Under the pieces are notes generated by a model. It was given only the letters and a program-made list of their open reading frames with translations, searched no databases and was not told the origin of the DNA. From Thermoprotei archaeon (GTDB lineage: Archaea; Thermoproteota; Thermoprotei; Thermoproteales; B15-G16): 64,000 bases of DNA. Shown here one piece after another: positions 1 to 64,000 of the stretch. The stretch spans positions 192,001 to 256,000 of the forward strand of contig QMRC01000003.1 of NCBI GenBank assembly GCA_003649205.1, in the 5' to 3' direction. Within the stretch, counting starts at the first letter, position 1. Each line of letters opens with the position of its first letter. Position numbers and translations under genes: made by a program.

Positions 1-66
1 CTAATACCCTTACCACATGTGTTACCATTAATAGGAGTGCTCTCAGCATTCTCTACAGAGCTACTT

Positions 67-978
67 ATGTCGTCTCGTGTTATTGGTCGTGGTGTATGTC
101 CTAGGTGTGGTAGAGTTGGTAGTGTTGTTCTTAAGGAGTTATCGGGTAAGATCTACGTATATGTCAAGCATGGTAGGGAATGGTGTTACGTAGGTCCACT
201 TGAGAAGGTTGATCTATCTAGAGTTCTTCAGGATCTAAGGACTTACCACAGTATTACCACTATATTGAGTAGGTACCTCGTACCTAGGTATGAAGGTGGT
301 GTATCAATGAGGTACGTACTGATATTTGTAATTGGTCTATCTCTACTATTGTCAGCATATGGGTTGAGTACTAGGTATGGTTACGAGAGTATAGCTTTGA
401 CTCTGACACTGCTCTCTACTGTGGTATTTTCACTGGGTATAGCGATCTATGAGGTTACTACATCACCTACAATGCAGTATGGTAGCCTTAAGAGGATTTT
501 AGGTCATGGATTGTGGAAGTACTTTCTGGTGATAGTCGCTGTAGTTCTCCTCACTATCCTCATGACCTTGCCAATAGCTAGTCCTGTGAAGTTTTCATTT
601 AAGTATAAAGCACCTGTGTTATGTCATGCAGTTACCTGGATTGGGGGTAGGAGAATTGAACGTGAGTATGTGGTGTATCATGCCGTGCGCTATGACGTAC
701 CACTTACCTCAGTACTGCTACCTCCACTTGTCATTACTTACCTCCTCAGACCTATAGCACAGATGCGAGGAGTAAAGTGGTACCTAGTGCTAATGCTACT
801 TACACTACTCACATCCAATCTAATATTTCATGCGGTGCCACAGGTAGTACGTGCATTGATGCTAGATCCATGGAGCTTACTCATGTATACTCTCACTACT
901 TCACTAACTATGTTTGTGGTAGGGGTGTTGTTCACTACATTCATTCATGTGTTGAAGAAGCTAGCTTCAGTTCACTGA
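67..978 (+). CDS. Membrane protein with an N-terminal CxxC...H zinc-finger-like domain
   Basis: N-terminal CPRCGRVG...YVYVKHG-x-EWCYVG motif followed by about 6-7 hydrophobic segments; ATG at 67 preferred over GTG at 19. Confidence 0.6.
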   Translation: MSSRVIGRGVCPRCGRVGSVVLKELSGKIYVYVKHGREWCYVGPLEKVDLSRVLQDLRTYHSITTILSRYLVPRYEGGVSMRYVLIFVIGLSLLLSAYGLSTRYGYESIALTLTLLSTVVFSLGIAIYEVTTSPTMQYGSLKRILGHGLWKYFLVIVAVVLLTILMTLPIASPVKFSFKYKAPVLCHAVTWIGGRRIEREYVVYHAVRYDVPLTSVLLPPLVITYLLRPIAQMRGVKWYLVLMLLTLLTSNLIFHAVPQVVRALMLDPWSLLMYTLTTSLTMFVVGVLFTTFIHVLKKLASVH

Positions 979-1054
979 GGAACAGCATCTAAGAGCCCAG
1001 TTCTCACTAAATTACTAGTTACCTTATTTAGTACTCAAATGTACTCATAGCTTG

Positions 1055-2416
1055 ATGGTTGTTCGTGAAGTTGTTGAGTGTGTAGAAGCTGTTCCTGAAT
1101 ACAGTAGATTTCCACTTGTTGACGAGCTTACCTCCAGTACTAGGGAATTGGGTAGGAGATTTAGTGATAGGGTTGAGGTTTTTGAGGTGAGTTGCTCTAG
1201 ATCTGGCGACCCTATTTTAGCTACTAGGATTGGTAGAGGTAGTAGGGTTGTTCTTGCTCTTGGTTTGGTGTATCCTGATGACCCTGCTAGTGCTCTTGCT
1301 CTAGATTACTTGAGTTGGTACATGGTTAAGAGACCTGAGGTTTGGATGGTTAGTGATACTACGTGGATCATCGTTAAGGTCGTTGATGCCTTAGGTGCTA
1401 GGTTTAATGAGGAGTGGTTTAGGGATGTGTCTTCCGTAGAGAAGCTCATTCTTAATCACTATGTTCCTCCCCCGTCGCTATGTGTTGAATCTACATTCCC
1501 TATTGAGTATAAGGAATTGAGATGGAGTAAGCCATTACCAGAGACTGAAGCAATTATGAAGTTGGTTAATGACTATAAGCCACAGTTCATTTTTCAATTT
1601 CGTTCCTGTTTCTTTAGAGGTCTTGCGTACTACCTATCTAGGCACTCACCTGAGCTGTATAGGTATCTACGTGCCATATCTGAGAGATTCAAGCTTCCTC
1701 TCTACGCCAGTGAATTTAGACCACCATACGTGATCAAGCTTGATACTGCGGTGTATAGGGTACCTCGTGCAAGGGATTACTGTGATGTTGTTGAGAGCGT
1801 TCTCGGTAGGGTACCTGTAGATGTCCTTAAGTTCGGTGGATCTAGTGGTGACTTCATTGAGGGGTTTAGTGGTGATGTGCTTGAGGTCGTTGCTGAGGTT
1901 CCGTACGTTGTTGATGAGAGGATTTCAGATACAGCACCCACTGGTATTCCGAGGAGGGAGGTATTCTTGCTCTCGCTCAGGAAGTTAAGATTCGAATTGA
2001 GGAATTTAAGGAAGAATCTTGAGATCTTGAGAAAGTACGTATCGAGTGATAATCCTTACTACGAAGCTCTTGACCACATGACACCTCTCGATTTAGTGAA
2101 TACAGAGATTCAGGATAAGTGGATTAAGTCACATGGTACCTCTACGGAATCAGCTACTGTTGCTGATATAGTCAGTAGCTACGTAGTTCACTACCTCTAC
2201 ACTACCGCACTTAAGTATGGTCTACTACATCAATGTATTAGGTACGAGACTACTAGAGGGAGAACAGTACCGAGTACAATTAAAGGTAATGTGGTTAAGA
2301 AGGTGGAGAAGCATCTTCATGAACTCAATTCCTGTGCAAGGTACAGAAAGGTTTCGATAAGGAATGTAGTTCAGACATGTCTGTACACAATGCTCATGGT
2401 AGTGACGCTACTGTAG
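1055..2416 (+). CDS. M14 zinc carboxypeptidase-like protein with degenerate metal ligands
   Basis: SRSGDPILATRIGRG, PLPETEAIMKLV and EVPY layout typical of archaeal M14 proteins, but HxxE reads YPDD. Confidence 0.65.
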   Translation: MVVREVVECVEAVPEYSRFPLVDELTSSTRELGRRFSDRVEVFEVSCSRSGDPILATRIGRGSRVVLALGLVYPDDPASALALDYLSWYMVKRPEVWMVSDTTWIIVKVVDALGARFNEEWFRDVSSVEKLILNHYVPPPSLCVESTFPIEYKELRWSKPLPETEAIMKLVNDYKPQFIFQFRSCFFRGLAYYLSRHSPELYRYLRAISERFKLPLYASEFRPPYVIKLDTAVYRVPRARDYCDVVESVLGRVPVDVLKFGGSSGDFIEGFSGDVLEVVAEVPYVVDERISDTAPTGIPRREVFLLSLRKLRFELRNLRKNLEILRKYVSSDNPYYEALDHMTPLDLVNTEIQDKWIKSHGTSTESATVADIVSSYVVHYLYTTALKYGLLHQCIRYETTRGRTVPSTIKGNVVKKVEKHLHELNSCARYRKVSIRNVVQTCLYTMLMVVTLL

Positions 2417-2689
2417 CAGCATAACTAACTTACTGACCTCCCTCGAGTAACCTAGTTAATTTCATCGCGTAAAGTGAAATCCACTACCCATCCAGTTAAT
2501 GGGTCAAGCATTATTGAGTTATGTCTTGAGAGGTATTAGTTGGCTTAGTGCCATTCCTACTAGTAACTGCTTATATCTCCATAGGAGGGGTATGCTGAGG
2601 AGACAGTACCTAATTCTTCAAGAAAGGTAGTTGCTAGTATGCATACTAAGTATCATACATCGTATCAGGAGTGAGAGAAAAATTAGCGG

Positions 2690-3271
2690 CTAGTGTATAC
2701 TCAATGCTCTTCTACTTAGCTCATGAACTGAAACCCACGTGCTCTCTCTAGGCCAAACCTCTCTAATCATCATGTTCTCAAGATCACCCTCAAAGATCTT
2801 CTCAACTCTACCAAAGTAAATCAAGCCCTCACCGATGAAACTACATGAAAGTGATGAAACTAGTCTATAGTACCCCGTACGATCACTAGTGAATGAATAC
2901 ACCTGTAGAACAGCTTCACTGTAATTCCTCAACCTCCTAACTAGATCACGGTACTTAGCTAAACCACTAAACGAGAGTTCTAGTGGAATCTCCTCACCAA
3001 TACTGAGTGCTCTCAAGATAACTCTCAACACCTCATTACACAATCCCAGCTCAACTTCTAAATCACAACCACCATACCTCCTCACTAACTTCAGGACTGA
3101 CTGAACAAATCCATGAGTTAAGTCGAAGTATAACAGCATAGGTACCTTAGCGTATGTACCGCGATAAAGTACAGTAGCGAACCCAATGGTGAAGAAGCTC
3201 CTTCCCTCCTCAATTACTTTATGTAGTATCGTATCCATGGCTCTCAACGAAGTAAGAGATAACTCACCCAC
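2690..3271 (-). CDS. Hypothetical protein
   Basis: 193-aa ORF with host-like codon usage; no motif recognised. Confidence 0.55.
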   Translation of the reverse strand: MGELSLTSLRAMDTILHKVIEEGRSFFTIGFATVLYRGTYAKVPMLLYFDLTHGFVQSVLKLVRRYGGCDLEVELGLCNEVLRVILRALSIGEEIPLELSFSGLAKYRDLVRRLRNYSEAVLQVYSFTSDRTGYYRLVSSLSCSFIGEGLIYFGRVEKIFEGDLENMMIREVWPRESTWVSVHELSRRALSIH

Positions 3272-3293
3272 ATAATAACCTTGTCCAATAGCT

Positions 3294-3470
3294 ATGGTCA
3301 GAATAGGGTATCCAACGAGAAGAGGAAAGAGACATTGGAGAAGAAGATGGAAGTGGATTCTCTGGTGGCTCTGGAGCTACAAGTGGCAACTCATTTGGGC
3401 TAAAAGACAGGGAATCCTACTTAAGAGAAAACAAGGTAAGAGAAAAGCGCAGAAAGCACTGAGTAGGTAA
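3294..3470 (+). CDS. Putative 58-aa Trp/Arg/Lys-rich peptide (not in the ORF track)
   Basis: ATG 3294 to TAA 3470 gives MVRIGYPTRRGKRHWRRRWKWILWWLWSYKWQLIWAKRQGILLKRKQGKRKAQKALSR; AT-rich box about 20 nt upstream. Confidence 0.35.
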   Translation: MVRIGYPTRRGKRHWRRRWKWILWWLWSYKWQLIWAKRQGILLKRKQGKRKAQKALSR

Positions 3471-3573
3471 CACATACACTTATAAACTACGTACAAGCTA
3501 CCTTAGACCCTTAGGAAAATTGGAAAAACCCAGAGTTAAATTAGTTAAATTAAAGTACTGAAGAGGTGTCTAC

Positions 3574-4437
3574 ATGCAGGTTGTTCCAGTACTACCGCTG
3601 TGGAATTGGAGAACAGCTAGGGTACCAGTACTCACAACACAATTGAGGAGATTGAGAGCTAGAAGCTGTGGTATCTTCTACCCGCTATCGCTAGATAGAG
3701 CGGCTGATGTAGATACGAGAGCTAAGGTCTGTACGCAGATCATGACCGAGTTAAGGAACGTAGCTAGGGATCTAGATGTCACTGTCGTACTACATACAGA
3801 GTACATGAATCCACCATGGACATCGAGTGAGCAGTGTAGTAAGTACATCAACAGAATCAAAGCACTAACTGAGGAGTTGTGTAAGCTGGAGTACAGGGTA
3901 TGTATTGAGCTTCATCCAGGCTTCGTACCTCTAAGCGCATTTAAGAAAGCATTGATTGAACTAGCAAACCAGGTACAGAGCTTAGGAGATAAGGTAGCTA
4001 TAGCTATAGAGCCTAGAACAGGAGCACCAACCATGAGGAGACCACAGGTAATCTCGACACTGACAGACCTAGCACTTCTCCTCAAGACGGTAGATACCAT
4101 ACCCACGAAGGTGATTCCAGTACTTGACATATCACAACTAGTAACAGCGCTACAGATTAGGTACAACCTAAGTGAAGGTGAGGCAATAGATCTCCTTAAG
4201 TACGAGCTAGAGACGCTTAGTGAGCTATGTCAGAGATCAGGAGTAGCTGAGGTACACATACATTGGCACTGGAGGAATAGACCAATACCACCACAGATAG
4301 CTACGAAATTAGTTGATGTACTGAAGCCATACCTAAAGAACTTCACAACGATGTACCTGGTACCTGAGATACTTGGCGCAACAGCAGATCTACTCGTAAC
4401 AACACTACAGAGAGCAACCACACTCCTCACAAAATAG
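3574..4437 (+). CDS. Xylose-isomerase/AP-endonuclease-like TIM-barrel protein
   Basis: VLHTEY, IELHPG, IAIEP, VLDISQ, VHIHW and LVPE motifs in the expected order; GAGGTG RBS. Confidence 0.6.
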   Translation: MQVVPVLPLWNWRTARVPVLTTQLRRLRARSCGIFYPLSLDRAADVDTRAKVCTQIMTELRNVARDLDVTVVLHTEYMNPPWTSSEQCSKYINRIKALTEELCKLEYRVCIELHPGFVPLSAFKKALIELANQVQSLGDKVAIAIEPRTGAPTMRRPQVISTLTDLALLLKTVDTIPTKVIPVLDISQLVTALQIRYNLSEGEAIDLLKYELETLSELCQRSGVAEVHIHWHWRNRPIPPQIATKLVDVLKPYLKNFTTMYLVPEILGATADLLVTTLQRATTLLTK

Positions 4438-4520
4438 GGAGTAGAATAGATCACTGGAACAGAGGTATCTTTTTTACGAACCTCACTCATTGAACACTAA
4501 GCGTAACTACTCATTCTACC

Positions 4521-4570
4521 GTGATGAGAATCCTACACTCTGACTTAAGGATGAGGGTGGTGTTTGCTGA
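4521..4570 (+). ncRNA. Box C/D guide sRNA
   Basis: C GTGATGA, 12-nt guide GAATCCTACACT, D' CTGA, C' AGGATGA, 12-nt guide GGGTGGTGTTTG, D CTGA; intergenic. Confidence 0.85.
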
Positions 4571-4724
4571 CTCATCTACATCCTACAGGTACCTACTACG
4601 TGGTAGACGTGTACCTGACTGCTTGAAGTGATGTAGCCTTGATCGCTGATGTAGATGTCATCAGCGAGATTGCTCTCAAGTCCTTAGGCTTTGTCTAATT
4701 TTTATAGCACCCACTTAGGTACTG

Positions 4725-5453
4725 ATGTTTGTGATGTATCGTTCCTATACAGATTGGGTTAAGGTAATTGTTGTGATAGATAATAATGTCTATCGAGAAG
4801 ACCTTTACACGTCTTGGGGTCTTTCAATCTATGTTGAGACCCCAGGTGTGAGGGTTCTATTCGATACTGATACTGATGGTTCTAGGTTGGTGTACAATGC
4901 TGAGAAGCTAGGTATTGACTTATCTACTCTCAATGCTATTGTGATTAGCCATGACCACTACGATCATAGTGGTGGTCTTGAAGCGATTGCTAACTTCTGT
5001 CGAGGTAGACCTATCTACGTACCTGCTCATAGCTACCTACTTGACTACGTCTGTAATCTAGGTCTCACTCCAGTGCCCGTACACTCCACAACACTGATTG
5101 CTGATGGAGTTTACGTTGTAGGTGAGTTATCTAGTGGAGCTTTTGGTCTCTACGAGATAGCTCTTGCCATTAAGGTAAGGAGTGGTAAGTTGGTTACTCT
5201 GTGTGGTTGTTCACACCCCGGTATTGAACGCATTGTTGAGAAGGTGCTTAAAGATATAGGTGGGATCCCCGTGGCTGTTATTGGTGGTTTTCACTCACCT
5301 ACATCGTATAGTCTTGATAAACTTGTTGAGTTAGGTGTTGAGAAAATTTACCCACTTCACTGTAGTGGATTAGGTGCTGTGAGGTACCTAAGTAGGAAGT
5401 ATCCTGAGAGGTTAGGTACTGGTGGTAGTGGTTTTGTGCTATATGTTGAGTAA
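4725..5453 (+). CDS. MBL-fold metallo-hydrolase (COG1237-like)
   Basis: WGLSIYVE, LFDT, SHDHYDHSGG, GCSHPG, GGFH and PLHCSG motifs. Confidence 0.85.
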   Translation: MFVMYRSYTDWVKVIVVIDNNVYREDLYTSWGLSIYVETPGVRVLFDTDTDGSRLVYNAEKLGIDLSTLNAIVISHDHYDHSGGLEAIANFCRGRPIYVPAHSYLLDYVCNLGLTPVPVHSTTLIADGVYVVGELSSGAFGLYEIALAIKVRSGKLVTLCGCSHPGIERIVEKVLKDIGGIPVAVIGGFHSPTSYSLDKLVELGVEKIYPLHCSGLGAVRYLSRKYPERLGTGGSGFVLYVE

Positions 5454-5484
5454 ATACACCTCTTTTTACTGTGTCTAACTGTTA

Positions 5485-5509
5485 AATACTATCTACGTTA
5501 AACAGTATT
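5485..5509. promoter_or_regulatory. Inverted-repeat operator AATACT-N13-AGTATT overlapping the chelatase promoter
   Basis: Perfect 6-bp inverted repeat overlapping the TATA-like TTAAATA (5482-5488); near copy at 16235-16259. Confidence 0.5.
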
Positions 5510-5520
5510 ACTAGTTGCAT

Positions 5521-7851
5521 ATGCCTTCGCTAGTCTTTGTCATTGGATACGGCAATCCTGCTCTCTCTGTGCTACGTGATCTTGCTCGTGAATTCGGTAG
5601 CACCGTAGCTGTGTTCTCTCCCGGTACCGAGATCCCCGAGCATGCGCTAAGAGACGTAGAGGTATTGTTCCTGTATACATATGAAGTACCTCCATTGTTG
5701 AGTAAGATCATTGATAGGTGTAGCATCGTGATTGGTGCTTCTGAAGCTACTTCGCATCTATGTAAAGGACCTAGTCACGTGGTTGAGAGAGCTATTCAGT
5801 ACTTTAGGTATGGTGGTGTTGAGAATCTGAGGTACCTCATACAGTACCTGCTCTGGATCTTAGGTAAGTACCCTAAGGAACCTCCTGATCCGAGACCTGT
5901 ACCCTGGCATGGTATTTGGCATCCTGAGCTAGGTACGTTCACAGATCTAGAGCAGTACCTTGAGCAGTACCCCTACTCAACTAGACCTCTCGTTGGGATC
6001 CTATTCTACAGGTCTCGGTGGCTCTATGGTGATGTTGCTCCTGTAGTGGAGTTGATCAAGGCTTTAGAGGATGAGGAGCTAGGTGTTGTATCTGTCTTTA
6101 CACCTGGTGTCCATAGGTTAGGTGTACTTGGTGAGCCCTCGGTAGCTGATACTGTACGTACCTTCTTTATGGTGGATGGTAGACCTGTTGTTGATTTGAT
6201 ATTATCCTTCCTCAGTTTTTACTTGGATTGTGAGGATGTATTTAGGAGTCTTGGTGTTCCTGTCCTCAAGGTAGTTAAGGAGTCGTATAGATCTGTTGAG
6301 GAGTGGCTTGCTAGCGAGCAAGGTATTTCCAGTATGGCTCAGGTATGGGAAGTTATTATGCCTGAAGTCGATGGTATTGGAGAGCCTATCTTCTTGTGTG
6401 GTGCTAGGGAGGTTGGTGGATGTAAAGTCTATGAGGTTTTCTCTCCACACGTGAAGTACATTGCTAGGAGAGTTAGGAGGTGGATTGAGCTTCGACGTAA
6501 ACCTCCTAGTGAAAGGAGAATTGCTATTGTTCTCAATAATCCTCCTTGTAAGCAAGTTGAGGCAACAATTGGTGTTGCTATGGGTCTCGACGTTCCTGAG
6601 AGTTTGGTTAGGTTTCTACATAGGTTGAAGGAGTTAGGTTACTACCTAGGTGATGGTGAGCTTCCGAAGAGTGGTAAGGAGTTAATTGAGTTGATGCTTG
6701 AGAAGAGAGCTACGAGTGAGTTTAGATGGACTTCACCTGATGACATTGTTAAGCGTGGTGGTTGTGTTGGTTCTGTAGATCTCGATACGTACATGAGGTG
6801 GTTCAGTGAATTACCTGAACGTGTTAGAGAGGTGATGATTAAGGAGTGGGGGGATCCAAGAGATATCCTAGGTGGTGAAGTTGATAGGGTTTTTGCTGGT
6901 GCTGTTTACGAGGGTAAGTTCATCGTTCCTGGAATTAGGTTCGGTAATGTGGTCATCATCCCTCAACCTAAGTTTGGGTGTGCAGGTTCAGCTTGTGATG
7001 GTAGAGTCTGTAAGATACTTCATAACCCGAGGATTCCTCCACCACATCAGTGGCTTGCTGTCTACAGATGGATTACAAGGATATTTAGAGCTGACGTAGT
7101 GATTCACTTCGGTACGCACGGCACTCTCGAGTTTAGACCGGGAAAAGGTGTTGGCTTATCACCTATGTGTTGGCCAGAGATAACGATTGATGACGTACCA
7201 TTTCTCTACATCTACATCGTGACTAATCCTATGGAGGGTGTCATAGCTAAGAGACGTGGCTACGCTATCATTATAGACCACATGTACCCACCTATGATGT
7301 TCACTGACTCAGCGCTCCAGGAACTCGATGAATTACTGGAACAGTATGAGAGAGCTCGTAGATTCAGTGATACATCACGTGCTAGTGAGCTGTATAGGGA
7401 ACTAGTGTCCAGGATCAAGAAGCTAGGTATTCCTCTCAAGATAGACTTACCTGAGGATGAAATCGTATCTGAACTCCATAAGTACTTAGAACTCATTAAG
7501 AGTACTCAGGTAGAAAAGGGACTGCATGTATTTGGTAAGACACCAACTGATAGCGACGAGCTTGCTGAAACCGTAGTCGTAATTATGAGGTATGATACAT
7601 CTAGCTGGCCATCAATACGTAGAGCAGTAGCTGAGTACCTTGGTCTTAACTATGATGAGCTCCTTAGGAAACCGAGTGAGTACTGCAAGGTACTAGGTAC
7701 CACTAATAGGAGAGTTCTCGAGCTACTAGATAAGATAGCTGTTGAGGTTTTGAAGAAGTTACTTGAGGTAGGTACTTCGTCCTCTGATCTCGATTGGTCA
7801 ACTCTTGAGGTTATACTTCATGAGGTATGTTCAAAGTACCTAAGGAGGTGA
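5521..7851 (+). CDS. cobN: CobN/Mg-chelatase H-like chelatase, N-terminal part
   Basis: VIMPEVDG, ERRIAIVL, HFGTHGTLEFRPGKGVGLS, NPMEGVIAKRRGYAIIIDH and GLHVFG motifs. Confidence 0.9.
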   Translation: MPSLVFVIGYGNPALSVLRDLAREFGSTVAVFSPGTEIPEHALRDVEVLFLYTYEVPPLLSKIIDRCSIVIGASEATSHLCKGPSHVVERAIQYFRYGGVENLRYLIQYLLWILGKYPKEPPDPRPVPWHGIWHPELGTFTDLEQYLEQYPYSTRPLVGILFYRSRWLYGDVAPVVELIKALEDEELGVVSVFTPGVHRLGVLGEPSVADTVRTFFMVDGRPVVDLILSFLSFYLDCEDVFRSLGVPVLKVVKESYRSVEEWLASEQGISSMAQVWEVIMPEVDGIGEPIFLCGAREVGGCKVYEVFSPHVKYIARRVRRWIELRRKPPSERRIAIVLNNPPCKQVEATIGVAMGLDVPESLVRFLHRLKELGYYLGDGELPKSGKELIELMLEKRATSEFRWTSPDDIVKRGGCVGSVDLDTYMRWFSELPERVREVMIKEWGDPRDILGGEVDRVFAGAVYEGKFIVPGIRFGNVVIIPQPKFGCAGSACDGRVCKILHNPRIPPPHQWLAVYRWITRIFRADVVIHFGTHGTLEFRPGKGVGLSPMCWPEITIDDVPFLYIYIVTNPMEGVIAKRRGYAIIIDHMYPPMMFTDSALQELDELLEQYERARRFSDTSRASELYRELVSRIKKLGIPLKIDLPEDEIVSELHKYLELIKSTQVEKGLHVFGKTPTDSDELAETVVVIMRYDTSSWPSIRRAVAEYLGLNYDELLRKPSEYCKVLGTTNRRVLELLDKIAVEVLKKLLEVGTSSSDLDWSTLEVILHEVCSKYLRR

Positions 7852-7852
7852 T

Positions 7853-9400
7853 GTGATGAAGACGATTGAGTTTAAGGATGATCAGACTAGAGAACGTGTA
7901 CTACGAGCATTTAAGATAGCTCTTAGACTTGCTGAGTTGATTAGAGAATGTGGTGATAACGAGCTTAGAGGTATTGAGAAAGGTCTAAGTAGCTCCTATG
8001 TAGAGCCCGGTCCAGCTGGGTCGCTTACCCGTGGTAGAATAGATATCTTACCTACTGGAAGGAACTTCTACAGCATCGACCCGAGAAAGATACCGACACC
8101 TGCTGCTTGGAGAGTTGGCGTTGAATCAGCTAATAAACTTCTGCAGAAGTTTCTTGAGCTACATGGTAGATACCCTGAGAGCGTAGGTGAGGTGTTATGG
8201 AGTATCGATGCATATAAGGCTGATGGTGAGCAGATATCGAGGATACTCTATCTACTTGGAGTTAGACCGGTGTGGGGTTCTGATGGTGTTGTCAAGGGAA
8301 TTGAGGTTATCCCACTTGAAGAACTTGGTCGACCTAGAATTGATGTTGTTGTAAGAATTAGTGGTATTGTCCGTGATAATCTACCGAATTACATAAGTTT
8401 GATAGATGAAGCTATTGAGAAAGTTATTACTCTTGATGAACCTCTAGAGATGAACTACCCGAAGAAGCATTACCTAGAGTTCATTGAGAGGTTGAGAGAA
8501 CTCAATCTACCTAACATCGATGTTGAAGAACTAGCTAGAGCACGTATTTGGTGTGCACCACCAGGTGCCTATGGTGCTGGTGTGAATTATGCAGTCTTTG
8601 CATCCGCGTGGAAGAACGAAGACGACTTAGCTAAGGTATGGATTCACTGGGGTATGTATGCGTACACGAGGAAAAGATACGGCGTACCCATACCTCACTT
8701 ACTCACCCTTCAGCTATCGAGAGTAGAGGTCGTTGTACGCAACCATGTTAGCGATGAACATGACCCAACGAATTGCTGCGGCTACTTCGCTTACCAAGGT
8801 GGTTTCCACGTCACTACAAAGGTAGTTAGTGGTAAGGAACCGCTTAACTTGGTAGTGGATACCAGAGATAGCTCAAGACCTCAGATCCGTACCCTGAGCG
8901 AAGAGTTGGTAAGGATAGTGTATGCAAAGCTCCTTAATCCTAGGTGGATTGAGGAAATGAAGAAGCACGGGTATAGGGGTGCTGCTGAACTCATGAAGAA
9001 GATAGTTCATCTCTATGGGTGGCAAGCAACTACACGTGCTGTACCTGACGAAGTGTGGAATAGAATAGCTGAGAAGTACGTACTGGATGAAGGTATGAGG
9101 AAGTGGTTCATGGAGAACAATCCATATGCTTTCGAGGAACTCACTCGTAGACTTCTCGAAGCAGTTGAACGTGGTCTTTGGAAACCAGATCTCAACGTAC
9201 TCAAGGGGATTCAATTAGCTAGAATGGAGGTAGAGTCCCTGCTGGAAGGTGAGGTCGCTGGAGTGAGTGTACAGGGAGGTGAAGTCTCGATATACACAGC
9301 TGATGATGTTCAGCCCTGGAGAGAAAGAGCTAAACCAGCTATTGAAGCTCTTGAATGGATTAAGAAGCTGAGGGGTGATGTATCTGTCTCAGGGCAGTAG
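7853..9400 (+). CDS. cobN: CobN/Mg-chelatase H-like chelatase, C-terminal part
   Basis: YVEPGPAG, LPTGRNFYSIDP, LGRPRIDVVVRISGIVRD, GAYGAGV, LLNPRWIEEMKKHGYRGA and NPYA motifs; own GGAGGTGA RBS. Confidence 0.9.
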   Translation: MMKTIEFKDDQTRERVLRAFKIALRLAELIRECGDNELRGIEKGLSSSYVEPGPAGSLTRGRIDILPTGRNFYSIDPRKIPTPAAWRVGVESANKLLQKFLELHGRYPESVGEVLWSIDAYKADGEQISRILYLLGVRPVWGSDGVVKGIEVIPLEELGRPRIDVVVRISGIVRDNLPNYISLIDEAIEKVITLDEPLEMNYPKKHYLEFIERLRELNLPNIDVEELARARIWCAPPGAYGAGVNYAVFASAWKNEDDLAKVWIHWGMYAYTRKRYGVPIPHLLTLQLSRVEVVVRNHVSDEHDPTNCCGYFAYQGGFHVTTKVVSGKEPLNLVVDTRDSSRPQIRTLSEELVRIVYAKLLNPRWIEEMKKHGYRGAAELMKKIVHLYGWQATTRAVPDEVWNRIAEKYVLDEGMRKWFMENNPYAFEELTRRLLEAVERGLWKPDLNVLKGIQLARMEVESLLEGEVAGVSVQGGEVSIYTADDVQPWRERAKPAIEALEWIKKLRGDVSVSGQ

Positions 9401-11390
9401 AAGGATCTACTTCCCCTTCTCAGCTATTGTAGGTTTAGAGAAGGCAAAACTTGCACTCCTAGCAGTTGCTGTTGATCCAACAATTGGTGGTGTACTACTG
9501 TGTGGTGATAAAGGAACTGGAAAGACTACACTTGTGAGATCACTAGCACAGATACTACCTGAAGTACCTGTTGTGAAGGGTTGTCCATTTAACTGCAATC
9601 CCCTTAACCCTTATGAGATGTGTGAAGAGCATTACCAAGCATGGCTTCGTGGTGAGAAGCTCGAGATTGAGTACAAACCAATGAGGGTTATCGACTTACC
9701 ACTTAATGTAACTGTCGATCGATTAGTTGGCACCATAGATGTTGAGCGTGCACTGAGAGAAGGTAAAGTAGTGTTTAAACCAGGTATACTAGCAGAGGCT
9801 AATAGAAACATCCTATATATTGACGAAGTTAATCTACTCGATGACTACATAGCTGACCTCCTACTAGATGCAGCAGCTACGGGTTGGAACATAGTTGAAC
9901 GTGAAGGAATTTCGTTTAGACACCCAGCACGCTTCGTACTTGTTGGTAGTATGAATCCTGAAGAGGGTGAATTAAGGCCACAGATCCTGGATAGATTTGG
10001 ACTCTTTGTCGATGTTTCTGCATCAATGAATCCTGAGGAAAGAGCTGAGATCGTTAGGAGAGTTGAGGAATTTCATAGAGATCCCTTATCCTTTATTAAG
10101 AAGTTTGAGAGTGAGGAGAGGAAAATTCGTGAAACAGTTGCTAGAGCTAGGGAACTAATTAGGGAAGTTCATATAGACAATGACCTACTGAAGCTCGTTG
10201 CTGAGACCATGGTCAAGCTACGTGTAAGAACCCATAGAGCCGACATAGTTGTAGTTAAGACAGCTAAAGCTATTGCTACACTAGATGGTAGAACACGTGT
10301 CGAACTAGAGGATGTGAAGAAAGCTATGGAGCTAGCGTTACCACATAGAATCAAGACAACTGCACCTCAAAACCCTAGACAAGCAAGTGAGCTTCTAGAG
10401 AAAGTCCTCAATGAAGTACTCGGTACTAAACAGGAATTAAGTACTGAGCACTCTCATAAGCACGCAGCAGGAAGCAGTTCTAGGGTAAATATTAGCGATA
10501 CACATGTAGCTATTGGCTCTGGCATCAGCGGTAAAGATAGCATTATAGCTAAACTAGGAGACCTAACACCTACATCACAGGGACTAACCTCATTACCCAC
10601 AACAATAACTAAGTCATCAACTATCCGTGAATTACACTTAACACCAACAACACCAACGAAGGGACGTACATCAAGAGAATGTAGTGTAACTCTAGTAGCA
10701 GTCGGTAGAGGTCGTGTCATTTACCACACAGTACCCGTTCACGACAGTGAGTACAGGGATATAGACTTAGTTGCTACACTTAGAGCTACAGTTTCAAGAT
10801 GCCTCACAACTAAGTTACCGATCCCGAGTCAAGACATTAGGGTAAGAGTTAGGAGAGTTAAGGTACCTGTACTCAATATAGTGGTGCTGGATGCTAGTGG
10901 TAGCATGTTAGCACTAAACAGAATTCAACTAGCTAGGGAGCTAGTTGAGAAGCTAGCGACTAGGAGCTACGTTACAAGATCTAGCATAGCCATTGTAGTG
11001 TTCAGAGGAAGAAGTGCATCGTGTATTCTACCACCTACGAGATGCTATGCAAAGGCTCTCGAACTCCTCAGGGAAATTGAGGTAGGGGGATCAACTCCTC
11101 TCTTCCACGGATTACTGGAGGCTTACAACGTAGCTAAGCTCTATAGACTGAGGTATCCGCTCTCTCGAGTCCACATATACTTAGTAAGTGATGGTAAGGT
11201 AAATGTACTGCTGACCGGCGACTTAGATCAAGATATTCGCACTATAGCCACATTACTTGAGAAACTCCAGTGTAAGCTCACTATATTCGAAGTTCGAGGA
11301 GAGTACTCACTCAATATTGGAATGAGTGTTATTGAGAAGTTAGCTGAGATGACTAATGGAGAGTACAGAGTAATCTACGTCAGCAAGTAA
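9375..11390 (+). CDS. Fused ChlI/ChlD-type chelatase ATPase (AAA+ domain, linker, vWA domain)
   Basis: FPFSAIVG, Walker A GDKGTGKT, Walker B LYIDEVNLL, NPEEGELRPQILDRFG, then MIDAS DASGS, GGSTPL and SDG. Confidence 0.92.
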   Translation: MMYLSQGSRRIYFPFSAIVGLEKAKLALLAVAVDPTIGGVLLCGDKGTGKTTLVRSLAQILPEVPVVKGCPFNCNPLNPYEMCEEHYQAWLRGEKLEIEYKPMRVIDLPLNVTVDRLVGTIDVERALREGKVVFKPGILAEANRNILYIDEVNLLDDYIADLLLDAAATGWNIVEREGISFRHPARFVLVGSMNPEEGELRPQILDRFGLFVDVSASMNPEERAEIVRRVEEFHRDPLSFIKKFESEERKIRETVARARELIREVHIDNDLLKLVAETMVKLRVRTHRADIVVVKTAKAIATLDGRTRVELEDVKKAMELALPHRIKTTAPQNPRQASELLEKVLNEVLGTKQELSTEHSHKHAAGSSSRVNISDTHVAIGSGISGKDSIIAKLGDLTPTSQGLTSLPTTITKSSTIRELHLTPTTPTKGRTSRECSVTLVAVGRGRVIYHTVPVHDSEYRDIDLVATLRATVSRCLTTKLPIPSQDIRVRVRRVKVPVLNIVVLDASGSMLALNRIQLARELVEKLATRSYVTRSSIAIVVFRGRSASCILPPTRCYAKALELLREIEVGGSTPLFHGLLEAYNVAKLYRLRYPLSRVHIYLVSDGKVNVLLTGDLDQDIRTIATLLEKLQCKLTIFEVRGEYSLNIGMSVIEKLAEMTNGEYRVIYVSK

Positions 11391-12327
11391 ACGAGGAATA
11401 GCTGCAGAGGCAACGAGGTGATTGATATCGAGAGCGAAATAGCGACCAATTTCACAACTAGCTTAGGAGGATAGAGTGAGAGATATAGTGGAACTACGTG
11501 TCGAGGATAATCAGATAACACAATGAAGAGAAACCTAGTCAGCACCAGTACGAGAAGCGCTTCTCTACAACTGAGGAAACTAGATCTAACAAATTCACCT
11601 ACTAGGAATACAGCAGTAACCGGACTAATAATACCTGTACACACAACAATAACGAAATGGTACGAAAAACCTAATGTGTGAGGCAATGGAGTTACTACAT
11701 TACTGAGGTAAGTAGTTACATTCAGTACCGTGAAGATTACTACTAACGCAGTAGCAACTATGTAACGAGGAACAATTCTCGAGAGAGCATGAATTGCTAA
11801 GTGCAGAGACCTACGAAGTACCTCGCGTAAACTATAGGAAGCACTAACCTCAATAGTACGACTAGGCTCCGTGTAAATTCCATGTACTTTAGATCTACCG
11901 TACACAATAGCGACTAGCAAACTTATGATCTGCGGAACAAGTGCTAGCAATAGGTACCTCAGTCCCAGAGAAACTCCGAGAGCAACCAACACAACAGGTA
12001 TGTAGTACCTATGAGGTGGGTGATCAGCGTAAAGGGTCTCCTAGGCAGTACATACGCAATCACAACATCATCCCCTACGACGCCTCCAGTCCTTAACTCA
12101 GAGAGGTATGCTTGCTCAACCTTAACATCCACTACGGCGGCAGGTATGAGAACTGCTAAGTCTGGTGGTAACCTCGCTAGTAACATAAGCGACCTGAAGG
12201 GTTTACACAGAATTCTCGAAATACCTAGCTCGTAGACCATACCCAGAACGAGAACGCCAAGGAACATCAGTGTGATGGAGATGGCTACATACCTGAGGTA
12301 AGACAGGACTAGTGATGCTAAGTCCAA
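11375..12327 (-). pseudogene. Nucleoside-recognition (Gate) domain membrane protein interrupted by a 1-nt frameshift near 12010
   Basis: Two overlapping hydrophobic ORFs join as ...LITHL(I)/RYYIPVVLVALG...; ILCKPFRSLMLLARLP and GIISPVTA resemble Gate repeats; TTG start at 12327 with GAGGT RBS. Confidence 0.6.
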
Positions 12328-12331
12328 GTCA

Positions 12332-13129
12332 CTAAACCTCAGTACTAGCTCTTGGAACAACTACCACAAAACCACAGTGCTCAAACCTAACGAAGTCAAC
12401 ACCATAGACCTCCCTAAGTACCTCAGGTCTCAATACATCACGTGGACTACCGCAAGCCACAACACGCCCCCTACTCATTAGCAGCACCTTATCACTGAAA
12501 CTAGCTGCTAAAACAGGATCGTGCATTGCCATGATAGCTGCATCTACTCTACCCGACTTCACCAACTTCCTAACAACTGAAAGCACACGTACACTATTGA
12601 CAATATCTAGGTGTGCCGTTGGTTCATCGAGGAGTAATACCTTTGCTTCCTGTACAAGCGCTCTTGCAATCAGTACCAACTGCATCTGACCACCGCTCAA
12701 CTCAGTAATAGACCTCTCGAGAAGATCCTCGATACCAAGTAACTTAGCTACCTCGTGAACTTTCTCGTAATCCCTTCGAGAAGGTAGTGAGAACATCGTG
12801 TGGTGAGGTGCTCTACCCATTAATATAAAGTCAAGTACCCTGTACGCAAATATGCTGTGATGTGTCTGAGGTACATAGCCGAAATACTTAGCGAGCTCTC
12901 TAGAACTAAGTTCATCCCATCTACGCTTACCATTAATGTACACTACACCTCTCGGTTCGAGAAGTCTAAGTATGCACTTGAGAAGCGTAGTCTTCCCAGC
13001 ACCATTTGGGCCCAGTACTGTCACTACCTCTCCACTATACACCTCAAACTCCACATCACGTAGAGCAACTAGATCACGAGAGTACGTGTAGCTAAGTCCC
13101 TCTACCCGAAGTACACACCTCATCTCCAC
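12332..13129 (-). CDS. ABC transporter ATP-binding subunit (FepC/BtuD type)
   Basis: GPNGAGKT, LSGGQ and LLLDEPTAHLD. Confidence 0.93.
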   Translation of the reverse strand: MEMRCVLRVEGLSYTYSRDLVALRDVEFEVYSGEVVTVLGPNGAGKTTLLKCILRLLEPRGVVYINGKRRWDELSSRELAKYFGYVPQTHHSIFAYRVLDFILMGRAPHHTMFSLPSRRDYEKVHEVAKLLGIEDLLERSITELSGGQMQLVLIARALVQEAKVLLLDEPTAHLDIVNSVRVLSVVRKLVKSGRVDAAIMAMHDPVLAASFSDKVLLMSRGRVVACGSPRDVLRPEVLREVYGVDFVRFEHCGFVVVVPRASTEV

Positions 13130-14136
13130 ACACCACTTGCTCTCCTAAGTAAGTATATGTAGAGTGGTGCACCCATGATCGTCGTGAGAACACCAATCGG
13201 TAGCTCCTCACTCGTGAGACACCTAGCTAAGTCATCAGCTAGTACCATGTACGTAGCACCAAACACAATACTGTATGTCACCACCACCCTATTGTCCGTA
13301 CCCAACATGAGCCTAACTATGTGGGGCACTAGTAGCCCAACCCACCCGATGATTCCGGTGTAGGCTACAGTAGCTGAAGTCATGAGAGCACAGATAGCAG
13401 TCAACAAACCTCGTTCCACAGTTGGATTCACACCAAGTGCTCTAGCCTCTTCATCTCCAAGAGATAGTACATTAAGTCTCCACCTCATAAACCAGATAAC
13501 GAGTATACAGGGTAGTGATATAGCTAACATACGCATAATCTTGTACCAAAACGCTGCTTGACCAATATCACCCATCAACCAGAAGACTATTGAGGCCAAT
13601 CTATGAGGATCTGGAGCTAAGTACTTAACAAGTGCTAGAGCTGCTGAGAAAAATGCATTAACTATGACACCAGAGAGGACAAGAGCTATTACCCCACCTC
13701 TCCCCCAACTCCAAGCTAGGACAAATGCCAGCATGAATGCGATGAGTGAGAAACAAAAAGCAACCAACTCTACCGGTACTGTTGGCGGTAAGAACGCTAT
13801 AGCTAATGCAGCACCGAACCCAGCACCTGAAGCTATGCCCAGAATGTAGGTATCAACTAAGGGGTTACGAAGCATTGATTGCAGAGCGGCACCAGAAACA
13901 GCTAGGACAGCTCCTGTAATAGCTGCTGCAATAGCTCTAGGTGCTCTATAGAGCAGTACAATCACTCGAACTGTCTCAGGTGGACTATGAATAAGGTGAG
14001 GGAATACAGCTGACAACACCACCTCAAGTACGGTCTTAGGGTCGGTCCTATAGTGACCCAGTAGGAGAGAGATCAAGATTGCTAGCGGTAGAGAAAAAGA
14101 AACAAATAGCTTTGGTACTAGCTTCCTCAAGGACAC
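13120..14136 (-). CDS. FecCD/BtuC-family ABC permease
   Basis: RNPLVDTYILGIASGA, LGDEEARALGV, GIIGWVGLLVPHIVR and ELPIGVLT. Confidence 0.93.
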   Translation of the reverse strand: MSLRKLVPKLFVSFSLPLAILISLLLGHYRTDPKTVLEVVLSAVFPHLIHSPPETVRVIVLLYRAPRAIAAAITGAVLAVSGAALQSMLRNPLVDTYILGIASGAGFGAALAIAFLPPTVPVELVAFCFSLIAFMLAFVLAWSWGRGGVIALVLSGVIVNAFFSAALALVKYLAPDPHRLASIVFWLMGDIGQAAFWYKIMRMLAISLPCILVIWFMRWRLNVLSLGDEEARALGVNPTVERGLLTAICALMTSATVAYTGIIGWVGLLVPHIVRLMLGTDNRVVVTYSIVFGATYMVLADDLARCLTSEELPIGVLTTIMGAPLYIYLLRRASGVWR

Positions 14137-14143
14137 TCACCCA

Positions 14144-16204
14144 CTAACCAGCGCTAGCAACCTCAGAATACAGTATACCATACCACTCCATGTAGTATTT
14201 ATTAGCTATCTCCATGAAGTTTATGTCACTAAACCTATCTGGGTACATCTTACACGCTAACCACAGCACGAATAAGGTTAAATCTGGGCCCCAATGCTCG
14301 TAGTAAGGCTCCTTGTACACTCTACCCTCTTTAACCGCCTTAACGACACTCCACTTAGGATCCTTGAGGAGATCCTCAGGACCGTACTTAGCCCACCACC
14401 AAATCACTATCATATCTGGATTCCACTTAACAATACGCTCAAAGTCAACAGTTACATAGCTCTTGTCTGGAAACTCCTTTGCTGCAACATTTACACCACC
14501 AGCGAGAACAATAGCATCATTCATGGTACCTCTACCACCTTGAACTCTAGTAGGCTTACTCCATAGATACAGCACACGTACTCTCTTCTCAGATGGTATG
14601 TCCTTTATCCTCTCTCGAACTAACATCAGTAGGTTATCCATATCGTTAATGATCTTCTTGACCCTATCGACCACACCATACAGCACACCTAAACACCATA
14701 GCAACCTCCTGACATCATCGTAACTATAGAGATGAACTTTCACAACTGGAATACCGAGCTTCTCAATCTGCTCAACAACACTTGGCTTATATGGCCAAAT
14801 TATGACGACGTCAGGTCTCAACATCTCAAGCACCTCTATGTTCACCTTAAACGAGGAGCCTGGACTAGGTATGTCCTTGATCTTGGGATACACCTTCAGC
14901 AGTACAGGATTCTTCTTAGCATACTTCGACACACCAACGAGTCTATCCATAACACCTAGAGCTAGGTCAGAGAGGTACGATATCAAGTCAACTACTTTCT
15001 TCACCTTTCTCGGTACCTTAACCACATTACCCAATGGATCGACAATTTCCTTCCACTCAATACTGTACGCAGCAAATGCCTGCTTAGGTATATCAATACC
15101 GTAGAAGTGCTCGAGCAGATACTCCATATCACCCCTCCAGTCGACTTCCCTATACACGTCCGGGTACAGGAGCTTCGCAATGTACTCTCTACCAATGATG
15201 TCTCTCGGACCCCAATCAAGAACTCCACCAATGCTACCCCAGCAAGGAACTACGTAGATTCTACCACTCTTGTAAGCCTTGAGAACATGCCACCTAGTAT
15301 CACTAGCAACCTTATCCAGTACCTTCTGTACGTACTTCACAGATGAGGTAATGAATACTACATCTGGATCCCACTTCACTAAAGTCTCGAAATCAACCTT
15401 AGGCCACTTCTTATTTGGGAACTCATGTAATGCCACATTGACAGCACCTATATCCTCTACAGCTCTACCCCACGAAGCATTTGCATAGAGCGAAAGAGCA
15501 CCACCCTTGAGAACACTCGAACCACTGATGAAAACAACTTTAAGTCTCTTACTCTCAGGTACCTTTGCACCAAGCTCCTTCAACTTACCGTACCTAGTCT
15601 TGATGAACTCAATAAGCTTCTTAGCCTTCTCCTCAGCACCAAGTACCTTACCCAAGATCTCAATTGCCTTTATCTCATCTTCGATACCTCTAATGAAGAG
15701 ACCAATGACAGGTATCCCCATTTGCTCAAGTTTCTTAATAATCTCATCAGCCTTACCATAGCCGAAGTCCATAATTACGACATCTGGCTTCAGAGAAGCT
15801 ATAGCCTCAACATTGACACCTCTAAATATGCTTCCAACCTTAGGTAGGTCCCTGACTTCAGGGGGTAGGTACTCATCGTAAGGTACGTAGCTACCAACAC
15901 CAACAATAGTATTAGCCTTACCGAGAGCTACAATTACCTCAGCCCAGTATGACTGAAGAACTACAACCCTCTCAGCAGGTTTAGCTAACTCAATAGTCTT
16001 CCCTCTAAAGTCCTTAATCACAATAGCTGGTTTAGTAGGTTTGGTAGGTTTAGTGGGTGGTGGAGGTGCTGTAGGTTTAGATGGTCTAGCGCTATAGTAG
16101 AGATATGTAGTGATTACAGCTGCTACAATTGCTACAATTACTACCACTAGGATTGTAACCAGAACCCACTTACTGATACCTACTTGCGACCTCATTAGAC
16201 TCAC
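14144..16204 (-). CDS. Membrane-anchored ABC substrate-binding protein with two tandem FecB/BtuF-like domains
   Basis: N-terminal TM helix, P/T/K linker, then two copies of DxxG..ERVV/KKVV..NxE.L..L(K/R)PDVVI..vdFE.lvKW.PD..W..lKA.K.GR.Y. Confidence 0.9.
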   Translation of the reverse strand: MSLMRSQVGISKWVLVTILVVVIVAIVAAVITTYLYYSARPSKPTAPPPPTKPTKPTKPAIVIKDFRGKTIELAKPAERVVVLQSYWAEVIVALGKANTIVGVGSYVPYDEYLPPEVRDLPKVGSIFRGVNVEAIASLKPDVVIMDFGYGKADEIIKKLEQMGIPVIGLFIRGIEDEIKAIEILGKVLGAEEKAKKLIEFIKTRYGKLKELGAKVPESKRLKVVFISGSSVLKGGALSLYANASWGRAVEDIGAVNVALHEFPNKKWPKVDFETLVKWDPDVVFITSSVKYVQKVLDKVASDTRWHVLKAYKSGRIYVVPCWGSIGGVLDWGPRDIIGREYIAKLLYPDVYREVDWRGDMEYLLEHFYGIDIPKQAFAAYSIEWKEIVDPLGNVVKVPRKVKKVVDLISYLSDLALGVMDRLVGVSKYAKKNPVLLKVYPKIKDIPSPGSSFKVNIEVLEMLRPDVVIIWPYKPSVVEQIEKLGIPVVKVHLYSYDDVRRLLWCLGVLYGVVDRVKKIINDMDNLLMLVRERIKDIPSEKRVRVLYLWSKPTRVQGGRGTMNDAIVLAGGVNVAAKEFPDKSYVTVDFERIVKWNPDMIVIWWWAKYGPEDLLKDPKWSVVKAVKEGRVYKEPYYEHWGPDLTLFVLWLACKMYPDRFSDINFMEIANKYYMEWYGILYSEVASAG
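16029..16055. repeat. Three-copy 9-bp tandem repeat encoding the (P)TKP linker
   Basis: ggtttagta ggtttggta ggtttagtg. Confidence 0.7.
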
Positions 16205-16234
16205 CCAAATTCAAGCTGTGTTAATACTAACTTC

Positions 16235-16259
16235 AATATTTTTTAATACTTTCAGTATG
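16235..16259. promoter_or_regulatory. Inverted-repeat operator AATATT-N13-AGTATG overlapping the ABC-operon promoter
   Basis: Same half-sites and 13-nt spacer as 5485-5509; spacer holds the minus-strand TATA-like TATTAAAA; extra TAATACT half-sites at 16222 and 16244. Confidence 0.45.
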
Positions 16260-16426
16260 AGTGCACTACGGTAATGGTAGTACCATAGCTGGGGACATGG
16301 TTCCAGAGGCACTATTAAGTACCTTACTTGAGCTTGGTACTGTGCGTCCTTGCTTAAGTCACATATAGTGAATGAGTTACTTCTTCATCTGAGAAAGACA
16401 CTAAATCACTACTGAGTACTCATGTG

Positions 16427-16846
16427 TCATGGCTTGACCTGCGGGTATAGGTCCACTAGCTTCTTAACCCTCTCATAGACGTAGTGAGCCATGTACAATG
16501 CCTCTTCTGCGTCCTCACGATCATACAGAGCTTCTGGTGGAAGTCCGGACTCTTCATCACCGTACATACTTGGTTCCTTCTCTCTACGTAATCTCCTTGA
16601 GTATCTGGCCATAGTTGGTATATCACGACGAAACCATTCAGGGAATCTATCGGCTTCTCTCCTCAGTATTGGTCCAACATCGTGCCAACGAGGAGGCTCT
16701 ACACCAACTAATCTTAGTGCTGCTTTGAGCAACAGCTCGACAGCCTCTTGACATTGCCTCACTACATAGGGGTAGTTCCCTCTTTCAAGAGCTTCTCTAG
16801 CATGGTGAATCCTCTCCTCAGCTTGTCTCACGTAGGATAGTGCCAT
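16427..16846 (-). CDS. HEPN domain protein (COG2250 type)
   Basis: CQEAVELLLKA, PPRWHDV, SMYGDE and Y...DAEEAL; downstream of an MNT gene. Confidence 0.88.
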   Translation of the reverse strand: MALSYVRQAEERIHHAREALERGNYPYVVRQCQEAVELLLKAALRLVGVEPPRWHDVGPILRREADRFPEWFRRDIPTMARYSRRLRREKEPSMYGDEESGLPPEALYDREDAEEALYMAHYVYERVKKLVDLYPQVKP

Positions 16847-16857
16847 CTCTGTATTCC

Positions 16858-17364
16858 TCAGATCTCAATCACCTCACCAAACCTATAATCACGCTTCAAC
16901 CTCCAGTACCATAACTTACCAAATCTCACTCTCTCAGCACCGAGCTCCTCCAATCTCCTCCTCAAATTCTCGAGGATATTCCTGAAGAAGTCATCCCTAT
17001 CATACAGCAACACAGCATCCTCAACAAGATCTAGGTACAGAGGTACAACCCTACTCGCTTCCTCCGGTGTCTTCAGTATTGGAGAGAACTCAATGTAGTA
17101 ACCTCGCCTCTCCAACTCCTCAAGCAAAGGCTCTAACTCCTTCTCAACTTCCATGAACAAGTCCTGTCTCCTAAACCTACCCCTAGGGAGATTCCTAACC
17201 ACAATAATCAAATCTACATCACTATCAGGTCTTGCCTCACCCCTAGCTACAGAACCAAAAAGCACAACAGATACCAAGTCATCACCAAACCTCCTCTCAA
17301 GAACCTCAACCAACTTCAAGAGTATACTCCGATACGGCTCAGGTACCTGCGCCAAATTCCTCAA
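16858..17364 (-). CDS. Minimal nucleotidyltransferase (MNT)
   Basis: LFGSVARGEARPDSDVDL (GSx10DxD). Confidence 0.9.
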   Translation of the reverse strand: MRNLAQVPEPYRSILLKLVEVLERRFGDDLVSVVLFGSVARGEARPDSDVDLIIVVRNLPRGRFRRQDLFMEVEKELEPLLEELERRGYYIEFSPILKTPEEASRVVPLYLDLVEDAVLLYDRDDFFRNILENLRRRLEELGAERVRFGKLWYWRLKRDYRFGEVIEI

Positions 17365-17486
17365 AACACATCTACCCCCATTATTGGGAGTAAATCACCC
17401 AATCAACTCATAACAGATGAATTACCACATAACGTAGTACACAAAGCTTTATCTAAATCTGACTACTTTCCTACTAGGGAATCACC

Positions 17487-17981
17487 ATGAAGCCCCCTCA
17501 AGCACTGAAGTACATCTGCGTGTGGCTTGCACTAATCCTAGGCATTGCTACTGGATACGTACTAGATCTCAACTACAGCAGTTACGTACTACTACTCGTA
17601 GGTTATATCATCTTTGGATTAGGTATGTACATCCACTACCTAAGTCATAGAGCACACCCAAGAGCACATAGAGGTATTGAGGAAATAGACTACGTAGCTA
17701 CACATGGAATCTACTCCTGGATTCGACATCCAGGATACCTAGGTCTATCGTTAGCATTCTACGGACTAGCCATAGCATTTGGTAGTGTACCCGGATTAGC
17801 AATAGCTACCGTACTTACACTACATCACTACTACCTCGCAGTTAGAGAAGAGAGATTAATGATCGAGAAGTTCGGTACTGTGTACATTAAGTACATGGAG
17901 GAGGTGCCAGATAGGTTCATACCAGTGAGGAAGATCGCTAAGCACCTTAAGAAGAGGCTATCACCTAAGCAAGCTCTCTAA
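17487..17981 (+). CDS. Isoprenylcysteine carboxylmethyltransferase/PEMT-like membrane protein
   Basis: GIYSWIRHPGY and EERLMIEKFG..Y..Y...VP.RF. Confidence 0.85.
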   Translation: MKPPQALKYICVWLALILGIATGYVLDLNYSSYVLLLVGYIIFGLGMYIHYLSHRAHPRAHRGIEEIDYVATHGIYSWIRHPGYLGLSLAFYGLAIAFGSVPGLAIATVLTLHHYYLAVREERLMIEKFGTVYIKYMEEVPDRFIPVRKIAKHLKKRLSPKQAL

Positions 17982-18029
17982 GACAAAGCTTTTACCTGCT
18001 AACCTCCTCGTTCTCTCTAGGCGATACTC

Positions 18030-19085
18030 ATGAGAGAGGTCATAACAGAGGGTATCAGAGGTATCGTATTCAAGAAGTTAATCACCGAGGTAGAGCTAGA
18101 GGCACCACCTGACTTCAAGATCAAGAAATCAATTATCGAGTACAGACAAGATCCCTTTACAGATCTCTGGGTGAGGATCAGTGTAGAGCGTGCAATGAGA
18201 CCAAGACAAGTACCACTAACACCACCTGAAGTAGAGAGCTGGAAAAGAAAAGACTACGACGAGAAATGCCCCTTCTGCACAGTAGAGAGATCAACACCAA
18301 AGTACCCACCACATATACTGGAGGAAGGTAGGTTAATCGAGAAATCACAGTACCTATTCCCAAACCTATACCCCTTCGCAAAGTACCACGCAGTAGTAAC
18401 ACTAACACCAAAACACTTCAAGGAATACCAAGAACTCACTACCGAGGAGTGGTATCACGCACTACACCTCTCTATAGAGTACTTCAGGAAGATATCTACT
18501 AGGGACAGAGAAGTGAGGTACTTCACCATAAACCTAAACTACCTAGCACCAGCAGGAGCATCAATACTACATCCACACCTACAGCTAGTAGCTGACGTAA
18601 AGCTAGGAAACTACACAGCACTACTCCTACAGAAGTACAGGGAATATAGGAGTAAGTGGGGCACAGACCTCATTCAGGACCTAGTGGAGTCTGAAGAGAA
18701 GCTAGGTGAGAGATTCCTATGGAGAGGTAAATTAGTGACCTGGATCGTAGCCTATGCACCTTGGATACCTGGCGAAATTATAGGCACAGCTCAGGTAAGT
18801 GACATAAGGGAGCTAAGTGATAGCGAAGTAAGGTACCTAGCTGAAGACATAAAGAACCTACTCAACCCCTACAGACAAGCGGTGAAGACAGATAGCATAA
18901 ACGTGAGCATGTACTCACTACCAGGAACAGACCTACCCCTACTCATAAGGATAGGAGCAAGAAAACCACTACAACCATACTACACAAACGACAGAGGATT
19001 CATGGAAGTACTCCACCAAGAACCAATAACAGACATACTACCAGAAAACCTCACCAAAACACTACGTGAACTAAGAAAGCAGTAA
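18030..19085 (+). CDS. galT: Galactose-1-phosphate uridylyltransferase family protein
   Basis: RQDPFT, RAMRP, CPFC, NLYPF and AGASILHPHLQ. Confidence 0.85.
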   Translation: MREVITEGIRGIVFKKLITEVELEAPPDFKIKKSIIEYRQDPFTDLWVRISVERAMRPRQVPLTPPEVESWKRKDYDEKCPFCTVERSTPKYPPHILEEGRLIEKSQYLFPNLYPFAKYHAVVTLTPKHFKEYQELTTEEWYHALHLSIEYFRKISTRDREVRYFTINLNYLAPAGASILHPHLQLVADVKLGNYTALLLQKYREYRSKWGTDLIQDLVESEEKLGERFLWRGKLVTWIVAYAPWIPGEIIGTAQVSDIRELSDSEVRYLAEDIKNLLNPYRQAVKTDSINVSMYSLPGTDLPLLIRIGARKPLQPYYTNDRGFMEVLHQEPITDILPENLTKTLRELRKQ

Positions 19086-19146
19086 CCAAGCACCAAAACA
19101 ACACCCCTTATAGCTTAAATCATACTCAATATCAATGGGGATTTAA

Positions 19147-19551
19147 GTGGAGGTAAATCCCATCATCAAAGCTAGAGTAGTCATTAAAGGAAGTAGAAGA
19201 GTTACTGAAGGTAATGTACTAGTTGATACAGGAGCTACATACAGCATAATTGATGAGGAGCTAGCTAATGAAATTGGTGTAAAGCTACTGGAGAGACCAG
19301 AGAGGATATTGTTGAGAGGTATTTGCTGTCAGATTGAAGGTAGGCTATGTGTAATCGATACGTTGATTATAGAGGACATCACTGTAGGACCTTCAGTGGC
19401 GGTCTTAACTAGGTTAAGTACTGAAGTCAAGGAGATACTGAAGAGTTACGAAGTCCTGAACACTTTCATACTTGGTCTCCGTGATATTGTTGGATTTACC
19501 ATTGATGTGAAGTCAGGTAGATTGAAATGGGTTGGATATCTAGCGCTGTGA
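19147..19551 (+). CDS. Clan AA (retropepsin-like) aspartyl protease
   Basis: VLVDTGATYSII and ILGLRD. Confidence 0.8.
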   Translation: MEVNPIIKARVVIKGSRRVTEGNVLVDTGATYSIIDEELANEIGVKLLERPERILLRGICCQIEGRLCVIDTLIIEDITVGPSVAVLTRLSTEVKEILKSYEVLNTFILGLRDIVGFTIDVKSGRLKWVGYLAL

Positions 19552-19597
19552 TACCACCTCTGAATTAGCTAGCATGGTTCATCTGTGGTGAAACGTA

Positions 19598-20953
19598 ATG
19601 AGATACTACGTGTTTGTGCTTGTACTCATCACGCTACTACCAATAATGAGTGTCTTACATCTACGCTTAGCTACCTTATCTTCCAGTGAAGGACAATGTG
19701 CTAGTGCAGAACAGGTCAAGTACCTTAAGGTATATGTTCTAAGCTGTAAAGACTTGGTGCCCTACTACATGTCACTACTTAATCAAGTCAAGAAGTTAGT
19801 ACCTACTGTTAAGGTGTGTGTACTCTACTACCTAGATCACAGGTATCTACAGTGGGCAAATCTGACGCTCATTGACTCTAATTGGTTGTTAAGGCAAGAT
19901 AACTACACAATCACGGATCTGAGCAAGGTAACTGCTAGCTACCTCATGAACTATGGAGTACTTGTAATCTACGGTAATACCACGCACATTGTAGCATCGA
20001 AGCTACTGAGTAATTTTGTTCTCAACAACTTAACAATAGCCATAACCGAGGACGTTGAATTGAGGAAAGGTGTTAAAGTACCTAGCTTTAGTCTTGGGAA
20101 TAATACCATAGCTCTTGGACTAGCTATACTGAGGATTGGTGAGCTAAGAGCTATACCAGGGTACTTCAGATATATCGCGAAGGGTGATTGGGCATATAGG
20201 GAGGATACCCTTAAGAGTGTTGCAGTGAAGTTAGTGAAGTACATTATTGAGGTATTGAAGACTAGGAAGTCCAATGCACTTAGGGTACACACCCATGCAT
20301 CTAGATTCAATCCAGCAACATGCTACATTCCTCAGGATGTCGTTGAGATTGTTGGATATGAATTCATGGGCTACGTCTACAACGTCCTAGGGATAACGTA
20401 TGAAGAGCAAGTAGTTGGCGAATATACTCATTACGATAAAGTTTACTGCTATGTGACGTATAGCGGACCAGATTTCGTAATTGTTTCTGTCCAATGGCTT
20501 GAAGGCGAGAGCGGTTGGTCCCCTTACGAATGGTACACATATTATAATTCACTATACGATATGTATGATGAGCAGTTGATAGTAACTTACAGACCACAGG
20601 GAACAAAATCTTGGATTCAATCCATTACATTCACAATAGGCTTCGGCCCACCATACGTAGCTGTATCGTTTAGTGTAGCTCCTGACTATCTATGGTACTC
20701 CGCCGATTCTGATATACCACGTTGGTGTGAAATCACGTATCAGCTATTAACTAATGCACCAAATGCAGAGAAAGAAACTGATTTCGCTATTGAGGGTTTT
20801 CTAGACATCTCACGAGGTAGTGAACCATATATCTGGTCAGTGAAGAAAGTAGCGACAGTGGTCCTAGAACTACCAATGTTCACGATTACAGCGAGCACGA
20901 GCGACAGTTACTATCTAGTTACATGGTCTGATAGAGAGCCTGGAAGATGGTGA
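19598..20953 (+). CDS. Secreted/surface hypothetical protein
   Basis: N-terminal signal peptide, N-x-T sequons and a Tyr/Trp-rich beta-type C-terminal half. Confidence 0.6.
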   Translation: MRYYVFVLVLITLLPIMSVLHLRLATLSSSEGQCASAEQVKYLKVYVLSCKDLVPYYMSLLNQVKKLVPTVKVCVLYYLDHRYLQWANLTLIDSNWLLRQDNYTITDLSKVTASYLMNYGVLVIYGNTTHIVASKLLSNFVLNNLTIAITEDVELRKGVKVPSFSLGNNTIALGLAILRIGELRAIPGYFRYIAKGDWAYREDTLKSVAVKLVKYIIEVLKTRKSNALRVHTHASRFNPATCYIPQDVVEIVGYEFMGYVYNVLGITYEEQVVGEYTHYDKVYCYVTYSGPDFVIVSVQWLEGESGWSPYEWYTYYNSLYDMYDEQLIVTYRPQGTKSWIQSITFTIGFGPPYVAVSFSVAPDYLWYSADSDIPRWCEITYQLLTNAPNAEKETDFAIEGFLDISRGSEPYIWSVKKVATVVLELPMFTITASTSDSYYLVTWSDREPGRW

Positions 20954-20987
20954 AGGGGATTAGGAGGCTTTGAGCTTCGGAGATTTC

Positions 20988-22394
20988 CTAAGTTTGAAAC
21001 GGTGTTTTTATCGATAATTCTCTCGGTTCTATAACTCTCCTAAGCCACGTCCCCCTCGATATCCACGCTAGAGATAGTAAGCCAGCAGCTACGTTACTCA
21101 CCGACATCGCCACCCAAATACCTGTCGACCCCATACCTAGGTACAGTGCAAGCAGTACCGATAAACCTATCCTAAATAGCCACAGCCTCACTACAGATAT
21201 CACAGTCATAGCCTCAGGGTGGCCAGAACCCTGGGCAACACCATTACACACGAAGAAGATACCAAAGAACGGAATACTCCAGACGAAGTAACTCAAGAAT
21301 ACGTCCCCCTCCTCAATGACAAGGGGATCAGGTACAAAGAATGATATTACAGCATCCCTAAACACATATATGGCGATAGCTCCCACCCCCAGGATTGAGG
21401 TTACGAGAGTTATTGACGTTCTTGAGATCCTCTTCGCTCGATCATAGAGTTCAGCACCAACACACTGACCCACCATAATCGAGGTAGCTCTCTGAATACC
21501 CATCGTAAACGCCTGTACGATATCTACAATCCTGATACCTATCCCATACGCAGCAACTGCTACGGAGCCAAATCGAGACACTATACTCATCATGACAGTG
21601 AAACCCAGCGCGTTCGAAGATGACTGGATGTATATGGGTACAGCTATGGAAACCACCTTCCTGAGCCACCACCTCTCAATCCTCATACACCTGAGACGCA
21701 ACTTAATCCCATGAACTCCCCTTACAAGCATGTAGAGACCTACAAACGAAACAATCCCCCTCGCCAACAGTGTTGCTAGCGCAGCCCCTACAACACCCAA
21801 TGCCGGTAACCCAAAGAGTCCAAAGATGAGTATTGGGTCCAATACGATATTTATCAAAGCCGAGATCAGAACTAACTTCATAGGAGTTCTAGTATCCCCT
21901 AAGGAGTTCAAAATCGCTGAAAACGCAAATCCTAGAAATGCTAGAGGGATACCCGCAAAGATAACCCTAGAGTACGCAACAGCCAACGGATAGATGTCCT
22001 TAGGAACACCCATTAACTTTAGAAGAATGTGAACAGTAGAGACACCTAGCATGCTAATGGATAGAGCTAGTACCGCGAGCAGAGCTACCAACTGACCAGA
22101 ACACCTACTACTCATCTCATAATCTCCAGCACCAAAGTACTGAGATATCAATGCTGTACCCGCCTGAGCAATACTCATACCTATAGCATTGAACAACATT
22201 ATCAAAGGCCAGCTAACTGTGGGTGCTCCGAAAGCATCCCTACCCAACCTACCAAGCCACAACGCATCAACGAGGTTGTAAGTCATCATAGCGAAAGTAC
22301 CTACAATAACTGGCCACGACAACCATAAGAGCGTCCGAACTATCGACCCATTCAGTATCCTCTCTCTATACGTGATGATGGTACTACTAGCCAT
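20988..22394 (-). CDS. MATE family efflux transporter
   Basis: YNLVDALWLGRLG, GDTRTPM, NIVLDPILIFG and GVVGAALAT; about 12 TMs. Confidence 0.92.
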   Translation of the reverse strand: MASSTIITYRERILNGSIVRTLLWLSWPVIVGTFAMMTYNLVDALWLGRLGRDAFGAPTVSWPLIMLFNAIGMSIAQAGTALISQYFGAGDYEMSSRCSGQLVALLAVLALSISMLGVSTVHILLKLMGVPKDIYPLAVAYSRVIFAGIPLAFLGFAFSAILNSLGDTRTPMKLVLISALINIVLDPILIFGLFGLPALGVVGAALATLLARGIVSFVGLYMLVRGVHGIKLRLRCMRIERWWLRKVVSIAVPIYIQSSSNALGFTVMMSIVSRFGSVAVAAYGIGIRIVDIVQAFTMGIQRATSIMVGQCVGAELYDRAKRISRTSITLVTSILGVGAIAIYVFRDAVISFFVPDPLVIEEGDVFLSYFVWSIPFFGIFFVCNGVAQGSGHPEAMTVISVVRLWLFRIGLSVLLALYLGMGSTGIWVAMSVSNVAAGLLSLAWISRGTWLRRVIEPRELSIKTPFQT

Positions 22395-22499
22395 CCTCTT
22401 CACCTGAACGCTCTCTAGAAGAACCAACTGAGTACAAAAACCTCAGCGCGAGTAAACATTGGAAGTTGAAAACAGTTATTTGAATTTTATTTGAATTTC

Positions 22500-23150
22500 G
22501 AGTATAGCGCTTATCCCAGTACAGGTATACCATCATTGGTATTGTTGAGGAAGAACCCAGACTTCAACCTATGAAACTTGCTCCACACGCACTTACGACC
22601 CCCCTGTACAGCCACACTCGCTAATGTACGTATGGTTATAGTATCTAAAGCATAGAGCGCACCTACAAAAGCACCAGTTAACTATTTACTCTCAAGTCTT
22701 AACAGTCGCTCCAAGGACGTCGTACTGTATAACCATCAATACACCTATCCACACACTCAAGAAGAGTGTTACTAACCTGTCCATGACTACGGCTAGAGCA
22801 AAAACCAACAATGGAGATAACAGAGAAAACGTTGAGAGGTAAGTTACGACTATAGCTACCACAATTACACCTATCTCTAGAGAAACCCCACCTTACGTAT
22901 TTCCGGAGTTTACACACTATTAGTGAATGTGAGAAATACTCTACCTCCCAACTCCAATAACCTCGAAAATCCTCCAACATCCACCTCGTGTAATCTCATG
23001 AACTCAAACCCAACAACTTACTCAACCGCTATAGGAATTACTATCACAAACCCATTCCAGCCCATGCCGAAGCGCCATAGAGATCTCGATCAGAAATGAC
23101 TTAGTCCTCCTAACTATAGCTCCCACCTTCAGCCCTGAAACTAATTAGGA
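22500..23150 (-). pseudogene. Possible decayed membrane-protein remnant 3' of the tRNA
   Basis: No long ORF; hydrophobic fragments in different frames (FGMGWNGFVIVIPIAVE, NVFSVISIVG, VAVQGVVSACGASFIG). Confidence 0.25.
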
Positions 23151-23204
23151 CCTAAACTCGAGAGGAACTAAATAGGTATGTAGTGGGTAGTGGGGATGAG
23201 GTTT

Positions 23205-23282
23205 TGGTGCCCCGGCCGGGATTTGAACCCGGGTCACGGGCTTGAAAGGCCCGCATACTTGACCGGGCTATACGACCGGGGC
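23205..23282 (-). tRNA. tRNA-Glu (anticodon UUC), intronless, CCA encoded
   Basis: Reverse complement GCCCCGGTCGTATAGCCCGGTCAAGTATGCGGGCCTTTCAAGCCCGTGACCCGGGTTCAAATCCCGGCCGGGGCACCA folds as a cloverleaf; TTTAAAA box about 30 nt upstream. Confidence 0.97.
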
Positions 23283-23330
23283 ATCTAGTTGTGTTGTCTT
23301 TAATTGGGTTTTAAAGGTTGCTTTGTGTTG

Positions 23331-23380
23331 TCAGTTGGGCAAGTGCTTCTTCATCTCTCTGCTGCTCAGGTGCTCATCAC
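23331..23380 (-). ncRNA. Box C/D guide sRNA
   Basis: Minus strand GTGATGA GCACCTGAGCAG CAGA GAG ATGAAGA AGCACTTGCCCAA CTGA. Confidence 0.75.
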
Positions 23381-23429
23381 CTACGCTATTTCTCAGTTAC
23401 TCGTTATTTTAGTCTTAGCCGCTTCCTAT

Positions 23430-23759
23430 CTACCAGTTGCTTCTCCATGGTAGGTACATTGATTCACGTAGGTAGTACCTATTTGTGAGGTACGTATTCT
23501 CTCTCCTCCTACGTACTTCCTCTACGTACTCTCTCGTGAATTCATGTAGTAACTTGATTAGTACGTCTCTCCTCCTCTCACGGTCTTCTCTTAGTCTTTG
23601 TTCGAGTTCTCTACAGTTTAGTCCTCCTGCTGGTGCATATACTTGGTTAAATCTGTAGAGGAGGTAGTTTAGGTAGTTTGGTGTATCTGGTTCTACTCCG
23701 TAGGTTCTCGATACCATTGCTATTAGATCTGCTATCACCATGAGTGCTTCTAGACTCAT
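23430..23759 (-). CDS. Hypothetical protein
   Basis: 109-aa ORF with GGTGA RBS; charged helical C-terminus. Confidence 0.6.
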   Translation of the reverse strand: MSLEALMVIADLIAMVSRTYGVEPDTPNYLNYLLYRFNQVYAPAGGLNCRELEQRLREDRERRRDVLIKLLHEFTREYVEEVRRRRENTYLTNRYYLRESMYLPWRSNW

Positions 23760-23848
23760 GTCTGTTCACCGCTCTCTAATTTTCTTGAGTAAGGTATTTC
23801 TCTTTCTTCATTGTCTTCTCTTGTCGAGTTGCTGTGTGGTGTCTCTGT

Positions 23849-25084
23849 ATGTCTGGTTGGAGGGTTGAGTTGAGAAGGAGAGCTGAGAATGCGTTGAGTA
23901 AGGTACCTCCCTATGGTGTTGATGTTGATTTTAGTGAGTTCATTACTTCTGTTCCTGCTACTGTTGAGGAGAGGAGGATTGAGGAGCTTCCTAGTGGTGT
24001 TGTTGAGAGGGCTAGGGAGTTGGGTGTTGATGTTAGTGAGGAGAGGGTTGGTGGTACGTACTTTCAGCTTGATTACAGCGTTGTGAGGACTTATGTTGTT
24101 GAGAAGTTGAGGAGGTATGGTGTTGTCGTTACGAGTATTGAGGATGCTTTGAAGAAGTTTGATTGGGTTCGTGATTACTATTGGCGTGCTGTACCTGTTG
24201 ATCTCGATAAGTACACTGCTGCTACTGAGCTATATGGTAAGCATGGTTACTTCATCTATGTACCACCTGGTGTTAAGGTTAAGGAGCCTATTCAGGCTTG
24301 TCTCTTCATTCATAGGGAGTCTGTTGCTCAGTTGGTGCATAACGTAATTATCGTTGATGAAGGTGCTGAGCTGAATCTCGTGACAGCATGTGCGTCTTTA
24401 CCTACAAAGGCGCTTCACATAGGTGTCTCTGAGTTCTACGTGAGGAAGAATGCTAAGTTGACATTTACTATGGTTCACTTCTGGGGTCATGAAACTCATG
24501 TTAGGCCTAGGGAAGCAGCTATTGTTGAGGATGGTGGTTTCTTCGTTAGCTACTATGTGACTATGGCTCCTGTCAAATCTCTTCAGATGTACCCAACCGT
24601 TTACTTAGTTGGTAGGGATGCTCAGGCATACCTCACAACTATACTCCTAGCTGGTAGGACTTCGCAATTGGATGTTGGTGGTTGTATTGTGTTTAGTGGT
24701 GATGATACGAGAGGTGAGGTGGTTTCTAGGTCCGTTATTAGGGATGAGGCGTATGTAGTCATGAGAGGTGAGCTTGTTGGTGAGAGGAGGTGTAAGGGTC
24801 ATCTTGACTGTAAGGGTCTCATACTGTCTACAAGGGCTAGAGGTGAGGCAATACCTATGTTGAGGACCTGTACTGAGCTTGCTGAGCTTACTCATGAGGC
24901 TGCTCTCGGTAGAATCTCTAGAGATGAGTTAGAGTACTTGATGTCTAAGGGATTCACTGAGGAGGAAGCTACATCAATGCTTGTTAGAGGATTCCTCGAG
25001 GTAGGTCTCGATAAGATACCATCCCCTGTTAGAGAGTACGTAGCTAATGTACTTGAGGTAATAGCGAAGTATGCGAAAGGCTAA
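23849..25084 (+). CDS. SufB/SufD-family Fe-S cluster scaffold (archaeal SufBD/SmsB type)
   Basis: GYFIYVPPG, PIQACL, HIGVSEFYV, GHLDCKGLIL, LTHEAALGRI and LVRGFL. Confidence 0.92.
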   Translation: MSGWRVELRRRAENALSKVPPYGVDVDFSEFITSVPATVEERRIEELPSGVVERARELGVDVSEERVGGTYFQLDYSVVRTYVVEKLRRYGVVVTSIEDALKKFDWVRDYYWRAVPVDLDKYTAATELYGKHGYFIYVPPGVKVKEPIQACLFIHRESVAQLVHNVIIVDEGAELNLVTACASLPTKALHIGVSEFYVRKNAKLTFTMVHFWGHETHVRPREAAIVEDGGFFVSYYVTMAPVKSLQMYPTVYLVGRDAQAYLTTILLAGRTSQLDVGGCIVFSGDDTRGEVVSRSVIRDEAYVVMRGELVGERRCKGHLDCKGLILSTRARGEAIPMLRTCTELAELTHEAALGRISRDELEYLMSKGFTEEEATSMLVRGFLEVGLDKIPSPVREYVANVLEVIAKYAKG

Positions 25085-25098
25085 GCGAGCTAGCGAGT

Positions 25099-25148
25099 TC
25101 AGCTGAGCAACTCCTCCTCATCAATCAGCTAATCCGGGCACTCATCAC
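25099..25148 (-). ncRNA. Box C/D guide sRNA overlapping the HAD gene stop codon
   Basis: Minus strand GTGATGA GTGCCCGGATTAG CTGA TTGATGA GGAGGAGTTGCTCAG CTGA. Confidence 0.9.
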
Positions 25149-25789
25149 CTAGATCTCGCTAGTTCATCAACTAAGTTGAGTAATTCACGTAAATCTCTAA
25201 TCACATAGTCTGCACCTAGATCATCAGTGACATGTGGTCTCTTCACGATTACAATCTTTACATTTGCTGATCTAGCGCAAACTACATCTATTACCGTATC
25301 ACCAACGTAGATCGATTCCTCTGGTTCAACACCTAGTCTCCTCAATGCCTCAACTATTATGTCAGGGTATGGTTTGGGTCTTTGGACTTCGTCCTGAGCT
25401 ACTACGGCGTCGAAGTACTGAGCAATACCGAAGTAATTCAGCATGAACTCTAGCCTACTCCTGATGTTACCTGAGGCTACTCCAAGCTTAAATCCTCTAC
25501 GACGTAGCTCTGACAATACCTCAATGACGTCTGGATAGAGCTTAACGTACCTACTCCACAGCATCCCCATGTACTGTCTACGAAGTTCAACAAATCTATC
25601 TAGTAAGTTGCTGGGAACACCTACCAATCTAGCAATTTCCCTACTAGGTAAACCTAAAAGTCTCTTCACAGCATCTAGATCAATACCTACTCCAAGTTCT
25701 TTAGCAGCTAACCTAAAGCTCTCTACAACAGCATCCACACTATCAACTAACGTACCATCAACATCGAATACTATGGCCTTTAGCACCAC
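25145..25789 (-). CDS. HAD-family phosphatase (phosphoglycolate phosphatase-like)
   Basis: FDVDGTLVDS, KPYPD and YVGDT.D. Confidence 0.9.
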   Translation of the reverse strand: MVLKAIVFDVDGTLVDSVDAVVESFRLAAKELGVGIDLDAVKRLLGLPSREIARLVGVPSNLLDRFVELRRQYMGMLWSRYVKLYPDVIEVLSELRRRGFKLGVASGNIRSRLEFMLNYFGIAQYFDAVVAQDEVQRPKPYPDIIVEALRRLGVEPEESIYVGDTVIDVVCARSANVKIVIVKRPHVTDDLGADYVIRDLRELLNLVDELARSR

Positions 25790-25803
25790 ATCACTAACCT
25801 CTA

Positions 25804-26028
25804 CTACTGAGGATTGACGTAGAGTCCACTCCTCTCAATACCTAGCCTCTTCTTAATCTCTTCAAACCACCTCTTCTCCAAAACCTTAACCTTAGTTGAC
25901 CCACAGTAAGGACACTTAACTAAGCTCTCACCCTTTAGAGCCTTAATGATTTCATTCTCGTCAATACTGAAGAAGCCACCTCTACCATCTCTACTACAAG
26001 TAACGCAGAGACAACGTACTCTACCCAT
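25804..26028 (-). CDS. Small zinc-ribbon protein
   Basis: CVTC...CPYCGS; GGTGA RBS. Confidence 0.65.
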   Translation of the reverse strand: MGRVRCLCVTCSRDGRGGFFSIDENEIIKALKGESLVKCPYCGSTKVKVLEKRWFEEIKKRLGIERSGLYVNPQ

Positions 26029-26083
26029 GTAATCACCTTACCACAGCATAGATAAAGACGCTGTAATTAACTTTTACCTCTAG

Positions 26084-26638
26084 GTGATGGAGGTAGTGAC
26101 TAAGGATCGATGTAGGGAGGTGTACACTATTGGGCACTCAAATCGTAGTCTAGAGTCGTTCATTAGTACTCTGATCTTCTACAGAATTGAGTACCTAGTT
26201 GATGTCCGCAGATTTCCTACATCACGTAAGTACCCACATTTCAGCAAGGAGGTTCTCGAGATAGAGCTTAGGAGGAGGGGTATTGAGTACCTGTGGTTAG
26301 GTGAAGGTCTTGGTGGTTACAGGAAGCTACCTCGGGGTACTGAGCTTCATGTTAGAGATGAGTTGAGTAGAGGCTTCTTAGCCTATGTCTATCACATGAG
26401 AACAGAGGTCTTTCGAGTTTACTTCCAGAAGTTACTTGAAGTTATTGGTAGTTATCGTACTGCTATCATGTGCTCTGAGAAGATACCCTATAGGTGTCAC
26501 AGGAAGTTACTCTCAGATTTACTTACGTTACTAGGTTACAGAGTCGTACACATAATCGATAGGGGGACCACCATGGACCATAGATTAACGAGGTACTCTA
26601 GATTAATTCGTGATTTTGTTCACGAGTTCTCTACATAG
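26084..26638 (+). CDS. DUF488 family protein
   Basis: YTIGHSNR, LVDVRRFPTS, LGGYR and MCSE....CHR. Confidence 0.88.
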   Translation: MMEVVTKDRCREVYTIGHSNRSLESFISTLIFYRIEYLVDVRRFPTSRKYPHFSKEVLEIELRRRGIEYLWLGEGLGGYRKLPRGTELHVRDELSRGFLAYVYHMRTEVFRVYFQKLLEVIGSYRTAIMCSEKIPYRCHRKLLSDLLTLLGYRVVHIIDRGTTMDHRLTRYSRLIRDFVHEFST

Positions 26639-26723
26639 CTATGGTCAGTACCTAGGGGATTGCCTTTGCACTTATGGTTAGGGGAATCGTTATAATGTCT
26701 CTACCCTACTACCTCTAGGTTGG

Positions 26724-27158
26724 GTGCTAGTTATGTGCTCTAGTACTGAGCTGAAGCCTGGTCTCAAGAATGTGATAACTAAGGTTGTTGGTCCTGATCA
26801 CATTGCTGAGTTTCTTGGTAGTGGTGGTGTACCAGTTCTAGCTACTCCCATGATGATTGCGTGGATGGAGGAGTGTGCTAAGCTACTTGTCGACAATTAT
26901 CTCTCACCTGGCCAAGTAACTGTTGGTACTCGTGTTGATGTAGTTCACAAGGCACCGGCGAAAGTAGGTACCAAGGTCACTGTTGAGGCTGAGTTAGTTG
27001 AGGTTAGTGGTAGGAGGTTGCTTTTTAAGGTGAGAGCTTACTCAGGTGATGTAGTTATTGGCGAGGGTACTCACGAGAGATACATAGTTGACCTAGAGAA
27101 GTTTAAAGCGCGTACTGAGGAGCTATCTAAGAGAATGGAGTTTGAGACACCTAGGTGA
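26724..27158 (+). CDS. FlK-like hotdog-fold thioesterase
   Basis: GSG.VPVLATPMMIAWME, TVGT.V...H.AP and GEGTHER. Confidence 0.88.
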   Translation: MLVMCSSTELKPGLKNVITKVVGPDHIAEFLGSGGVPVLATPMMIAWMEECAKLLVDNYLSPGQVTVGTRVDVVHKAPAKVGTKVTVEAELVEVSGRRLLFKVRAYSGDVVIGEGTHERYIVDLEKFKARTEELSKRMEFETPR

Positions 27159-27161
27159 TGG

Positions 27162-27731
27162 GTGGTGGTCATGACCGTAATTGAGGGTATTGATGCTGAA
27201 TACGATGCGATCCTGATCACGGCTAAGCTCATGTGCGCAGCAGCTAGGACAGCACCTAAGACACGTGGAATAGATGACATAGTCACCAAGGTCATTACAG
27301 GTGAGGAGATTGAGAGATTAGCGAATTTCATGGAGAAGCTTGGTAAGGAAGTACCGGAGTGGAGTTTCTTCATTAGAGATGCTAGGAGTATCAGAGAGGC
27401 AAAGGCTATTGTCTTAGTTGGCTTGAAGAGTCCTAGAGTTGTTGAGGTCAATTGTGGTGCATGTGGTTTGACATGTAGGGAACTTAGGGAGAGGTCCTGT
27501 AGTGTTGAGGGACCTGCATACAGAGGTCCTATCTGTGCTCTTCAGCTACTGAACCTAGGTATTGCCATTGGGTCTATGGTGAAGGTAGCTTCCGAGATGA
27601 ACATCGATAATAGAATCATGTTCTCAGTAGGCGTAGCAGCTAGGAAGTTAGGGCTGATAGATGCTGATATTGTTGTTGGTATTCCACTAACCTGTAAAGG
27701 TAAGAACCCATTCTTTGATAGGAAGTACTAG
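27162..27731 (+). CDS. DUF2148 ferredoxin-domain protein
   Basis: AARTAPKTRGID, NCGACG..C, LGIAIGS, DNRIM and KNPFFDR. Confidence 0.85.
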   Translation: MVVMTVIEGIDAEYDAILITAKLMCAAARTAPKTRGIDDIVTKVITGEEIERLANFMEKLGKEVPEWSFFIRDARSIREAKAIVLVGLKSPRVVEVNCGACGLTCRELRERSCSVEGPAYRGPICALQLLNLGIAIGSMVKVASEMNIDNRIMFSVGVAARKLGLIDADIVVGIPLTCKGKNPFFDRKY

Positions 27732-28546
27732 CTAATGTACTTCATGACAGGTACCTCAACCCAAGTACCATGGTATACAGAACCTAGTAAACCCTCTGGC
27801 TCAAGCGGTACCTCACAGTACGGTACATCGTCAGCTCTCGCAGCTAACTCTGTTGCCGAGCAAACTACATCAACTATTCTCCTCCTATCAACACCACGAT
27901 GCACCACATACTCAACGTAGGAGACCCAACCATAAGAAATCACGTGAACTAGACACGTAGACTCCTTATCAACATACACACGACCAGGTGCTGTACTCAA
28001 GTACTTGAGGTACTTCCCCAAGTCAGGATACCACCAGAATAGCTTCCTCCAACCACCTACACTCAATACATCACCTAGATCTCGACCAGTAACCTCACAC
28101 ACCTCTTTTAAAGGACTTAACTCACCAGCAACCCACCAAGTATATGTGACGGAACCCAACCTATGATCAATGTGGTAGCCACGACTAAGAAACCAACTAA
28201 GAGCAGACCCCCTCCTCTTAGCAACATAAGCAACGACCTTACTAACGCCTAGACCCCTAAGCACTTTCTCAACCTCATGAAGTAGAGCAGAACCAATACC
28301 CCGTCCCCTAAAGTCTTCACGAACACCAATCCTATAGATAACACCACAATCGCCAATAGCATCGAAGTGAGCAAAACCAACAACCTCACCATCAACCTCA
28401 CACACCAAGAACCTACCTATACCGTGAAGTATTAACCACCTAAAGAACTCAGGAGGAACCTCCTCCAGATACGGAAACCCCTCATTATTGATACTAGCTA
28501 TGTCAGACACATCACCAACAGAAGCCTCACGAATGAGAAAGTGCAT
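27728..28546 (-). CDS. GNAT acetyltransferase
   Basis: IGVREDFRGRGIGSALL motif A. Confidence 0.85.
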   Translation of the reverse strand: MHFLIREASVGDVSDIASINNEGFPYLEEVPPEFFRWLILHGIGRFLVCEVDGEVVGFAHFDAIGDCGVIYRIGVREDFRGRGIGSALLHEVEKVLRGLGVSKVVAYVAKRRGSALSWFLSRGYHIDHRLGSVTYTWWVAGELSPLKEVCEVTGRDLGDVLSVGGWRKLFWWYPDLGKYLKYLSTAPGRVYVDKESTCLVHVISYGWVSYVEYVVHRGVDRRRIVDVVCSATELAARADDVPYCEVPLEPEGLLGSVYHGTWVEVPVMKYIS

Positions 28547-28563
28547 GATAAATCACCACTGAA

Positions 28564-28612
28564 TCAGCTAGGCTACATCTCCTCACACATCAGAACCCCA
28601 ATCCCTCATCAC
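28564..28612 (-). ncRNA. Box C/D guide sRNA
   Basis: Minus strand GTGATGA GGGATTGGGGTT CTGA TGTGTGA GGAGATGTAGCCTAG CTGA. Confidence 0.8.
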
Positions 28613-28700
28613 ACAAACACCCACAACCAACGGGCCTTAATAAGCTAACTCACAAACACAAGAAATTTCAATAACAGAACGAGAAACCTCATGAGAAAGC

Positions 28701-29528
28701 ATGAGTATCAAAGTACCGCCAGAGTACCCAAGATACATCAAGAAAGGACAATTCAAATCATATGACCCAATCAAGGTCAGTAAATGGACTGAGGAAATAG
28801 TCTGTAAGTACGTGGATGGTGAACAATGGAGGAAGTACACGAGTTTTTATGGTGCTGGAGTGTATCGTGGTATCTCTACAGCTGCTGTCGTAGGTTGTAA
28901 CCTCAGATGCTTCTTCTGTTGGAGCCCTCTATCCAGAGATTTCCCAGAGAGGTATGGAACTTACTACAGTCCTAAGGAGGTGTGTGAGAACTTAGCTAAG
29001 GTAGCTAGGAAGTATGGATTTAGGAAAGCAAGGTTATCCTGTGGAGAGCCGACGATTGGTAGGGATCATCTACTGAAGGTGCTTGAGTATGTTGAGAGGT
29101 GTGACTACATAAAGCTATTCATACTTGAGACAAACGGTATATTGATGGGATTGGATAGGGACTATGTTCGTGATGTACTTAAGTTCAGTAAGGTGTACGT
29201 GAGGATTAGTTTGAAGGCGGGAACACCAGAAGCATTTACCTGGAAGACAGGTGCTATACCGCAAGCATTTGAGCTACCATTCAAGACCATAGAGTACTTC
29301 GTTGAGGAAGGTGCATGGGGTAGATTTCACGTAGCGGTAATGTCAGATCCTAGGATCATGAGTAAGGAGGAGAGAGTAGCTCTACTCGAGAAGCTCTACA
29401 GCATAGATCCTAAGCTACTGAGGTTGATTGAGGAAGAGGTTGTAGATCCATACGATACTACACTCTTTAGATTGAAGGAAGCTGGTGTTGAACTGGATTG
29501 GTCACTGTGGAGAAGTTGGTTTAGCTAG
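28701..29528 (+). CDS. Radical SAM protein (archaeal COG5014-like)
   Basis: GCNLRCFFCW (CxxxCxxC), GEPT, FILETNG and VRISLK. Confidence 0.88.
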   Translation: MSIKVPPEYPRYIKKGQFKSYDPIKVSKWTEEIVCKYVDGEQWRKYTSFYGAGVYRGISTAAVVGCNLRCFFCWSPLSRDFPERYGTYYSPKEVCENLAKVARKYGFRKARLSCGEPTIGRDHLLKVLEYVERCDYIKLFILETNGILMGLDRDYVRDVLKFSKVYVRISLKAGTPEAFTWKTGAIPQAFELPFKTIEYFVEEGAWGRFHVAVMSDPRIMSKEERVALLEKLYSIDPKLLRLIEEEVVDPYDTTLFRLKEAGVELDWSLWRSWFS

Positions 29529-29612
29529 CTTTGACTTGACGAAGTTGAGTAATGCCAGGTGCTTTTCTAAGGTATCAAACAGATAAATTATCCTTAAAGA
29601 GTATCAGATATC

Positions 29613-30728
29613 ATGTCTGTACCCGAGCTACTTGAGGAGGCTAAGGTTAAGGAGGAGAAGCTTCGTAACCTCCTAACTTCTCTAAACCTAGATGCAATAG
29701 TGTTGACACGTAGGAGAAATGTCTCTTGGCTTACTTGTGGTGGTGAGTACCACATTCTCCACAGTACTGATGAGAGTGTTGTTGCTCTCGTAATTACTAA
29801 GGAGGAGAAGCTGCTCTTCACTACGAATAATGAGATTGACAGGATTTTAGATGAGGAACCTATTTCACAGCTAGGTTATAGGACCGTTGTCCATAAGTGG
29901 TATGAGAAGTCACCTCTTGATGCTGCTCTCGAGTATCTGAAGGGTGTTAGTTCTATCGGTACTGACGTCCCAGTTCCTGGATGCACATGTATTGAGCCTC
30001 ATCTTAGAGAGCTTCGTCTAGTACTGACAACCTATGAGGTTGGTAGATTGAAGGAGCTCGGTGCTACTTCAGCTAAGTTGCTAAGTAGTGTCTTGAGGGA
30101 TCTTCGTAGAGGTACCACGGAGCAGGAATTAGCTAGTGAGCTCTTACATGAGTTTGCTCGATATGGTATTAGGTTGCCAGTGATCCTCATAGCTGCTGAC
30201 GATAGAGCCTTCAAGTACAGACACCCGCTACCCAAGGATCGGAAGATCAATGAGCACGTTATTGTGTCTATTGCTGCTGAGAAGTGGGGTCTTCACGTAA
30301 CCTTAACGAGACTTGTTCACTTTGGTTCTCTACCTGCTGAACTCAGGAAGAGGTATGAAGCGGTTGCTAAGGTTGATGCAACGTACCTCAGTATGACTAG
30401 ACCAGGTACTAAGGCCTGTGATGCTCTTAGAAGGGGTATTGAGGTCTTTAGCTCTCTAGGTTATCCTGATGAGTGGGAAAGACATACACAGGGTGGATGG
30501 ATTTCGTACCTACCTAGGGAGATAGTCATTGATCTACGTACTGAGAGGTGCTTTGGTGAGTATGAAGCTGTGTCCTGGAATCCAACCATAACGGGTACCA
30601 AGGTAGAGGATACGTTCATTGTGACTAGCGAAGGCCTTATCAATGTAACTTACGATAGTGAGTGGCCTATGCTAACTGTGGAGATTAATGGCTATAGGTT
30701 TGAAAGACCAGATATACTGGTGAGGTAG
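29613..30728 (+). CDS. M24-fold (Xaa-Pro aminopeptidase/creatinase-like) protein
   Basis: Creatinase-type N-domain; YRHPLP, HTQGG..Y.PRE and WNPTITGTKVEDT. Confidence 0.8.
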   Translation: MSVPELLEEAKVKEEKLRNLLTSLNLDAIVLTRRRNVSWLTCGGEYHILHSTDESVVALVITKEEKLLFTTNNEIDRILDEEPISQLGYRTVVHKWYEKSPLDAALEYLKGVSSIGTDVPVPGCTCIEPHLRELRLVLTTYEVGRLKELGATSAKLLSSVLRDLRRGTTEQELASELLHEFARYGIRLPVILIAADDRAFKYRHPLPKDRKINEHVIVSIAAEKWGLHVTLTRLVHFGSLPAELRKRYEAVAKVDATYLSMTRPGTKACDALRRGIEVFSSLGYPDEWERHTQGGWISYLPREIVIDLRTERCFGEYEAVSWNPTITGTKVEDTFIVTSEGLINVTYDSEWPMLTVEINGYRFERPDILVR

Positions 30729-30780
30729 GGGTAAGAGTTTTTATGCGGTTTCAATCACTTCTCTGCTAAGAGGTGTCGAG

Positions 30781-31689
30781 ATGGGTAAGGTATTTGTCGT
30801 CCCTGGATCTGCTAGTGAGAACTTAGCTAGGAAAATCACTCAGGAAGTCGGTGTTGAGGTACTGGGTGTTGAGAGGAAGGTATTTCCGGATGGTGAGACC
30901 TATTTAAGGATTTGTGCTGAAGATCTTTCCGGTGCTTCTGTGTATGTCGTTCAGAGCTTAGCTAGGAAACCAAACGACTACCTACTTGAGCTACTGCTGC
31001 TTGTCGAAGCCGCTAAAGGTCTTGGCGCTAAGAAGGTTACAGCTGTTATACCGTATCTAGCGTACGCTAGACAAGACTCTAGATTTAAGCCAGGTGAACC
31101 AATAAGCATTGTAGCAATTGCTAGAGCGCTAGAGGCTGTTGGTGTTGACGAAGTGGTTACAGTTGACATGCACCTACATAGGTTCCACGACGTATCTGAA
31201 GTATTCAGGGTCCCAGCTACTAACCTCACATCGATACCTCTACTAGCGAAGTTCGTTAAGGAGGTATGGAAGCTAGAGAAACCCGTAATCATCGGTCCTG
31301 ATGAGGAGTCAGAACAGTGGGCCAGCATCATGGGTAGAGAGCTTGGGACTACGTACTCAGTGCTCGAGAAGGAGAGGTTAAGTGCTACGGAGGTTCAGAT
31401 CAAGGTTAGGGGCGAGGTATCGGTCAAGGATAGAGATGTTGTGATAGTTGATGACATAGTCAGTACTGGTGGAACAGTAGCGGAAGCTGCGAAGGTACTT
31501 AAGCAGTTAGGTGCTCGTAGAGTATTTGCCGCAGTAGTCCACCTCGTACTAGCACCCGGTGCTATCGAGAGGATGAAGAGTGCAGGTGTGGTGGATATCG
31601 TTGGTACAGACACAATCGAGTCACCGTATTCTCACGTATCAGTAGCTCCAGTAATTGCTAAATACATAAAGGAGAGAGAAGGTCTCTAA
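30781..31689 (+). CDS. prs: Ribose-phosphate pyrophosphokinase
   Basis: FPDGE, PYLAYARQD, VDMH, GPD and IVDDIVSTGGT. Confidence 0.95.
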   Translation: MGKVFVVPGSASENLARKITQEVGVEVLGVERKVFPDGETYLRICAEDLSGASVYVVQSLARKPNDYLLELLLLVEAAKGLGAKKVTAVIPYLAYARQDSRFKPGEPISIVAIARALEAVGVDEVVTVDMHLHRFHDVSEVFRVPATNLTSIPLLAKFVKEVWKLEKPVIIGPDEESEQWASIMGRELGTTYSVLEKERLSATEVQIKVRGEVSVKDRDVVIVDDIVSTGGTVAEAAKVLKQLGARRVFAAVVHLVLAPGAIERMKSAGVVDIVGTDTIESPYSHVSVAPVIAKYIKEREGL

Positions 31690-31761
31690 CCAATACCTTT
31701 TCTTACCTTAAAGCAGTGTAGTATAATGTTTAAGTTTTGATACTGGACTTCTGTTTTCAGG

Positions 31762-31809
31762 ATGCTGAGGGTAGGCGCTGCCGACTTGTGAGGAGAGAAC
31801 CCCCACTGA
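31762..31809 (+). ncRNA. Box C/D guide sRNA with a variant C box
   Basis: ATGCTGA GGGTAGGCGCTG CCGA CTT GTGAGGA GAGAACCCCCA CTGA; TTTAAG box about 30 nt upstream. Confidence 0.6.
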
Positions 31810-32099
31810 GTTGGCTCCCATCCTCATGATTTCCCTGAGGGATGTAATAAAATTCAGGAAATTACTTGATAGCAGATAAGCTACCTCATATGACAATTAC
31901 ACTTCTCAATGAGAATCATCAATCCTCCAACCTTCTCTATCAAGTTATGTAGGTTATGTAGGTACAGAGGACACAGGCTAAATTAAACAGCTTTATCAAC
32001 TACAGTATTCCTCCCCTTCACACCTCTGTACTTTTGTATATCCATTAGACAATCCTTCAGTTAACTGCTGATCTATAGGAGGAGAGGCACTCAGCTAAG

Positions 32100-33164
32100 C
32101 TACATGCTCCAGTACCTACTGAGTAACCTAAGTAACTCACTCCTCGTCCTACGCCAGTAAGACCACGTCAAGTTATCACTAACGGTATCAGGTTCTAACG
32201 TGCACTCTTCTTCAAGTAGCGTACATAGAGTTGAGTAAACGCCTAACCTCAATCCAATGCCATAACCTCCCTCTAGAGCGAGTACTAGCTTTGGTCTAGT
32301 GTATTGCCTCATCACCTCAATTATTTTCGTTACAAGGTATGTGAAGGAATTAACTGAGAGATTCATGTTTGTTATTGGATCTCTTCTATGTGCGTCGTAG
32401 CCTGCCGACATGAGTACTATACTGGGTCTGTACTGTGAGAGTACTGGTGTTACTATGTTGTCAACTACATCTCGATAGATATCGTCACCAGAAAATGGTG
32501 GTAGTGGTATGTTTATGTTATAGCCTTCACCATCACCCGCACCAACTTCATCAACGTACCCAGTACCAGGGTATATTGTTCTAGGGTCTTGATGTGTACT
32601 CATGTAAAGTACTGAGTTATCGTAGTAGAACACCTCCTGCGTACCGTTACCGTGGTGACAATCAAAGTCTACAATAGCTATTCTATCTATCTTCTTGATA
32701 TTGACCAAGTACTTCGCAGCAATAGCTACGTTATTGAATATGCAGAAGCCCTGTGTAGGTGCTCCAAGTGCTCTACCATACCTACCTACGTGGTGTCCTG
32801 GTGGTCTAACTAAGCAGAAAACAGCATCGAAGACATCGCTCAGTACTAGGTCTATGGCTTTGAGAACACCACCTACAGCATGTAGTGCTACTCTGTAGGT
32901 TTCTTCACATACATAAGTGTCAGGATCTAGGAATCCACCACCTCTCTTAGAGAAGTCTTTCACCAGTTCGATGTACTTGGTATCGTGAACTAACTCCAGT
33001 AACCTCTCATCAGCTACCTCTGGCTCAATCAACCGTACCTTACTAAGTACACCTCTCTTCTTCAACTCATCAACTACACTCCTCAATCTCTGTGGACTCT
33101 CTGGATGTGATGTATGTGGTCTATGTCTAAGGTATACATCGCTGTAGACTACTCCCACCCTCAT
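32100..33164 (-). CDS. Histone deacetylase family (AcuC/AphA) protein
   Basis: HPESPQR, RPPGHH, GFCIFNN, DFDCHHGNGTQ, SAGYDAH and LEGGY. Confidence 0.95.
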   Translation of the reverse strand: MRVGVVYSDVYLRHRPHTSHPESPQRLRSVVDELKKRGVLSKVRLIEPEVADERLLELVHDTKYIELVKDFSKRGGGFLDPDTYVCEETYRVALHAVGGVLKAIDLVLSDVFDAVFCLVRPPGHHVGRYGRALGAPTQGFCIFNNVAIAAKYLVNIKKIDRIAIVDFDCHHGNGTQEVFYYDNSVLYMSTHQDPRTIYPGTGYVDEVGAGDGEGYNINIPLPPFSGDDIYRDVVDNIVTPVLSQYRPSIVLMSAGYDAHRRDPITNMNLSVNSFTYLVTKIIEVMRQYTRPKLVLALEGGYGIGLRLGVYSTLCTLLEEECTLEPDTVSDNLTWSYWRRTRSELLRLLSRYWSM

Positions 33165-33173
33165 GTAGGTACC

Positions 33174-33227
33174 TCAGTGAAGGCGGGAATTTCCTCATCT
33201 CCTCAGTTGCCCCACCTAACTCATCAC
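33174..33227 (-). ncRNA. Box C/D guide sRNA
   Basis: Minus strand GTGATGA GTTAGGTGGGGCAA CTGA GG AGATGA GGAAATTCCCGCCTTCA CTGA. Confidence 0.8.
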
Positions 33228-33309
33228 GAGGAATATACTGTGTGTAATTTCGCTTTTCTTAAGGATCATCACATATCAGGAAGGCCGGGTTAGCACACTC
33301 ACTCGAGAT

Positions 33310-34377
33310 CTACTTTCTTCTCTCGATGAAGTACCTTGCTAACTCCTTAAAGAACTCTACTTCACGTGATCTCAGTGGTGGGTCAGCTAGTGTGAGTGAC
33401 TCTATAGCTTTCCCGACATATTCCCTCTCCTTACCTAGTGCGTAGTCCAGTACCCCTCTCTCCTTCATGAGATCTCTAATCTCGAGAACATCTTCCTTGG
33501 TCAATTGTGGATTACCTAGTGCCTTCAGTAGCTTAGCTCTTTCCCGCTCATCAAATAGCTCAAGAGCCTTAATGATCAGTAGGTTCTTTCTCCCTTCACG
33601 AATATCGCTACCTATTGGCTTACCTACCTCCTCTTCTTCCCCAAAGATACCGAGTACATCGTCGTGAATCTGAAATGCTCTAGCTGCATATGTTCCGTAT
33701 CTCCTAAGTGCTGTTATCTGTCTCTCTGTTGCGTCTCCCAAGATAGCACCTATAGTCAGCGACTCTACGAAGAGAGCGCCGGTCTTCAGGTCAACCATCC
33801 TATAGTAGTCTTCCTCACTTACATCATGAACGTATGGGTAGGTGATGTCAAGGCACTCACCTTCAACAATACACTTGAAAGCTCTCATATAGCTCTCAAG
33901 TGCTCGTGCTTTTTGGTCATCTCTAAACTTACTTGAGGTTATTGCGTACATGCCGAGTGCTATCAGTAGGTCACCACCAATGATACCGAATGATAGTCCC
34001 ATGTGGTTGTAGTCCCTTGCTCCGTACCTATCTCTGAAAATCATAGCATACTTAACGTGGAATGTTGGGCCCCCTCTCCGGATGGTATCTCGATCAATTA
34101 TGTCATCATGTATAAGCGATGCATTGTGTAGTAGCTCAACGCATGTAGCTACTCTATATAGGTCATCGACTTCACTGCCACCGACAGAGTAGTACGCTGC
34201 AACTAGTGATATTGGTCTAAGTCTCTTACCTCCTCTAAAGATGAACTCTTCAACATGGTTGTAAAGTTCCTCAACTATTCTGTACCTTAGCTTGACCTCG
34301 TTCAGTACCTTTTTCAAGGCTTCCTGTATCTTAGGTAAGTACTCATTTACATAGCCCTTCAATGCTACTGACGACAT
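33310..34377 (-). CDS. idsA: Polyprenyl (geranylgeranyl) diphosphate synthase
   Basis: GGKRLRP, LIHDDIID....RRG, KTGALF, FQIHDD and GSDIREG. Confidence 0.92.
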   Translation of the reverse strand: MSSVALKGYVNEYLPKIQEALKKVLNEVKLRYRIVEELYNHVEEFIFRGGKRLRPISLVAAYYSVGGSEVDDLYRVATCVELLHNASLIHDDIIDRDTIRRGGPTFHVKYAMIFRDRYGARDYNHMGLSFGIIGGDLLIALGMYAITSSKFRDDQKARALESYMRAFKCIVEGECLDITYPYVHDVSEEDYYRMVDLKTGALFVESLTIGAILGDATERQITALRRYGTYAARAFQIHDDVLGIFGEEEEVGKPIGSDIREGRKNLLIIKALELFDERERAKLLKALGNPQLTKEDVLEIRDLMKERGVLDYALGKEREYVGKAIESLTLADPPLRSREVEFFKELARYFIERRK

Positions 34378-34381
34378 TCAG

Positions 34382-34828
34382 CTACTCCACCCTGATGCTG
34401 TAGTACTTCTTTACCTTCTTAGGTAATCTCAGCTCGAGCACACCATCCTTAAATCTTGCTCTTGTTCTCTCTGGATCAACTTCGCATGGTAATCTAACAC
34501 TCTTCCTATATGCAAAGAACTTAACACCTCTGTAAACTATGTGACCAGTTCTAATGCTAACACCTTCAAGTCTAGCGTAGAGAGTAACCGTATCTTCACT
34601 AACAGATACCTGGATGCTGTCTTTGTCACGTACATACGGTAGATCGAACCTTATCACAACTTCATCAGGAGTCTCGAAGATCTCTGTAAGTGGTTCAAGA
34701 CATTGTGTTGATGGATCACAGAGAGGTCCTCTTAGCTCCTCTTCAAATCTCTCAATCATCTCCCTAATCTCTCTCGTAACTCTCCTCATGAATCTCTCAA
34801 TTACATCACCAATGTACTCACTACTCAT
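34382..34828 (-). CDS. Small heat shock protein (Hsp20)
   Basis: EPLTEIFE, DLP and LP..VDP....A.FKDGVLELRLPK. Confidence 0.92.
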   Translation of the reverse strand: MSSEYIGDVIERFMRRVTREIREMIERFEEELRGPLCDPSTQCLEPLTEIFETPDEVVIRFDLPYVRDKDSIQVSVSEDTVTLYARLEGVSIRTGHIVYRGVKFFAYRKSVRLPCEVDPERTRARFKDGVLELRLPKKVKKYYSIRVE

Positions 34829-34840
34829 TGCTTAACCCTC

Positions 34841-35611
34841 CTAGACATACATTAGAGGTAACGTGTATTCATAACTCTTCTGTTGTTCTCTTAGAGCAGA
34901 CATAGTTCTCTGCATTAGTTCCCTCAACTTAAGCCTTAGCTCCTCAGCCTCACTCTTCAGCTGTTCAATATCGACCGATATACCAGTTATCTTAGAGAAT
35001 ACCTCGAGTACTGAAGCAGCTGCACCTGGATCAGGGTACTGTAGGTAGGACTCAGCTAGTAAAGCAAGACAACTAATACCCTCCTTGACGCATTCCTTCA
35101 TTATTAGTGCGTAAGCACCTGCAACAAACCCTTCTTCAATCAATTCAACACCCATTTTCTCAAGGTACTCCCTATCACTACTCAACACACCAATACCATA
35201 GACCTTAGGCTTCTCAATATCTAACCTATTTGGCACTGGAACACCACCAAGAAGCACCAAGGACTTTACACGAAGCTTCTTAGCTAGATCAACGATAGAC
35301 CTAGAAAACACCGGTAGAGCAGATACCGGTAAAGCAACTTCAGAAGCTAGAGCGAGGACATTACCTGTCTGCGAGTAGAAGATTCTCACTGGTCTCTTAG
35401 GTTCACCCTTTCGAATTAATGCAATAGGTGGAAACACATCAGAGTCAATATAACCAATCTCCTCCATATTCAAATTCCTAATCAATTGCATCACTGCTAT
35501 GGCACCAACAAGACCAACATCAGGTAGACCCAGCACGAATAGTGAGTCTTGAGGAACATCTTTGTAGAGCTTGACCTCAACAGATACACCACTCACGACC
35601 TCACTACTCAT
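34841..35611 (-). CDS. PAC2-family proteasome assembly chaperone
   Basis: GLPDVGLVG, PVRIF, YPDPGAAA and C-terminal MYV (HbYX-like). Confidence 0.88.
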   Translation of the reverse strand: MSSEVVSGVSVEVKLYKDVPQDSLFVLGLPDVGLVGAIAVMQLIRNLNMEEIGYIDSDVFPPIALIRKGEPKRPVRIFYSQTGNVLALASEVALPVSALPVFSRSIVDLAKKLRVKSLVLLGGVPVPNRLDIEKPKVYGIGVLSSDREYLEKMGVELIEEGFVAGAYALIMKECVKEGISCLALLAESYLQYPDPGAAASVLEVFSKITGISVDIEQLKSEAEELRLKLRELMQRTMSALREQQKSYEYTLPLMYV

Positions 35612-35702
35612 CTCGACACCTGTTGTGTAGTAGCCTCAGAAGTAAAAAAGCTTTAAAGAGGTACTAATCTACATTAACTTAGGAATCCTCGGTGAGGACT
35701 AC

Positions 35703-35975
35703 ATGTTAAGTAGTGATAGAGAAGTTGTCTGTAAATTGGTTCTCGACGTCTTAAAACCACATAACCCCTCAATAGTTGACCTAGCAAAGAGCATACTGAA
35801 GGTAGCTGGGGTTAAGCACGTGAGGATATCTGTACAGGAAGTTGACGTAAACACTGAAACCGTCAAGATAGTGGTTGAAGGTGAAGGATTTGACTTTGAG
35901 AAACTAAAGAAAGTTATCGAGAATTTAGGTGCGGTTATCCACAGCATAGACGAGGTAGTTATACGCAAAGTGTAA
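35703..35975 (+). CDS. DUF211 family protein
   Basis: LVLDVLKPH.P and GAVIHSIDEV. Confidence 0.88.
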   Translation: MLSSDREVVCKLVLDVLKPHNPSIVDLAKSILKVAGVKHVRISVQEVDVNTETVKIVVEGEGFDFEKLKKVIENLGAVIHSIDEVVIRKV

Positions 35976-36022
35976 TCTTCATCAATCTGTGCGAGAGTCC
36001 TACATCACTCAATCAGCTAACA

Positions 36023-36376
36023 CTACTGTGATAACTTAACCTCGTAAATGAGTTCTCCTCTATCATTTAATCTCTTAACTAACTTACCTTCCTTCTCAAG
36101 CTTTGAAATTACTGTGAACACCTTACTCAGTGGTATTCTCCTTGTTTTAGCCCAATCGATTAAGTCCTTCTTCGTAACTCTCTTAAATCTTGTCAAGAAC
36201 GAAGCAACAAGCTCCTCCTCGCTTGCTGTTACGGTTGTGTGTATGGTTGTTAAGGTTGGTGCTGTGGTTGTTTTTTCCTCAACTACTTTAGTTGGCTTCT
36301 CTTCAGATTCCTCGACAAAGGATAGGATACTCAATCCCTTACTCTCTTCACTCTTTCTTCTCCTCCTCTTACTCAT
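36023..36376 (-). CDS. Winged-helix protein with a basic, disordered N-terminus
   Basis: C-terminal ...ISKLEKEGKLVKR...ELIYEV wHTH pattern. Confidence 0.6.
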   Translation of the reverse strand: MSKRRRRKSEESKGLSILSFVEESEEKPTKVVEEKTTTAPTLTTIHTTVTASEEELVASFLTRFKRVTKKDLIDWAKTRRIPLSKVFTVISKLEKEGKLVKRLNDRGELIYEVKLSQ

Positions 36377-37035
36377 GCTCGATCACTACTTCTTTCAGGC
36401 TCAAAAACCTTAATATCCCTTACTTTCTCCATGAGCAGAGTAAGCACCTCTACACCTCTCATCCTAGTACCACAGAGATTACACACTATGTAGTAGTCTC
36501 TAACTGGACACTCGTATATGTATGAGGGTCTCCAAGTACGAGATACGTAGTAGTGCTCAATAACGTTACCACACTTGGGACAGGGTAGACCGTAGTGAGC
36601 TTGTGTAAGTAATTCGTTGTCCCTAACAACCTCAAGCATGTACTTCGTAGTCACTGTGTATATTATCTTCTCAAAAGATGCTTCAACCCTAGTATCGTAG
36701 ACACTAAGACCATAGACATCTACCTGATACCTAAGTCCATACCATCTCTCAGCTCTCTCAAAGCTAGTCTGAACCTCGTACACGACAATACTCGGTATCC
36801 TACACAAGATTATCACTGAGGTACCTCTACCTTCATCAATACATAGCTTCTCAGCTAAGAACCTAGGATCGTGCCAAAACTCATCATTATTGAGTAGCCA
36901 TAACCTAACACAGTGTGATCCAATAGAGACATCATACACATCTAGATCGAGTTGAGTAACTTTTGTAGTGAAGTACTTAGCAAGATTGAGTACTCTATCG
37001 AGAACCTTCCTGTAGACAACTTCGAGCGCTGACAA
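36373..37035 (-). CDS. Hypothetical protein with a C-terminal zinc ribbon
   Basis: CPKCG...CNLCG; ATGA overlap with the next gene. Confidence 0.6.
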   Translation of the reverse strand: MSALEVVYRKVLDRVLNLAKYFTTKVTQLDLDVYDVSIGSHCVRLWLLNNDEFWHDPRFLAEKLCIDEGRGTSVIILCRIPSIVVYEVQTSFERAERWYGLRYQVDVYGLSVYDTRVEASFEKIIYTVTTKYMLEVVRDNELLTQAHYGLPCPKCGNVIEHYYVSRTWRPSYIYECPVRDYYIVCNLCGTRMRGVEVLTLLMEKVRDIKVFEPERSSDRA

Positions 37036-37125
37036 GATAGCTGTACCTCCTACTATTATACCTATAACTTAACAAAACATTGACTTAACCTTACCCATTT
37101 ACTAAGTCAGAGTTGGGTCAAGAAC

Positions 37126-37350
37126 ATGGTTGAAAATAGTTCCTGTCCTTACTACTGTGAGACACGTGATGGAAGGAGATGCATCTTCCTATCACCGGAG
37201 GAGTGGAGAATTAGGCATGAGAAGCTACTTAATTACTGTAGGAACGGAGGTAAGGGATGTTGCATCCTCGCTAGAGTACTACCACTACTAGATAGCTTTA
37301 GAAGGTATGGAGCAGGTAACCAGAATACTCTAGTTGAGAGCATTTGCTAA
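37126..37350 (+). CDS. Small Cys-rich protein
   Basis: CPYYC...C...YC.NGGKGC. Confidence 0.6.
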   Translation: MVENSSCPYYCETRDGRRCIFLSPEEWRIRHEKLLNYCRNGGKGCCILARVLPLLDSFRRYGAGNQNTLVESIC

Positions 37351-37411
37351 TACTTTAATACCTAGTAAACAAGTCTAAGTCACAAGTAGGGAATTACTTG
37401 GGTGAAATGCT

Positions 37412-38116
37412 GTGTCACTAGGTATTAGAGGACTGCTAATGGACGTCAATGTTGTGCTTGACTACAGTGAGTATGTCAATAACATAGCTAGTATGCTGAA
37501 GAGAGAGTACCCAATTAGAGAGGACACGGAATCCATAGCGAAGAAGTTGAGGAATGAAATCGAGAGAAGGTATGTAAATGCTATAGCAAGGGGTCAGTTT
37601 AGAAATATGAAGGAGATAATTCGAGATAGTGTACGAAGACTACTTGAGGAAAATAATATTGTCATTGGTCCTACAGAACTCGGTTTCCTAGCCGATTCAG
37701 CTATGACCTGCATGATAAATGCCGCAAAACCCTATCAGGATTCAGAGGAGGCATTAGCTAAGTTGAGACAGAGAGGTATGTCATTGTGCATAGTGACTAA
37801 TCTTGATGGTGACGTAGCTAGGAAGATGCTGATATCCTCAGGGCTATTCAAGTACTTTATAGGTGTTGTTAGTGCTGACGTTACTGGAGTACCTAAACCA
37901 AATAGAAAGATATTCCAGGTTGCTCTCAAGAAAATGAGGTGTAAACCCACTCAAGTACTGGTCGTGGGTACAAGTTGGGAAGATATCTTAGGCGGTAAGA
38001 CAGCAGGCATAAAGACAATACTCCTAACACGTGGAAGAGATATACAGACATCAGTTGCACCGGACCTAACACTAAACAACCTAAGTGATCTACTGAAGAT
38101 ACTAGGTATCGTGTAG
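37412..38116 (+). CDS. HAD-like hydrolase with divergent motifs
   Basis: LMDVN, VTN, KPNRKIF and VGTSWEDILGG. Confidence 0.8.
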   Translation: MSLGIRGLLMDVNVVLDYSEYVNNIASMLKREYPIREDTESIAKKLRNEIERRYVNAIARGQFRNMKEIIRDSVRRLLEENNIVIGPTELGFLADSAMTCMINAAKPYQDSEEALAKLRQRGMSLCIVTNLDGDVARKMLISSGLFKYFIGVVSADVTGVPKPNRKIFQVALKKMRCKPTQVLVVGTSWEDILGGKTAGIKTILLTRGRDIQTSVAPDLTLNNLSDLLKILGIV

Positions 38117-38132
38117 TAGAGGTAGCAGTGCT

Positions 38133-38606
38133 TCAGTGACCACCCTTAGCCCTAGCTGCTTCGTGTCTCTTCTTCAGCATCCTCTCCTTGTACTTCTTCT
38201 TCCACTTCCACTTATGTGTCTCATGTAGTCCAACGCTGTAGAGACCTCTCATCCTGTACCCTGCTGGTGTACAGCCTCTGAAGACTCTCCCTCTCTTCCT
38301 CTTAATCTTAATCACCTTCGGTAATGTTGGTTGTGGTGGTACAATCTCACCCTTCTTAACTTTCTCTAACCACTCTCTTAGTCGCTCAATGTTTTCCTGA
38401 TACACTGTCTTCCTTCTCTCATCGACGTATATACCGAGTAATCTAGCTTCACGAACTGTTAGTCCAAGAGCTTCTATCTCGCCGATGGAGTATCCTCTAC
38501 CTACCTTGTACATTCTCGGTGGTACTCCACCAAATGTAATTAACCTAGGTACCTTAACTATTGGTGGTGGAGGTGGTTCAACTCTAGGTTGCTGTATCTG
38601 GCTCAT
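38133..38606 (-). CDS. rpl13e: 50S ribosomal protein L13e with a C-terminal extension
   Basis: [12 protein letters not shown]...[14 protein letters not shown]...NIE. Confidence 0.9.
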
Positions 38607-38641
38607 AGCTTCACCTTATACCACACCACTAGTCAGATCTT

Positions 38642-38899
38642 TTAAGTATTGCCTACATCCCTTCTCCGTACAACCCATAGACCTCTCACATTCACTAACT
38701 CCAGAAATCCTAGTTGTTCGAGTTCCTGAATTACAGCTTCAAATACGTCCTCTGTTACCTTAACTTCGTCTTCGACTAGTTGTCTAACCATGTCATAGAG
38801 CATGTTCTTCGGTATAGAATCATTGTGTTCAAGTAAGATGAATTCGATAGCTCTTTTAACTAATCTGTAGCATAGTAGGTAGTTTGTGAAGTCTCTCAT
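38642..38899 (-). CDS. Small winged-helix-like protein
   Basis: FEAVIQELEQLGFLELV pattern; abuts the upstream gene. Confidence 0.55.
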   Translation of the reverse strand: MRDFTNYLLCYRLVKRAIEFILLEHNDSIPKNMLYDMVRQLVEDEVKVTEDVFEAVIQELEQLGFLELVNVRGLWVVRRRDVGNT

Positions 38900-39091
38900 C
38901 TACCTACCCAAACTTCCTTCATTCTTAACCTCTCTAACTCTTAATTTAGCAACTGGTCTCAGCACTAGTACGTGGTCATCTGCTCTGTACTCTATCTGCA
39001 TCACTGTACCAGGCTTTAGCTTCAGTGCGTTTCTGATCACAGCAGGTACCTTGATAGAGAAGTCTTTCTTAACGACTACGTACTCTCTCAC
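38900..39091 (-). CDS. AbrB/MazE/SpoVT-family DNA-binding protein
   Basis: IKVPAVIRNALKLKPG...VLVLRP. Confidence 0.8.
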   Translation of the reverse strand: MREYVVVKKDFSIKVPAVIRNALKLKPGTVMQIEYRADDHVLVLRPVAKLRVREVKNEGSLGR

Positions 39092-39149
39092 TCACAGCAC
39101 CTCGTTGTTGTAAAAGAGAAAAGTTTATTTAACGGGGTCATAAACCTGC

Positions 39150-39662
39150 TCATTCTCTAAGCAAGTGAGTATACTTAATCAACGTGTCATATGTATCCAG
39201 TACCGACTCGGGGATCACCTTAGTACCAGCTATCACAGGCATGAAGTTTGTATCACCATTCCACCTAGGTACTATGTGTATGTGTACATGCCCTTCAAAT
39301 CCTGCACCTGCAACTCTACCTATGTTGATACCTATGTTAAATCCATCAGGTCTATACACCTCACGAAGCATCTTCAAACAACGTTTTGTAAGTACCATGA
39401 GCTCTGTAAGCTCTTCATCACTTAGCTGCTCAAGTGAGGGTACATGCCTATAGGGAGCAATCATCAGATGACCTGTATTGTAGGGAAATAGATTAAGCAT
39501 TACAAGGCAGTACTTTGCACGAAAAAGCACTAGGTTTTCTCTCTCCTTACCTACTTCATCGCGAGCCTTACAGAATATACACTCCTCAGTGGGTTTCCTA
39601 ATTGCAGCGTATTTGACATATCTCATTCTCCAAGGAGCCCAGAGGAGGTCTAATGCTCTCAA
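39150..39662 (-). CDS. HIT-family hydrolase (Ap4A phosphorylase-like)
   Basis: LWAPWR, CIFC, NLFPYNTGH and HVHIHIVPRW. Confidence 0.93.
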   Translation of the reverse strand: MRALDLLWAPWRMRYVKYAAIRKPTEECIFCKARDEVGKERENLVLFRAKYCLVMLNLFPYNTGHLMIAPYRHVPSLEQLSDEELTELMVLTKRCLKMLREVYRPDGFNIGINIGRVAGAGFEGHVHIHIVPRWNGDTNFMPVIAGTKVIPESVLDTYDTLIKYTHLLRE

Positions 39663-39672
39663 GTACGTAGCC

Positions 39673-40647
39673 TCACTTCATCGGTATCTTAATGTCTAGT
39701 TCCTTAGCCAATTCCTTATACCTATTCCTAACTGTCACCTCAGTAACTCTTGCTGCCTGTGCAATTTCTTTCTGCGTTCTCACTTCTCCAAGGAGGAGTG
39801 ATGCAATGTAGATTGCTGCTGCAGCTAATCCCGCTGGATCCTTACCTGCAGTTAACCCTCTCTTTTTGGCCTCCTTAAGTATCTCAATAGCCTTCCTGAC
39901 GCACATACCACTAAGCTTTAGTTGTTCAGCTATCCTAGGTACGTAGTCTATTGGATCTGCTAGTGGTACTCTGAGGTTTATCTCCCTAAGCAATAGTCTG
40001 TAGCACCTAGCTACATCCTTTCTACCGGACTTCGTGTATCTAGCTATCTCGTCTAGTGTTCTTGGTATCTTGTACATTCTACAGGCTGCGTAGATAGCTG
40101 CTGCCATTATTGACTCAATAGACCTACCTCTAACCAGTCCCTTCTCAAGAGCTTGCCTGTATATGTCTAGTGCCTGATCCATTACGTGTCTCGGTAATCC
40201 TAGCTGCGAACCAATTCTCTGAAGCTCATTAACTGCCTGTGCTAGATTTCTCTCAATGGATGTCTGCATCCTAATTCTGATCTGCCACTTCCTCCATCTC
40301 AAGCTCTCTAGCTTTCTCTTGAGACTTAGCTCCCTACCTGTGTAGTCCTTACCCTTCCAATCTATCATCGTAACTAAGCTATCTGGTGTCAATCTAGTTA
40401 GTGGTGAACCAACTCTACTCCTCTTCTCCCTCTCTTCTGGTGTAAATGCTCTCCACTCTGGTCCTCTATCAACTATCCTCTCAGTGAATACGTAACCACA
40501 TACCTCACAAATTATCTCTCCTCTTTGGTAATCTTGAACAAACCTTGTACTACCACAGATTGGGCACCTAACCTCTTCAGTAATTTCACTACTTACGTTC
40601 TCCTTCCTACGTTCCAAACCCCTACCAGAAGTAATTTCGGTGCTCAT
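39673..40647 (-). CDS. tfb: Transcription initiation factor TFB (TFIIB)
   Basis: CPICGS zinc ribbon, GPEWRAF B-reader, and two cyclin repeats ([22 protein letters not shown]). Confidence 0.97.
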
Positions 40648-40740
40648 AATTCGTAACCTTTATTAACCCTTAACCACGCTCCCCTAGTTCTACCCCCTAA
40701 TAAACCTTACTATTTCTTAACTGAATGCCTCACAGCAGAT

Positions 40741-41718
40741 CTACTTACAACTCTTCACGATATTATGTAGTTTCACTAGAATCCATGGGACAAGTAGTTC
40801 TGGTGAACTTCCCTCTAGAACTCTATAGTGAAATTCACCACAGAGATCAGCTAGCTTTGGTTTTATGTACTCAGGAACGTTTAATTTGATTAGTTCTCTG
40901 TGAAGTAGCTTAGCTAGGTCAACGCCACTAATGCCATGCTCAGTCATTAAGTTGAGTAGCTTTATCGCTGCTTCACCTACCTTACCTTCCACAGCTAATT
41001 GGATTACGTTTCTCAAGTCTTTAGCACTGATCCTGCCTACGACACGGTATACTGTAGCTTCGTCAACTACTCTCGTAAGTGCAGCTGCTGCTTGAAGTAG
41101 ATTTATTGCTTTTCTCATGTCTCCACCAGTGATGTCCCAAATTGCTTCAAGAGCTTCATCAGTTATTTGAAAACCTTCGCACTTAGCTATGTACCTTAGT
41201 CTTTCGAAGACAGCATCCTTTGGTAGTGGTGAGAATCTGAAGACAGCACACCTAGATTGAATTGGCTCTATTATTCCAGATAGGTAGTTCGCTATGAGAC
41301 AGAACCTAGTAGTTCTCGAGTGTTCCTCCATGATTCTTCTAAGTGCTTGCTGAGCTTCAGACGTCATGTTGTCAGCCTCATCTAGTATCACCATCTTGAA
41401 CGGTACATCGGGTACTGTAGACATCATCCTAGCAAATTCCTTAACCTTCTCACGGATCATAGCTATACCTCTCTCATCAGATGCGTTGAGCTCTAAAACA
41501 TTCTCCTCTACCTTATCTCCATACAGTTCATACGCTAGACATAGTGCAGCAGTTGTCTTACCACAACCTGGAGGACCTACGAATAGTAAGTGGGGCATTG
41601 ACTTAGCCTTGACAAATTCCTTAAGTCTCTCAACAACATCTCTCTGATCAACCATCTCATCAAGTCTCTTAGGCCTATACTTCTCTACCCATAACTCACC
41701 AAACCTTACTCTACTCAA
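40741..41718 (-). CDS. rfcS: Replication factor C small subunit
   Basis: WVEKYRP, GPPGCGKT, LELNASDERG, LDEAD and IQSRC; no intein. Confidence 0.97.
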   Translation of the reverse strand: MSRVRFGELWVEKYRPKRLDEMVDQRDVVERLKEFVKAKSMPHLLFVGPPGCGKTTAALCLAYELYGDKVEENVLELNASDERGIAMIREKVKEFARMMSTVPDVPFKMVILDEADNMTSEAQQALRRIMEEHSRTTRFCLIANYLSGIIEPIQSRCAVFRFSPLPKDAVFERLRYIAKCEGFQITDEALEAIWDITGGDMRKAINLLQAAAALTRVVDEATVYRVVGRISAKDLRNVIQLAVEGKVGEAAIKLLNLMTEHGISGVDLAKLLHRELIKLNVPEYIKPKLADLCGEFHYRVLEGSSPELLVPWILVKLHNIVKSCK

Positions 41719-41771
41719 AAATAATCACCTCAGGAACTCCATCAATAAAGTACGTAGAGGGAGTTAACAAG

Positions 41772-42185
41772 TTATATCCTATACCTTGATTCTCTAGATG
41801 TCTCTCCTCTCTCCTCTTCCTCCTCTTCAAAGAGAGGGTGAAGTTCTTCCCTACTCTCAAGCAACTTAACTAGGTGATTTCTGTACTCATTAACGTGCTC
41901 AATACTTAGGTCGAGAATCTTCAGCATTATATTGGACAACCTCTCTTGAACCTCCTTAACAACTTCAAGCGGCATGGGACCTACGATGAATGGTGATTGA
42001 AGCCAAGTCTCAAATCCCTTGATAGTCTTAAGCATTCTACTGCAGACATACCTTATGGTGAGAATTAGGTCCAATCTATCACACTTATCTAGCTTACTCC
42101 TATACCTCCTAATAAATTCAAGAACTCTCTTCTGATCTTCAACCCAAACATCTAGATTCCTGAGGAAGGTCTCAACATCTCTCAT
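41772..42185 (-). CDS. DUF2153 family protein
   Basis: LDVWVEDQ, DRLDLI and KGFETWLQSP....MP. Confidence 0.8.
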   Translation of the reverse strand: MRDVETFLRNLDVWVEDQKRVLEFIRRYRSKLDKCDRLDLILTIRYVCSRMLKTIKGFETWLQSPFIVGPMPLEVVKEVQERLSNIMLKILDLSIEHVNEYRNHLVKLLESREELHPLFEEEEEERGETSRESRYRI

Positions 42186-42232
42186 ACTACATCACCAAAT
42201 TACTTGCAGTAACAACTACCTCCTACTCACTT

Positions 42233-43303
42233 TTATCCCTTCCGTGTACCTACCTCAGCAAGTACCTTAACAAAGAAGAATCCAGATAGTACGAGTGGTG
42301 TATAGTAGGTTATGATTCTCCACCAAACTAGAAGTGAACCAACTACCTCCCTACCTAACCACATGGAGTAGAGGACTACGAAGCTTATATCAAAGAGACC
42401 GCTACCACCGGGTAGTATTGGTATGGCGAGCACTGCATGTAGTAGTACTTGGAGACAGGTATTTAGTATGAAGTCGAAGCTAGGGTCCAGTCCAGATATT
42501 AGGAAGTAGGCAACTGTGAAGAGATTTATCCAGTGAGCAATTGTCAATACCATCAAGATAGTTAGTACTTTTGCGCCGCACTGGAGTAGGCTTCTTAAGC
42601 TCTTGCACCAGCTATCTAGCTCGAGTTCTACTTTACTCATGACTTTCTGTATGTCGTTATTGTTGAGTCTATTCTTCAGTACCTGTGTATTAGCTACTTT
42701 CTCAGCTAGTTTCCTCACTACTCCTATGATTTTATGCATTGTTTTCTCATTGAGTAGTCTATACACAGTTAGGTAGAGGAGTGCTGTAGGTGTAACAAAG
42801 ACGAGGAGTGTGAGTAGCATGAAGAAGCTACTGATACTGAAAAACGACCTCAGGTACGTGAAAGCTAGTAGCGATAGTATGCATAGTCCTGTGGTGTCTA
42901 GGATTATCTCCCACATAGCTACTGTCACTGCTTCTCCATAGCTGATACCCCCATACCTTGAGTAGAGATACACTCTGAGTGGTTCACCACCGAAGTATGT
43001 TGGTGTTATTAGTGATAGGTATAGGGATGATAGATTGACTTTGAGCGCGTTGAGAAGTGTGATATGTGATCCCAAGGTCTTTACTAGGATTCTTGCTCTT
43101 AAAGCTATTAGTATCCAGTGTGTGAGCAGTGCCATGTACGCTAGTATTAGGTAGCTAATGCTTAGCTTAGGTACGTGAGAGAGATCAATTATTCCAAGAT
43201 GCCAAAGCACTATTACCGTAATTACGTTCACTGTGATACCTATGACCAGACCTAGCACTCTCTCTCGTCTGAGTACTAACTTCATGAGCATCTCTCCTTT
43301 CAA
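42233..43303 (-). CDS. Flippase-like (LPG-synthase TM / AglD2 type) membrane protein
   Basis: ITPTYFGGEP, PILPGGSG and WRIITYY. Confidence 0.85.
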   Translation of the reverse strand: MKGEMLMKLVLRRERVLGLVIGITVNVITVIVLWHLGIIDLSHVPKLSISYLILAYMALLTHWILIALRARILVKTLGSHITLLNALKVNLSSLYLSLITPTYFGGEPLRVYLYSRYGGISYGEAVTVAMWEIILDTTGLCILSLLAFTYLRSFFSISSFFMLLTLLVFVTPTALLYLTVYRLLNEKTMHKIIGVVRKLAEKVANTQVLKNRLNNNDIQKVMSKVELELDSWCKSLRSLLQCGAKVLTILMVLTIAHWINLFTVAYFLISGLDPSFDFILNTCLQVLLHAVLAIPILPGGSGLFDISFVVLYSMWLGREVVGSLLVWWRIITYYTPLVLSGFFFVKVLAEVGTRKG

Positions 43304-43380
43304 CTCGTCGTAGTTATGAGGTATAAGAAAAAAGTTTAAAGTACAGGTATTGAGGTGCTTCTGGGTAAGGGACTTTAGTC

Positions 43381-44037
43381 ATGAATATCTTAATTGTTGG
43401 AGCCAATGAGATAACGGCTGAGCTAGCCAAGAAGCTAGCTCAGAAAGGTCATTCCGTTATCCTGGTTGGTAGAGATGCTAGCATATGTGAAGAGGTTGCT
43501 GCTACTTCTGATGTATTGGTAGTTACAGGTGACTACACGGATTTGGATTTTCTTGAGCGTCAGGGTATAGAGTTTAAGCGTATGGATGTCGTTGTCATAG
43601 CTACTGGTAGTGATGAAGTAAACCTGATGTTATCTGTCATAGCTAAGAACTTGGGGGCAGATAGGGTTATTACCTTGGTCAATAATGAGAAGATTGAGAG
43701 AATACTCATGAGGTTAGGTATTGAGTGTCTCGGTTTTTCCAAGACTATTGCCGCACTCTTAGAGGCACGTGTAGAAGGTAGGAGAACTGTTACTGAGCTT
43801 CTTGAAGCAATGGGCTCAGACTATAGGTTGGTTGCTCTTCAGATTGAGGAGGATGACACTAGCGTTGGTAAGAGATTGAGTGAGTTACCTCTACCATCCA
43901 TGAGTAGGATATTGGCTGTTTTTGATGGTGAAAAGCTCGTTCTCCCTGATCAGGATATCACGATTAAGCCTGGCTCTGTAATCATAGCTCTAGTACATAA
44001 GGACCATGTCAAGCAGTTTAGGGAGACGTTTAAGTAG
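43381..44037 (+). CDS. trkA: TrkA/KTN (RCK-N plus RCK-C) protein
   Basis: Rossmann ILIVGA, GD.TD...L, ATGSDEVN and VGKRLSEL.LP. Confidence 0.8.
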   Translation: MNILIVGANEITAELAKKLAQKGHSVILVGRDASICEEVAATSDVLVVTGDYTDLDFLERQGIEFKRMDVVVIATGSDEVNLMLSVIAKNLGADRVITLVNNEKIERILMRLGIECLGFSKTIAALLEARVEGRRTVTELLEAMGSDYRLVALQIEEDDTSVGKRLSELPLPSMSRILAVFDGEKLVLPDQDITIKPGSVIIALVHKDHVKQFRETFK

Positions 44038-44051
44038 GTAGAGGGTTTTGG

Positions 44052-44825
44052 ATGGTGTTTGAGCTTGCTTTCATAACTAAAGAGCAGGGAATTAGTTTAC
44101 TTGTTGTGATAATCACGGTGCTAATCATCAGAATCGGTCTAGGTAAACTCATTACTAGGTTAGAAAGGAAAGATGTTATACTACCTTCAACAGCTGATGA
44201 ACTTAGGAACGTACTCAATCTATTCGTAACCATAATACTCATCATGGCAATAATCTCAATACTACTTGTACGGGTTTCACAGTACATAGCCTATGGTGTG
44301 TTAATACTATTTGCAGTAGCTTTGATATCCATTAGAGATGTCATAGCTAATTACATATCTTACTACGTGATAGTCCTATCTAGAGTTGTGTCAACAAGGG
44401 ATGTTGTTCACCTGAGAGAGAGCGACATCAGGGGTAGGGTAATTAGGATAACCCCTATGTACACTGAGATTCGAACTGATGAAGGTCACATAGTTAGGAT
44501 ACCAAATTACGACCTCTTGAGAACCCCAATAATGATTTATCGTGGTCTATACAGGATATGTATAATGTTGAGAATAAGAGGTAGGGGTAGAGTTAATGTG
44601 AAGGAGATTGAGGATAAGATTAGGTCATTTCTAGAGAAATATGGTGAGATCGATAAGAGTAAACCACCTGAGATAGTGTTGTCCGACTTATCAGAGGAAG
44701 AGTGTTACATGAGGATTACCGTGTACGTAGCTAATCCAGAGAGAGTTAGTAGAGTCGCTATGGACCTAGTTGAGAGATTGAAGCGAGTACTAGCACCTCT
44801 TGAAGTAACAGCACACACAGCTTAG
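44052..44825 (+). CDS. MscS-family mechanosensitive channel
   Basis: Three TMs followed by G.V..I...YT.IRT..G..V.IPN. Confidence 0.85.
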   Translation: MVFELAFITKEQGISLLVVIITVLIIRIGLGKLITRLERKDVILPSTADELRNVLNLFVTIILIMAIISILLVRVSQYIAYGVLILFAVALISIRDVIANYISYYVIVLSRVVSTRDVVHLRESDIRGRVIRITPMYTEIRTDEGHIVRIPNYDLLRTPIMIYRGLYRICIMLRIRGRGRVNVKEIEDKIRSFLEKYGEIDKSKPPEIVLSDLSEEECYMRITVYVANPERVSRVAMDLVERLKRVLAPLEVTAHTA

Positions 44826-45400
44826 CTAGCTCTAACGTAGATGTCACCTCTCTTCAGTACGTAACCTAGCCTATTTAGTAATACAAAGAGCTGCTGTTCA
44901 CGCTCAGTAAGTACCTTATCTACGTCAGTTACCTTGAGCGGTAGCTTCGCTAGTATTCTTTCAATAACGTTTTTTGTCGTTACGACCTCTACATTAAGAC
45001 CTTCATCACGTAAATGAACTAATGCACCCTCCTCAATTAACCTCTGGAGCTTCTTCTTAGCCTTGATTTCTGATGGGAATACGTAAACCCTACTCTCAAT
45101 GTACTGGACAAGATCCTCATAGTACTTTCTCACTTCTTTCTTCACTCTTCTTCGCTCCCTAACCTCTAATAGTTCACGAAGTTCATCTAGTTTACCTTTC
45201 AAGACCTCGATCTCTCCCTCAATAACATCTAGTCTGCTCAGAATCTCCCTCAACACCTCACTCTGCTCTAGGAATCTCTTAATCACGTATTCTAGAGCTT
45301 CACCCTCACTTCTTAAACCAGCTACCTCCTTAATAACCTTCAGCAACCTATACCCATCCTCAGTTATCTTAACCTCTCTCACACCAGACATAGCTATCAT
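44822..45400 (-). CDS. Hypothetical protein (RHH-like N-terminus, coiled coil)
   Basis: 192-aa ORF translationally coupled to the GTPase. Confidence 0.6.
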   Translation of the reverse strand: MIAMSGVREVKITEDGYRLLKVIKEVAGLRSEGEALEYVIKRFLEQSEVLREILSRLDVIEGEIEVLKGKLDELRELLEVRERRRVKKEVRKYYEDLVQYIESRVYVFPSEIKAKKKLQRLIEEGALVHLRDEGLNVEVVTTKNVIERILAKLPLKVTDVDKVLTEREQQLFVLLNRLGYVLKRGDIYVRAS

Positions 45401-46569
45401 CCAGTGTGAATCTCAACAATATCACGATCTTGAAGAACATAATCCTTACCAACTCTAAGTACTCTCTTTCTACTACCTTCAAATCTAATTATCTTCGCGT
45501 ACTTAAAGTTCTCAGCTAATTTCCTGTGAATTCTCTCAGCAACATCTATCACTGTTGAACCAGCCTTTATTAGTAGAGGTTTCTCATCAGGTGCATCACG
45601 GTATGGACTCTTCGTGTACACTCTAATTAAATTGAGCGTAGTGAGTATGGTCTTAGCTATGAGCCCTCTATCCAGTCCCTTACCTGTCAAGCTAGAGACC
45701 GTGAGCACTGGATACCTCTCACCAACTACCTTAGTGAATTCCCTAACTGTAACCTCATCAGCTACATCGAGCTTAGTCCCAATGACTATCGCTGGCTTGT
45801 AGACGTACTCCTCAAATATAGCTCTCTCAATGTCGTCTAGAGTAGCTTCACCAATTATCCTAACAAGTGCATGATGTATCCTGTACTCACTAAGTAACTT
45901 CCTTACATCATCTACTGTACAGCCAACTAACTTACCGACAACCTGAATACCACCACTAACTCTCCTCTCAATCTCGACGATAGCTCTCGGCTTATTAATC
46001 AAGATATGTGCTCTCTCAAGCTCACTTCTAAGGATCTCGAACTGTCTTAATGGATCACTACTCAGATCAACAACAAGTATTAAACCATCGGCATTCCTAG
46101 CAATTGACATAGCTAAAGTAGTTAGTGTACTCTCACCGCCAGGTACTATTGATGGTGCTTCAACTAGTTGGAAGTACATGTTCTCAAAAATAAACATACC
46201 AGGTACAGGTAACTTCGTAGTGTAGGGTACATCGCTAACCTCAACCTTAGCATTGGTGAGAGCACGGAGAAGAGCGCTCTTACCTGAGTTAGCTAACCCA
46301 AGTAGAGCTAACTGAACATCACCCTCCTTACCCACGTATACCTTAACTCTCTTAGCACCAGCAGCTTTCCTAACTCTCTCCCTAAGCTCAATCTCTCTCT
46401 TTAATTCAGCAATCCTACGTCTAACAAATGAAATCAACTTCTCAGTACCCTTGTGCTTAGGGACTGAAGATAGGAACTCCTGAAGTGCCTTAATCTTCTC
46501 CTCTGGAGTCCTAGCTTCCATCACCTTAATCCACTTCGCCTTGGCTTCAGCTGGTAGGTTTGTTACCAT
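45397..46569 (-). CDS. DRG/Obg-family GTP-binding protein with a TGS domain
   Basis: MVTNLPAEA, PKHKGTE, GLANSGKS, PYTT, TKLD, RVYTK and the TGS motif VGKDYVLQDRDIVEI. Confidence 0.93.
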   Translation of the reverse strand: MVTNLPAEAKAKWIKVMEARTPEEKIKALQEFLSSVPKHKGTEKLISFVRRRIAELKREIELRERVRKAAGAKRVKVYVGKEGDVQLALLGLANSGKSALLRALTNAKVEVSDVPYTTKLPVPGMFIFENMYFQLVEAPSIVPGGESTLTTLAMSIARNADGLILVVDLSSDPLRQFEILRSELERAHILINKPRAIVEIERRVSGGIQVVGKLVGCTVDDVRKLLSEYRIHHALVRIIGEATLDDIERAIFEEYVYKPAIVIGTKLDVADEVTVREFTKVVGERYPVLTVSSLTGKGLDRGLIAKTILTTLNLIRVYTKSPYRDAPDEKPLLIKAGSTVIDVAERIHRKLAENFKYAKIIRFEGSRKRVLRVGKDYVLQDRDIVEIHTG

Positions 46570-46613
46570 TGTGTCTACCTCATGTCTTGTGATTAGGGAG
46601 AGAGGGTAATAAA

Positions 46614-47096
46614 GTGATGTGTGTAATCTCACTGGGGAACTACTTGCTACCTATGCTAGTAATTACTATCGTAGTGGTAGTTCTAGTGCTGGTGATAGTG
46701 AAGCAGTTGAGGAGGCATGTACTCAATATACTTGAAAAGTTGATCCCGAGTCTAGTACCCTACGGTGCTGATCTATACTCGATAGCTCATACCTACGGTC
46801 TGGATGCAGTGTTCATACTGAACTACGAAGGTAGCGTCATCGAGGCTCTCACGCACGGTGATGTAGGTAGAGAAGCGAGTTCTCTCTACATGCTGTACAC
46901 AGCTGTGAGAGAATTCGATGTTACTGCTAGGGACTTCGTTCTCGATCTTGGTAGGGAAAGAGTTATTGCTGTTTCTGTTGATGAAGGTGGTAGGTATATT
47001 GCGTTGGTGAGAACGAGAAGGAGGATTACGAAGAAGTACTTAACTAGGTTGAGGTTCTGTTTGAGGGATTATGTGAGGAGTAGGGGTTTAGTATGA
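46614..47096 (+). CDS. Membrane-anchored roadblock/LC7-like protein
   Basis: GTG ATG TGT GTA reads on the + strand (the ORF track labels it -); TM helix, then AVFILNYEGSVI...EASSLYML beta-beta-alpha-beta-beta-beta-alpha pattern. Confidence 0.55.
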   Translation: MMCVISLGNYLLPMLVITIVVVVLVLVIVKQLRRHVLNILEKLIPSLVPYGADLYSIAHTYGLDAVFILNYEGSVIEALTHGDVGREASSLYMLYTAVREFDVTARDFVLDLGRERVIAVSVDEGGRYIALVRTRRRITKKYLTRLRFCLRDYVRSRGLV

Positions 47097-47875
47097 GCGC
47101 AACAGCTAGGGAGTACTGGAGGAGAGTTAGGAGGGTTATCGATGATGCGGATGTCGTTCTTGAGGTAGTTGATGCTAGAGATCCTGAGGTTACTAGGTGT
47201 AGAGAAGTTGAGAATACTGTTCGTAGATTGGGTAAGCAACTAATCATAGTGATCAATAAGGCAGATCTAATACCTCGTGACGTAGTTGAGAAGTGGAAGG
47301 AATATCTTAGTCAGGAGCACCCTACCGTGTACATCAGCGCTAAGGAGAGGAAAGGTACACGTAAGCTCAGGATAGCTATTAAGGCTGTTGCACCTAGATT
47401 ACCTGTTAAGGTAGCTATTGTTGGGTACCCAAATGTCGGTAAGTCAACAATAATAAATGTACTCAAGGGTAGGTACTCAGCACCAACATCACCTGTACCT
47501 GGCTGGACTAGAGGTGAGCAGATTGTTCGCATACACACGTGGCTAATAGTAATCGATACCCCAGGTGTCGTACCAATACCATCAGAGAATGCTGATGTCG
47601 TGTTGAGGTGCATGGTACCACCTGAGGAGATAGACGATCCTGTCCCCATAGCACTTGAGCTAATAGGTAAGGTACTGAAGTACACACCAGATGCATTTAA
47701 GACTTGTCTAGGAGTTGAAGGTAGTGAACCCATGGAGATACTGGAGAACTATGCAAGGAGAAGAGGCTTCCTCCTTAAGGGTGGTAAACTAAATCTTGAG
47801 GAAGCTGCAAGGAGTTTAATTAGGGATTGGCAGAGAGGTAAACTAGTGTACTACTATGAACCACCACCTAGATAG
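47093..47875 (+). CDS. YlqF/RbgA-family circularly permuted GTPase
   Basis: VVDARDP, NKAD, SAK, GYPNVGKS and DTPG in G4-G5-G1-G3 order. Confidence 0.93.
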   Translation: MSATAREYWRRVRRVIDDADVVLEVVDARDPEVTRCREVENTVRRLGKQLIIVINKADLIPRDVVEKWKEYLSQEHPTVYISAKERKGTRKLRIAIKAVAPRLPVKVAIVGYPNVGKSTIINVLKGRYSAPTSPVPGWTRGEQIVRIHTWLIVIDTPGVVPIPSENADVVLRCMVPPEEIDDPVPIALELIGKVLKYTPDAFKTCLGVEGSEPMEILENYARRRGFLLKGGKLNLEEAARSLIRDWQRGKLVYYYEPPPR

Positions 47876-48254
47876 ACGTCATACATACATCAGTAAGATA
47901 CTATCCACCTACAGAGCACTACTCACTATAGACCATACCGTACTCAGAGAGCTACTACCTAGTACTCGTAAGTTCATTATAGTCGATGAGGTGAGTACTA
48001 TAGTTAGAGGCTTACCCACTTCCATAAGGTTTTGCATCGAAGCTAGTTCTAGAGGATTGTGCATTGTCGAATACAGAAATGTGAAGTACATTAATCCTAC
48101 TGAGCTTGACAATCTCATCACCGAGATCTATGGAAAACTACCGACTGCTGTCCTAAGGAAGAAGTCTAGACGACTATGGACCTTACTGAAGAGAGCACTT
48201 AAGGAATTAGGTGGAGTAGAGTCTCAAATCTCTATGTATCCTATAGAGTCTTAG
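47856..48254 (+). CDS. Hypothetical protein
   Basis: 132-aa ORF filling the gap, with short overlaps at both ends. Confidence 0.45.
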   Translation: MNHHLDRRHTYISKILSTYRALLTIDHTVLRELLPSTRKFIIVDEVSTIVRGLPTSIRFCIEASSRGLCIVEYRNVKYINPTELDNLITEIYGKLPTAVLRKKSRRLWTLLKRALKELGGVESQISMYPIES

Positions 48255-48725
48255 AACTGTAATCCACTCAGAGACGATCTTCGGTATAATGATTTCAAGA
48301 GGGATACCACGACCAATACCACTGCACACCTTATCAATATAGACGTAAACCTTAATTGACTTACCAAGTGGACTACGGTACACGTATACGGCATCCTCAT
48401 CACGGGAATCTACTACACCAAGTGGCTTATCCGTCACGTAGAATGGATAGCACCTACACACTATTGGACGTTCAAGGTATATACTACAGCGGTAACCTAG
48501 AGGAGTTCTCTCAAGAAATACACATGAGCCATCTGGTTTGGATCTTAGGTAGAATTTACCATTTCTTTCCTCAACTACAGGACCGTACTTCATGATGTAG
48601 TAGAGTGCTTCATGGGGGTAGAGTGGTACTAGAAACTTTATACAGCACTTACCGCACCTAACACAGTGCCAGTACTTTACCCACCTCCATGGTACGTATT
48701 CATGAGCTACTTCTGTATTACTCAT
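48207..48725 (-). CDS. YkgJ-family (CxxCxxCC) Zn/Fe-chelating protein
   Basis: CVRCGKCC, CVFL and CSIY.ERP..CRCYPF. Confidence 0.88.
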   Translation of the reverse strand: MSNTEVAHEYVPWRWVKYWHCVRCGKCCIKFLVPLYPHEALYYIMKYGPVVEERNGKFYLRSKPDGSCVFLERTPLGYRCSIYLERPIVCRCYPFYVTDKPLGVVDSRDEDAVYVYRSPLGKSIKVYVYIDKVCSGIGRGIPLEIIIPKIVSEWITVLRLYRIHRDLRLYST

Positions 48726-48917
48726 CTACATCACATCTACAGCTGCTGTACTGAGATGTGGTGTTAGTAACCTATTGGTAATCTCACTATGTGGAAGAGA
48801 TGGAGGAGTAAAAAATCTATCCTCGTGCACCTATGTATGTGTGATTTGATGCTACCTTTACTTTAGCTGTGAGCTATCCTTATAAGATCCTTATAGTTTA
48901 GTACCTTGTGATACGTC

Positions 48918-49232
48918 ATGGGTAGTAGGAAGAAGGGAGGTAGGTGGAGAAGAGCTTATCCTCATAACGAGGATATAGCTGAGGTAATTGTTGAGGTGCT
49001 ATCTAGTAAACCCTGGATTTCACCACTTGATTTTGTTGATGAGGTAAAGAAGAAACTTGAGGAAAAGGGTTTCTTTACTGGGTTGGTTTCTGCTAAGCGA
49101 ATTTGGAGATTGTATAGGGAGATGGTTGAGAGGGGTAGAATAAGTGATGTCTTAGGTGTGGTGCCAGGTTATGGTTATGTGAATCCCTATGAAGTCTTTA
49201 CCGGTGAAGAAGGATTTAGTGAGGAGGTGTGA
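48918..49232 (+). CDS. Conserved crenarchaeal hypothetical protein
   Basis: P.DF...V...LE..GF.TGLVS.KRIWRLY.EMV..G.I.DVL.V. Confidence 0.65.
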   Translation: MGSRKKGGRWRRAYPHNEDIAEVIVEVLSSKPWISPLDFVDEVKKKLEEKGFFTGLVSAKRIWRLYREMVERGRISDVLGVVPGYGYVNPYEVFTGEEGFSEEV

Positions 49233-49249
49233 GTGGGCTTAGTGTGTAG

Positions 49250-50566
49250 CTATAGCACTACGTTATCCCTCTTTAGGAAGGTAGGGAGTTCATGTATACT
49301 TACTTCCATCTGTTTTCCTGTTGTAAGGTTCTTTACAGCTACTTTACCTAGCTTAAGCTCCTTCTCACCAACTATTACTAGAAACTTAGCTCCGATCTTG
49401 ACTGCGTACTCGAGATTTGCCCTAAGACTTCTCCTCATCACGTCAACTATACAGGGTATACCATGTTGTCTAAGGAGATTCGCTATCTCAAGACATCTTG
49501 AGTACAGATCCATCTTAGGAGTAACTACAGCAGCTACAGGTCTTGGATAATCTGTTGGTAACTTACCTAACCTTTCGAGAACCTCAATTAATCTCTCAAT
49601 ACCAATGGCCATACCTGTCGCAGGTAGGTTTGAACCTCCAACAAGCTCTATAAGGTCGTCGTACCTACCACCACCTGCAATACTACCTACATCCTCCTGT
49701 CCCTTCACGTAGACTTCAAATACTGTTCCTGTGTAGTAAGCTAACCCCCTTACAATGCTTAAGTCCAACACTACATTCTTCACATTGTACGACTTCAATA
49801 AATCAAGTAATGTACTAATTTTCTCTAACTCAGTTCGAATAGTAGATCCAAAGAGCTTATCGAGAAGCTCAATTTTCTCCTCATTACTACCCTCTATCAT
49901 CAATAATTCACGAACCTTCTCAATGTTCTCTCTAGAAATACCCAACGACTCTAAACCCTTAACAACATACTCAATACCGTACCTGTGGTACTTATCTATG
50001 TACCTATAGAAGTCTTCACGTAGCTCTCTAGGTATGTTGAGTGCATCGCTTATTCTATCAGCTAGTGCTCTACTACTGAACCTAACCTCAATACGCTCAT
50101 CCTCAAGACCTACATCACGAAGTGAGTACCAGGTAACAGCTATTACCTCAGCATCAGCTTCCACATGTGGTGAACCAATGAGTTCGATACCTGCTTGCCA
50201 GAACTCCCTCAATCTACCTAGTTGAGGTTCTTCATACCTCCAGACAGGTGCTATGTAGTAGAACCTAATTGGCTTAGGTAAGTGTGGCATTGTAGCGACA
50301 ATCCTAGCTATTGGTGTAGTCATCTCGAATCTAAGACCTAGCTTCCTACCTGCCTTATCCTCAAACCAGTAAATTTGCTCCCTAACCTCTGAACCAGCTT
50401 TTGCCTCTAATAGCTCTAGATGCTCAAATGCTGGTGTAAGTACTTCTCCATAACCGAATCTCTCGAAGACAGACCTAATTCTCTCAATAACTACTCTTCT
50501 CTTGAAGCAATCAAGTGGTAAGTAGTCTCTAGTGCCTCGTGGTCTCTGAAGCCTTGTATCTACCAT
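49250..50566 (-). CDS. hisS: Histidine--tRNA ligase
   Basis: PRGTRD, GRLREFWQAGIE, RGLAYYTG, GGGRYD and GIERL. Confidence 0.97.
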   Translation of the reverse strand: MVDTRLQRPRGTRDYLPLDCFKRRVVIERIRSVFERFGYGEVLTPAFEHLELLEAKAGSEVREQIYWFEDKAGRKLGLRFEMTTPIARIVATMPHLPKPIRFYYIAPVWRYEEPQLGRLREFWQAGIELIGSPHVEADAEVIAVTWYSLRDVGLEDERIEVRFSSRALADRISDALNIPRELREDFYRYIDKYHRYGIEYVVKGLESLGISRENIEKVRELLMIEGSNEEKIELLDKLFGSTIRTELEKISTLLDLLKSYNVKNVVLDLSIVRGLAYYTGTVFEVYVKGQEDVGSIAGGGRYDDLIELVGGSNLPATGMAIGIERLIEVLERLGKLPTDYPRPVAAVVTPKMDLYSRCLEIANLLRQHGIPCIVDVMRRSLRANLEYAVKIGAKFLVIVGEKELKLGKVAVKNLTTGKQMEVSIHELPTFLKRDNVVL

Positions 50567-51977
50567 GACGTAACCACCCTACAAACTCAATACATATGGT
50601 TACTAATAATATCGTTAATGCTATTGTCAGTGTTGTGTGTTCAAAGGTTGTAAAGCACTTACCAAGTGCAGGTAGTACAACATCTAGGTTAATGTTCACA
50701 TCAACAACACCTCTACACTCACTTGGCAGTGTTATATGGAGTACCTTAACATAGTCAAGATACCTAATTGTCAGTATGTAGGGTCCAGGTGGAAGAGGAC
50801 CTATTAGCTTGTTTGAACCACTGTAGACTACTCTCAATGTTCTATTGTGCATGACTGAAAGGGTCACTCTAAAGTCCCTTAGTGGTGCTGTAATAGTATT
50901 TGCCGTTATCCTCAAGTAGTTGAGAGGTAGTGAAACATTTGCAACAAGTGAACTCCTTAATTCAATGTGTTTAACTACCTTAACTACTCGTCCTATATCA
51001 CGGTACCTACATACTACAGTGAAGCAGTACTTTCCAGGTGGTTCATCAACTAGTAGAACAGTATCGACATCCCTGTACTTACCTACTGTGGTATTACCTC
51101 GCTTAACTGTAACTTCATCAGCTTTAACTAGCTTACCAAGCGCATCTCTTATAAAGAGGACTAATCTGTACCTAGGTACTACAATACTGTACTTACAATC
51201 ACCATTAACTACTACGAACTTCTTTGCAACAAGAGAGCCTTTGTAGTACGTTAGTATTGTGTACCTACCTTTCTCAACTTCAAGACAAATCTCAGGACCT
51301 ACATTAGTTACATTGTACACAACCTTACCATCCTTTACAAGTACTACCGTAACATTTGCTACCTCTAGCTCGTGCTGATCAATGAACTTGAGTACTAGGT
51401 ACGGATTCCTTATCCTGAAGCTATATGTTAACATTAATGTTGTACTTCCAATCCAGAGAGTACAGGTTACATTCCATACACCAGGGAATAGTGGTCTCGG
51501 TGTTGCTCTCTCTATGATCTTAGTACTCTTTGTTACACCTCTCTTACTGACTAAGTAGTACGTTACTGTTGCCGCTTCAGGTGAGCCAATTGGATAAGTT
51601 GCGACTATGTGTAGAACGCTAATGCCCTTGGGTAGTATTATGCTGTCATAAAAGCCAAACACTGTACCTGTCTTCTGTTCTCTAAATGTTACCTGATAAC
51701 ACACCTCTGTTCCTGGATGTAGTACCTTAATGTAGAGAACGATGTACTTTACCGTTACAGGTACTGCATCTTTAACCTCGGTTAGCTCAACAGGTTCAGG
51801 TACTAGACCTATTTCCTTGAAGGTGATGCCCACCTTAAGGTACGCAATGGGTTTCTCGCTACAGTAGGTTAATGGTATTGCTGCTGTAATAGCTAGTACT
51901 AGAGGTGAGATGATAAGTAGCAACTTCAGGGTTTTAACTATGGATGTAGTATGGTCAGCGCCGGAAGTAGAGATCAT
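50529..51977 (-). CDS. Cell-surface beta-sandwich repeat protein with a C-terminal TM anchor
   Basis: Signal peptide, repeated G.Y...V.Y modules, N-x-T sequons and a C-terminal TM; true start probably downstream of the overlapping sRNA. Confidence 0.7.
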   Translation of the reverse strand: MISTSGADHTTSIVKTLKLLLIISPLVLAITAAIPLTYCSEKPIAYLKVGITFKEIGLVPEPVELTEVKDAVPVTVKYIVLYIKVLHPGTEVCYQVTFREQKTGTVFGFYDSIILPKGISVLHIVATYPIGSPEAATVTYYLVSKRGVTKSTKIIERATPRPLFPGVWNVTCTLWIGSTTLMLTYSFRIRNPYLVLKFIDQHELEVANVTVVLVKDGKVVYNVTNVGPEICLEVEKGRYTILTYYKGSLVAKKFVVVNGDCKYSIVVPRYRLVLFIRDALGKLVKADEVTVKRGNTTVGKYRDVDTVLLVDEPPGKYCFTVVCRYRDIGRVVKVVKHIELRSSLVANVSLPLNYLRITANTITAPLRDFRVTLSVMHNRTLRVVYSGSNKLIGPLPPGPYILTIRYLDYVKVLHITLPSECRGVVDVNINLDVVLPALGKCFTTFEHTTLTIALTILLVTICIEFVGWLRHGRYKASETTRH

Positions 51978-52006
51978 AGATCACTACTCCTGGCCTTCAT
52001 CATCAC
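51955..52006 (-). ncRNA. Probable box C/D guide sRNA
   Basis: Minus strand GTGATGA TGAAGGCCAGGAGTA GTGA TCT ATGATCT CTACTTCCGGCG CTGA; begins at the upstream gene's stop codon; C'/D' degenerate. Confidence 0.5.
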
Positions 52007-52257
52007 TACTCTGTCCTAGATAGTCTACGTCTTAAGTCTTCCACTATACTTTCCCTAATATCGTCCTCATCTTTATCCAGTAGCTTTAGCTCCTTCTTAG
52101 AGACACAGTATTTACAAAGTGGATAAGTTAGTGTTAGAGTTACGTGATATTCAGAGCCATCTGCTGAGGGCTCTATTCTTATCTGGACACTTTTTCTACC
52201 GAGGTAGAGACCACAGGCAGGACAGTAGAGAGGTATCTCAAACTCACTCTCACTCAT
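52006..52257 (-). CDS. Small zinc-finger protein
   Basis: CPAC...CKYC. Confidence 0.6.
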   Translation of the reverse strand: MSESEFEIPLYCPACGLYLGRKSVQIRIEPSADGSEYHVTLTLTYPLCKYCVSKKELKLLDKDEDDIRESIVEDLRRRLSRTE

Positions 52258-52333
52258 GCTAAACCCCTTAGCTAAGAACTATAGCAACACTATAAAACTT
52301 ACTAATTTATCAATGTGCTGGTTATCGAGCTGA

Positions 52334-52382
52334 TCAGTGTCGGAGGGCTTCTTCACCAGTCCGCTGTAATACCACTCATCAC
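52334..52382 (-). ncRNA. Box C/D guide sRNA
   Basis: Minus strand GTGATGA GTGGTATTACAG CGGA CTG GTGAAGA AGCCCTCCGACA CTGA. Confidence 0.85.
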
Positions 52383-52384
52383 GA

Positions 52385-53008
52385 CTACCTAGAACCTCTA
52401 CGTCTACTCAGTACTCGGTTCTTAATAAGTTCAAACTCTTCATCACTAACCTCCCTGTATATTGGTTCATACTGACCTCCAACTCTCCTAACACCAACCT
52501 TAATGAACTTTCTGCCTCTCATCTCTGCATAGAGAGAACAGTAGTGAATGAGACAGATTATTGGTTTTCGATCTCTAGGCACTAAACACCTACCATCGCT
52601 ATAAAATACGCATCTACCACCAGGACCGAGATCTAGCCTATACACCTTAACAGGGCCAATAACCGTATCAACCCACTTCCAGTCAAGTGGTCTATCAACT
52701 AGGTGTAGCGGTAGATCTCTAACTTCATTCTCTAGAGCGAAAGCACCAGAATCACGTTCACAGCACCAACCACACTCAATACATATCATCCTGTACGAAT
52801 TCTCGAGTATGTCACTAGGTACCTCAACTAGTGCTCTTAAGTCTAGGGGTGTTCCCGGTGATGGTTTGAATACTGGTGCAAGTACACGGTACTTAGGTAT
52901 GTAGTAGGTACCTACGTAAAATTTCTTCAGTTTAGCACCTACGTACAGTAGGAAGTAATCCCACCTAGCTTGTCCTGTTGGCCGACGGAGCATGTAGTAC
53001 TTAGCCAC
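52385..53008 (-). CDS. YkgJ-like CxxCxxCC protein
   Basis: CIECGWCC, GRCVFY and KPIIC.IHYC. Confidence 0.75.
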   Translation of the reverse strand: MAKYYMLRRPTGQARWDYFLLYVGAKLKKFYVGTYYIPKYRVLAPVFKPSPGTPLDLRALVEVPSDILENSYRMICIECGWCCERDSGAFALENEVRDLPLHLVDRPLDWKWVDTVIGPVKVYRLDLGPGGRCVFYSDGRCLVPRDRKPIICLIHYCSLYAEMRGRKFIKVGVRRVGGQYEPIYREVSDEEFELIKNRVLSRRRGSR

Positions 53009-53015
53009 TAAATCT

Positions 53016-53738
53016 CTACACCCCTCTTAACTTCTTGATCATGTCTGTAAGTGGGAGTAGTGTTGTTGCAAGTGGTATACTCTCACGTTTAGCTATCTCT
53101 ATACCTAGTTCATCAGGTTCCTTAATTCCATGAAGTACTACTAGTACTGGTCGAAGACCTGAAATAGCCATCATGGCCTTGATCGCTACTAGTGGAGATC
53201 TACCGTAGCGTACATTGGTGAAGATAGCTGCTCTCTGAGTACTCCTACCGTATAGTCTAAGGTATTCGTAGGAGGGTACCTCCAGAACTAGCTTCATGCT
53301 ATCAACTACCGTATAGCCGTAGATGTGAACATCACTGAATTCCCTACCAACGTGAAGTTCTGCATCAATTACACTACAGAATTCGCCGATGGTAATTGGC
53401 TTCGTAAACTCCCTCATATCTAGCACTGCTCTCCTAAATGCTGAGCTAACACCAATGACGACACTAGCTAACTCATTGATCTTCCTACCACCCTTCTCCA
53501 AGTCGATAGTTATCAATGCCTCAACAAATCTCTTAATGAAGTGTGATCCAGGTGACTTCCTCCTACAGCTCTCGTAGTCACTTATGACGGAGGGTAAGGT
53601 ACTCATTTTCGTAGCTACTTCACTTTGAGATACCCCAAAGTACTCTCTCCAATACCTCATTCTCCTACCGGGTTCATCAGAGAGGACTATGTCACCAGCA
53701 ATGAAGGTAGCAATCTGCTTAGCTAGGATCTCCGACAC
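53016..53738 (-). CDS. XRE-HTH transcriptional regulator (COG1709 type)
   Basis: IAGDIVLS..PG, SVISDYE..RRKSPG, GYTVVDS, RAAIFTNVRYGRSP. Confidence 0.88.
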   Translation of the reverse strand: MSEILAKQIATFIAGDIVLSDEPGRRMRYWREYFGVSQSEVATKMSTLPSVISDYESCRRKSPGSHFIKRFVEALITIDLEKGGRKINELASVVIGVSSAFRRAVLDMREFTKPITIGEFCSVIDAELHVGREFSDVHIYGYTVVDSMKLVLEVPSYEYLRLYGRSTQRAAIFTNVRYGRSPLVAIKAMMAISGLRPVLVVLHGIKEPDELGIEIAKRESIPLATTLLPLTDMIKKLRGV

Positions 53739-53830
53739 CTACATCACCTACAGGTAACTTAACCTGAGTCCTCAGTCACCTCTATTGAGGTAGTAAAACA
53801 TATATTTTCGTGATTAACAGGGTTCTAGCG

Positions 53831-53880
53831 GTGATGAAGCTCGAAAGGGGAATGATTGATGTTCGGACCGGGATTGCTGA
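53831..53880 (+). ncRNA. Box C/D guide sRNA (first of a tandem pair)
   Basis: GTGATGA AGCTCGAAAGGGGA ATGA TTGATGT TCGGACCGGGATTG CTGA. Confidence 0.75.
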
Positions 53881-53914
53881 TTCCTCACTAATGCGTATAC
53901 TGTCTCTCTGCTCT

Positions 53915-53963
53915 GTGATGAGTCCTAAACACGCAGATTAGTGAAGAGACCACGCAGGGCTGA
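53915..53963 (+). ncRNA. Box C/D guide sRNA (second of a tandem pair)
   Basis: GTGATGA GTCCTAAACACG CAGA TTA GTGAAGA GACCACGCAGGG CTGA. Confidence 0.85.
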
Positions 53964-53978
53964 GAAACTACTTGTATT

Positions 53979-54713
53979 ATGACTGGGAGAAGTAGGTTGG
54001 ATTCTCTGCTCAAGTCTCTATTCGATCTCTCATTGCAGTTGAATTTACGTAATGTGATTCGCCGTAACGATACATTAGTGGTTATTCTCGAAGCTTCCTG
54101 TCTCGCCTTCTCGCTAAGTAGCTACGTGAAGTTACTACGTGAATTGGTTTCACTATGTTGTTCCGATGTTGAGAAGCTGATTGCAGTTATTCTGTACCCT
54201 CGTTCTGATACCGTAATTCACGGTACTCTATCCAGTATCGATGTCGTGCATACTGTTAGCAGTGTGATTGTTGTTAAGTTCTCTCTAACCTGTAATGACA
54301 CGAATACGGTGATTAGCTTTAGGATCGATTTGTCTTGTGAAGAAGGTGAGGGAGTTAGTGATCTAGTCCATAGCTTGAATCATCTAGTTGGGTCAATGCT
54401 ATACTATTACACTAGAAATCTAGGTAATCTACGTCCAGATGTGAGAGGTGTTCAGTACCTCAATCTCACTACCAATGTAACACCTCATAGCTCAACTGCT
54501 GTAATCACTATATCCTGTCGATGTAGTGTAGATCTCCTCGATTACGTAGTATCTACACTCTACGAGCAGTATCTCGATAACCTAAGGAGAATGATCGATA
54601 CCTTGTGTAAGTTACTGAATTCTCTAACTGATCTACGTAGATTGCTCATGGATATAGTACGTTACGTACGTAACCTCTCATTAATCCTCGACCACGCATC
54701 ATCATTGGAATGA
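53979..54713 (+). CDS. Hypothetical protein
   Basis: 244-aa ORF; no motif recognised. Confidence 0.5.
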   Translation: MTGRSRLDSLLKSLFDLSLQLNLRNVIRRNDTLVVILEASCLAFSLSSYVKLLRELVSLCCSDVEKLIAVILYPRSDTVIHGTLSSIDVVHTVSSVIVVKFSLTCNDTNTVISFRIDLSCEEGEGVSDLVHSLNHLVGSMLYYYTRNLGNLRPDVRGVQYLNLTTNVTPHSSTAVITISCRCSVDLLDYVVSTLYEQYLDNLRRMIDTLCKLLNSLTDLRRLLMDIVRYVRNLSLILDHASSLE

Positions 54714-54769
54714 GAGTGAGTTTAAGCCTCTCCAAACATATTCTCTAAGAACTACTTTTCTTGGAGTAC

Positions 54770-56155
54770 ATGTCTACGTGTAGTGCAGTTAGAGAGAAGA
54801 TTAGGATAAGTAGGAGGGATTTAGCTGCTTTAGTTGAGGTTATAAAGGAAGCTGAGTACGTACATCCTAGTCAAGAAGCTAAACGTAGGATATTTCGTAG
54901 GTACGGTATATTGGGTACGTCTAAGGATAGGATATTGACAGCAATATTCTACAAGGTAATGAGGAGGTTAGGTATTGTTGATAAGATAATCATCAGAGCT
55001 ACAGGTCTACCCAATATCTACATCCTCGATCCATGGCTACGAGCAGCACTCCGACTAGCTACGTATCTATTAGTTCTCAACGATCATCCTCTATCAAATA
55101 GCCTACTTCATGAGTTGAAGTATGGTGTAGCTAAGTTCTTAACTGAGGTTACACATCCATACGTTGGTACTTGGTACTGGGATCTAGTTGATAGAATTTT
55201 GATGAATTTTAGGTATGTACCGGAGAACGAGATTGAGGAACTTGAGCTGAAGTACAATCTACCTGCTTGGTTCATAGAGAGGGTGAGGAACCTACTTGGA
55301 CCTGAAGAGGCAGAGGAGTTGTTTAAGAAGTACAATAAGAGACCTCTCATTAGTTTGAGAGTTAATACGCTGAAAGCTACTGTTGAGGAAGTTATTAGGG
55401 AATTGAGGAGGATGGGTAAGGAACCTATTGTCAGTAAGTATGTTCCAACTGTTGTTAAGGTTAAGGGACCATTTAAGTTCGATGAATGTAGGCTAGTGCG
55501 TGAGGGTAAAGTCATTTCTCAGGAAGATGCTTCAGCAGCTGCCTCAATAATTCTCGATCCTAAGCCTGGTCATGTTGTTGTGGATATGTGCGCTGCTCCT
55601 GGTGGTAAGACATCACACATGGCTGAGTTGATGAGGAATCAGGGTAAGATCTATGCCTTTGATGTGGATGAATTCAGGATAAATAAGATGAGAAATGTAT
55701 TGAAGAGACTTGGTGTTAGGAATGTCGAGATCTATCATGAAGATGTCTTGAAAGCACCTAAGATACTTGGTGAAGAATTTGCAGATAGAGTACTTCTCGA
55801 TGCACCCTGTTCATCAAGTGGAACACTCCATAAGTATCCTGAAGTTAGGTGGAGGCTTAGATTGGAGAAGATTAGGGAGATTTCTGAGATGCAGCTTAAG
55901 ATGCTTAGGGTCGCTATTCGATTAGCTAAACCTGGTGGGAGAATTCTGTACACTGTGTGTAGTATCTTTCCGGAGGAGGGTGAGGAGTTAGTTAAGAAGA
56001 TATTGAGGGAGTTTAATGGATACATAAGGTTAATTCCACTAGATGGTCCCTTTGATCCAGGTTTCCTACCTGGTACCATGAGAGCTTGGCCGCATAGACA
56101 CAATACTGTTGGTTTCTTCTACGCGCTATTTGAGAAAGTTAGACCTTTGAAGTAG
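54770..56155 (+). CDS. RsmB/NOL1/NOP2-family RNA m5C methyltransferase
   Basis: LRVNTLK, DMCAAPGGKTSH, DAPCSSSG and YTVCS...EEGE. Confidence 0.95.
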   Translation: MSTCSAVREKIRISRRDLAALVEVIKEAEYVHPSQEAKRRIFRRYGILGTSKDRILTAIFYKVMRRLGIVDKIIIRATGLPNIYILDPWLRAALRLATYLLVLNDHPLSNSLLHELKYGVAKFLTEVTHPYVGTWYWDLVDRILMNFRYVPENEIEELELKYNLPAWFIERVRNLLGPEEAEELFKKYNKRPLISLRVNTLKATVEEVIRELRRMGKEPIVSKYVPTVVKVKGPFKFDECRLVREGKVISQEDASAAASIILDPKPGHVVVDMCAAPGGKTSHMAELMRNQGKIYAFDVDEFRINKMRNVLKRLGVRNVEIYHEDVLKAPKILGEEFADRVLLDAPCSSSGTLHKYPEVRWRLRLEKIREISEMQLKMLRVAIRLAKPGGRILYTVCSIFPEEGEELVKKILREFNGYIRLIPLDGPFDPGFLPGTMRAWPHRHNTVGFFYALFEKVRPLK

Positions 56156-56165
56156 TGCTTTCCTT

Positions 56166-56215
56166 GTGATGAAGCAACTAGGGGCTGATTGGTGATGTGT
56201 CTTCCGGCTTCCTGA
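56166..56215 (+). ncRNA. Box C/D guide sRNA, probably targeting 16S rRNA
   Basis: GTGATGA AGCAACTAGGGG CTGA TTG GTGATGT GTCTTCCGGCTTC CTGA. Confidence 0.9.
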
Positions 56216-56449
56216 CTACTTAATTAACTCCTTCAGTGTCTCAATAGTTTTGTCTAGAGTACCTGTTATGGCTACCTTCTTGGTTGCTTCATCCAGTATT
56301 CTGAGTTGACCATAGCTGTAGAGTATGCGGTAGGATTTCTCTCCTATCTTTACACGGATGTAGTAAGGGTACTCACTTACTTCAGCATCCTTAAACAGCT
56401 CCTTAACCTTCTTTACTAGTTCACCCTTTATTTCAGACCATGCGCTCAT
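56216..56449 (-). CDS. Small Lys-rich hypothetical protein
   Basis: 77-aa ORF with GAGGT RBS. Confidence 0.65.
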   Translation of the reverse strand: MSAWSEIKGELVKKVKELFKDAEVSEYPYYIRVKIGEKSYRILYSYGQLRILDEATKKVAITGTLDKTIETLKELIK

Positions 56450-56526
56450 ATTCTCTACCTCAAGTCATTGAGGAAAACAACTAACTTACATATTTTTCGA
56501 ACTGTCAGTACCGACGGGGATTGTTT

Positions 56527-57258
56527 ATGAGAATTATTGAGCTACTTCTAGGTCTTCAGCGTGTAAAGGAGGTGTGGAGTAACTTACCTAAGGTCGTAGA
56601 CCATACATTGCTAGATCCCTCTGCTCCTCTAGATGTTGTGGTTAAAGAGTGTGAACGAGTTAAGGAGTACGGATTCAGAGCTTTCTGCATCAGCCCACAC
56701 CACGTACCTCATGTAGTTAAGTTATTGAAGGGTAGTGGTGTTAGGATTTGTACTGTTGTTGGTTTTCCGCATGGTTACCAGATTACTGATGTTAAGATTT
56801 TTGAAGCTAGGAAGTACATGGAGTTAGGTGCAGATGACATAGATATGGTGATTAACGTACAAGCTCTGAAGAGTGGTGAGTGGAAGTACATTGAGGAAGA
56901 GGTTAGGGCTGTTGCTGAGGTTGTCCACTCATATGGAGGGATTCTAAAGGTAATTATTGAGACGGGTTACTTAAGTGACGAAGAGAAGGAAAGAGTTGCT
57001 CAAGTTCTCTCACGTGCTGGTGCTGATTTCGTTAAGACCTGTACAGGTTTTGGACCTGGTAGAGCAACAGTTCACGACGTGTCACTGCTAGCTCAGGTAG
57101 CCCACAGCCGTGGCCTCAAGGTCAAGGCTGCAGGTGGTATTAGACATCTTGAAGATGCTCTTACATTAGTGGCTGCTGGTGCTGATGTTCTTGGATCCTC
57201 AGCAGGTGTAAGAATCGTCGATGAGTGGAAAACTGCTAAGCAGAAAGTAAAGCTCTAA
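56527..57258 (+). CDS. deoC: Deoxyribose-phosphate aldolase
   Basis: DHTLL, TVVGFPHG, IDMVIN, LKVIIETG, ADFVKTCTGF and VKAAGGIR. Confidence 0.95.
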   Translation: MRIIELLLGLQRVKEVWSNLPKVVDHTLLDPSAPLDVVVKECERVKEYGFRAFCISPHHVPHVVKLLKGSGVRICTVVGFPHGYQITDVKIFEARKYMELGADDIDMVINVQALKSGEWKYIEEEVRAVAEVVHSYGGILKVIIETGYLSDEEKERVAQVLSRAGADFVKTCTGFGPGRATVHDVSLLAQVAHSRGLKVKAAGGIRHLEDALTLVAAGADVLGSSAGVRIVDEWKTAKQKVKL

Positions 57259-58513
57259 GCGTCACTCTAACTACGCTAGACACTATCTTCGGGATCTCTC
57301 TGAAGTTCAGTACCGTGAAGAGAGTTTCGTATCCACCAATCTTAATGGCACTTGGTGTAGGTAGGTAACCTAAGTACGAATCAGCATAGCACACTAGGGT
57401 ACAGTTTAGCTGCTTCAATGCTAATGAGTACTGTGCAAACATTTCGTACGGTACAAATGTTAGAGCTACATCGCTTAATGCTATAGCTGTGTGACGTACT
57501 TTAACTACCTTAGGAACTCTACAAAGTACATCGTAGTACTTCTCCAGAAGTTCAAGAGCTAATAGTTCATGTCTCAACTGTATAGGTACCTCTTTCAACC
57601 TCCTTATCTTCTCCTCTATAGAACGCTTCCTCTCAAGAACCTCCTCAATCTCAGGTACACTAGTACCGACATCTAACTCCTCAACCTCAACACATAAGTG
57701 CTCAGTAGGGAGTTCCAGAGCTGTTTCAGAGAAGAGAGCTGTAGCTACAGTAGAACCAAGTACATAGCCTACTCTCCTAGCTTCACTAACTCCCCTACCC
57801 CTCCTAGTAAATCTAGTAGATACATCACCACAAGCACCAGTAAACCACATTACCTCACAATTGAGGAACCTACGTAAGTACTCCCTCACGTAGTACGTGA
57901 AATCGCCACTGTAGTAAGCATTATCAGGACCTAATACAGTTGGATGACAACCATACACTAGACAAAGTAGATCTAAATCCTCAGCCCTGAAGCGAAATAC
58001 TGTAATCTCCCTATCTACAGGACCTGAAGGATCTCTCCTATTAGCAGCAACACCACCCTCAACTCTATACAGCTTGATACAATTAACCCTACGGGTTTCA
58101 GTAACCTTCTCAAACACTTCCCTAAGTACCTGTCTAAGCTGTGGATAGAATCCACTCAAAAGCTCCCTATCGGTAGATGGATCAACACTGAAGATCCTGT
58201 AGAATGGATCCTCAAGATCTAGCACAGGACCGGAGTGAGTATGTGTTGCTGTAACCACACAGTAGTCACAATCAACTACTTTCCTACACGTACTAACTAC
58301 TAAGTTTCTGATAGCTTCTGATATGTGGAGAGTATCTAGTGAAACCACTGCTACCCTCTTATCACCTAGCTCAATAAGTAGGGTAGATAACTCTAAGGTA
58401 TCTAGAAAACCTCTCGACTTAATACTCCTGTAATTCCTCTCCAAATACCCAGCAAGAGATAGGTTGATCGGTGGTTTAAGCTCTGTTCTTGCATACCCAA
58501 TGTTCAAGTTCAT
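57236..58513 (-). CDS. Neutral/alkaline ceramidase-like amidohydrolase
   Basis: LAGY..R, ATHTHSGP, CHPTVL, SGDF, GACGDVS and GYLPT....GGYE. Confidence 0.8.
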   Translation of the reverse strand: MNLNIGYARTELKPPINLSLAGYLERNYRSIKSRGFLDTLELSTLLIELGDKRVAVVSLDTLHISEAIRNLVVSTCRKVVDCDYCVVTATHTHSGPVLDLEDPFYRIFSVDPSTDRELLSGFYPQLRQVLREVFEKVTETRRVNCIKLYRVEGGVAANRRDPSGPVDREITVFRFRAEDLDLLCLVYGCHPTVLGPDNAYYSGDFTYYVREYLRRFLNCEVMWFTGACGDVSTRFTRRGRGVSEARRVGYVLGSTVATALFSETALELPTEHLCVEVEELDVGTSVPEIEEVLERKRSIEEKIRRLKEVPIQLRHELLALELLEKYYDVLCRVPKVVKVRHTAIALSDVALTFVPYEMFAQYSLALKQLNCTLVCYADSYLGYLPTPSAIKIGGYETLFTVLNFREIPKIVSSVVRVTLRALLSA

Positions 58514-59129
58514 CCCCTAAATCCTTCCTACTGAGAAGATTATTTATGAAATTGATGAAGTTTCTCAGAGCTGAAGGATCTACCCGCGATCAAGAGGTCA
58601 TTATATACCATGTGGTTTAAGGTAGAGACGATATTTTTCGAGGAAATTAACTAAGAGCATAGGTTGTATGAGGGTCTTGTAGTAGCTGCTGTGGTCTCTG
58701 TCACTAAATTGTTTCCAATAAATGGTATTTCAAATGTTGAGCTTGCTACTATATAGTCATCCTAAATACCTTTGATGTCGGGAGGAAGGCATAGCAAGTT
58801 TAATCTGGCAAATAAATTGGGTGAAGTACGTGAGCTAGTAGGTAATTTTGCTCTGTGCTAGAGTACAGTGAGTAGAGTCAATAAGTTAGTTAGGTTGTTC
58901 ATGAGGTAGGGCCCATGGTCATGAACTGCATTTGTACTACCACGGCACTTACATGTAAGGTGACCAGAGCAGATATGTATTACATGGGTATACGGGATAT
59001 AGCGGAGTAGCACTACCTGAAAACAACATGAAGTTCTTGATAGTTATTGGAGGTAGAAAACACACGTATGGAGGTATTGAGGAATTGCTATGTTAATTCT
59101 TCGGTGACTCATAACATGTTAGCAAACAG

Positions 59130-60299
59130 CTAACGTTGATACACTACCTCCCCTCTAACGACAGTAGCTACCACATTTAGCTCCTTATCTAATACCGTCA
59201 AGTTAGCTATATACCCCACATCTACCCTACCCCGTCTTTTCTCACCGAGTACAGTCGCTGGATTCACAGTAACCATTTTAAGCACTTCTCGTAGAGGAAG
59301 CTTAGTAACCTCAACCATGTTCTTAATAGCTCTATCGAGAGTCAGTGTGCTACCAGCAAGAGCACCTGTATCTTTTAACCTACTAATACCTCCTTTGACA
59401 ACTATAGGTAGATCACCAAGCACGTACTCTCCATCGGGTAACCCTGTAGCTGCAATAGCATCAGTTATAAGAATTACCTTGTCGACCGGCTTACACTTAG
59501 TGACAAGTCTTATCGTTGTCGGGTGAAGATGTATCAAATCGACTATCAGCTCTACATACACATCATCTCTCTCAAGTGCAGCACCTACAATACCTGGTTC
59601 ACGATGGTGAAATCCCCTCATGGCATTGAACAGATGGGTACAGAGAGTTACACCAGCATTGAATGCCCTCATAGCTTCCTCATATGTCGCGTTAGTGTGA
59701 GCGGCAGAAACTACGAGACCGAGTTGCTTAGCTCTTTCGATGAACTCGAGAGCGTTTGGGAGTTCAGGCGCAATAGCTACGACTCTCAAGGTACCTTCCG
59801 AAACTCTATACAGCTCTTCTAGCTCACCTATATCAGGTTTCCTCAAGTGCTTTGGATTGTGCGCTCCCTTCTTCTCTGGATTAACAAAAGGTCCCTCTAG
59901 ATATAGTCCAAGGATTTCTGCACCTACGACCTTCTCTCTAGATCTCCTAACAGCATCCTTCACATTTCTAGCAATTTCGAGTAACTTATCCCTTGGTGCA
60001 GCTACATTAGCTAACAGAATAGCTGTAACCCCATGTCTAGAAACCCCTCTACCTATCTCAACCAGATCCTCTACCGTACCTAGTGTCGTGTCGTGACCTC
60101 CATACCCATGTATGTGTATGTCTATGAGACCTGGTACTATGATGTAGTCACTGAAGTCAATCACCTCGTAGTTACACGGCACCTTATCTGCTGGTACTAA
60201 ACCCTCTATATAGCCCTCACTAACTAATACAGCATAGTTACGGTATTCAGTTTCTGGTGTTAGTACCTGGGAACCAATAAATGCTCTCTTCACTACCAC
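59130..60299 (-). CDS. nagA: N-acetylglucosamine-6-phosphate deacetylase
   Basis: PGLIDIHIHG, LEGPF, KGAH, AHTNA, THLFNAM, DLIH, LITDA and LAGS. Confidence 0.95.
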   Translation of the reverse strand: MVVKRAFIGSQVLTPETEYRNYAVLVSEGYIEGLVPADKVPCNYEVIDFSDYIIVPGLIDIHIHGYGGHDTTLGTVEDLVEIGRGVSRHGVTAILLANVAAPRDKLLEIARNVKDAVRRSREKVVGAEILGLYLEGPFVNPEKKGAHNPKHLRKPDIGELEELYRVSEGTLRVVAIAPELPNALEFIERAKQLGLVVSAAHTNATYEEAMRAFNAGVTLCTHLFNAMRGFHHREPGIVGAALERDDVYVELIVDLIHLHPTTIRLVTKCKPVDKVILITDAIAATGLPDGEYVLGDLPIVVKGGISRLKDTGALAGSTLTLDRAIKNMVEVTKLPLREVLKMVTVNPATVLGEKRRGRVDVGYIANLTVLDKELNVVATVVRGEVVYQR

Positions 60300-60308
60300 A
60301 CACCTCGA

Positions 60309-61046
60309 CTAAAGTGGTTTAATTACCTTGAAGTACTTACTTAAGTACCTTCTATTGTACTCTACTCCTCCAGGAACATTAGCACTCATCCAGATCTCTG
60401 GTTCAATTCCCCTCTCAAGTAACTTTTCAACAGTTCTAATTGTAAGTAGTTGAATAATGAAGGAGTTCACTATTGTAGATACTGGAGCTATCTTCTGCGG
60501 TAAACCCTTTACCTCGTACACTGCATCACCAATAGGAACTTTATTGTCAATAACTACATCGGCTACTTCAAATAATCTCTTACCAAGTGGATTATCTGGT
60601 GTTACAGATTTTGAGTATTCAGTTGATGTTATTGCAATGACCTTGATGCCTCTCTTCCTCGCTTCATAAGCCATCTCTACAGGTACAGCATTCTTACCAG
60701 AGTTAGATACCACTATGAGAGTTGAACCTGCTTCAACACCATAGTAATCCAGCAATACCCTAGCATACCCGCTCAACCTCTCAATACCTGTACTCTTGAC
60801 AGCTCCATTTAAACCAGATATCGAGAGATCGAGAAGCGGATACACTGGTACTAGTCCACCAGCCCTATAGAACATCTCCATAGCCATCATCATTGAGTGA
60901 CCTGTACCAAATACATAAATGAACCTACCACTAGCTATGGTCTCAACCATGCAGTTCGCTGCTCTCTCAAGATTATCCCTCTCTTCCTGAACAACTTTCT
61001 CAAGAATACTCACGACTATGTTTAAAAACCTCCTATAGCTCTCCAC
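60309..61046 (-). CDS. SIS-domain phosphosugar-binding/isomerase protein (UPF0309 type)
   Basis: FGTGHS...E.FYRAGGL, SNSGKN, D.VIDN..P.GDA and SAN. Confidence 0.88.
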
Positions 61047-61106
61047 AGAAGATCACCAACTATAGTGGGTACGCGGTGAATTATAACACAGTTAACCTAA
61101 GTAAAG

Positions 61107-61388
61107 CTAGAATACTATAGTAAATGTTTTGAAGTCACCTTTCACCTCCTCCCACTCAACCTCTATAGACTCAACAATAGCTAATGGAGAACCCCTTCTC
61201 GCAGCCTCAATTAACCTCTGAATAGAAGCCTCATCACCTTCAACCACAATCTCGACTTCTCTACCACTTGGTAAATTCCTAACATAACCTCTCAACCCAA
61301 GCATTCTAGCATGTTTATAGATGAAGTACCTAAAACCAACACCTTGAACTAATCCCTTGACAATGATCCTGGCTCTCCTAACAACCAT
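61107..61388 (-). CDS. acyP: Acylphosphatase
   Basis: GLVQGVGFR and GYVRNL. Confidence 0.93.
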   Translation of the reverse strand: MVVRRARIIVKGLVQGVGFRYFIYKHARMLGLRGYVRNLPSGREVEIVVEGDEASIQRLIEAARRGSPLAIVESIEVEWEEVKGDFKTFTIVF

Positions 61389-61389
61389 G

Positions 61390-62313
61390 TTACCACCTAC
61401 CTCTCAACAAATCAACTACCGAGAATATAGCTAAGAGAAACCTAATAACCACACTGATCAAGATACCGAGCATGAGTGCTTTAAGGAGCAAACCTCTCGG
61501 AACCCTGAACCTACCTAGCTCCAGATTACTCCTCTCATAGTTTAAACCTCGAATCAATACAACAGGTATGGACTCACCAGTTTGCCCCATCAAGAGGGCA
61601 GCAGTAGCACACAACTCATCAGCAATCAAGTCAACACCACCATACTTAGATTTACCAAATCTATCGCTCTCACCGAATTTTGCTGTAACAGGAACTATAC
61701 CTGAGGCACCAATAGCTATATCTAGTGAACCAACTCTAAGAACTGATCCTTCAGTATCACTCAGAATAACTGCAACATCACAACCAGTCAGCTCCCTTAT
61801 CCTATCCCTAATCCCTCTAGCAACTCTATCTGGGTCTGATGGTGGTAAGCAAACGTACCCTGAAGGTACATTTGATGTGTCTATTCCAGCATCTGTAGCT
61901 ACCCTATACCCAACGTCAACGATCATGAGGTACCTATCACTCTCGATAACTTTTAATGCTCTATCTCTATCACGGGATATGTAGTTCAAAATCGTTGAAT
62001 GTTTAAGTAGCATATGTGCAGGGAATGCACCTAAGATACGTTTAGAGTTCCTAAGTATTAGCTCTACCTCCCATGCTGGTTTGCCAAGGATCCTAGCTAT
62101 GATCCTAGCCTTAGTACTCGGTCTAACATCACTAATCTTCACTAGTAAACCCATAGCCTTAGAAACTACCTTTGATGTCACTACAATGACATCACCATCC
62201 CTAATACCAATACCGAGTCTATTAGCTGACTCCACAATGGTTCTAGCTAGATCAGTACCTGGAGTGATCTCGGGTAGAGGTATTCCAAATACCTCTAGTT
62301 TCCTAACGACCAT
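61390..62313 (-). CDS. cofE: Coenzyme F420-0:L-glutamate ligase (CofE) family protein with a C-terminal TM
   Basis: PEITPG.DL, DGDVIVVTSKVVSKA, AGIDTSN, DPD..A..IR, SDT, ADEL and GE.IPVVLIRG. Confidence 0.8.
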   Translation of the reverse strand: MVVRKLEVFGIPLPEITPGTDLARTIVESANRLGIGIRDGDVIVVTSKVVSKAMGLLVKISDVRPSTKARIIARILGKPAWEVELILRNSKRILGAFPAHMLLKHSTILNYISRDRDRALKVIESDRYLMIVDVGYRVATDAGIDTSNVPSGYVCLPPSDPDRVARGIRDRIRELTGCDVAVILSDTEGSVLRVGSLDIAIGASGIVPVTAKFGESDRFGKSKYGGVDLIADELCATAALLMGQTGESIPVVLIRGLNYERSNLELGRFRVPRGLLLKALMLGILISVVIRFLLAIFSVVDLLRGRW

Positions 62314-62429
62314 AGAAACCCCCGGACCTCTCAGTAGTGAATTTATACACACCTAATACGTACCGACTTAGGAAAAGTGTTATAAGTAACATGTGATACA
62401 CCTCACAAAAACTACTTAAGGTGATTCCT

Positions 62430-63140
62430 ATGCCAAGTGAGAAAGTTCTTGAGATAATTAACTCTGTAAAATCTGAAGGTAGGAAAGTACTGACATTTTA
62501 TGAAGCTATGAGGCTAGCTGCTGAGTACGGGTTACCAGTACCGAGAGTATTTCTCGCAAAGAATCCAGATGAAGCTGTTGAATATGCTAAACAAGCGGGT
62601 TTTCCTGTTGTGCTTAAGATAGTTTCGCCAGACATAACTCATAAGTCGGATATTGGTGGTGTTGTGGTTGGGTTAAATAGTGAGGAAGAGGTTAGGAAGT
62701 CATTTACGGAAATCATGGAACGGGTTAAGGTCAAAGCACCAAGTGCTAGAGTTCACGGAATATGTGTACACCACATGGCTCCATATGGAAGGGAAGTCAT
62801 CATTGGTGGTATCGTTGACGAAACCTTTGGTCCAGTAATAATGTTTGGTCTTGGAGGAATCTTCGTTGAGATACTTAGAGATGTAACATTTAGATTAGCG
62901 CCACTAACTAGAGAAGAAGCTTGGGAAATGATTGAGAGTATTAAGGGTGCACCCATACTGAAGGGTTATAGAGGTGAACCGCCAGCAGATCTCGATGCGC
63001 TCGTAGATACTATGGTTAAGGCATCTCAAATGCTCAGCGACCTAGCTGATTACGTTCATCAGCTAGACCTCAATCCAGTGTTCGTATATGAGAAGGGTAG
63101 AGGAGTTAAGATCGTTGACGTCAGAGTAGTGCTCAAGTAA
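62430..63140 (+). CDS. acdB: Acetate--CoA ligase (ADP-forming) beta subunit
   Basis: GFPVVLKIVSPDITHKSDIGGV, FGPVIMFGLGGIFVE and LDLNPV. Confidence 0.9.
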   Translation: MPSEKVLEIINSVKSEGRKVLTFYEAMRLAAEYGLPVPRVFLAKNPDEAVEYAKQAGFPVVLKIVSPDITHKSDIGGVVVGLNSEEEVRKSFTEIMERVKVKAPSARVHGICVHHMAPYGREVIIGGIVDETFGPVIMFGLGGIFVEILRDVTFRLAPLTREEAWEMIESIKGAPILKGYRGEPPADLDALVDTMVKASQMLSDLADYVHQLDLNPVFVYEKGRGVKIVDVRVVLK

Positions 63141-63612
63141 GTTTACCCTCTTCCTTCAAGCTTCTAAATTCCTCAAGTAAGTACTTTGTTGAAAATACGT
63201 ACTGAGTTGTTGTCCTTAACTTTTTCCTAACCTCACATAGCTGAGACCTGTACAAATACATAGCATCTACCTTCTCAGGTCTAATACCTAGTACCTTAGA
63301 TATCACCTCGACTTCAAGCACACCCTTAACGACACCAACTAACTCACTGAAGGATGGATCTATTTCTATTAGTATTGGGAGGAGAAGCTCATCGGCTCTA
63401 TCCTCACCAACGATACTGAGTAAGTACTCCAATTCTCTCCTCTTAAAGACATGCACTCTACCATCTCTACACAGTACATGAGGAATATCTTCCTCTAGTA
63501 ATTGTTTCAATGTCTTTCTTCTCTGAGGTAAATGAGCATTAGCTATTCTAAGCTCCTCCTTAAGATACTCCTCAAGAAGTCTATAATCCCGATCATTCAC
63601 TATACTATACAT
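63133..63612 (-). CDS. DUF61 family protein
   Basis: NAHLP..RKTL..LL.E..P....RDG..H......EL and LRTTTQY. Confidence 0.85.
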   Translation of the reverse strand: MYSIVNDRDYRLLEEYLKEELRIANAHLPQRRKTLKQLLEEDIPHVLCRDGRVHVFKRRELEYLLSIVGEDRADELLLPILIEIDPSFSELVGVVKGVLEVEVISKVLGIRPEKVDAMYLYRSQLCEVRKKLRTTTQYVFSTKYLLEEFRSLKEEGKLT

Positions 63613-64000
63613 TAACTCCCTCTCCTCCTACTTAAAACAACCTTAATTCTCTTCAATCTAGCTTTATCCTCTCTCTCCCTCTCCTCGAACTTCATTCTTA
63701 AGTACTTGATTGTTGCTTCAATTCGTGGTATAACAATGTACTCGAGAGCATTGACTCTTCTCCTCATTTTAATGATTTCTAGAGATAGCCTTTCCATTGT
63801 CTTCTCAAGCTCTGCTAACTCAATGAGTTCAGGGAGTAGTTCCCTACATGTTCTAACTGCGTCATCTACGTAGCTAGAAGTTATGTAGAGTGGGTACAGT
63901 GGTGGCTTCACCTTAGATTCGAGAACCGGTACGGAAAGTCCTAAGATATTCCTCGTAGCAACCAGTATGGTCACGTACTTAGGTAGTATAGAGGCAATAC
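63612..64000 (-). CDS. atpD: A/V-type ATP synthase subunit D (5' end outside the window)
   Basis: NILGLSVP, RRRVNALEYIVIP and EEREREDKARLK. Confidence 0.9.
   Translation of the reverse strand, partial: IASILPKYVTILVATRNILGLSVPVLESKVKPPLYPLYITSSYVDDAVRTCRELLPELIELAELEKTMERLSLEIIKMRRRVNALEYIVIPRIEATIKYLRMKFEEREREDKARLKRIKVVLSRRRGS

Follow-up and report, generated by a model that had tools for sequence, protein, structure and literature searches.

A split CobN-type chelatase encoded next to an ABC importer in a Thermoprotei archaeon that lacks a corrin pathway

What does a CobN-type chelatase do in an archaeon that does not make corrins itself? The question is raised by a locus of an uncultured, thermophilic Thermoprotei archaeon (contig QMRC01000003.1), in which such an enzyme is encoded next to a type-II ABC importer. 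According to two papers, archaeal CobN homologues are without a known role, and their involvement in salvage and (de)metallation is treated as speculative (PMC12583661, PMC8305020). We analyzed a stretch of 64,000 nucleotides around the locus (the window), together with the genome to which it belongs (G000, 94% complete), a genome of the same genus (G001) and related loci. An earlier note, made from the sequence of the window, had described two convergent operons, and the open reading frames (ORFs) were readily identified at the positions it gave, as judged by the ORF list and the Pfam and NCBIfam domains:

4725..5453, + strand: MBL-fold metallo-hydrolase, 242 aa, with an HDHYDH motif (Pfam Lactamase_B, 7.9e-9)
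5515..7851, + strand: N-terminal half of a CobN/ChlH/HmuS-type chelatase subunit, 778 aa (Pfam CobN-Mg_chel, 3e-174, profile positions 2-662 of 1090)
7853..9400, + strand: C-terminal half of the same chelatase subunit, 515 aa (Pfam CobN-Mg_chel, 3.4e-171, profile positions 676-1087 of 1090)
9375..11390, + strand: fused ChlI-ChlD motor, 671 aa, with an AAA+ module, a linker and a vWA domain (Pfam AAA_lid_2, Mg_chelatase, VWA_2)
11375..12360, - strand: Gate-domain (SpmA/B-YjiG-like) polytopic membrane protein, frameshifted in the window and broken into ORFs 11959-12360 and 11375-11992
12332..13129, - strand: ABC transporter ATPase of a type-II importer, 265 aa (Pfam ABC_tran, 1.5e-31)
13120..14136, - strand: FecCD/BtuC-type permease, 338 aa, with about 9 hydrophobic segments (Pfam FecCD, 1.9e-80)
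14144..16204, - strand: membrane-anchored tandem substrate-binding protein, 686 aa (Pfam Peripla_BP_2, 1.2e-61, two stretches)

According to the ORF calls, the 3′ ends of the two operons overlap by 16 bp (11375-11390), as the note had it. It had also reported a near-identical operator on both promoters, but this did not hold up. When the two upstream regions are aligned locally, the best match is the 9-mer TGACTTAAG, which scores 18 and is at chance level: shuffled upstream regions score 18.6 on average and 331 of 500 shuffles reach 18. A second match, an 8-mer common to both regions, is not retained in G001. Co-regulation through a common operator is thus not supported by the shuffle test. 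A profile scan of 51 further ORFs of at least 100 aa, in addition to 15 ORFs scanned earlier, agreed with the claim that the window contains no other cob, cbi, bch or hem family, and a riboswitch was detected neither in the window nor in any of six related loci.

Together, the two halves of the large subunit cover the full-length CobN/Mg-chelatase domain of the Pfam profile. They are separated by a TGA codon (7849-7851) within GGAGGTGA, immediately 5′ of GTG 7853/ATG 7856. The split, already proposed in the note, is genuine, as split forms recur in relatives and the junction is spanned, with no gap, by a contig from a related strain. When compared with proteins of solved structure, the N-terminal half matches ChlH at 207 bits, CobN at 199 and 184 and HmuS at 146, and the C-terminal half matches CobN at 322 and 318 bits, ChlH at 275 and HmuS at 212. 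None of the NCBIfam CobN equivalog cut-offs is reached by the halves, which score 638.9 and 549.4 bits with NF004646 (cut-off 1468) and 373.6 and 428.1 bits with TIGR02257 (cut-off 822.05), where any sum of the halves is a rough measure. A structural model of a fused clade member, standing in for the window protein (pLDDT 85.3, pTM 0.88), gave TM scores of 0.80 to CobN (7C6O), 0.79 to HmuS and 0.76 to ChlH.

The N-terminal half contains the HFGTHG motif (residues 531-536), E574 and, near the HFGTHG loop, four conserved cysteines (C345, C489, C494, and C499) with the spacing C-x143-C-x4-C-x4-C; the chelatase is unusually rich in cysteine. The active-site loop of the C-terminal half reads SDEHDPTNCCGYFAYQGG, and alignment to CobN and ChlH chains places C308 and C309 at the Ser-Asp of CobN. 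In Brucella CobN, the active site that putatively binds cobalt has H554, E593, and D1100 among its critical residues. H535 and E574 of the window protein correspond to H554 and E593 of CobN and to H538 and E577 of HmuS, with a spacing of 39 residues in all; D1100 aligns with C309, so that the His and Glu of the triad are present and the Asp is replaced by Cys. Cys-Cys(-Cys) at the position where CobN uses Asp for cobalt is a feature of the clade, as 48 of 51 members contain EHD-x3-CCC-YF (CCG in the window protein). In a set of 113 full-length representatives, all four N-terminal cysteines occur in 38, none of which has the xDD triad; the remaining 75 lack every one of the four cysteines, and 60 of them have xDD. 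Signature and triad therefore do not co-occur in this set. The four cysteines are also found in all 39 fused clade members, versus 0 of 5 HmuS-like archaeal paralogues. Possession of all four cysteines and loss of xDD, by which we define a four-Cys subfamily here, both apply to the window protein, and its sequence places it in a distinct subfamily apart from CobN. Next to the catalytic His, the cysteines probably coordinate either an Fe-S cluster or a metal in a Cys4 site, and we propose that the active site would be formed at the interface of the two polypeptides. The BchH protein of R. capsulatus reportedly carries an oxygen-sensitive Fe-S cluster (work cited in PMC7689651).

As in class I chelatases, an AAA+ motor with a vWA/MIDAS adaptor is encoded beside the large subunit. 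The gene for this ChlI-ChlD fusion overlaps that of the C-terminal half, and its product contains a Walker A motif (GDKGTGKT, 44-51), a Walker B motif (ILYIDE) and a MIDAS motif (DASGS, 506-510). It scores 596.5 bits with TIGR02442, below the cut-off of 779.45, and 401.7 bits with TIGR02030 over residues 13-349.

The importer proteins match the general families FecCD, ABC_tran, and Peripla_BP_2 and all miss the equivalog cut-offs for BtuC, BtuD, and BtuF. The best NCBIfam match of the permease is BtuC (PRK09535, 210.5 bits, cut-off 461) and that of the ATPase a corrinoid ABC transporter ATPase (202.2 bits, cut-off 537); the binding protein scores 85.7 bits with the BtuF equivalog (cut-off 234). 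This binding protein has a hydrophobic anchor at its N-terminus, a Pro/Thr/Lys linker and a pair of Peripla_BP_2 domains that share 31% identity. Domain 1 matches BtuF at about 45 bits in the PDB comparison, and the best solved relative of domain 2 is the Ni-binding receptor of Helicobacter (4INO, 115.7 bits; also 4LS3), a single moderate sequence match. A second importer is encoded in G000, and its binding protein is more BtuF-like (88.9 bits). For the fourth protein on this strand, the Gate assignment made in the note stands as to family, although the window holds only a broken form. Its two ORFs, with 3 and 5 hydrophobic segments, match no Pfam domain; jointly they match homologues of ~310 aa, colinearly and in two frames, and homologues at other loci match Pfam Gate (7.9e-8; 2.2e-8 to 1.2e-4). 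G001 has an intact frame of 328 aa, and G000 is short by one base at 12011/12012. A related strain (sequencing run X2) carries the extra base, and no difference from the window is seen in the contig of run X1, which may be its source.

We then compared the gene neighborhood in 80 related loci, the best of 415 matches, using our own ORF calls and BLAST labels; kin in this set are not independent. Importer genes lie beside the chelatase in 51 of the 80 (FecCD in 45, the binding protein in 47), and a ChlID homologue is likewise present in 51. Flanks of at least 4 kb upstream and 6 kb downstream are available for 21 loci; 14 of these contain an importer and 18 ChlID. Across distant lineages, the adjacent importer is mostly co-directional with CobN and directly next to it. 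Judged by the record titles of these 80 best matches, the linkage occurs in at least eight archaeal lineages, which include Thermococci, Archaeoglobi, Hadesarchaea, Heimdallarchaeum, Methanomethylicia, Methanodesulfokora, Bathyarchaeia, Desulfurococcales/Ignisphaera, and Aciduliprofundum. Binding proteins of at least 600 aa are encoded in 19 of the 80 loci, and Gate-like proteins in 11 loci by BLAST and in a 17-locus cluster. In five or six loci a CbiQ/double-ATPase transporter replaces the FecCD-type importer. In some relatives the window clade is adjoined by a separate archaeal CobN-like clade with an HmuS-type DH-x2-EF-x-GG motif. An MBL label was found in 2 of the 80 best matches; the gene adjoins CobN only in the locus of G001 (L024), and the match in L097 is a 118-aa fragment. 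Paralogues are found at three other places in G000. The MBL hydrolase, the first gene of the plus-strand operon, is lineage-specific and lies outside the conserved module. That chelatase and importer form one functional unit, as the note had claimed, is supported by the conservation of this neighborhood across distant archaea and not by the operator. The window contains one copy of a conserved archaeal uptake-plus-chelatase module. To call the system undescribed was an overstatement, since this set of genes is widely distributed and its members carry the name cobaltochelatase CobN in RefSeq.

The placement of this unit outside de novo corrin synthesis was supported by a search of G000 for the pathway genes. 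ALAD was not found in the whole genome. TP_methylase gave one weak match (73 bits; producers have 4-8 matches), beyond which no corrin methyltransferases were detected, and CbiB, GATase_3 (CbiA/CbiP-type) and CbiZ were not found either. Thus, neither a route to hydrogenobyrinic acid a,c-diamide nor one for maturing the CobN product was found in this 94% complete genome. It does encode CobS, a CobT-like/CobY-like/PgpA-like cluster and proteins giving 8 B12-binding matches; the organism is a cobamide scavenger. In a sample of 251 genomes of the phylum, the clade is carried by 9. Of 8 carriers tested, 5 lack ALAD (G000, G075, G184, G247, and G252; 91-98% complete) and 3 contain it (G005, G011, and G059), and CobS together with B12-binding proteins, indicating cobamide use, is found in 6 of 6 carriers tested. 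Matches to GATase_3 are weak in G247 and G252. Since the organism makes no tetrapyrrole and is without the enzymes for maturation of early corrinoids, the window chelatase is not the biosynthetic cobaltochelatase. The note had itself named a complete aerobic pathway, with this protein grouping with canonical CobN, as the result that would speak against its proposal; the pathway is absent, as is the cobalt-binding Asp.

Among characterized enzymes, CobN (EC 6.6.1.2; 7C6O, 9UK9) shares with the window subunit the six-domain fold, the top score of the C-terminal half, the HFGTHG His with a Glu 39 residues on, the EHD motif and the AAA+/vWA partner. Unlike CobN of the CobN-CobST and CobN-ChlID systems, the window subunit is split over two genes, contains the four cysteines and has Cys-Cys(-Cys) for Ser-Asp-Asp (including Asp 1100), and it is importer-linked in a genome without a corrin pathway. 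ChlH/BchH (4ZHJ, 6YSG) has a similar fold, gives the slightly highest score for the N-terminal half and works with a ChlI-like motor, but its vSHYFDsdp loop, of which we take the His and Asp to be H1174 and D1177, aligns with cCGYFAyqg, and chlorophyll genes are absent. BtuCDF resembles the importer in its Peripla_BP_2 receptor, FecCD permease and ATPase; the window receptor, however, is tandem, membrane-anchored and only weakly similar to BtuF, and the importer occurs together with a chelatase and, in many cases, a Gate-domain protein.

HmuS of the Bacteroidota hmu operon (9D26) is, like the window protein, a member of the CobN superfamily encoded with uptake genes in hosts that do not make tetrapyrrole. 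One account describes it as a CobN homologue that removes iron from haem, with turnover demonstrated with NADH, and lists the motif LSLDHxxEFMGG with His-1209 and Glu-1212, HFG(T/A)HG with the essential His-538, an N-terminal membrane anchor, a Met-rich insertion and a Met-79/His-254 haem site (PMC12583661). The window protein has the same fold and retains the catalytic His of HFG(T/A)HG, a motif that does not discriminate for HmuS as it is superfamily-wide. At the position of LSLDHxxEFMGG the alignment shows NCCGYFAYQGG, the N-terminal half has no hydrophobic segment by hydropathy and thus no HmuS-like anchor, and HmuS is the least similar of the three families. In addition, HmuS depends on uptake by a TonB receptor and the window system on an ABC importer, and the latter is linked to an I/D motor.

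On cofactor, substrate, metal and direction of this machine we infer the following. The chelatase probably strips or swaps the metal (Ni, Co, or Fe) of an imported compound. The reading that we tentatively favor, and that may well be wrong, is a metal-harvesting dechelatase like HmuS, in which ATP would drive the release of a thiophilic metal from an imported metal-macrocycle or tight chelate. The type-II importer, with its anchored tandem binding protein, FecCD permease and ATPase, would take in the metal-bearing compound, on which the class I chelatase-type machine would act, driven by the fused ChlI-ChlD AAA+/vWA motor. ATP-driven distortion of a tetrapyrrole- or corrinoid-like macrocycle, or of another tight metal chelate, would free the metal, more likely Ni or Co than Fe, and let it pass to the His/Glu/Cys site, and the Gate-type protein would transport either this metal or the ligand left behind. 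In Methanothermobacter, Ni limitation raises the levels of a protein annotated as CobN1 and of a transporter that lies two locus tags away from chelatase genes (PMC12350162, PMC3087415). This response, provided that the methanogen proteins belong to the clade, the match of receptor domain 2, the more BtuF-like second importer and the CbiQ-type replacements argue for a link of the module to metal. CobS in all six carriers tested and the corrinoid-type best scores of permease and ATPase, albeit below cut-off, leave room for a corrinoid role. Several observations count against metal release: the window protein is closer to CobN than to HmuS (C-terminal half 322 versus 212 bits; Foldseek identity of the fused-member model 32% versus 24%), it lacks the DH-x2-E motif of HmuS, and the Gate gene is broken in the window genome. 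An I/D motor is, moreover, the hallmark of insertion enzymes, and we know of no enzyme that takes Co out of a corrin or Ni out of F430. The adjacent clade with the HmuS motif could be the dechelatase, with the window clade doing the opposite step.

Insertion is the basis of a salvage reading, which we consider unlikely: the importer would bring in metal-free corrinoid, into which the CobN-type enzyme inserts Co2+, allowing a scavenger to use cobalt-free corrinoids of its neighbors. CobN is nearest by sequence and fold, the EHD motif is present here and lacking in ChlH, and both the cobamide genes of the carriers and the names of the best transporter matches fit. A salvage role of haloarchaeal CobN/ChlID was speculated upon by Pfeiffer and Dyall-Smith (PMC8305020). 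However, as CbiA/CbiP, CbiB, and CbiZ were not found in G000 (with GATase_3 weak in G247 and G252), the organism could not process cobyrinic acid a,c-diamide, the canonical product of CobN, any further, and usable substrates would be limited to complete metal-free cobamide or cobinamide. Such metal-free compounds are rare in nature. The replacement of the cobalt-binding Asp by Cys, the more BtuF-like importer elsewhere in G000 and the lack of a riboswitch in the window and six related loci also weigh against salvage. It is more doubtful still that the machine is a high-affinity, ATP-driven Ni/Co chelatase for the cell's own tetrapyrrole, with the importer supplying metal, as a back-up for CbiX/CfbA under scarcity. 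The clade occurs in the ALAD-bearing producers, some loci have CbiQ-type transporters, the receptor resembles a Ni-binding protein, Cys ligands may raise metal affinity, and an annotated CobN1 of a methanogen is induced by Ni limitation (PMC12350162). Yet this is impossible in G000 and the four other ALAD-less carriers, which have no endogenous tetrapyrrole, and a family with a single function should operate in producers and non-producers alike.

A similarly slim chance is given to a role in which a tetrapyrrole or corrinoid is handled but no metal is transferred: the large subunit would accept the imported cofactor from the transporter and, aided by an Fe-S cluster and the motor, reduce it, unload it or pass it on in the manner of a chaperone or activase. 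The four-Cys signature suggests redox chemistry and the carriers are heavy cobamide users, but the metal-site His and Glu are strictly retained and a run of conserved Cys takes the place of the third ligand, a pattern that indicates metal chemistry. To our knowledge, such handling is without precedent in the chelatase family. An ordinary CobN-ChlID cobaltochelatase of the cobalamin pathway, as public annotation states, is highly improbable and contradicted for G000: ALAD, corrin methyltransferases, CbiA/P, and CbiB were not found in this 94% complete genome, the equivalog cut-offs are all missed and the Asp ligand is absent, notwithstanding the RefSeq names of homologues and the case of Ralstonia, where a fused ChlID adjoins CobN inside a cbi cluster and the pairing can thus be biosynthetic. 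Equally little credence is given to two functionally unrelated operons that are neighbors by chance. They share no operator, are convergent rather than co-directional in the window, and the importer is missing in 7 of the 21 well-flanked loci, but adjacency in 51 of the 80 best matches, mostly co-directional and in distant lineages, speaks against it. If the metal-harvesting reading, which we tentatively prefer, is true, the long-puzzling archaeal CobN homologues would gain a testable role.

The window covers positions 35429–99428 of contig C3 in the genome that carries it (G000; 2.07 Mb in 31 contigs, 94% complete). The chelatase and importer genes form two convergent operons:

4725–5453, + strand: MBL-fold hydrolase (ORF call and family profiles)
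5515–7851, + strand: CobN/Mg-chelatase N-half (profile positions 2–662)
7853–9400, + strand: CobN/Mg-chelatase C-half (profile positions 676–1087)
9375–11390, + strand: ChlI-ChlD, 671 aa, combining a ChlI-type AAA+ module with a vWA domain
11375–11992 and 11959–12360, - strand: two hydrophobic ORFs without a Pfam match
12332–13129, - strand: ABC ATPase (Pfam)
13120–14136, - strand: FecCD permease (Pfam)
14144–16204, - strand: 686-aa protein with two Peripla_BP_2 domains (Pfam)

As described in the earlier note, the 3′ ends of the operons overlap, by 16 bases between ORF 11375–11992 and the ChlI-ChlD gene, and no tetrapyrrole gene was found among the 51 further ORFs of the window that were scanned. 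Contig C3 (291,428 bp) is an exact reverse complement of itself, an artefact by which the assembly counts 145.7 kb twice; the chelatase genes seemed to have a "second copy" in G000 through this perfect palindrome, and it was rejected as false. Directly upstream of the importer operon lies a HEPN (139 aa) and nucleotidyltransferase (168 aa) gene pair (16427–17364, - strand), likely a toxin-antitoxin module. Elsewhere in the window, a gene for a CofE-type F420-0:gamma-glutamyl ligase (61393–62352, - strand) points to F420 use in this archaeon.

The N-half and C-half jointly span the whole CobN/Mg-chelatase profile. The TGA stop codon of the N-half (7849–7851) falls within GGAGGTGA, immediately 5′ of the C-half start. 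Homologues of approximately 800 aa are common in archaea; Thermococcus, Pyrococcus yayanosii and Palaeococcus have fused ones of approximately 1250 aa, with 47–50% identity. Thermococcus paralvinellae, P. yayanosii, Archaeoglobus veneficus and Pyrodictium occultum are among the carriers in culture. In the related genome G005 (L021, 7010–10923) and at locus L074 the order is reversed, with the C-half gene first, so the halves act as genes in their own right. A quick tree built from 59 C-domains places the window protein with other split forms from Thermoproteales and Ignisphaera. Split and fused forms interleave on this tree, with at least six changes forced by well-supported branches, the labels being partly uncertain as contig-end fragments or broken genes (L098 and L091, for example) are marked as split.

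The two hydrophobic ORFs are the pieces of one Gate-domain membrane-protein gene, which is interrupted by the loss of a base at 12011/12012. Homologues of approximately 310 aa align in two frames to both ORFs, the gene is intact as a single 328-aa frame in the same-genus relative G001, and the extra base is present in a related strain from another sequencing run. The contig from the run that is probably the source matches the window exactly.

Both halves score below every NCBIfam cut-off for CobN or BchH. Against solved chains, the N-half reaches 207 bits for ChlH, 199 for CobN and 146 for HmuS (a haem dechelatase and CobN homologue of a Bacteroidota uptake operon), and the C-half 322 bits for CobN, 275 for ChlH and 212 for HmuS. 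The predicted model of a fused member of the same archaeal subfamily (pLDDT 85.3, with 52–66 in its Cys loop) superimposes on CobN, HmuS and ChlH with TM-scores of 0.80, 0.79 and 0.76. In the C-half the active-site loop has the sequence SDEHDPTNCCGYFAYQGG, and its triad is CCC in 48 of 51 members of the subfamily and CCG or CCS in the others. Where these proteins carry the run of Cys, the aligned loops of CobN read EHD...SDDY(F/Y) and that of ChlH reads SHYFD; the motif given for HmuS is LSLDHxxEFMGG (PMC12583661 section 14). A preprint on Brucella CobN places two Co2+ ions in the putative active site, with H554, E593 and D1100 among the critical residues. Window residues H535 and E574 are the counterparts of this His and Glu, and D1100 aligns with Cys 309 of the C-half.

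Four Cys are invariant in the N-half (C345, C489, C494, and C499). A search of 1.8 billion proteins gave 113 full-length representatives, which were classed by active-site motifs: 38 carry all four Cys, in no case together with an xDD triad, and the other 75 lack all four, the triad being present in 60 of them. The four Cys may bind an Fe-S cluster. A second archaeal CobN-like clade (approximately 1185 aa), the neighbor of the four-Cys clade in G005, G011 and at six loci, shows the HmuS-type motif DLDHYYEF(F/L)GG and lacks all four Cys. Genes of this clade are found at:

locus L016, 13980–17540: HmuS-motif clade gene
locus L021, 14808–18359: HmuS-motif clade gene
locus L048, 3445–6996: HmuS-motif clade gene
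locus L068, 6936–10508: HmuS-motif clade gene
locus L080, 7640–11164: HmuS-motif clade gene

The two clades appear to share one ChlI-ChlD gene, and this side-by-side arrangement on a common motor would suit a metal swap by removal and insertion. A search of plasmids returned canonical CobN only, for instance in a Ralstonia cbi cluster.

The linkage of chelatase and importer proposed in the earlier note is supported by the conserved neighborhood in 80 related loci from named genome records, the best 80 of 415 matches, which were labeled from our own ORF calls and BLAST and come from related, not independent, genomes. In this set FecCD is present at 45 loci, a binding protein at 47, either of them at 51 and ChlID at 51. 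The usual order, on one strand, is binding protein, permease, ATPase, (Gate-like protein), CobN, ChlID. Gate-like proteins were labeled by BLAST at 11 loci and form one further 17-locus cluster. The MBL label occurs at only 2 of the best 80 loci, adjoining CobN only in G001 (L024). When only the sufficiently flanked loci of the set are counted, the importer is present in 14 of 21 and ChlID in 18 of 21. Three of the seven importer-less loci have a CbiQ/double-ATPase transporter and a beta-propeller protein instead, and three have N-half-only genes beside BtpA, DUF1646, and SecY. Such N-half-only four-Cys genes (approximately 795 aa) were seen at L015, L017, L019, L020, L079, L081, L086, L087 and L090, with BtpA, DUF1646, SecY and ribosomal protein genes as neighbors; C-half, ChlID and importer are all absent within the flanks examined.

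A near-identical operator, previously proposed for both promoters, was not recovered: the two upstream regions have only TGACTTAAG and ACTCATTC in common, and aligned locally they score 18 at best, a value that 331 of 500 shuffles reach and that lies below the shuffle average of 18.6. The 287-nt spacer as a whole is 89% conserved in the alignment with G001, so conservation picks out no particular site. Scanned against Rfam at gathering thresholds, the window together with six related loci (143 kb) yielded one tRNA only and no riboswitches. A perfect 7-bp inverted repeat, GCTGATG-N7-CATCAGC, lies upstream of the + strand operon (4645–4665), with the TATA-like TTTTTATAG (about 4699–4707) following some 35 bp further on. 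It is conserved in G001 except for one spacer base, and no counterpart was seen upstream of the importer operon.

The genome search for de novo corrin genes was run on G000, and ALA dehydratase (ALAD) was not found in this 94% complete assembly. Likewise, no CbiB, CbiA/CbiP-type GATase_3 or CbiZ was found there, and TP_methylase gave a single match of 73 bits (4–8 in producers). The chelatase module of G000 is not a biosynthetic enzyme. CobS is encoded next to a CobT-like gene, a PgpA-like gene and a CobY-like NTP transferase-asparagine-synthase fusion of 528 aa (L104:6559–8142; G000:C12:9558–11141), and this fusion may replace the missing cobinamide salvage step. The genome, of the order Thermoproteales, also encodes five B12-binding radical-SAM proteins. 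Three corrinoid proteins (L105, L107, and L110; contigs C12, C2, and C1) have methyltransferases of the MttB, MtrH and URO-D(MtaA-like) types as neighbors, which suggests a methyl-transfer metabolism dependent on scavenged cobamide. The organism is a cobamide-dependent scavenger. At ≥55% identity the four-Cys clade is present in nine of 251 sampled genomes of the phylum. ALAD is absent from five of the eight carriers tested and present in three, and CobS and B12-binding proteins are found in all six carriers searched (G000, G059, G075, G184, G247, and G252).

Nickel and a corrinoid are both candidate substrates. We rank first the reading that the module harvests metal, and second the insertion of cobalt into scavenged metal-free corrinoids by a CobN-type enzyme. 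A corrinoid substrate is favored by CobN being the nearest characterized family of the large subunit, by the corrinoid names of the best models for the transporter parts, and by cobamide use in every carrier tested. Toward a metal complex count the second receptor domain, which among solved proteins is most similar to a Ni-binding one (115.7 bits), the first, with only about 45 bits to BtuF, and a second FecCD system in G000 (L106:5086–8451; G000:C5:7085–10450). No other receptor of the genome resembles BtuF as closely as the single-domain receptor of the latter (88.9 bits to 5YSC), which makes that system the likelier cobamide importer. Published observations also point to a metal complex. 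In Methanothermobacter, a protein annotated as CobN1, perhaps a member of this clade, and a transporter two locus tags from chelatase genes, are reported to be upregulated under Ni limitation (PMC12350162; PMC3087415). Two "BtuS" proteins of M. barkeri, perhaps members as well, are described as responding to iron and sulfur source (PMC10846266).

Metal harvest can be extended to a fuller, improbable proposal, in which the four-Cys proteins would be Fe-S-dependent, ATP-driven dechelatases of a metal-piracy system that uses tetrapyrroles as metallophores. Anaerobic archaea would import the metal-loaded macrocycles of others (corrinoids, F430 or its breakdown products, Ni/Co-porphyrinoids) and strip Ni or Co at the His/Glu/Cys site, and the empty ligand would be expelled or recycled via the Gate-type membrane protein. 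Where an HmuS-like paralogue and a four-Cys protein work on one motor, a true metal swap could result.

The module resembles HmuS in its logic, that of an uptake-linked CobN homologue in a non-producer, but lacks the HmuS motif; it is built like CobN-ChlID, but differs in metal ligands and in the missing pathway. The HmuS structure paper calls archaeal use of such homologues unclear (PMC12583661 section 23), and archaeal CobN homologues are given no known role there and in PMC8305020, salvage or (de)metallation being speculated. General searches of the openly accessible literature turned up no paper giving the clade a function or reporting its four-Cys signature. New here are the argument for auxotrophy from the genome as a whole, the wide spread of the linkage to an importer, the signature of four Cys without Asp and the HmuS-like sister clade.

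The annotation "cobaltochelatase CobN" stands on thousands of archaeal and bacterial genes. Four Cys together with a Cys replacing the cobalt-binding Asp provide a sequence rule for separating this clade from true CobN, which can mend annotation and predictions of B12 producers in metagenomics, and narrows experiments to a few ligands and metals. The window offers a clean natural test case, an enzyme tied to an importer in an organism without tetrapyrrole synthesis. If Ni or Co is indeed harvested or exchanged, this would add a new way to acquire trace metals where habitats are sulfidic and poor in metals, with a bearing on methanogen and hydrogenase physiology.
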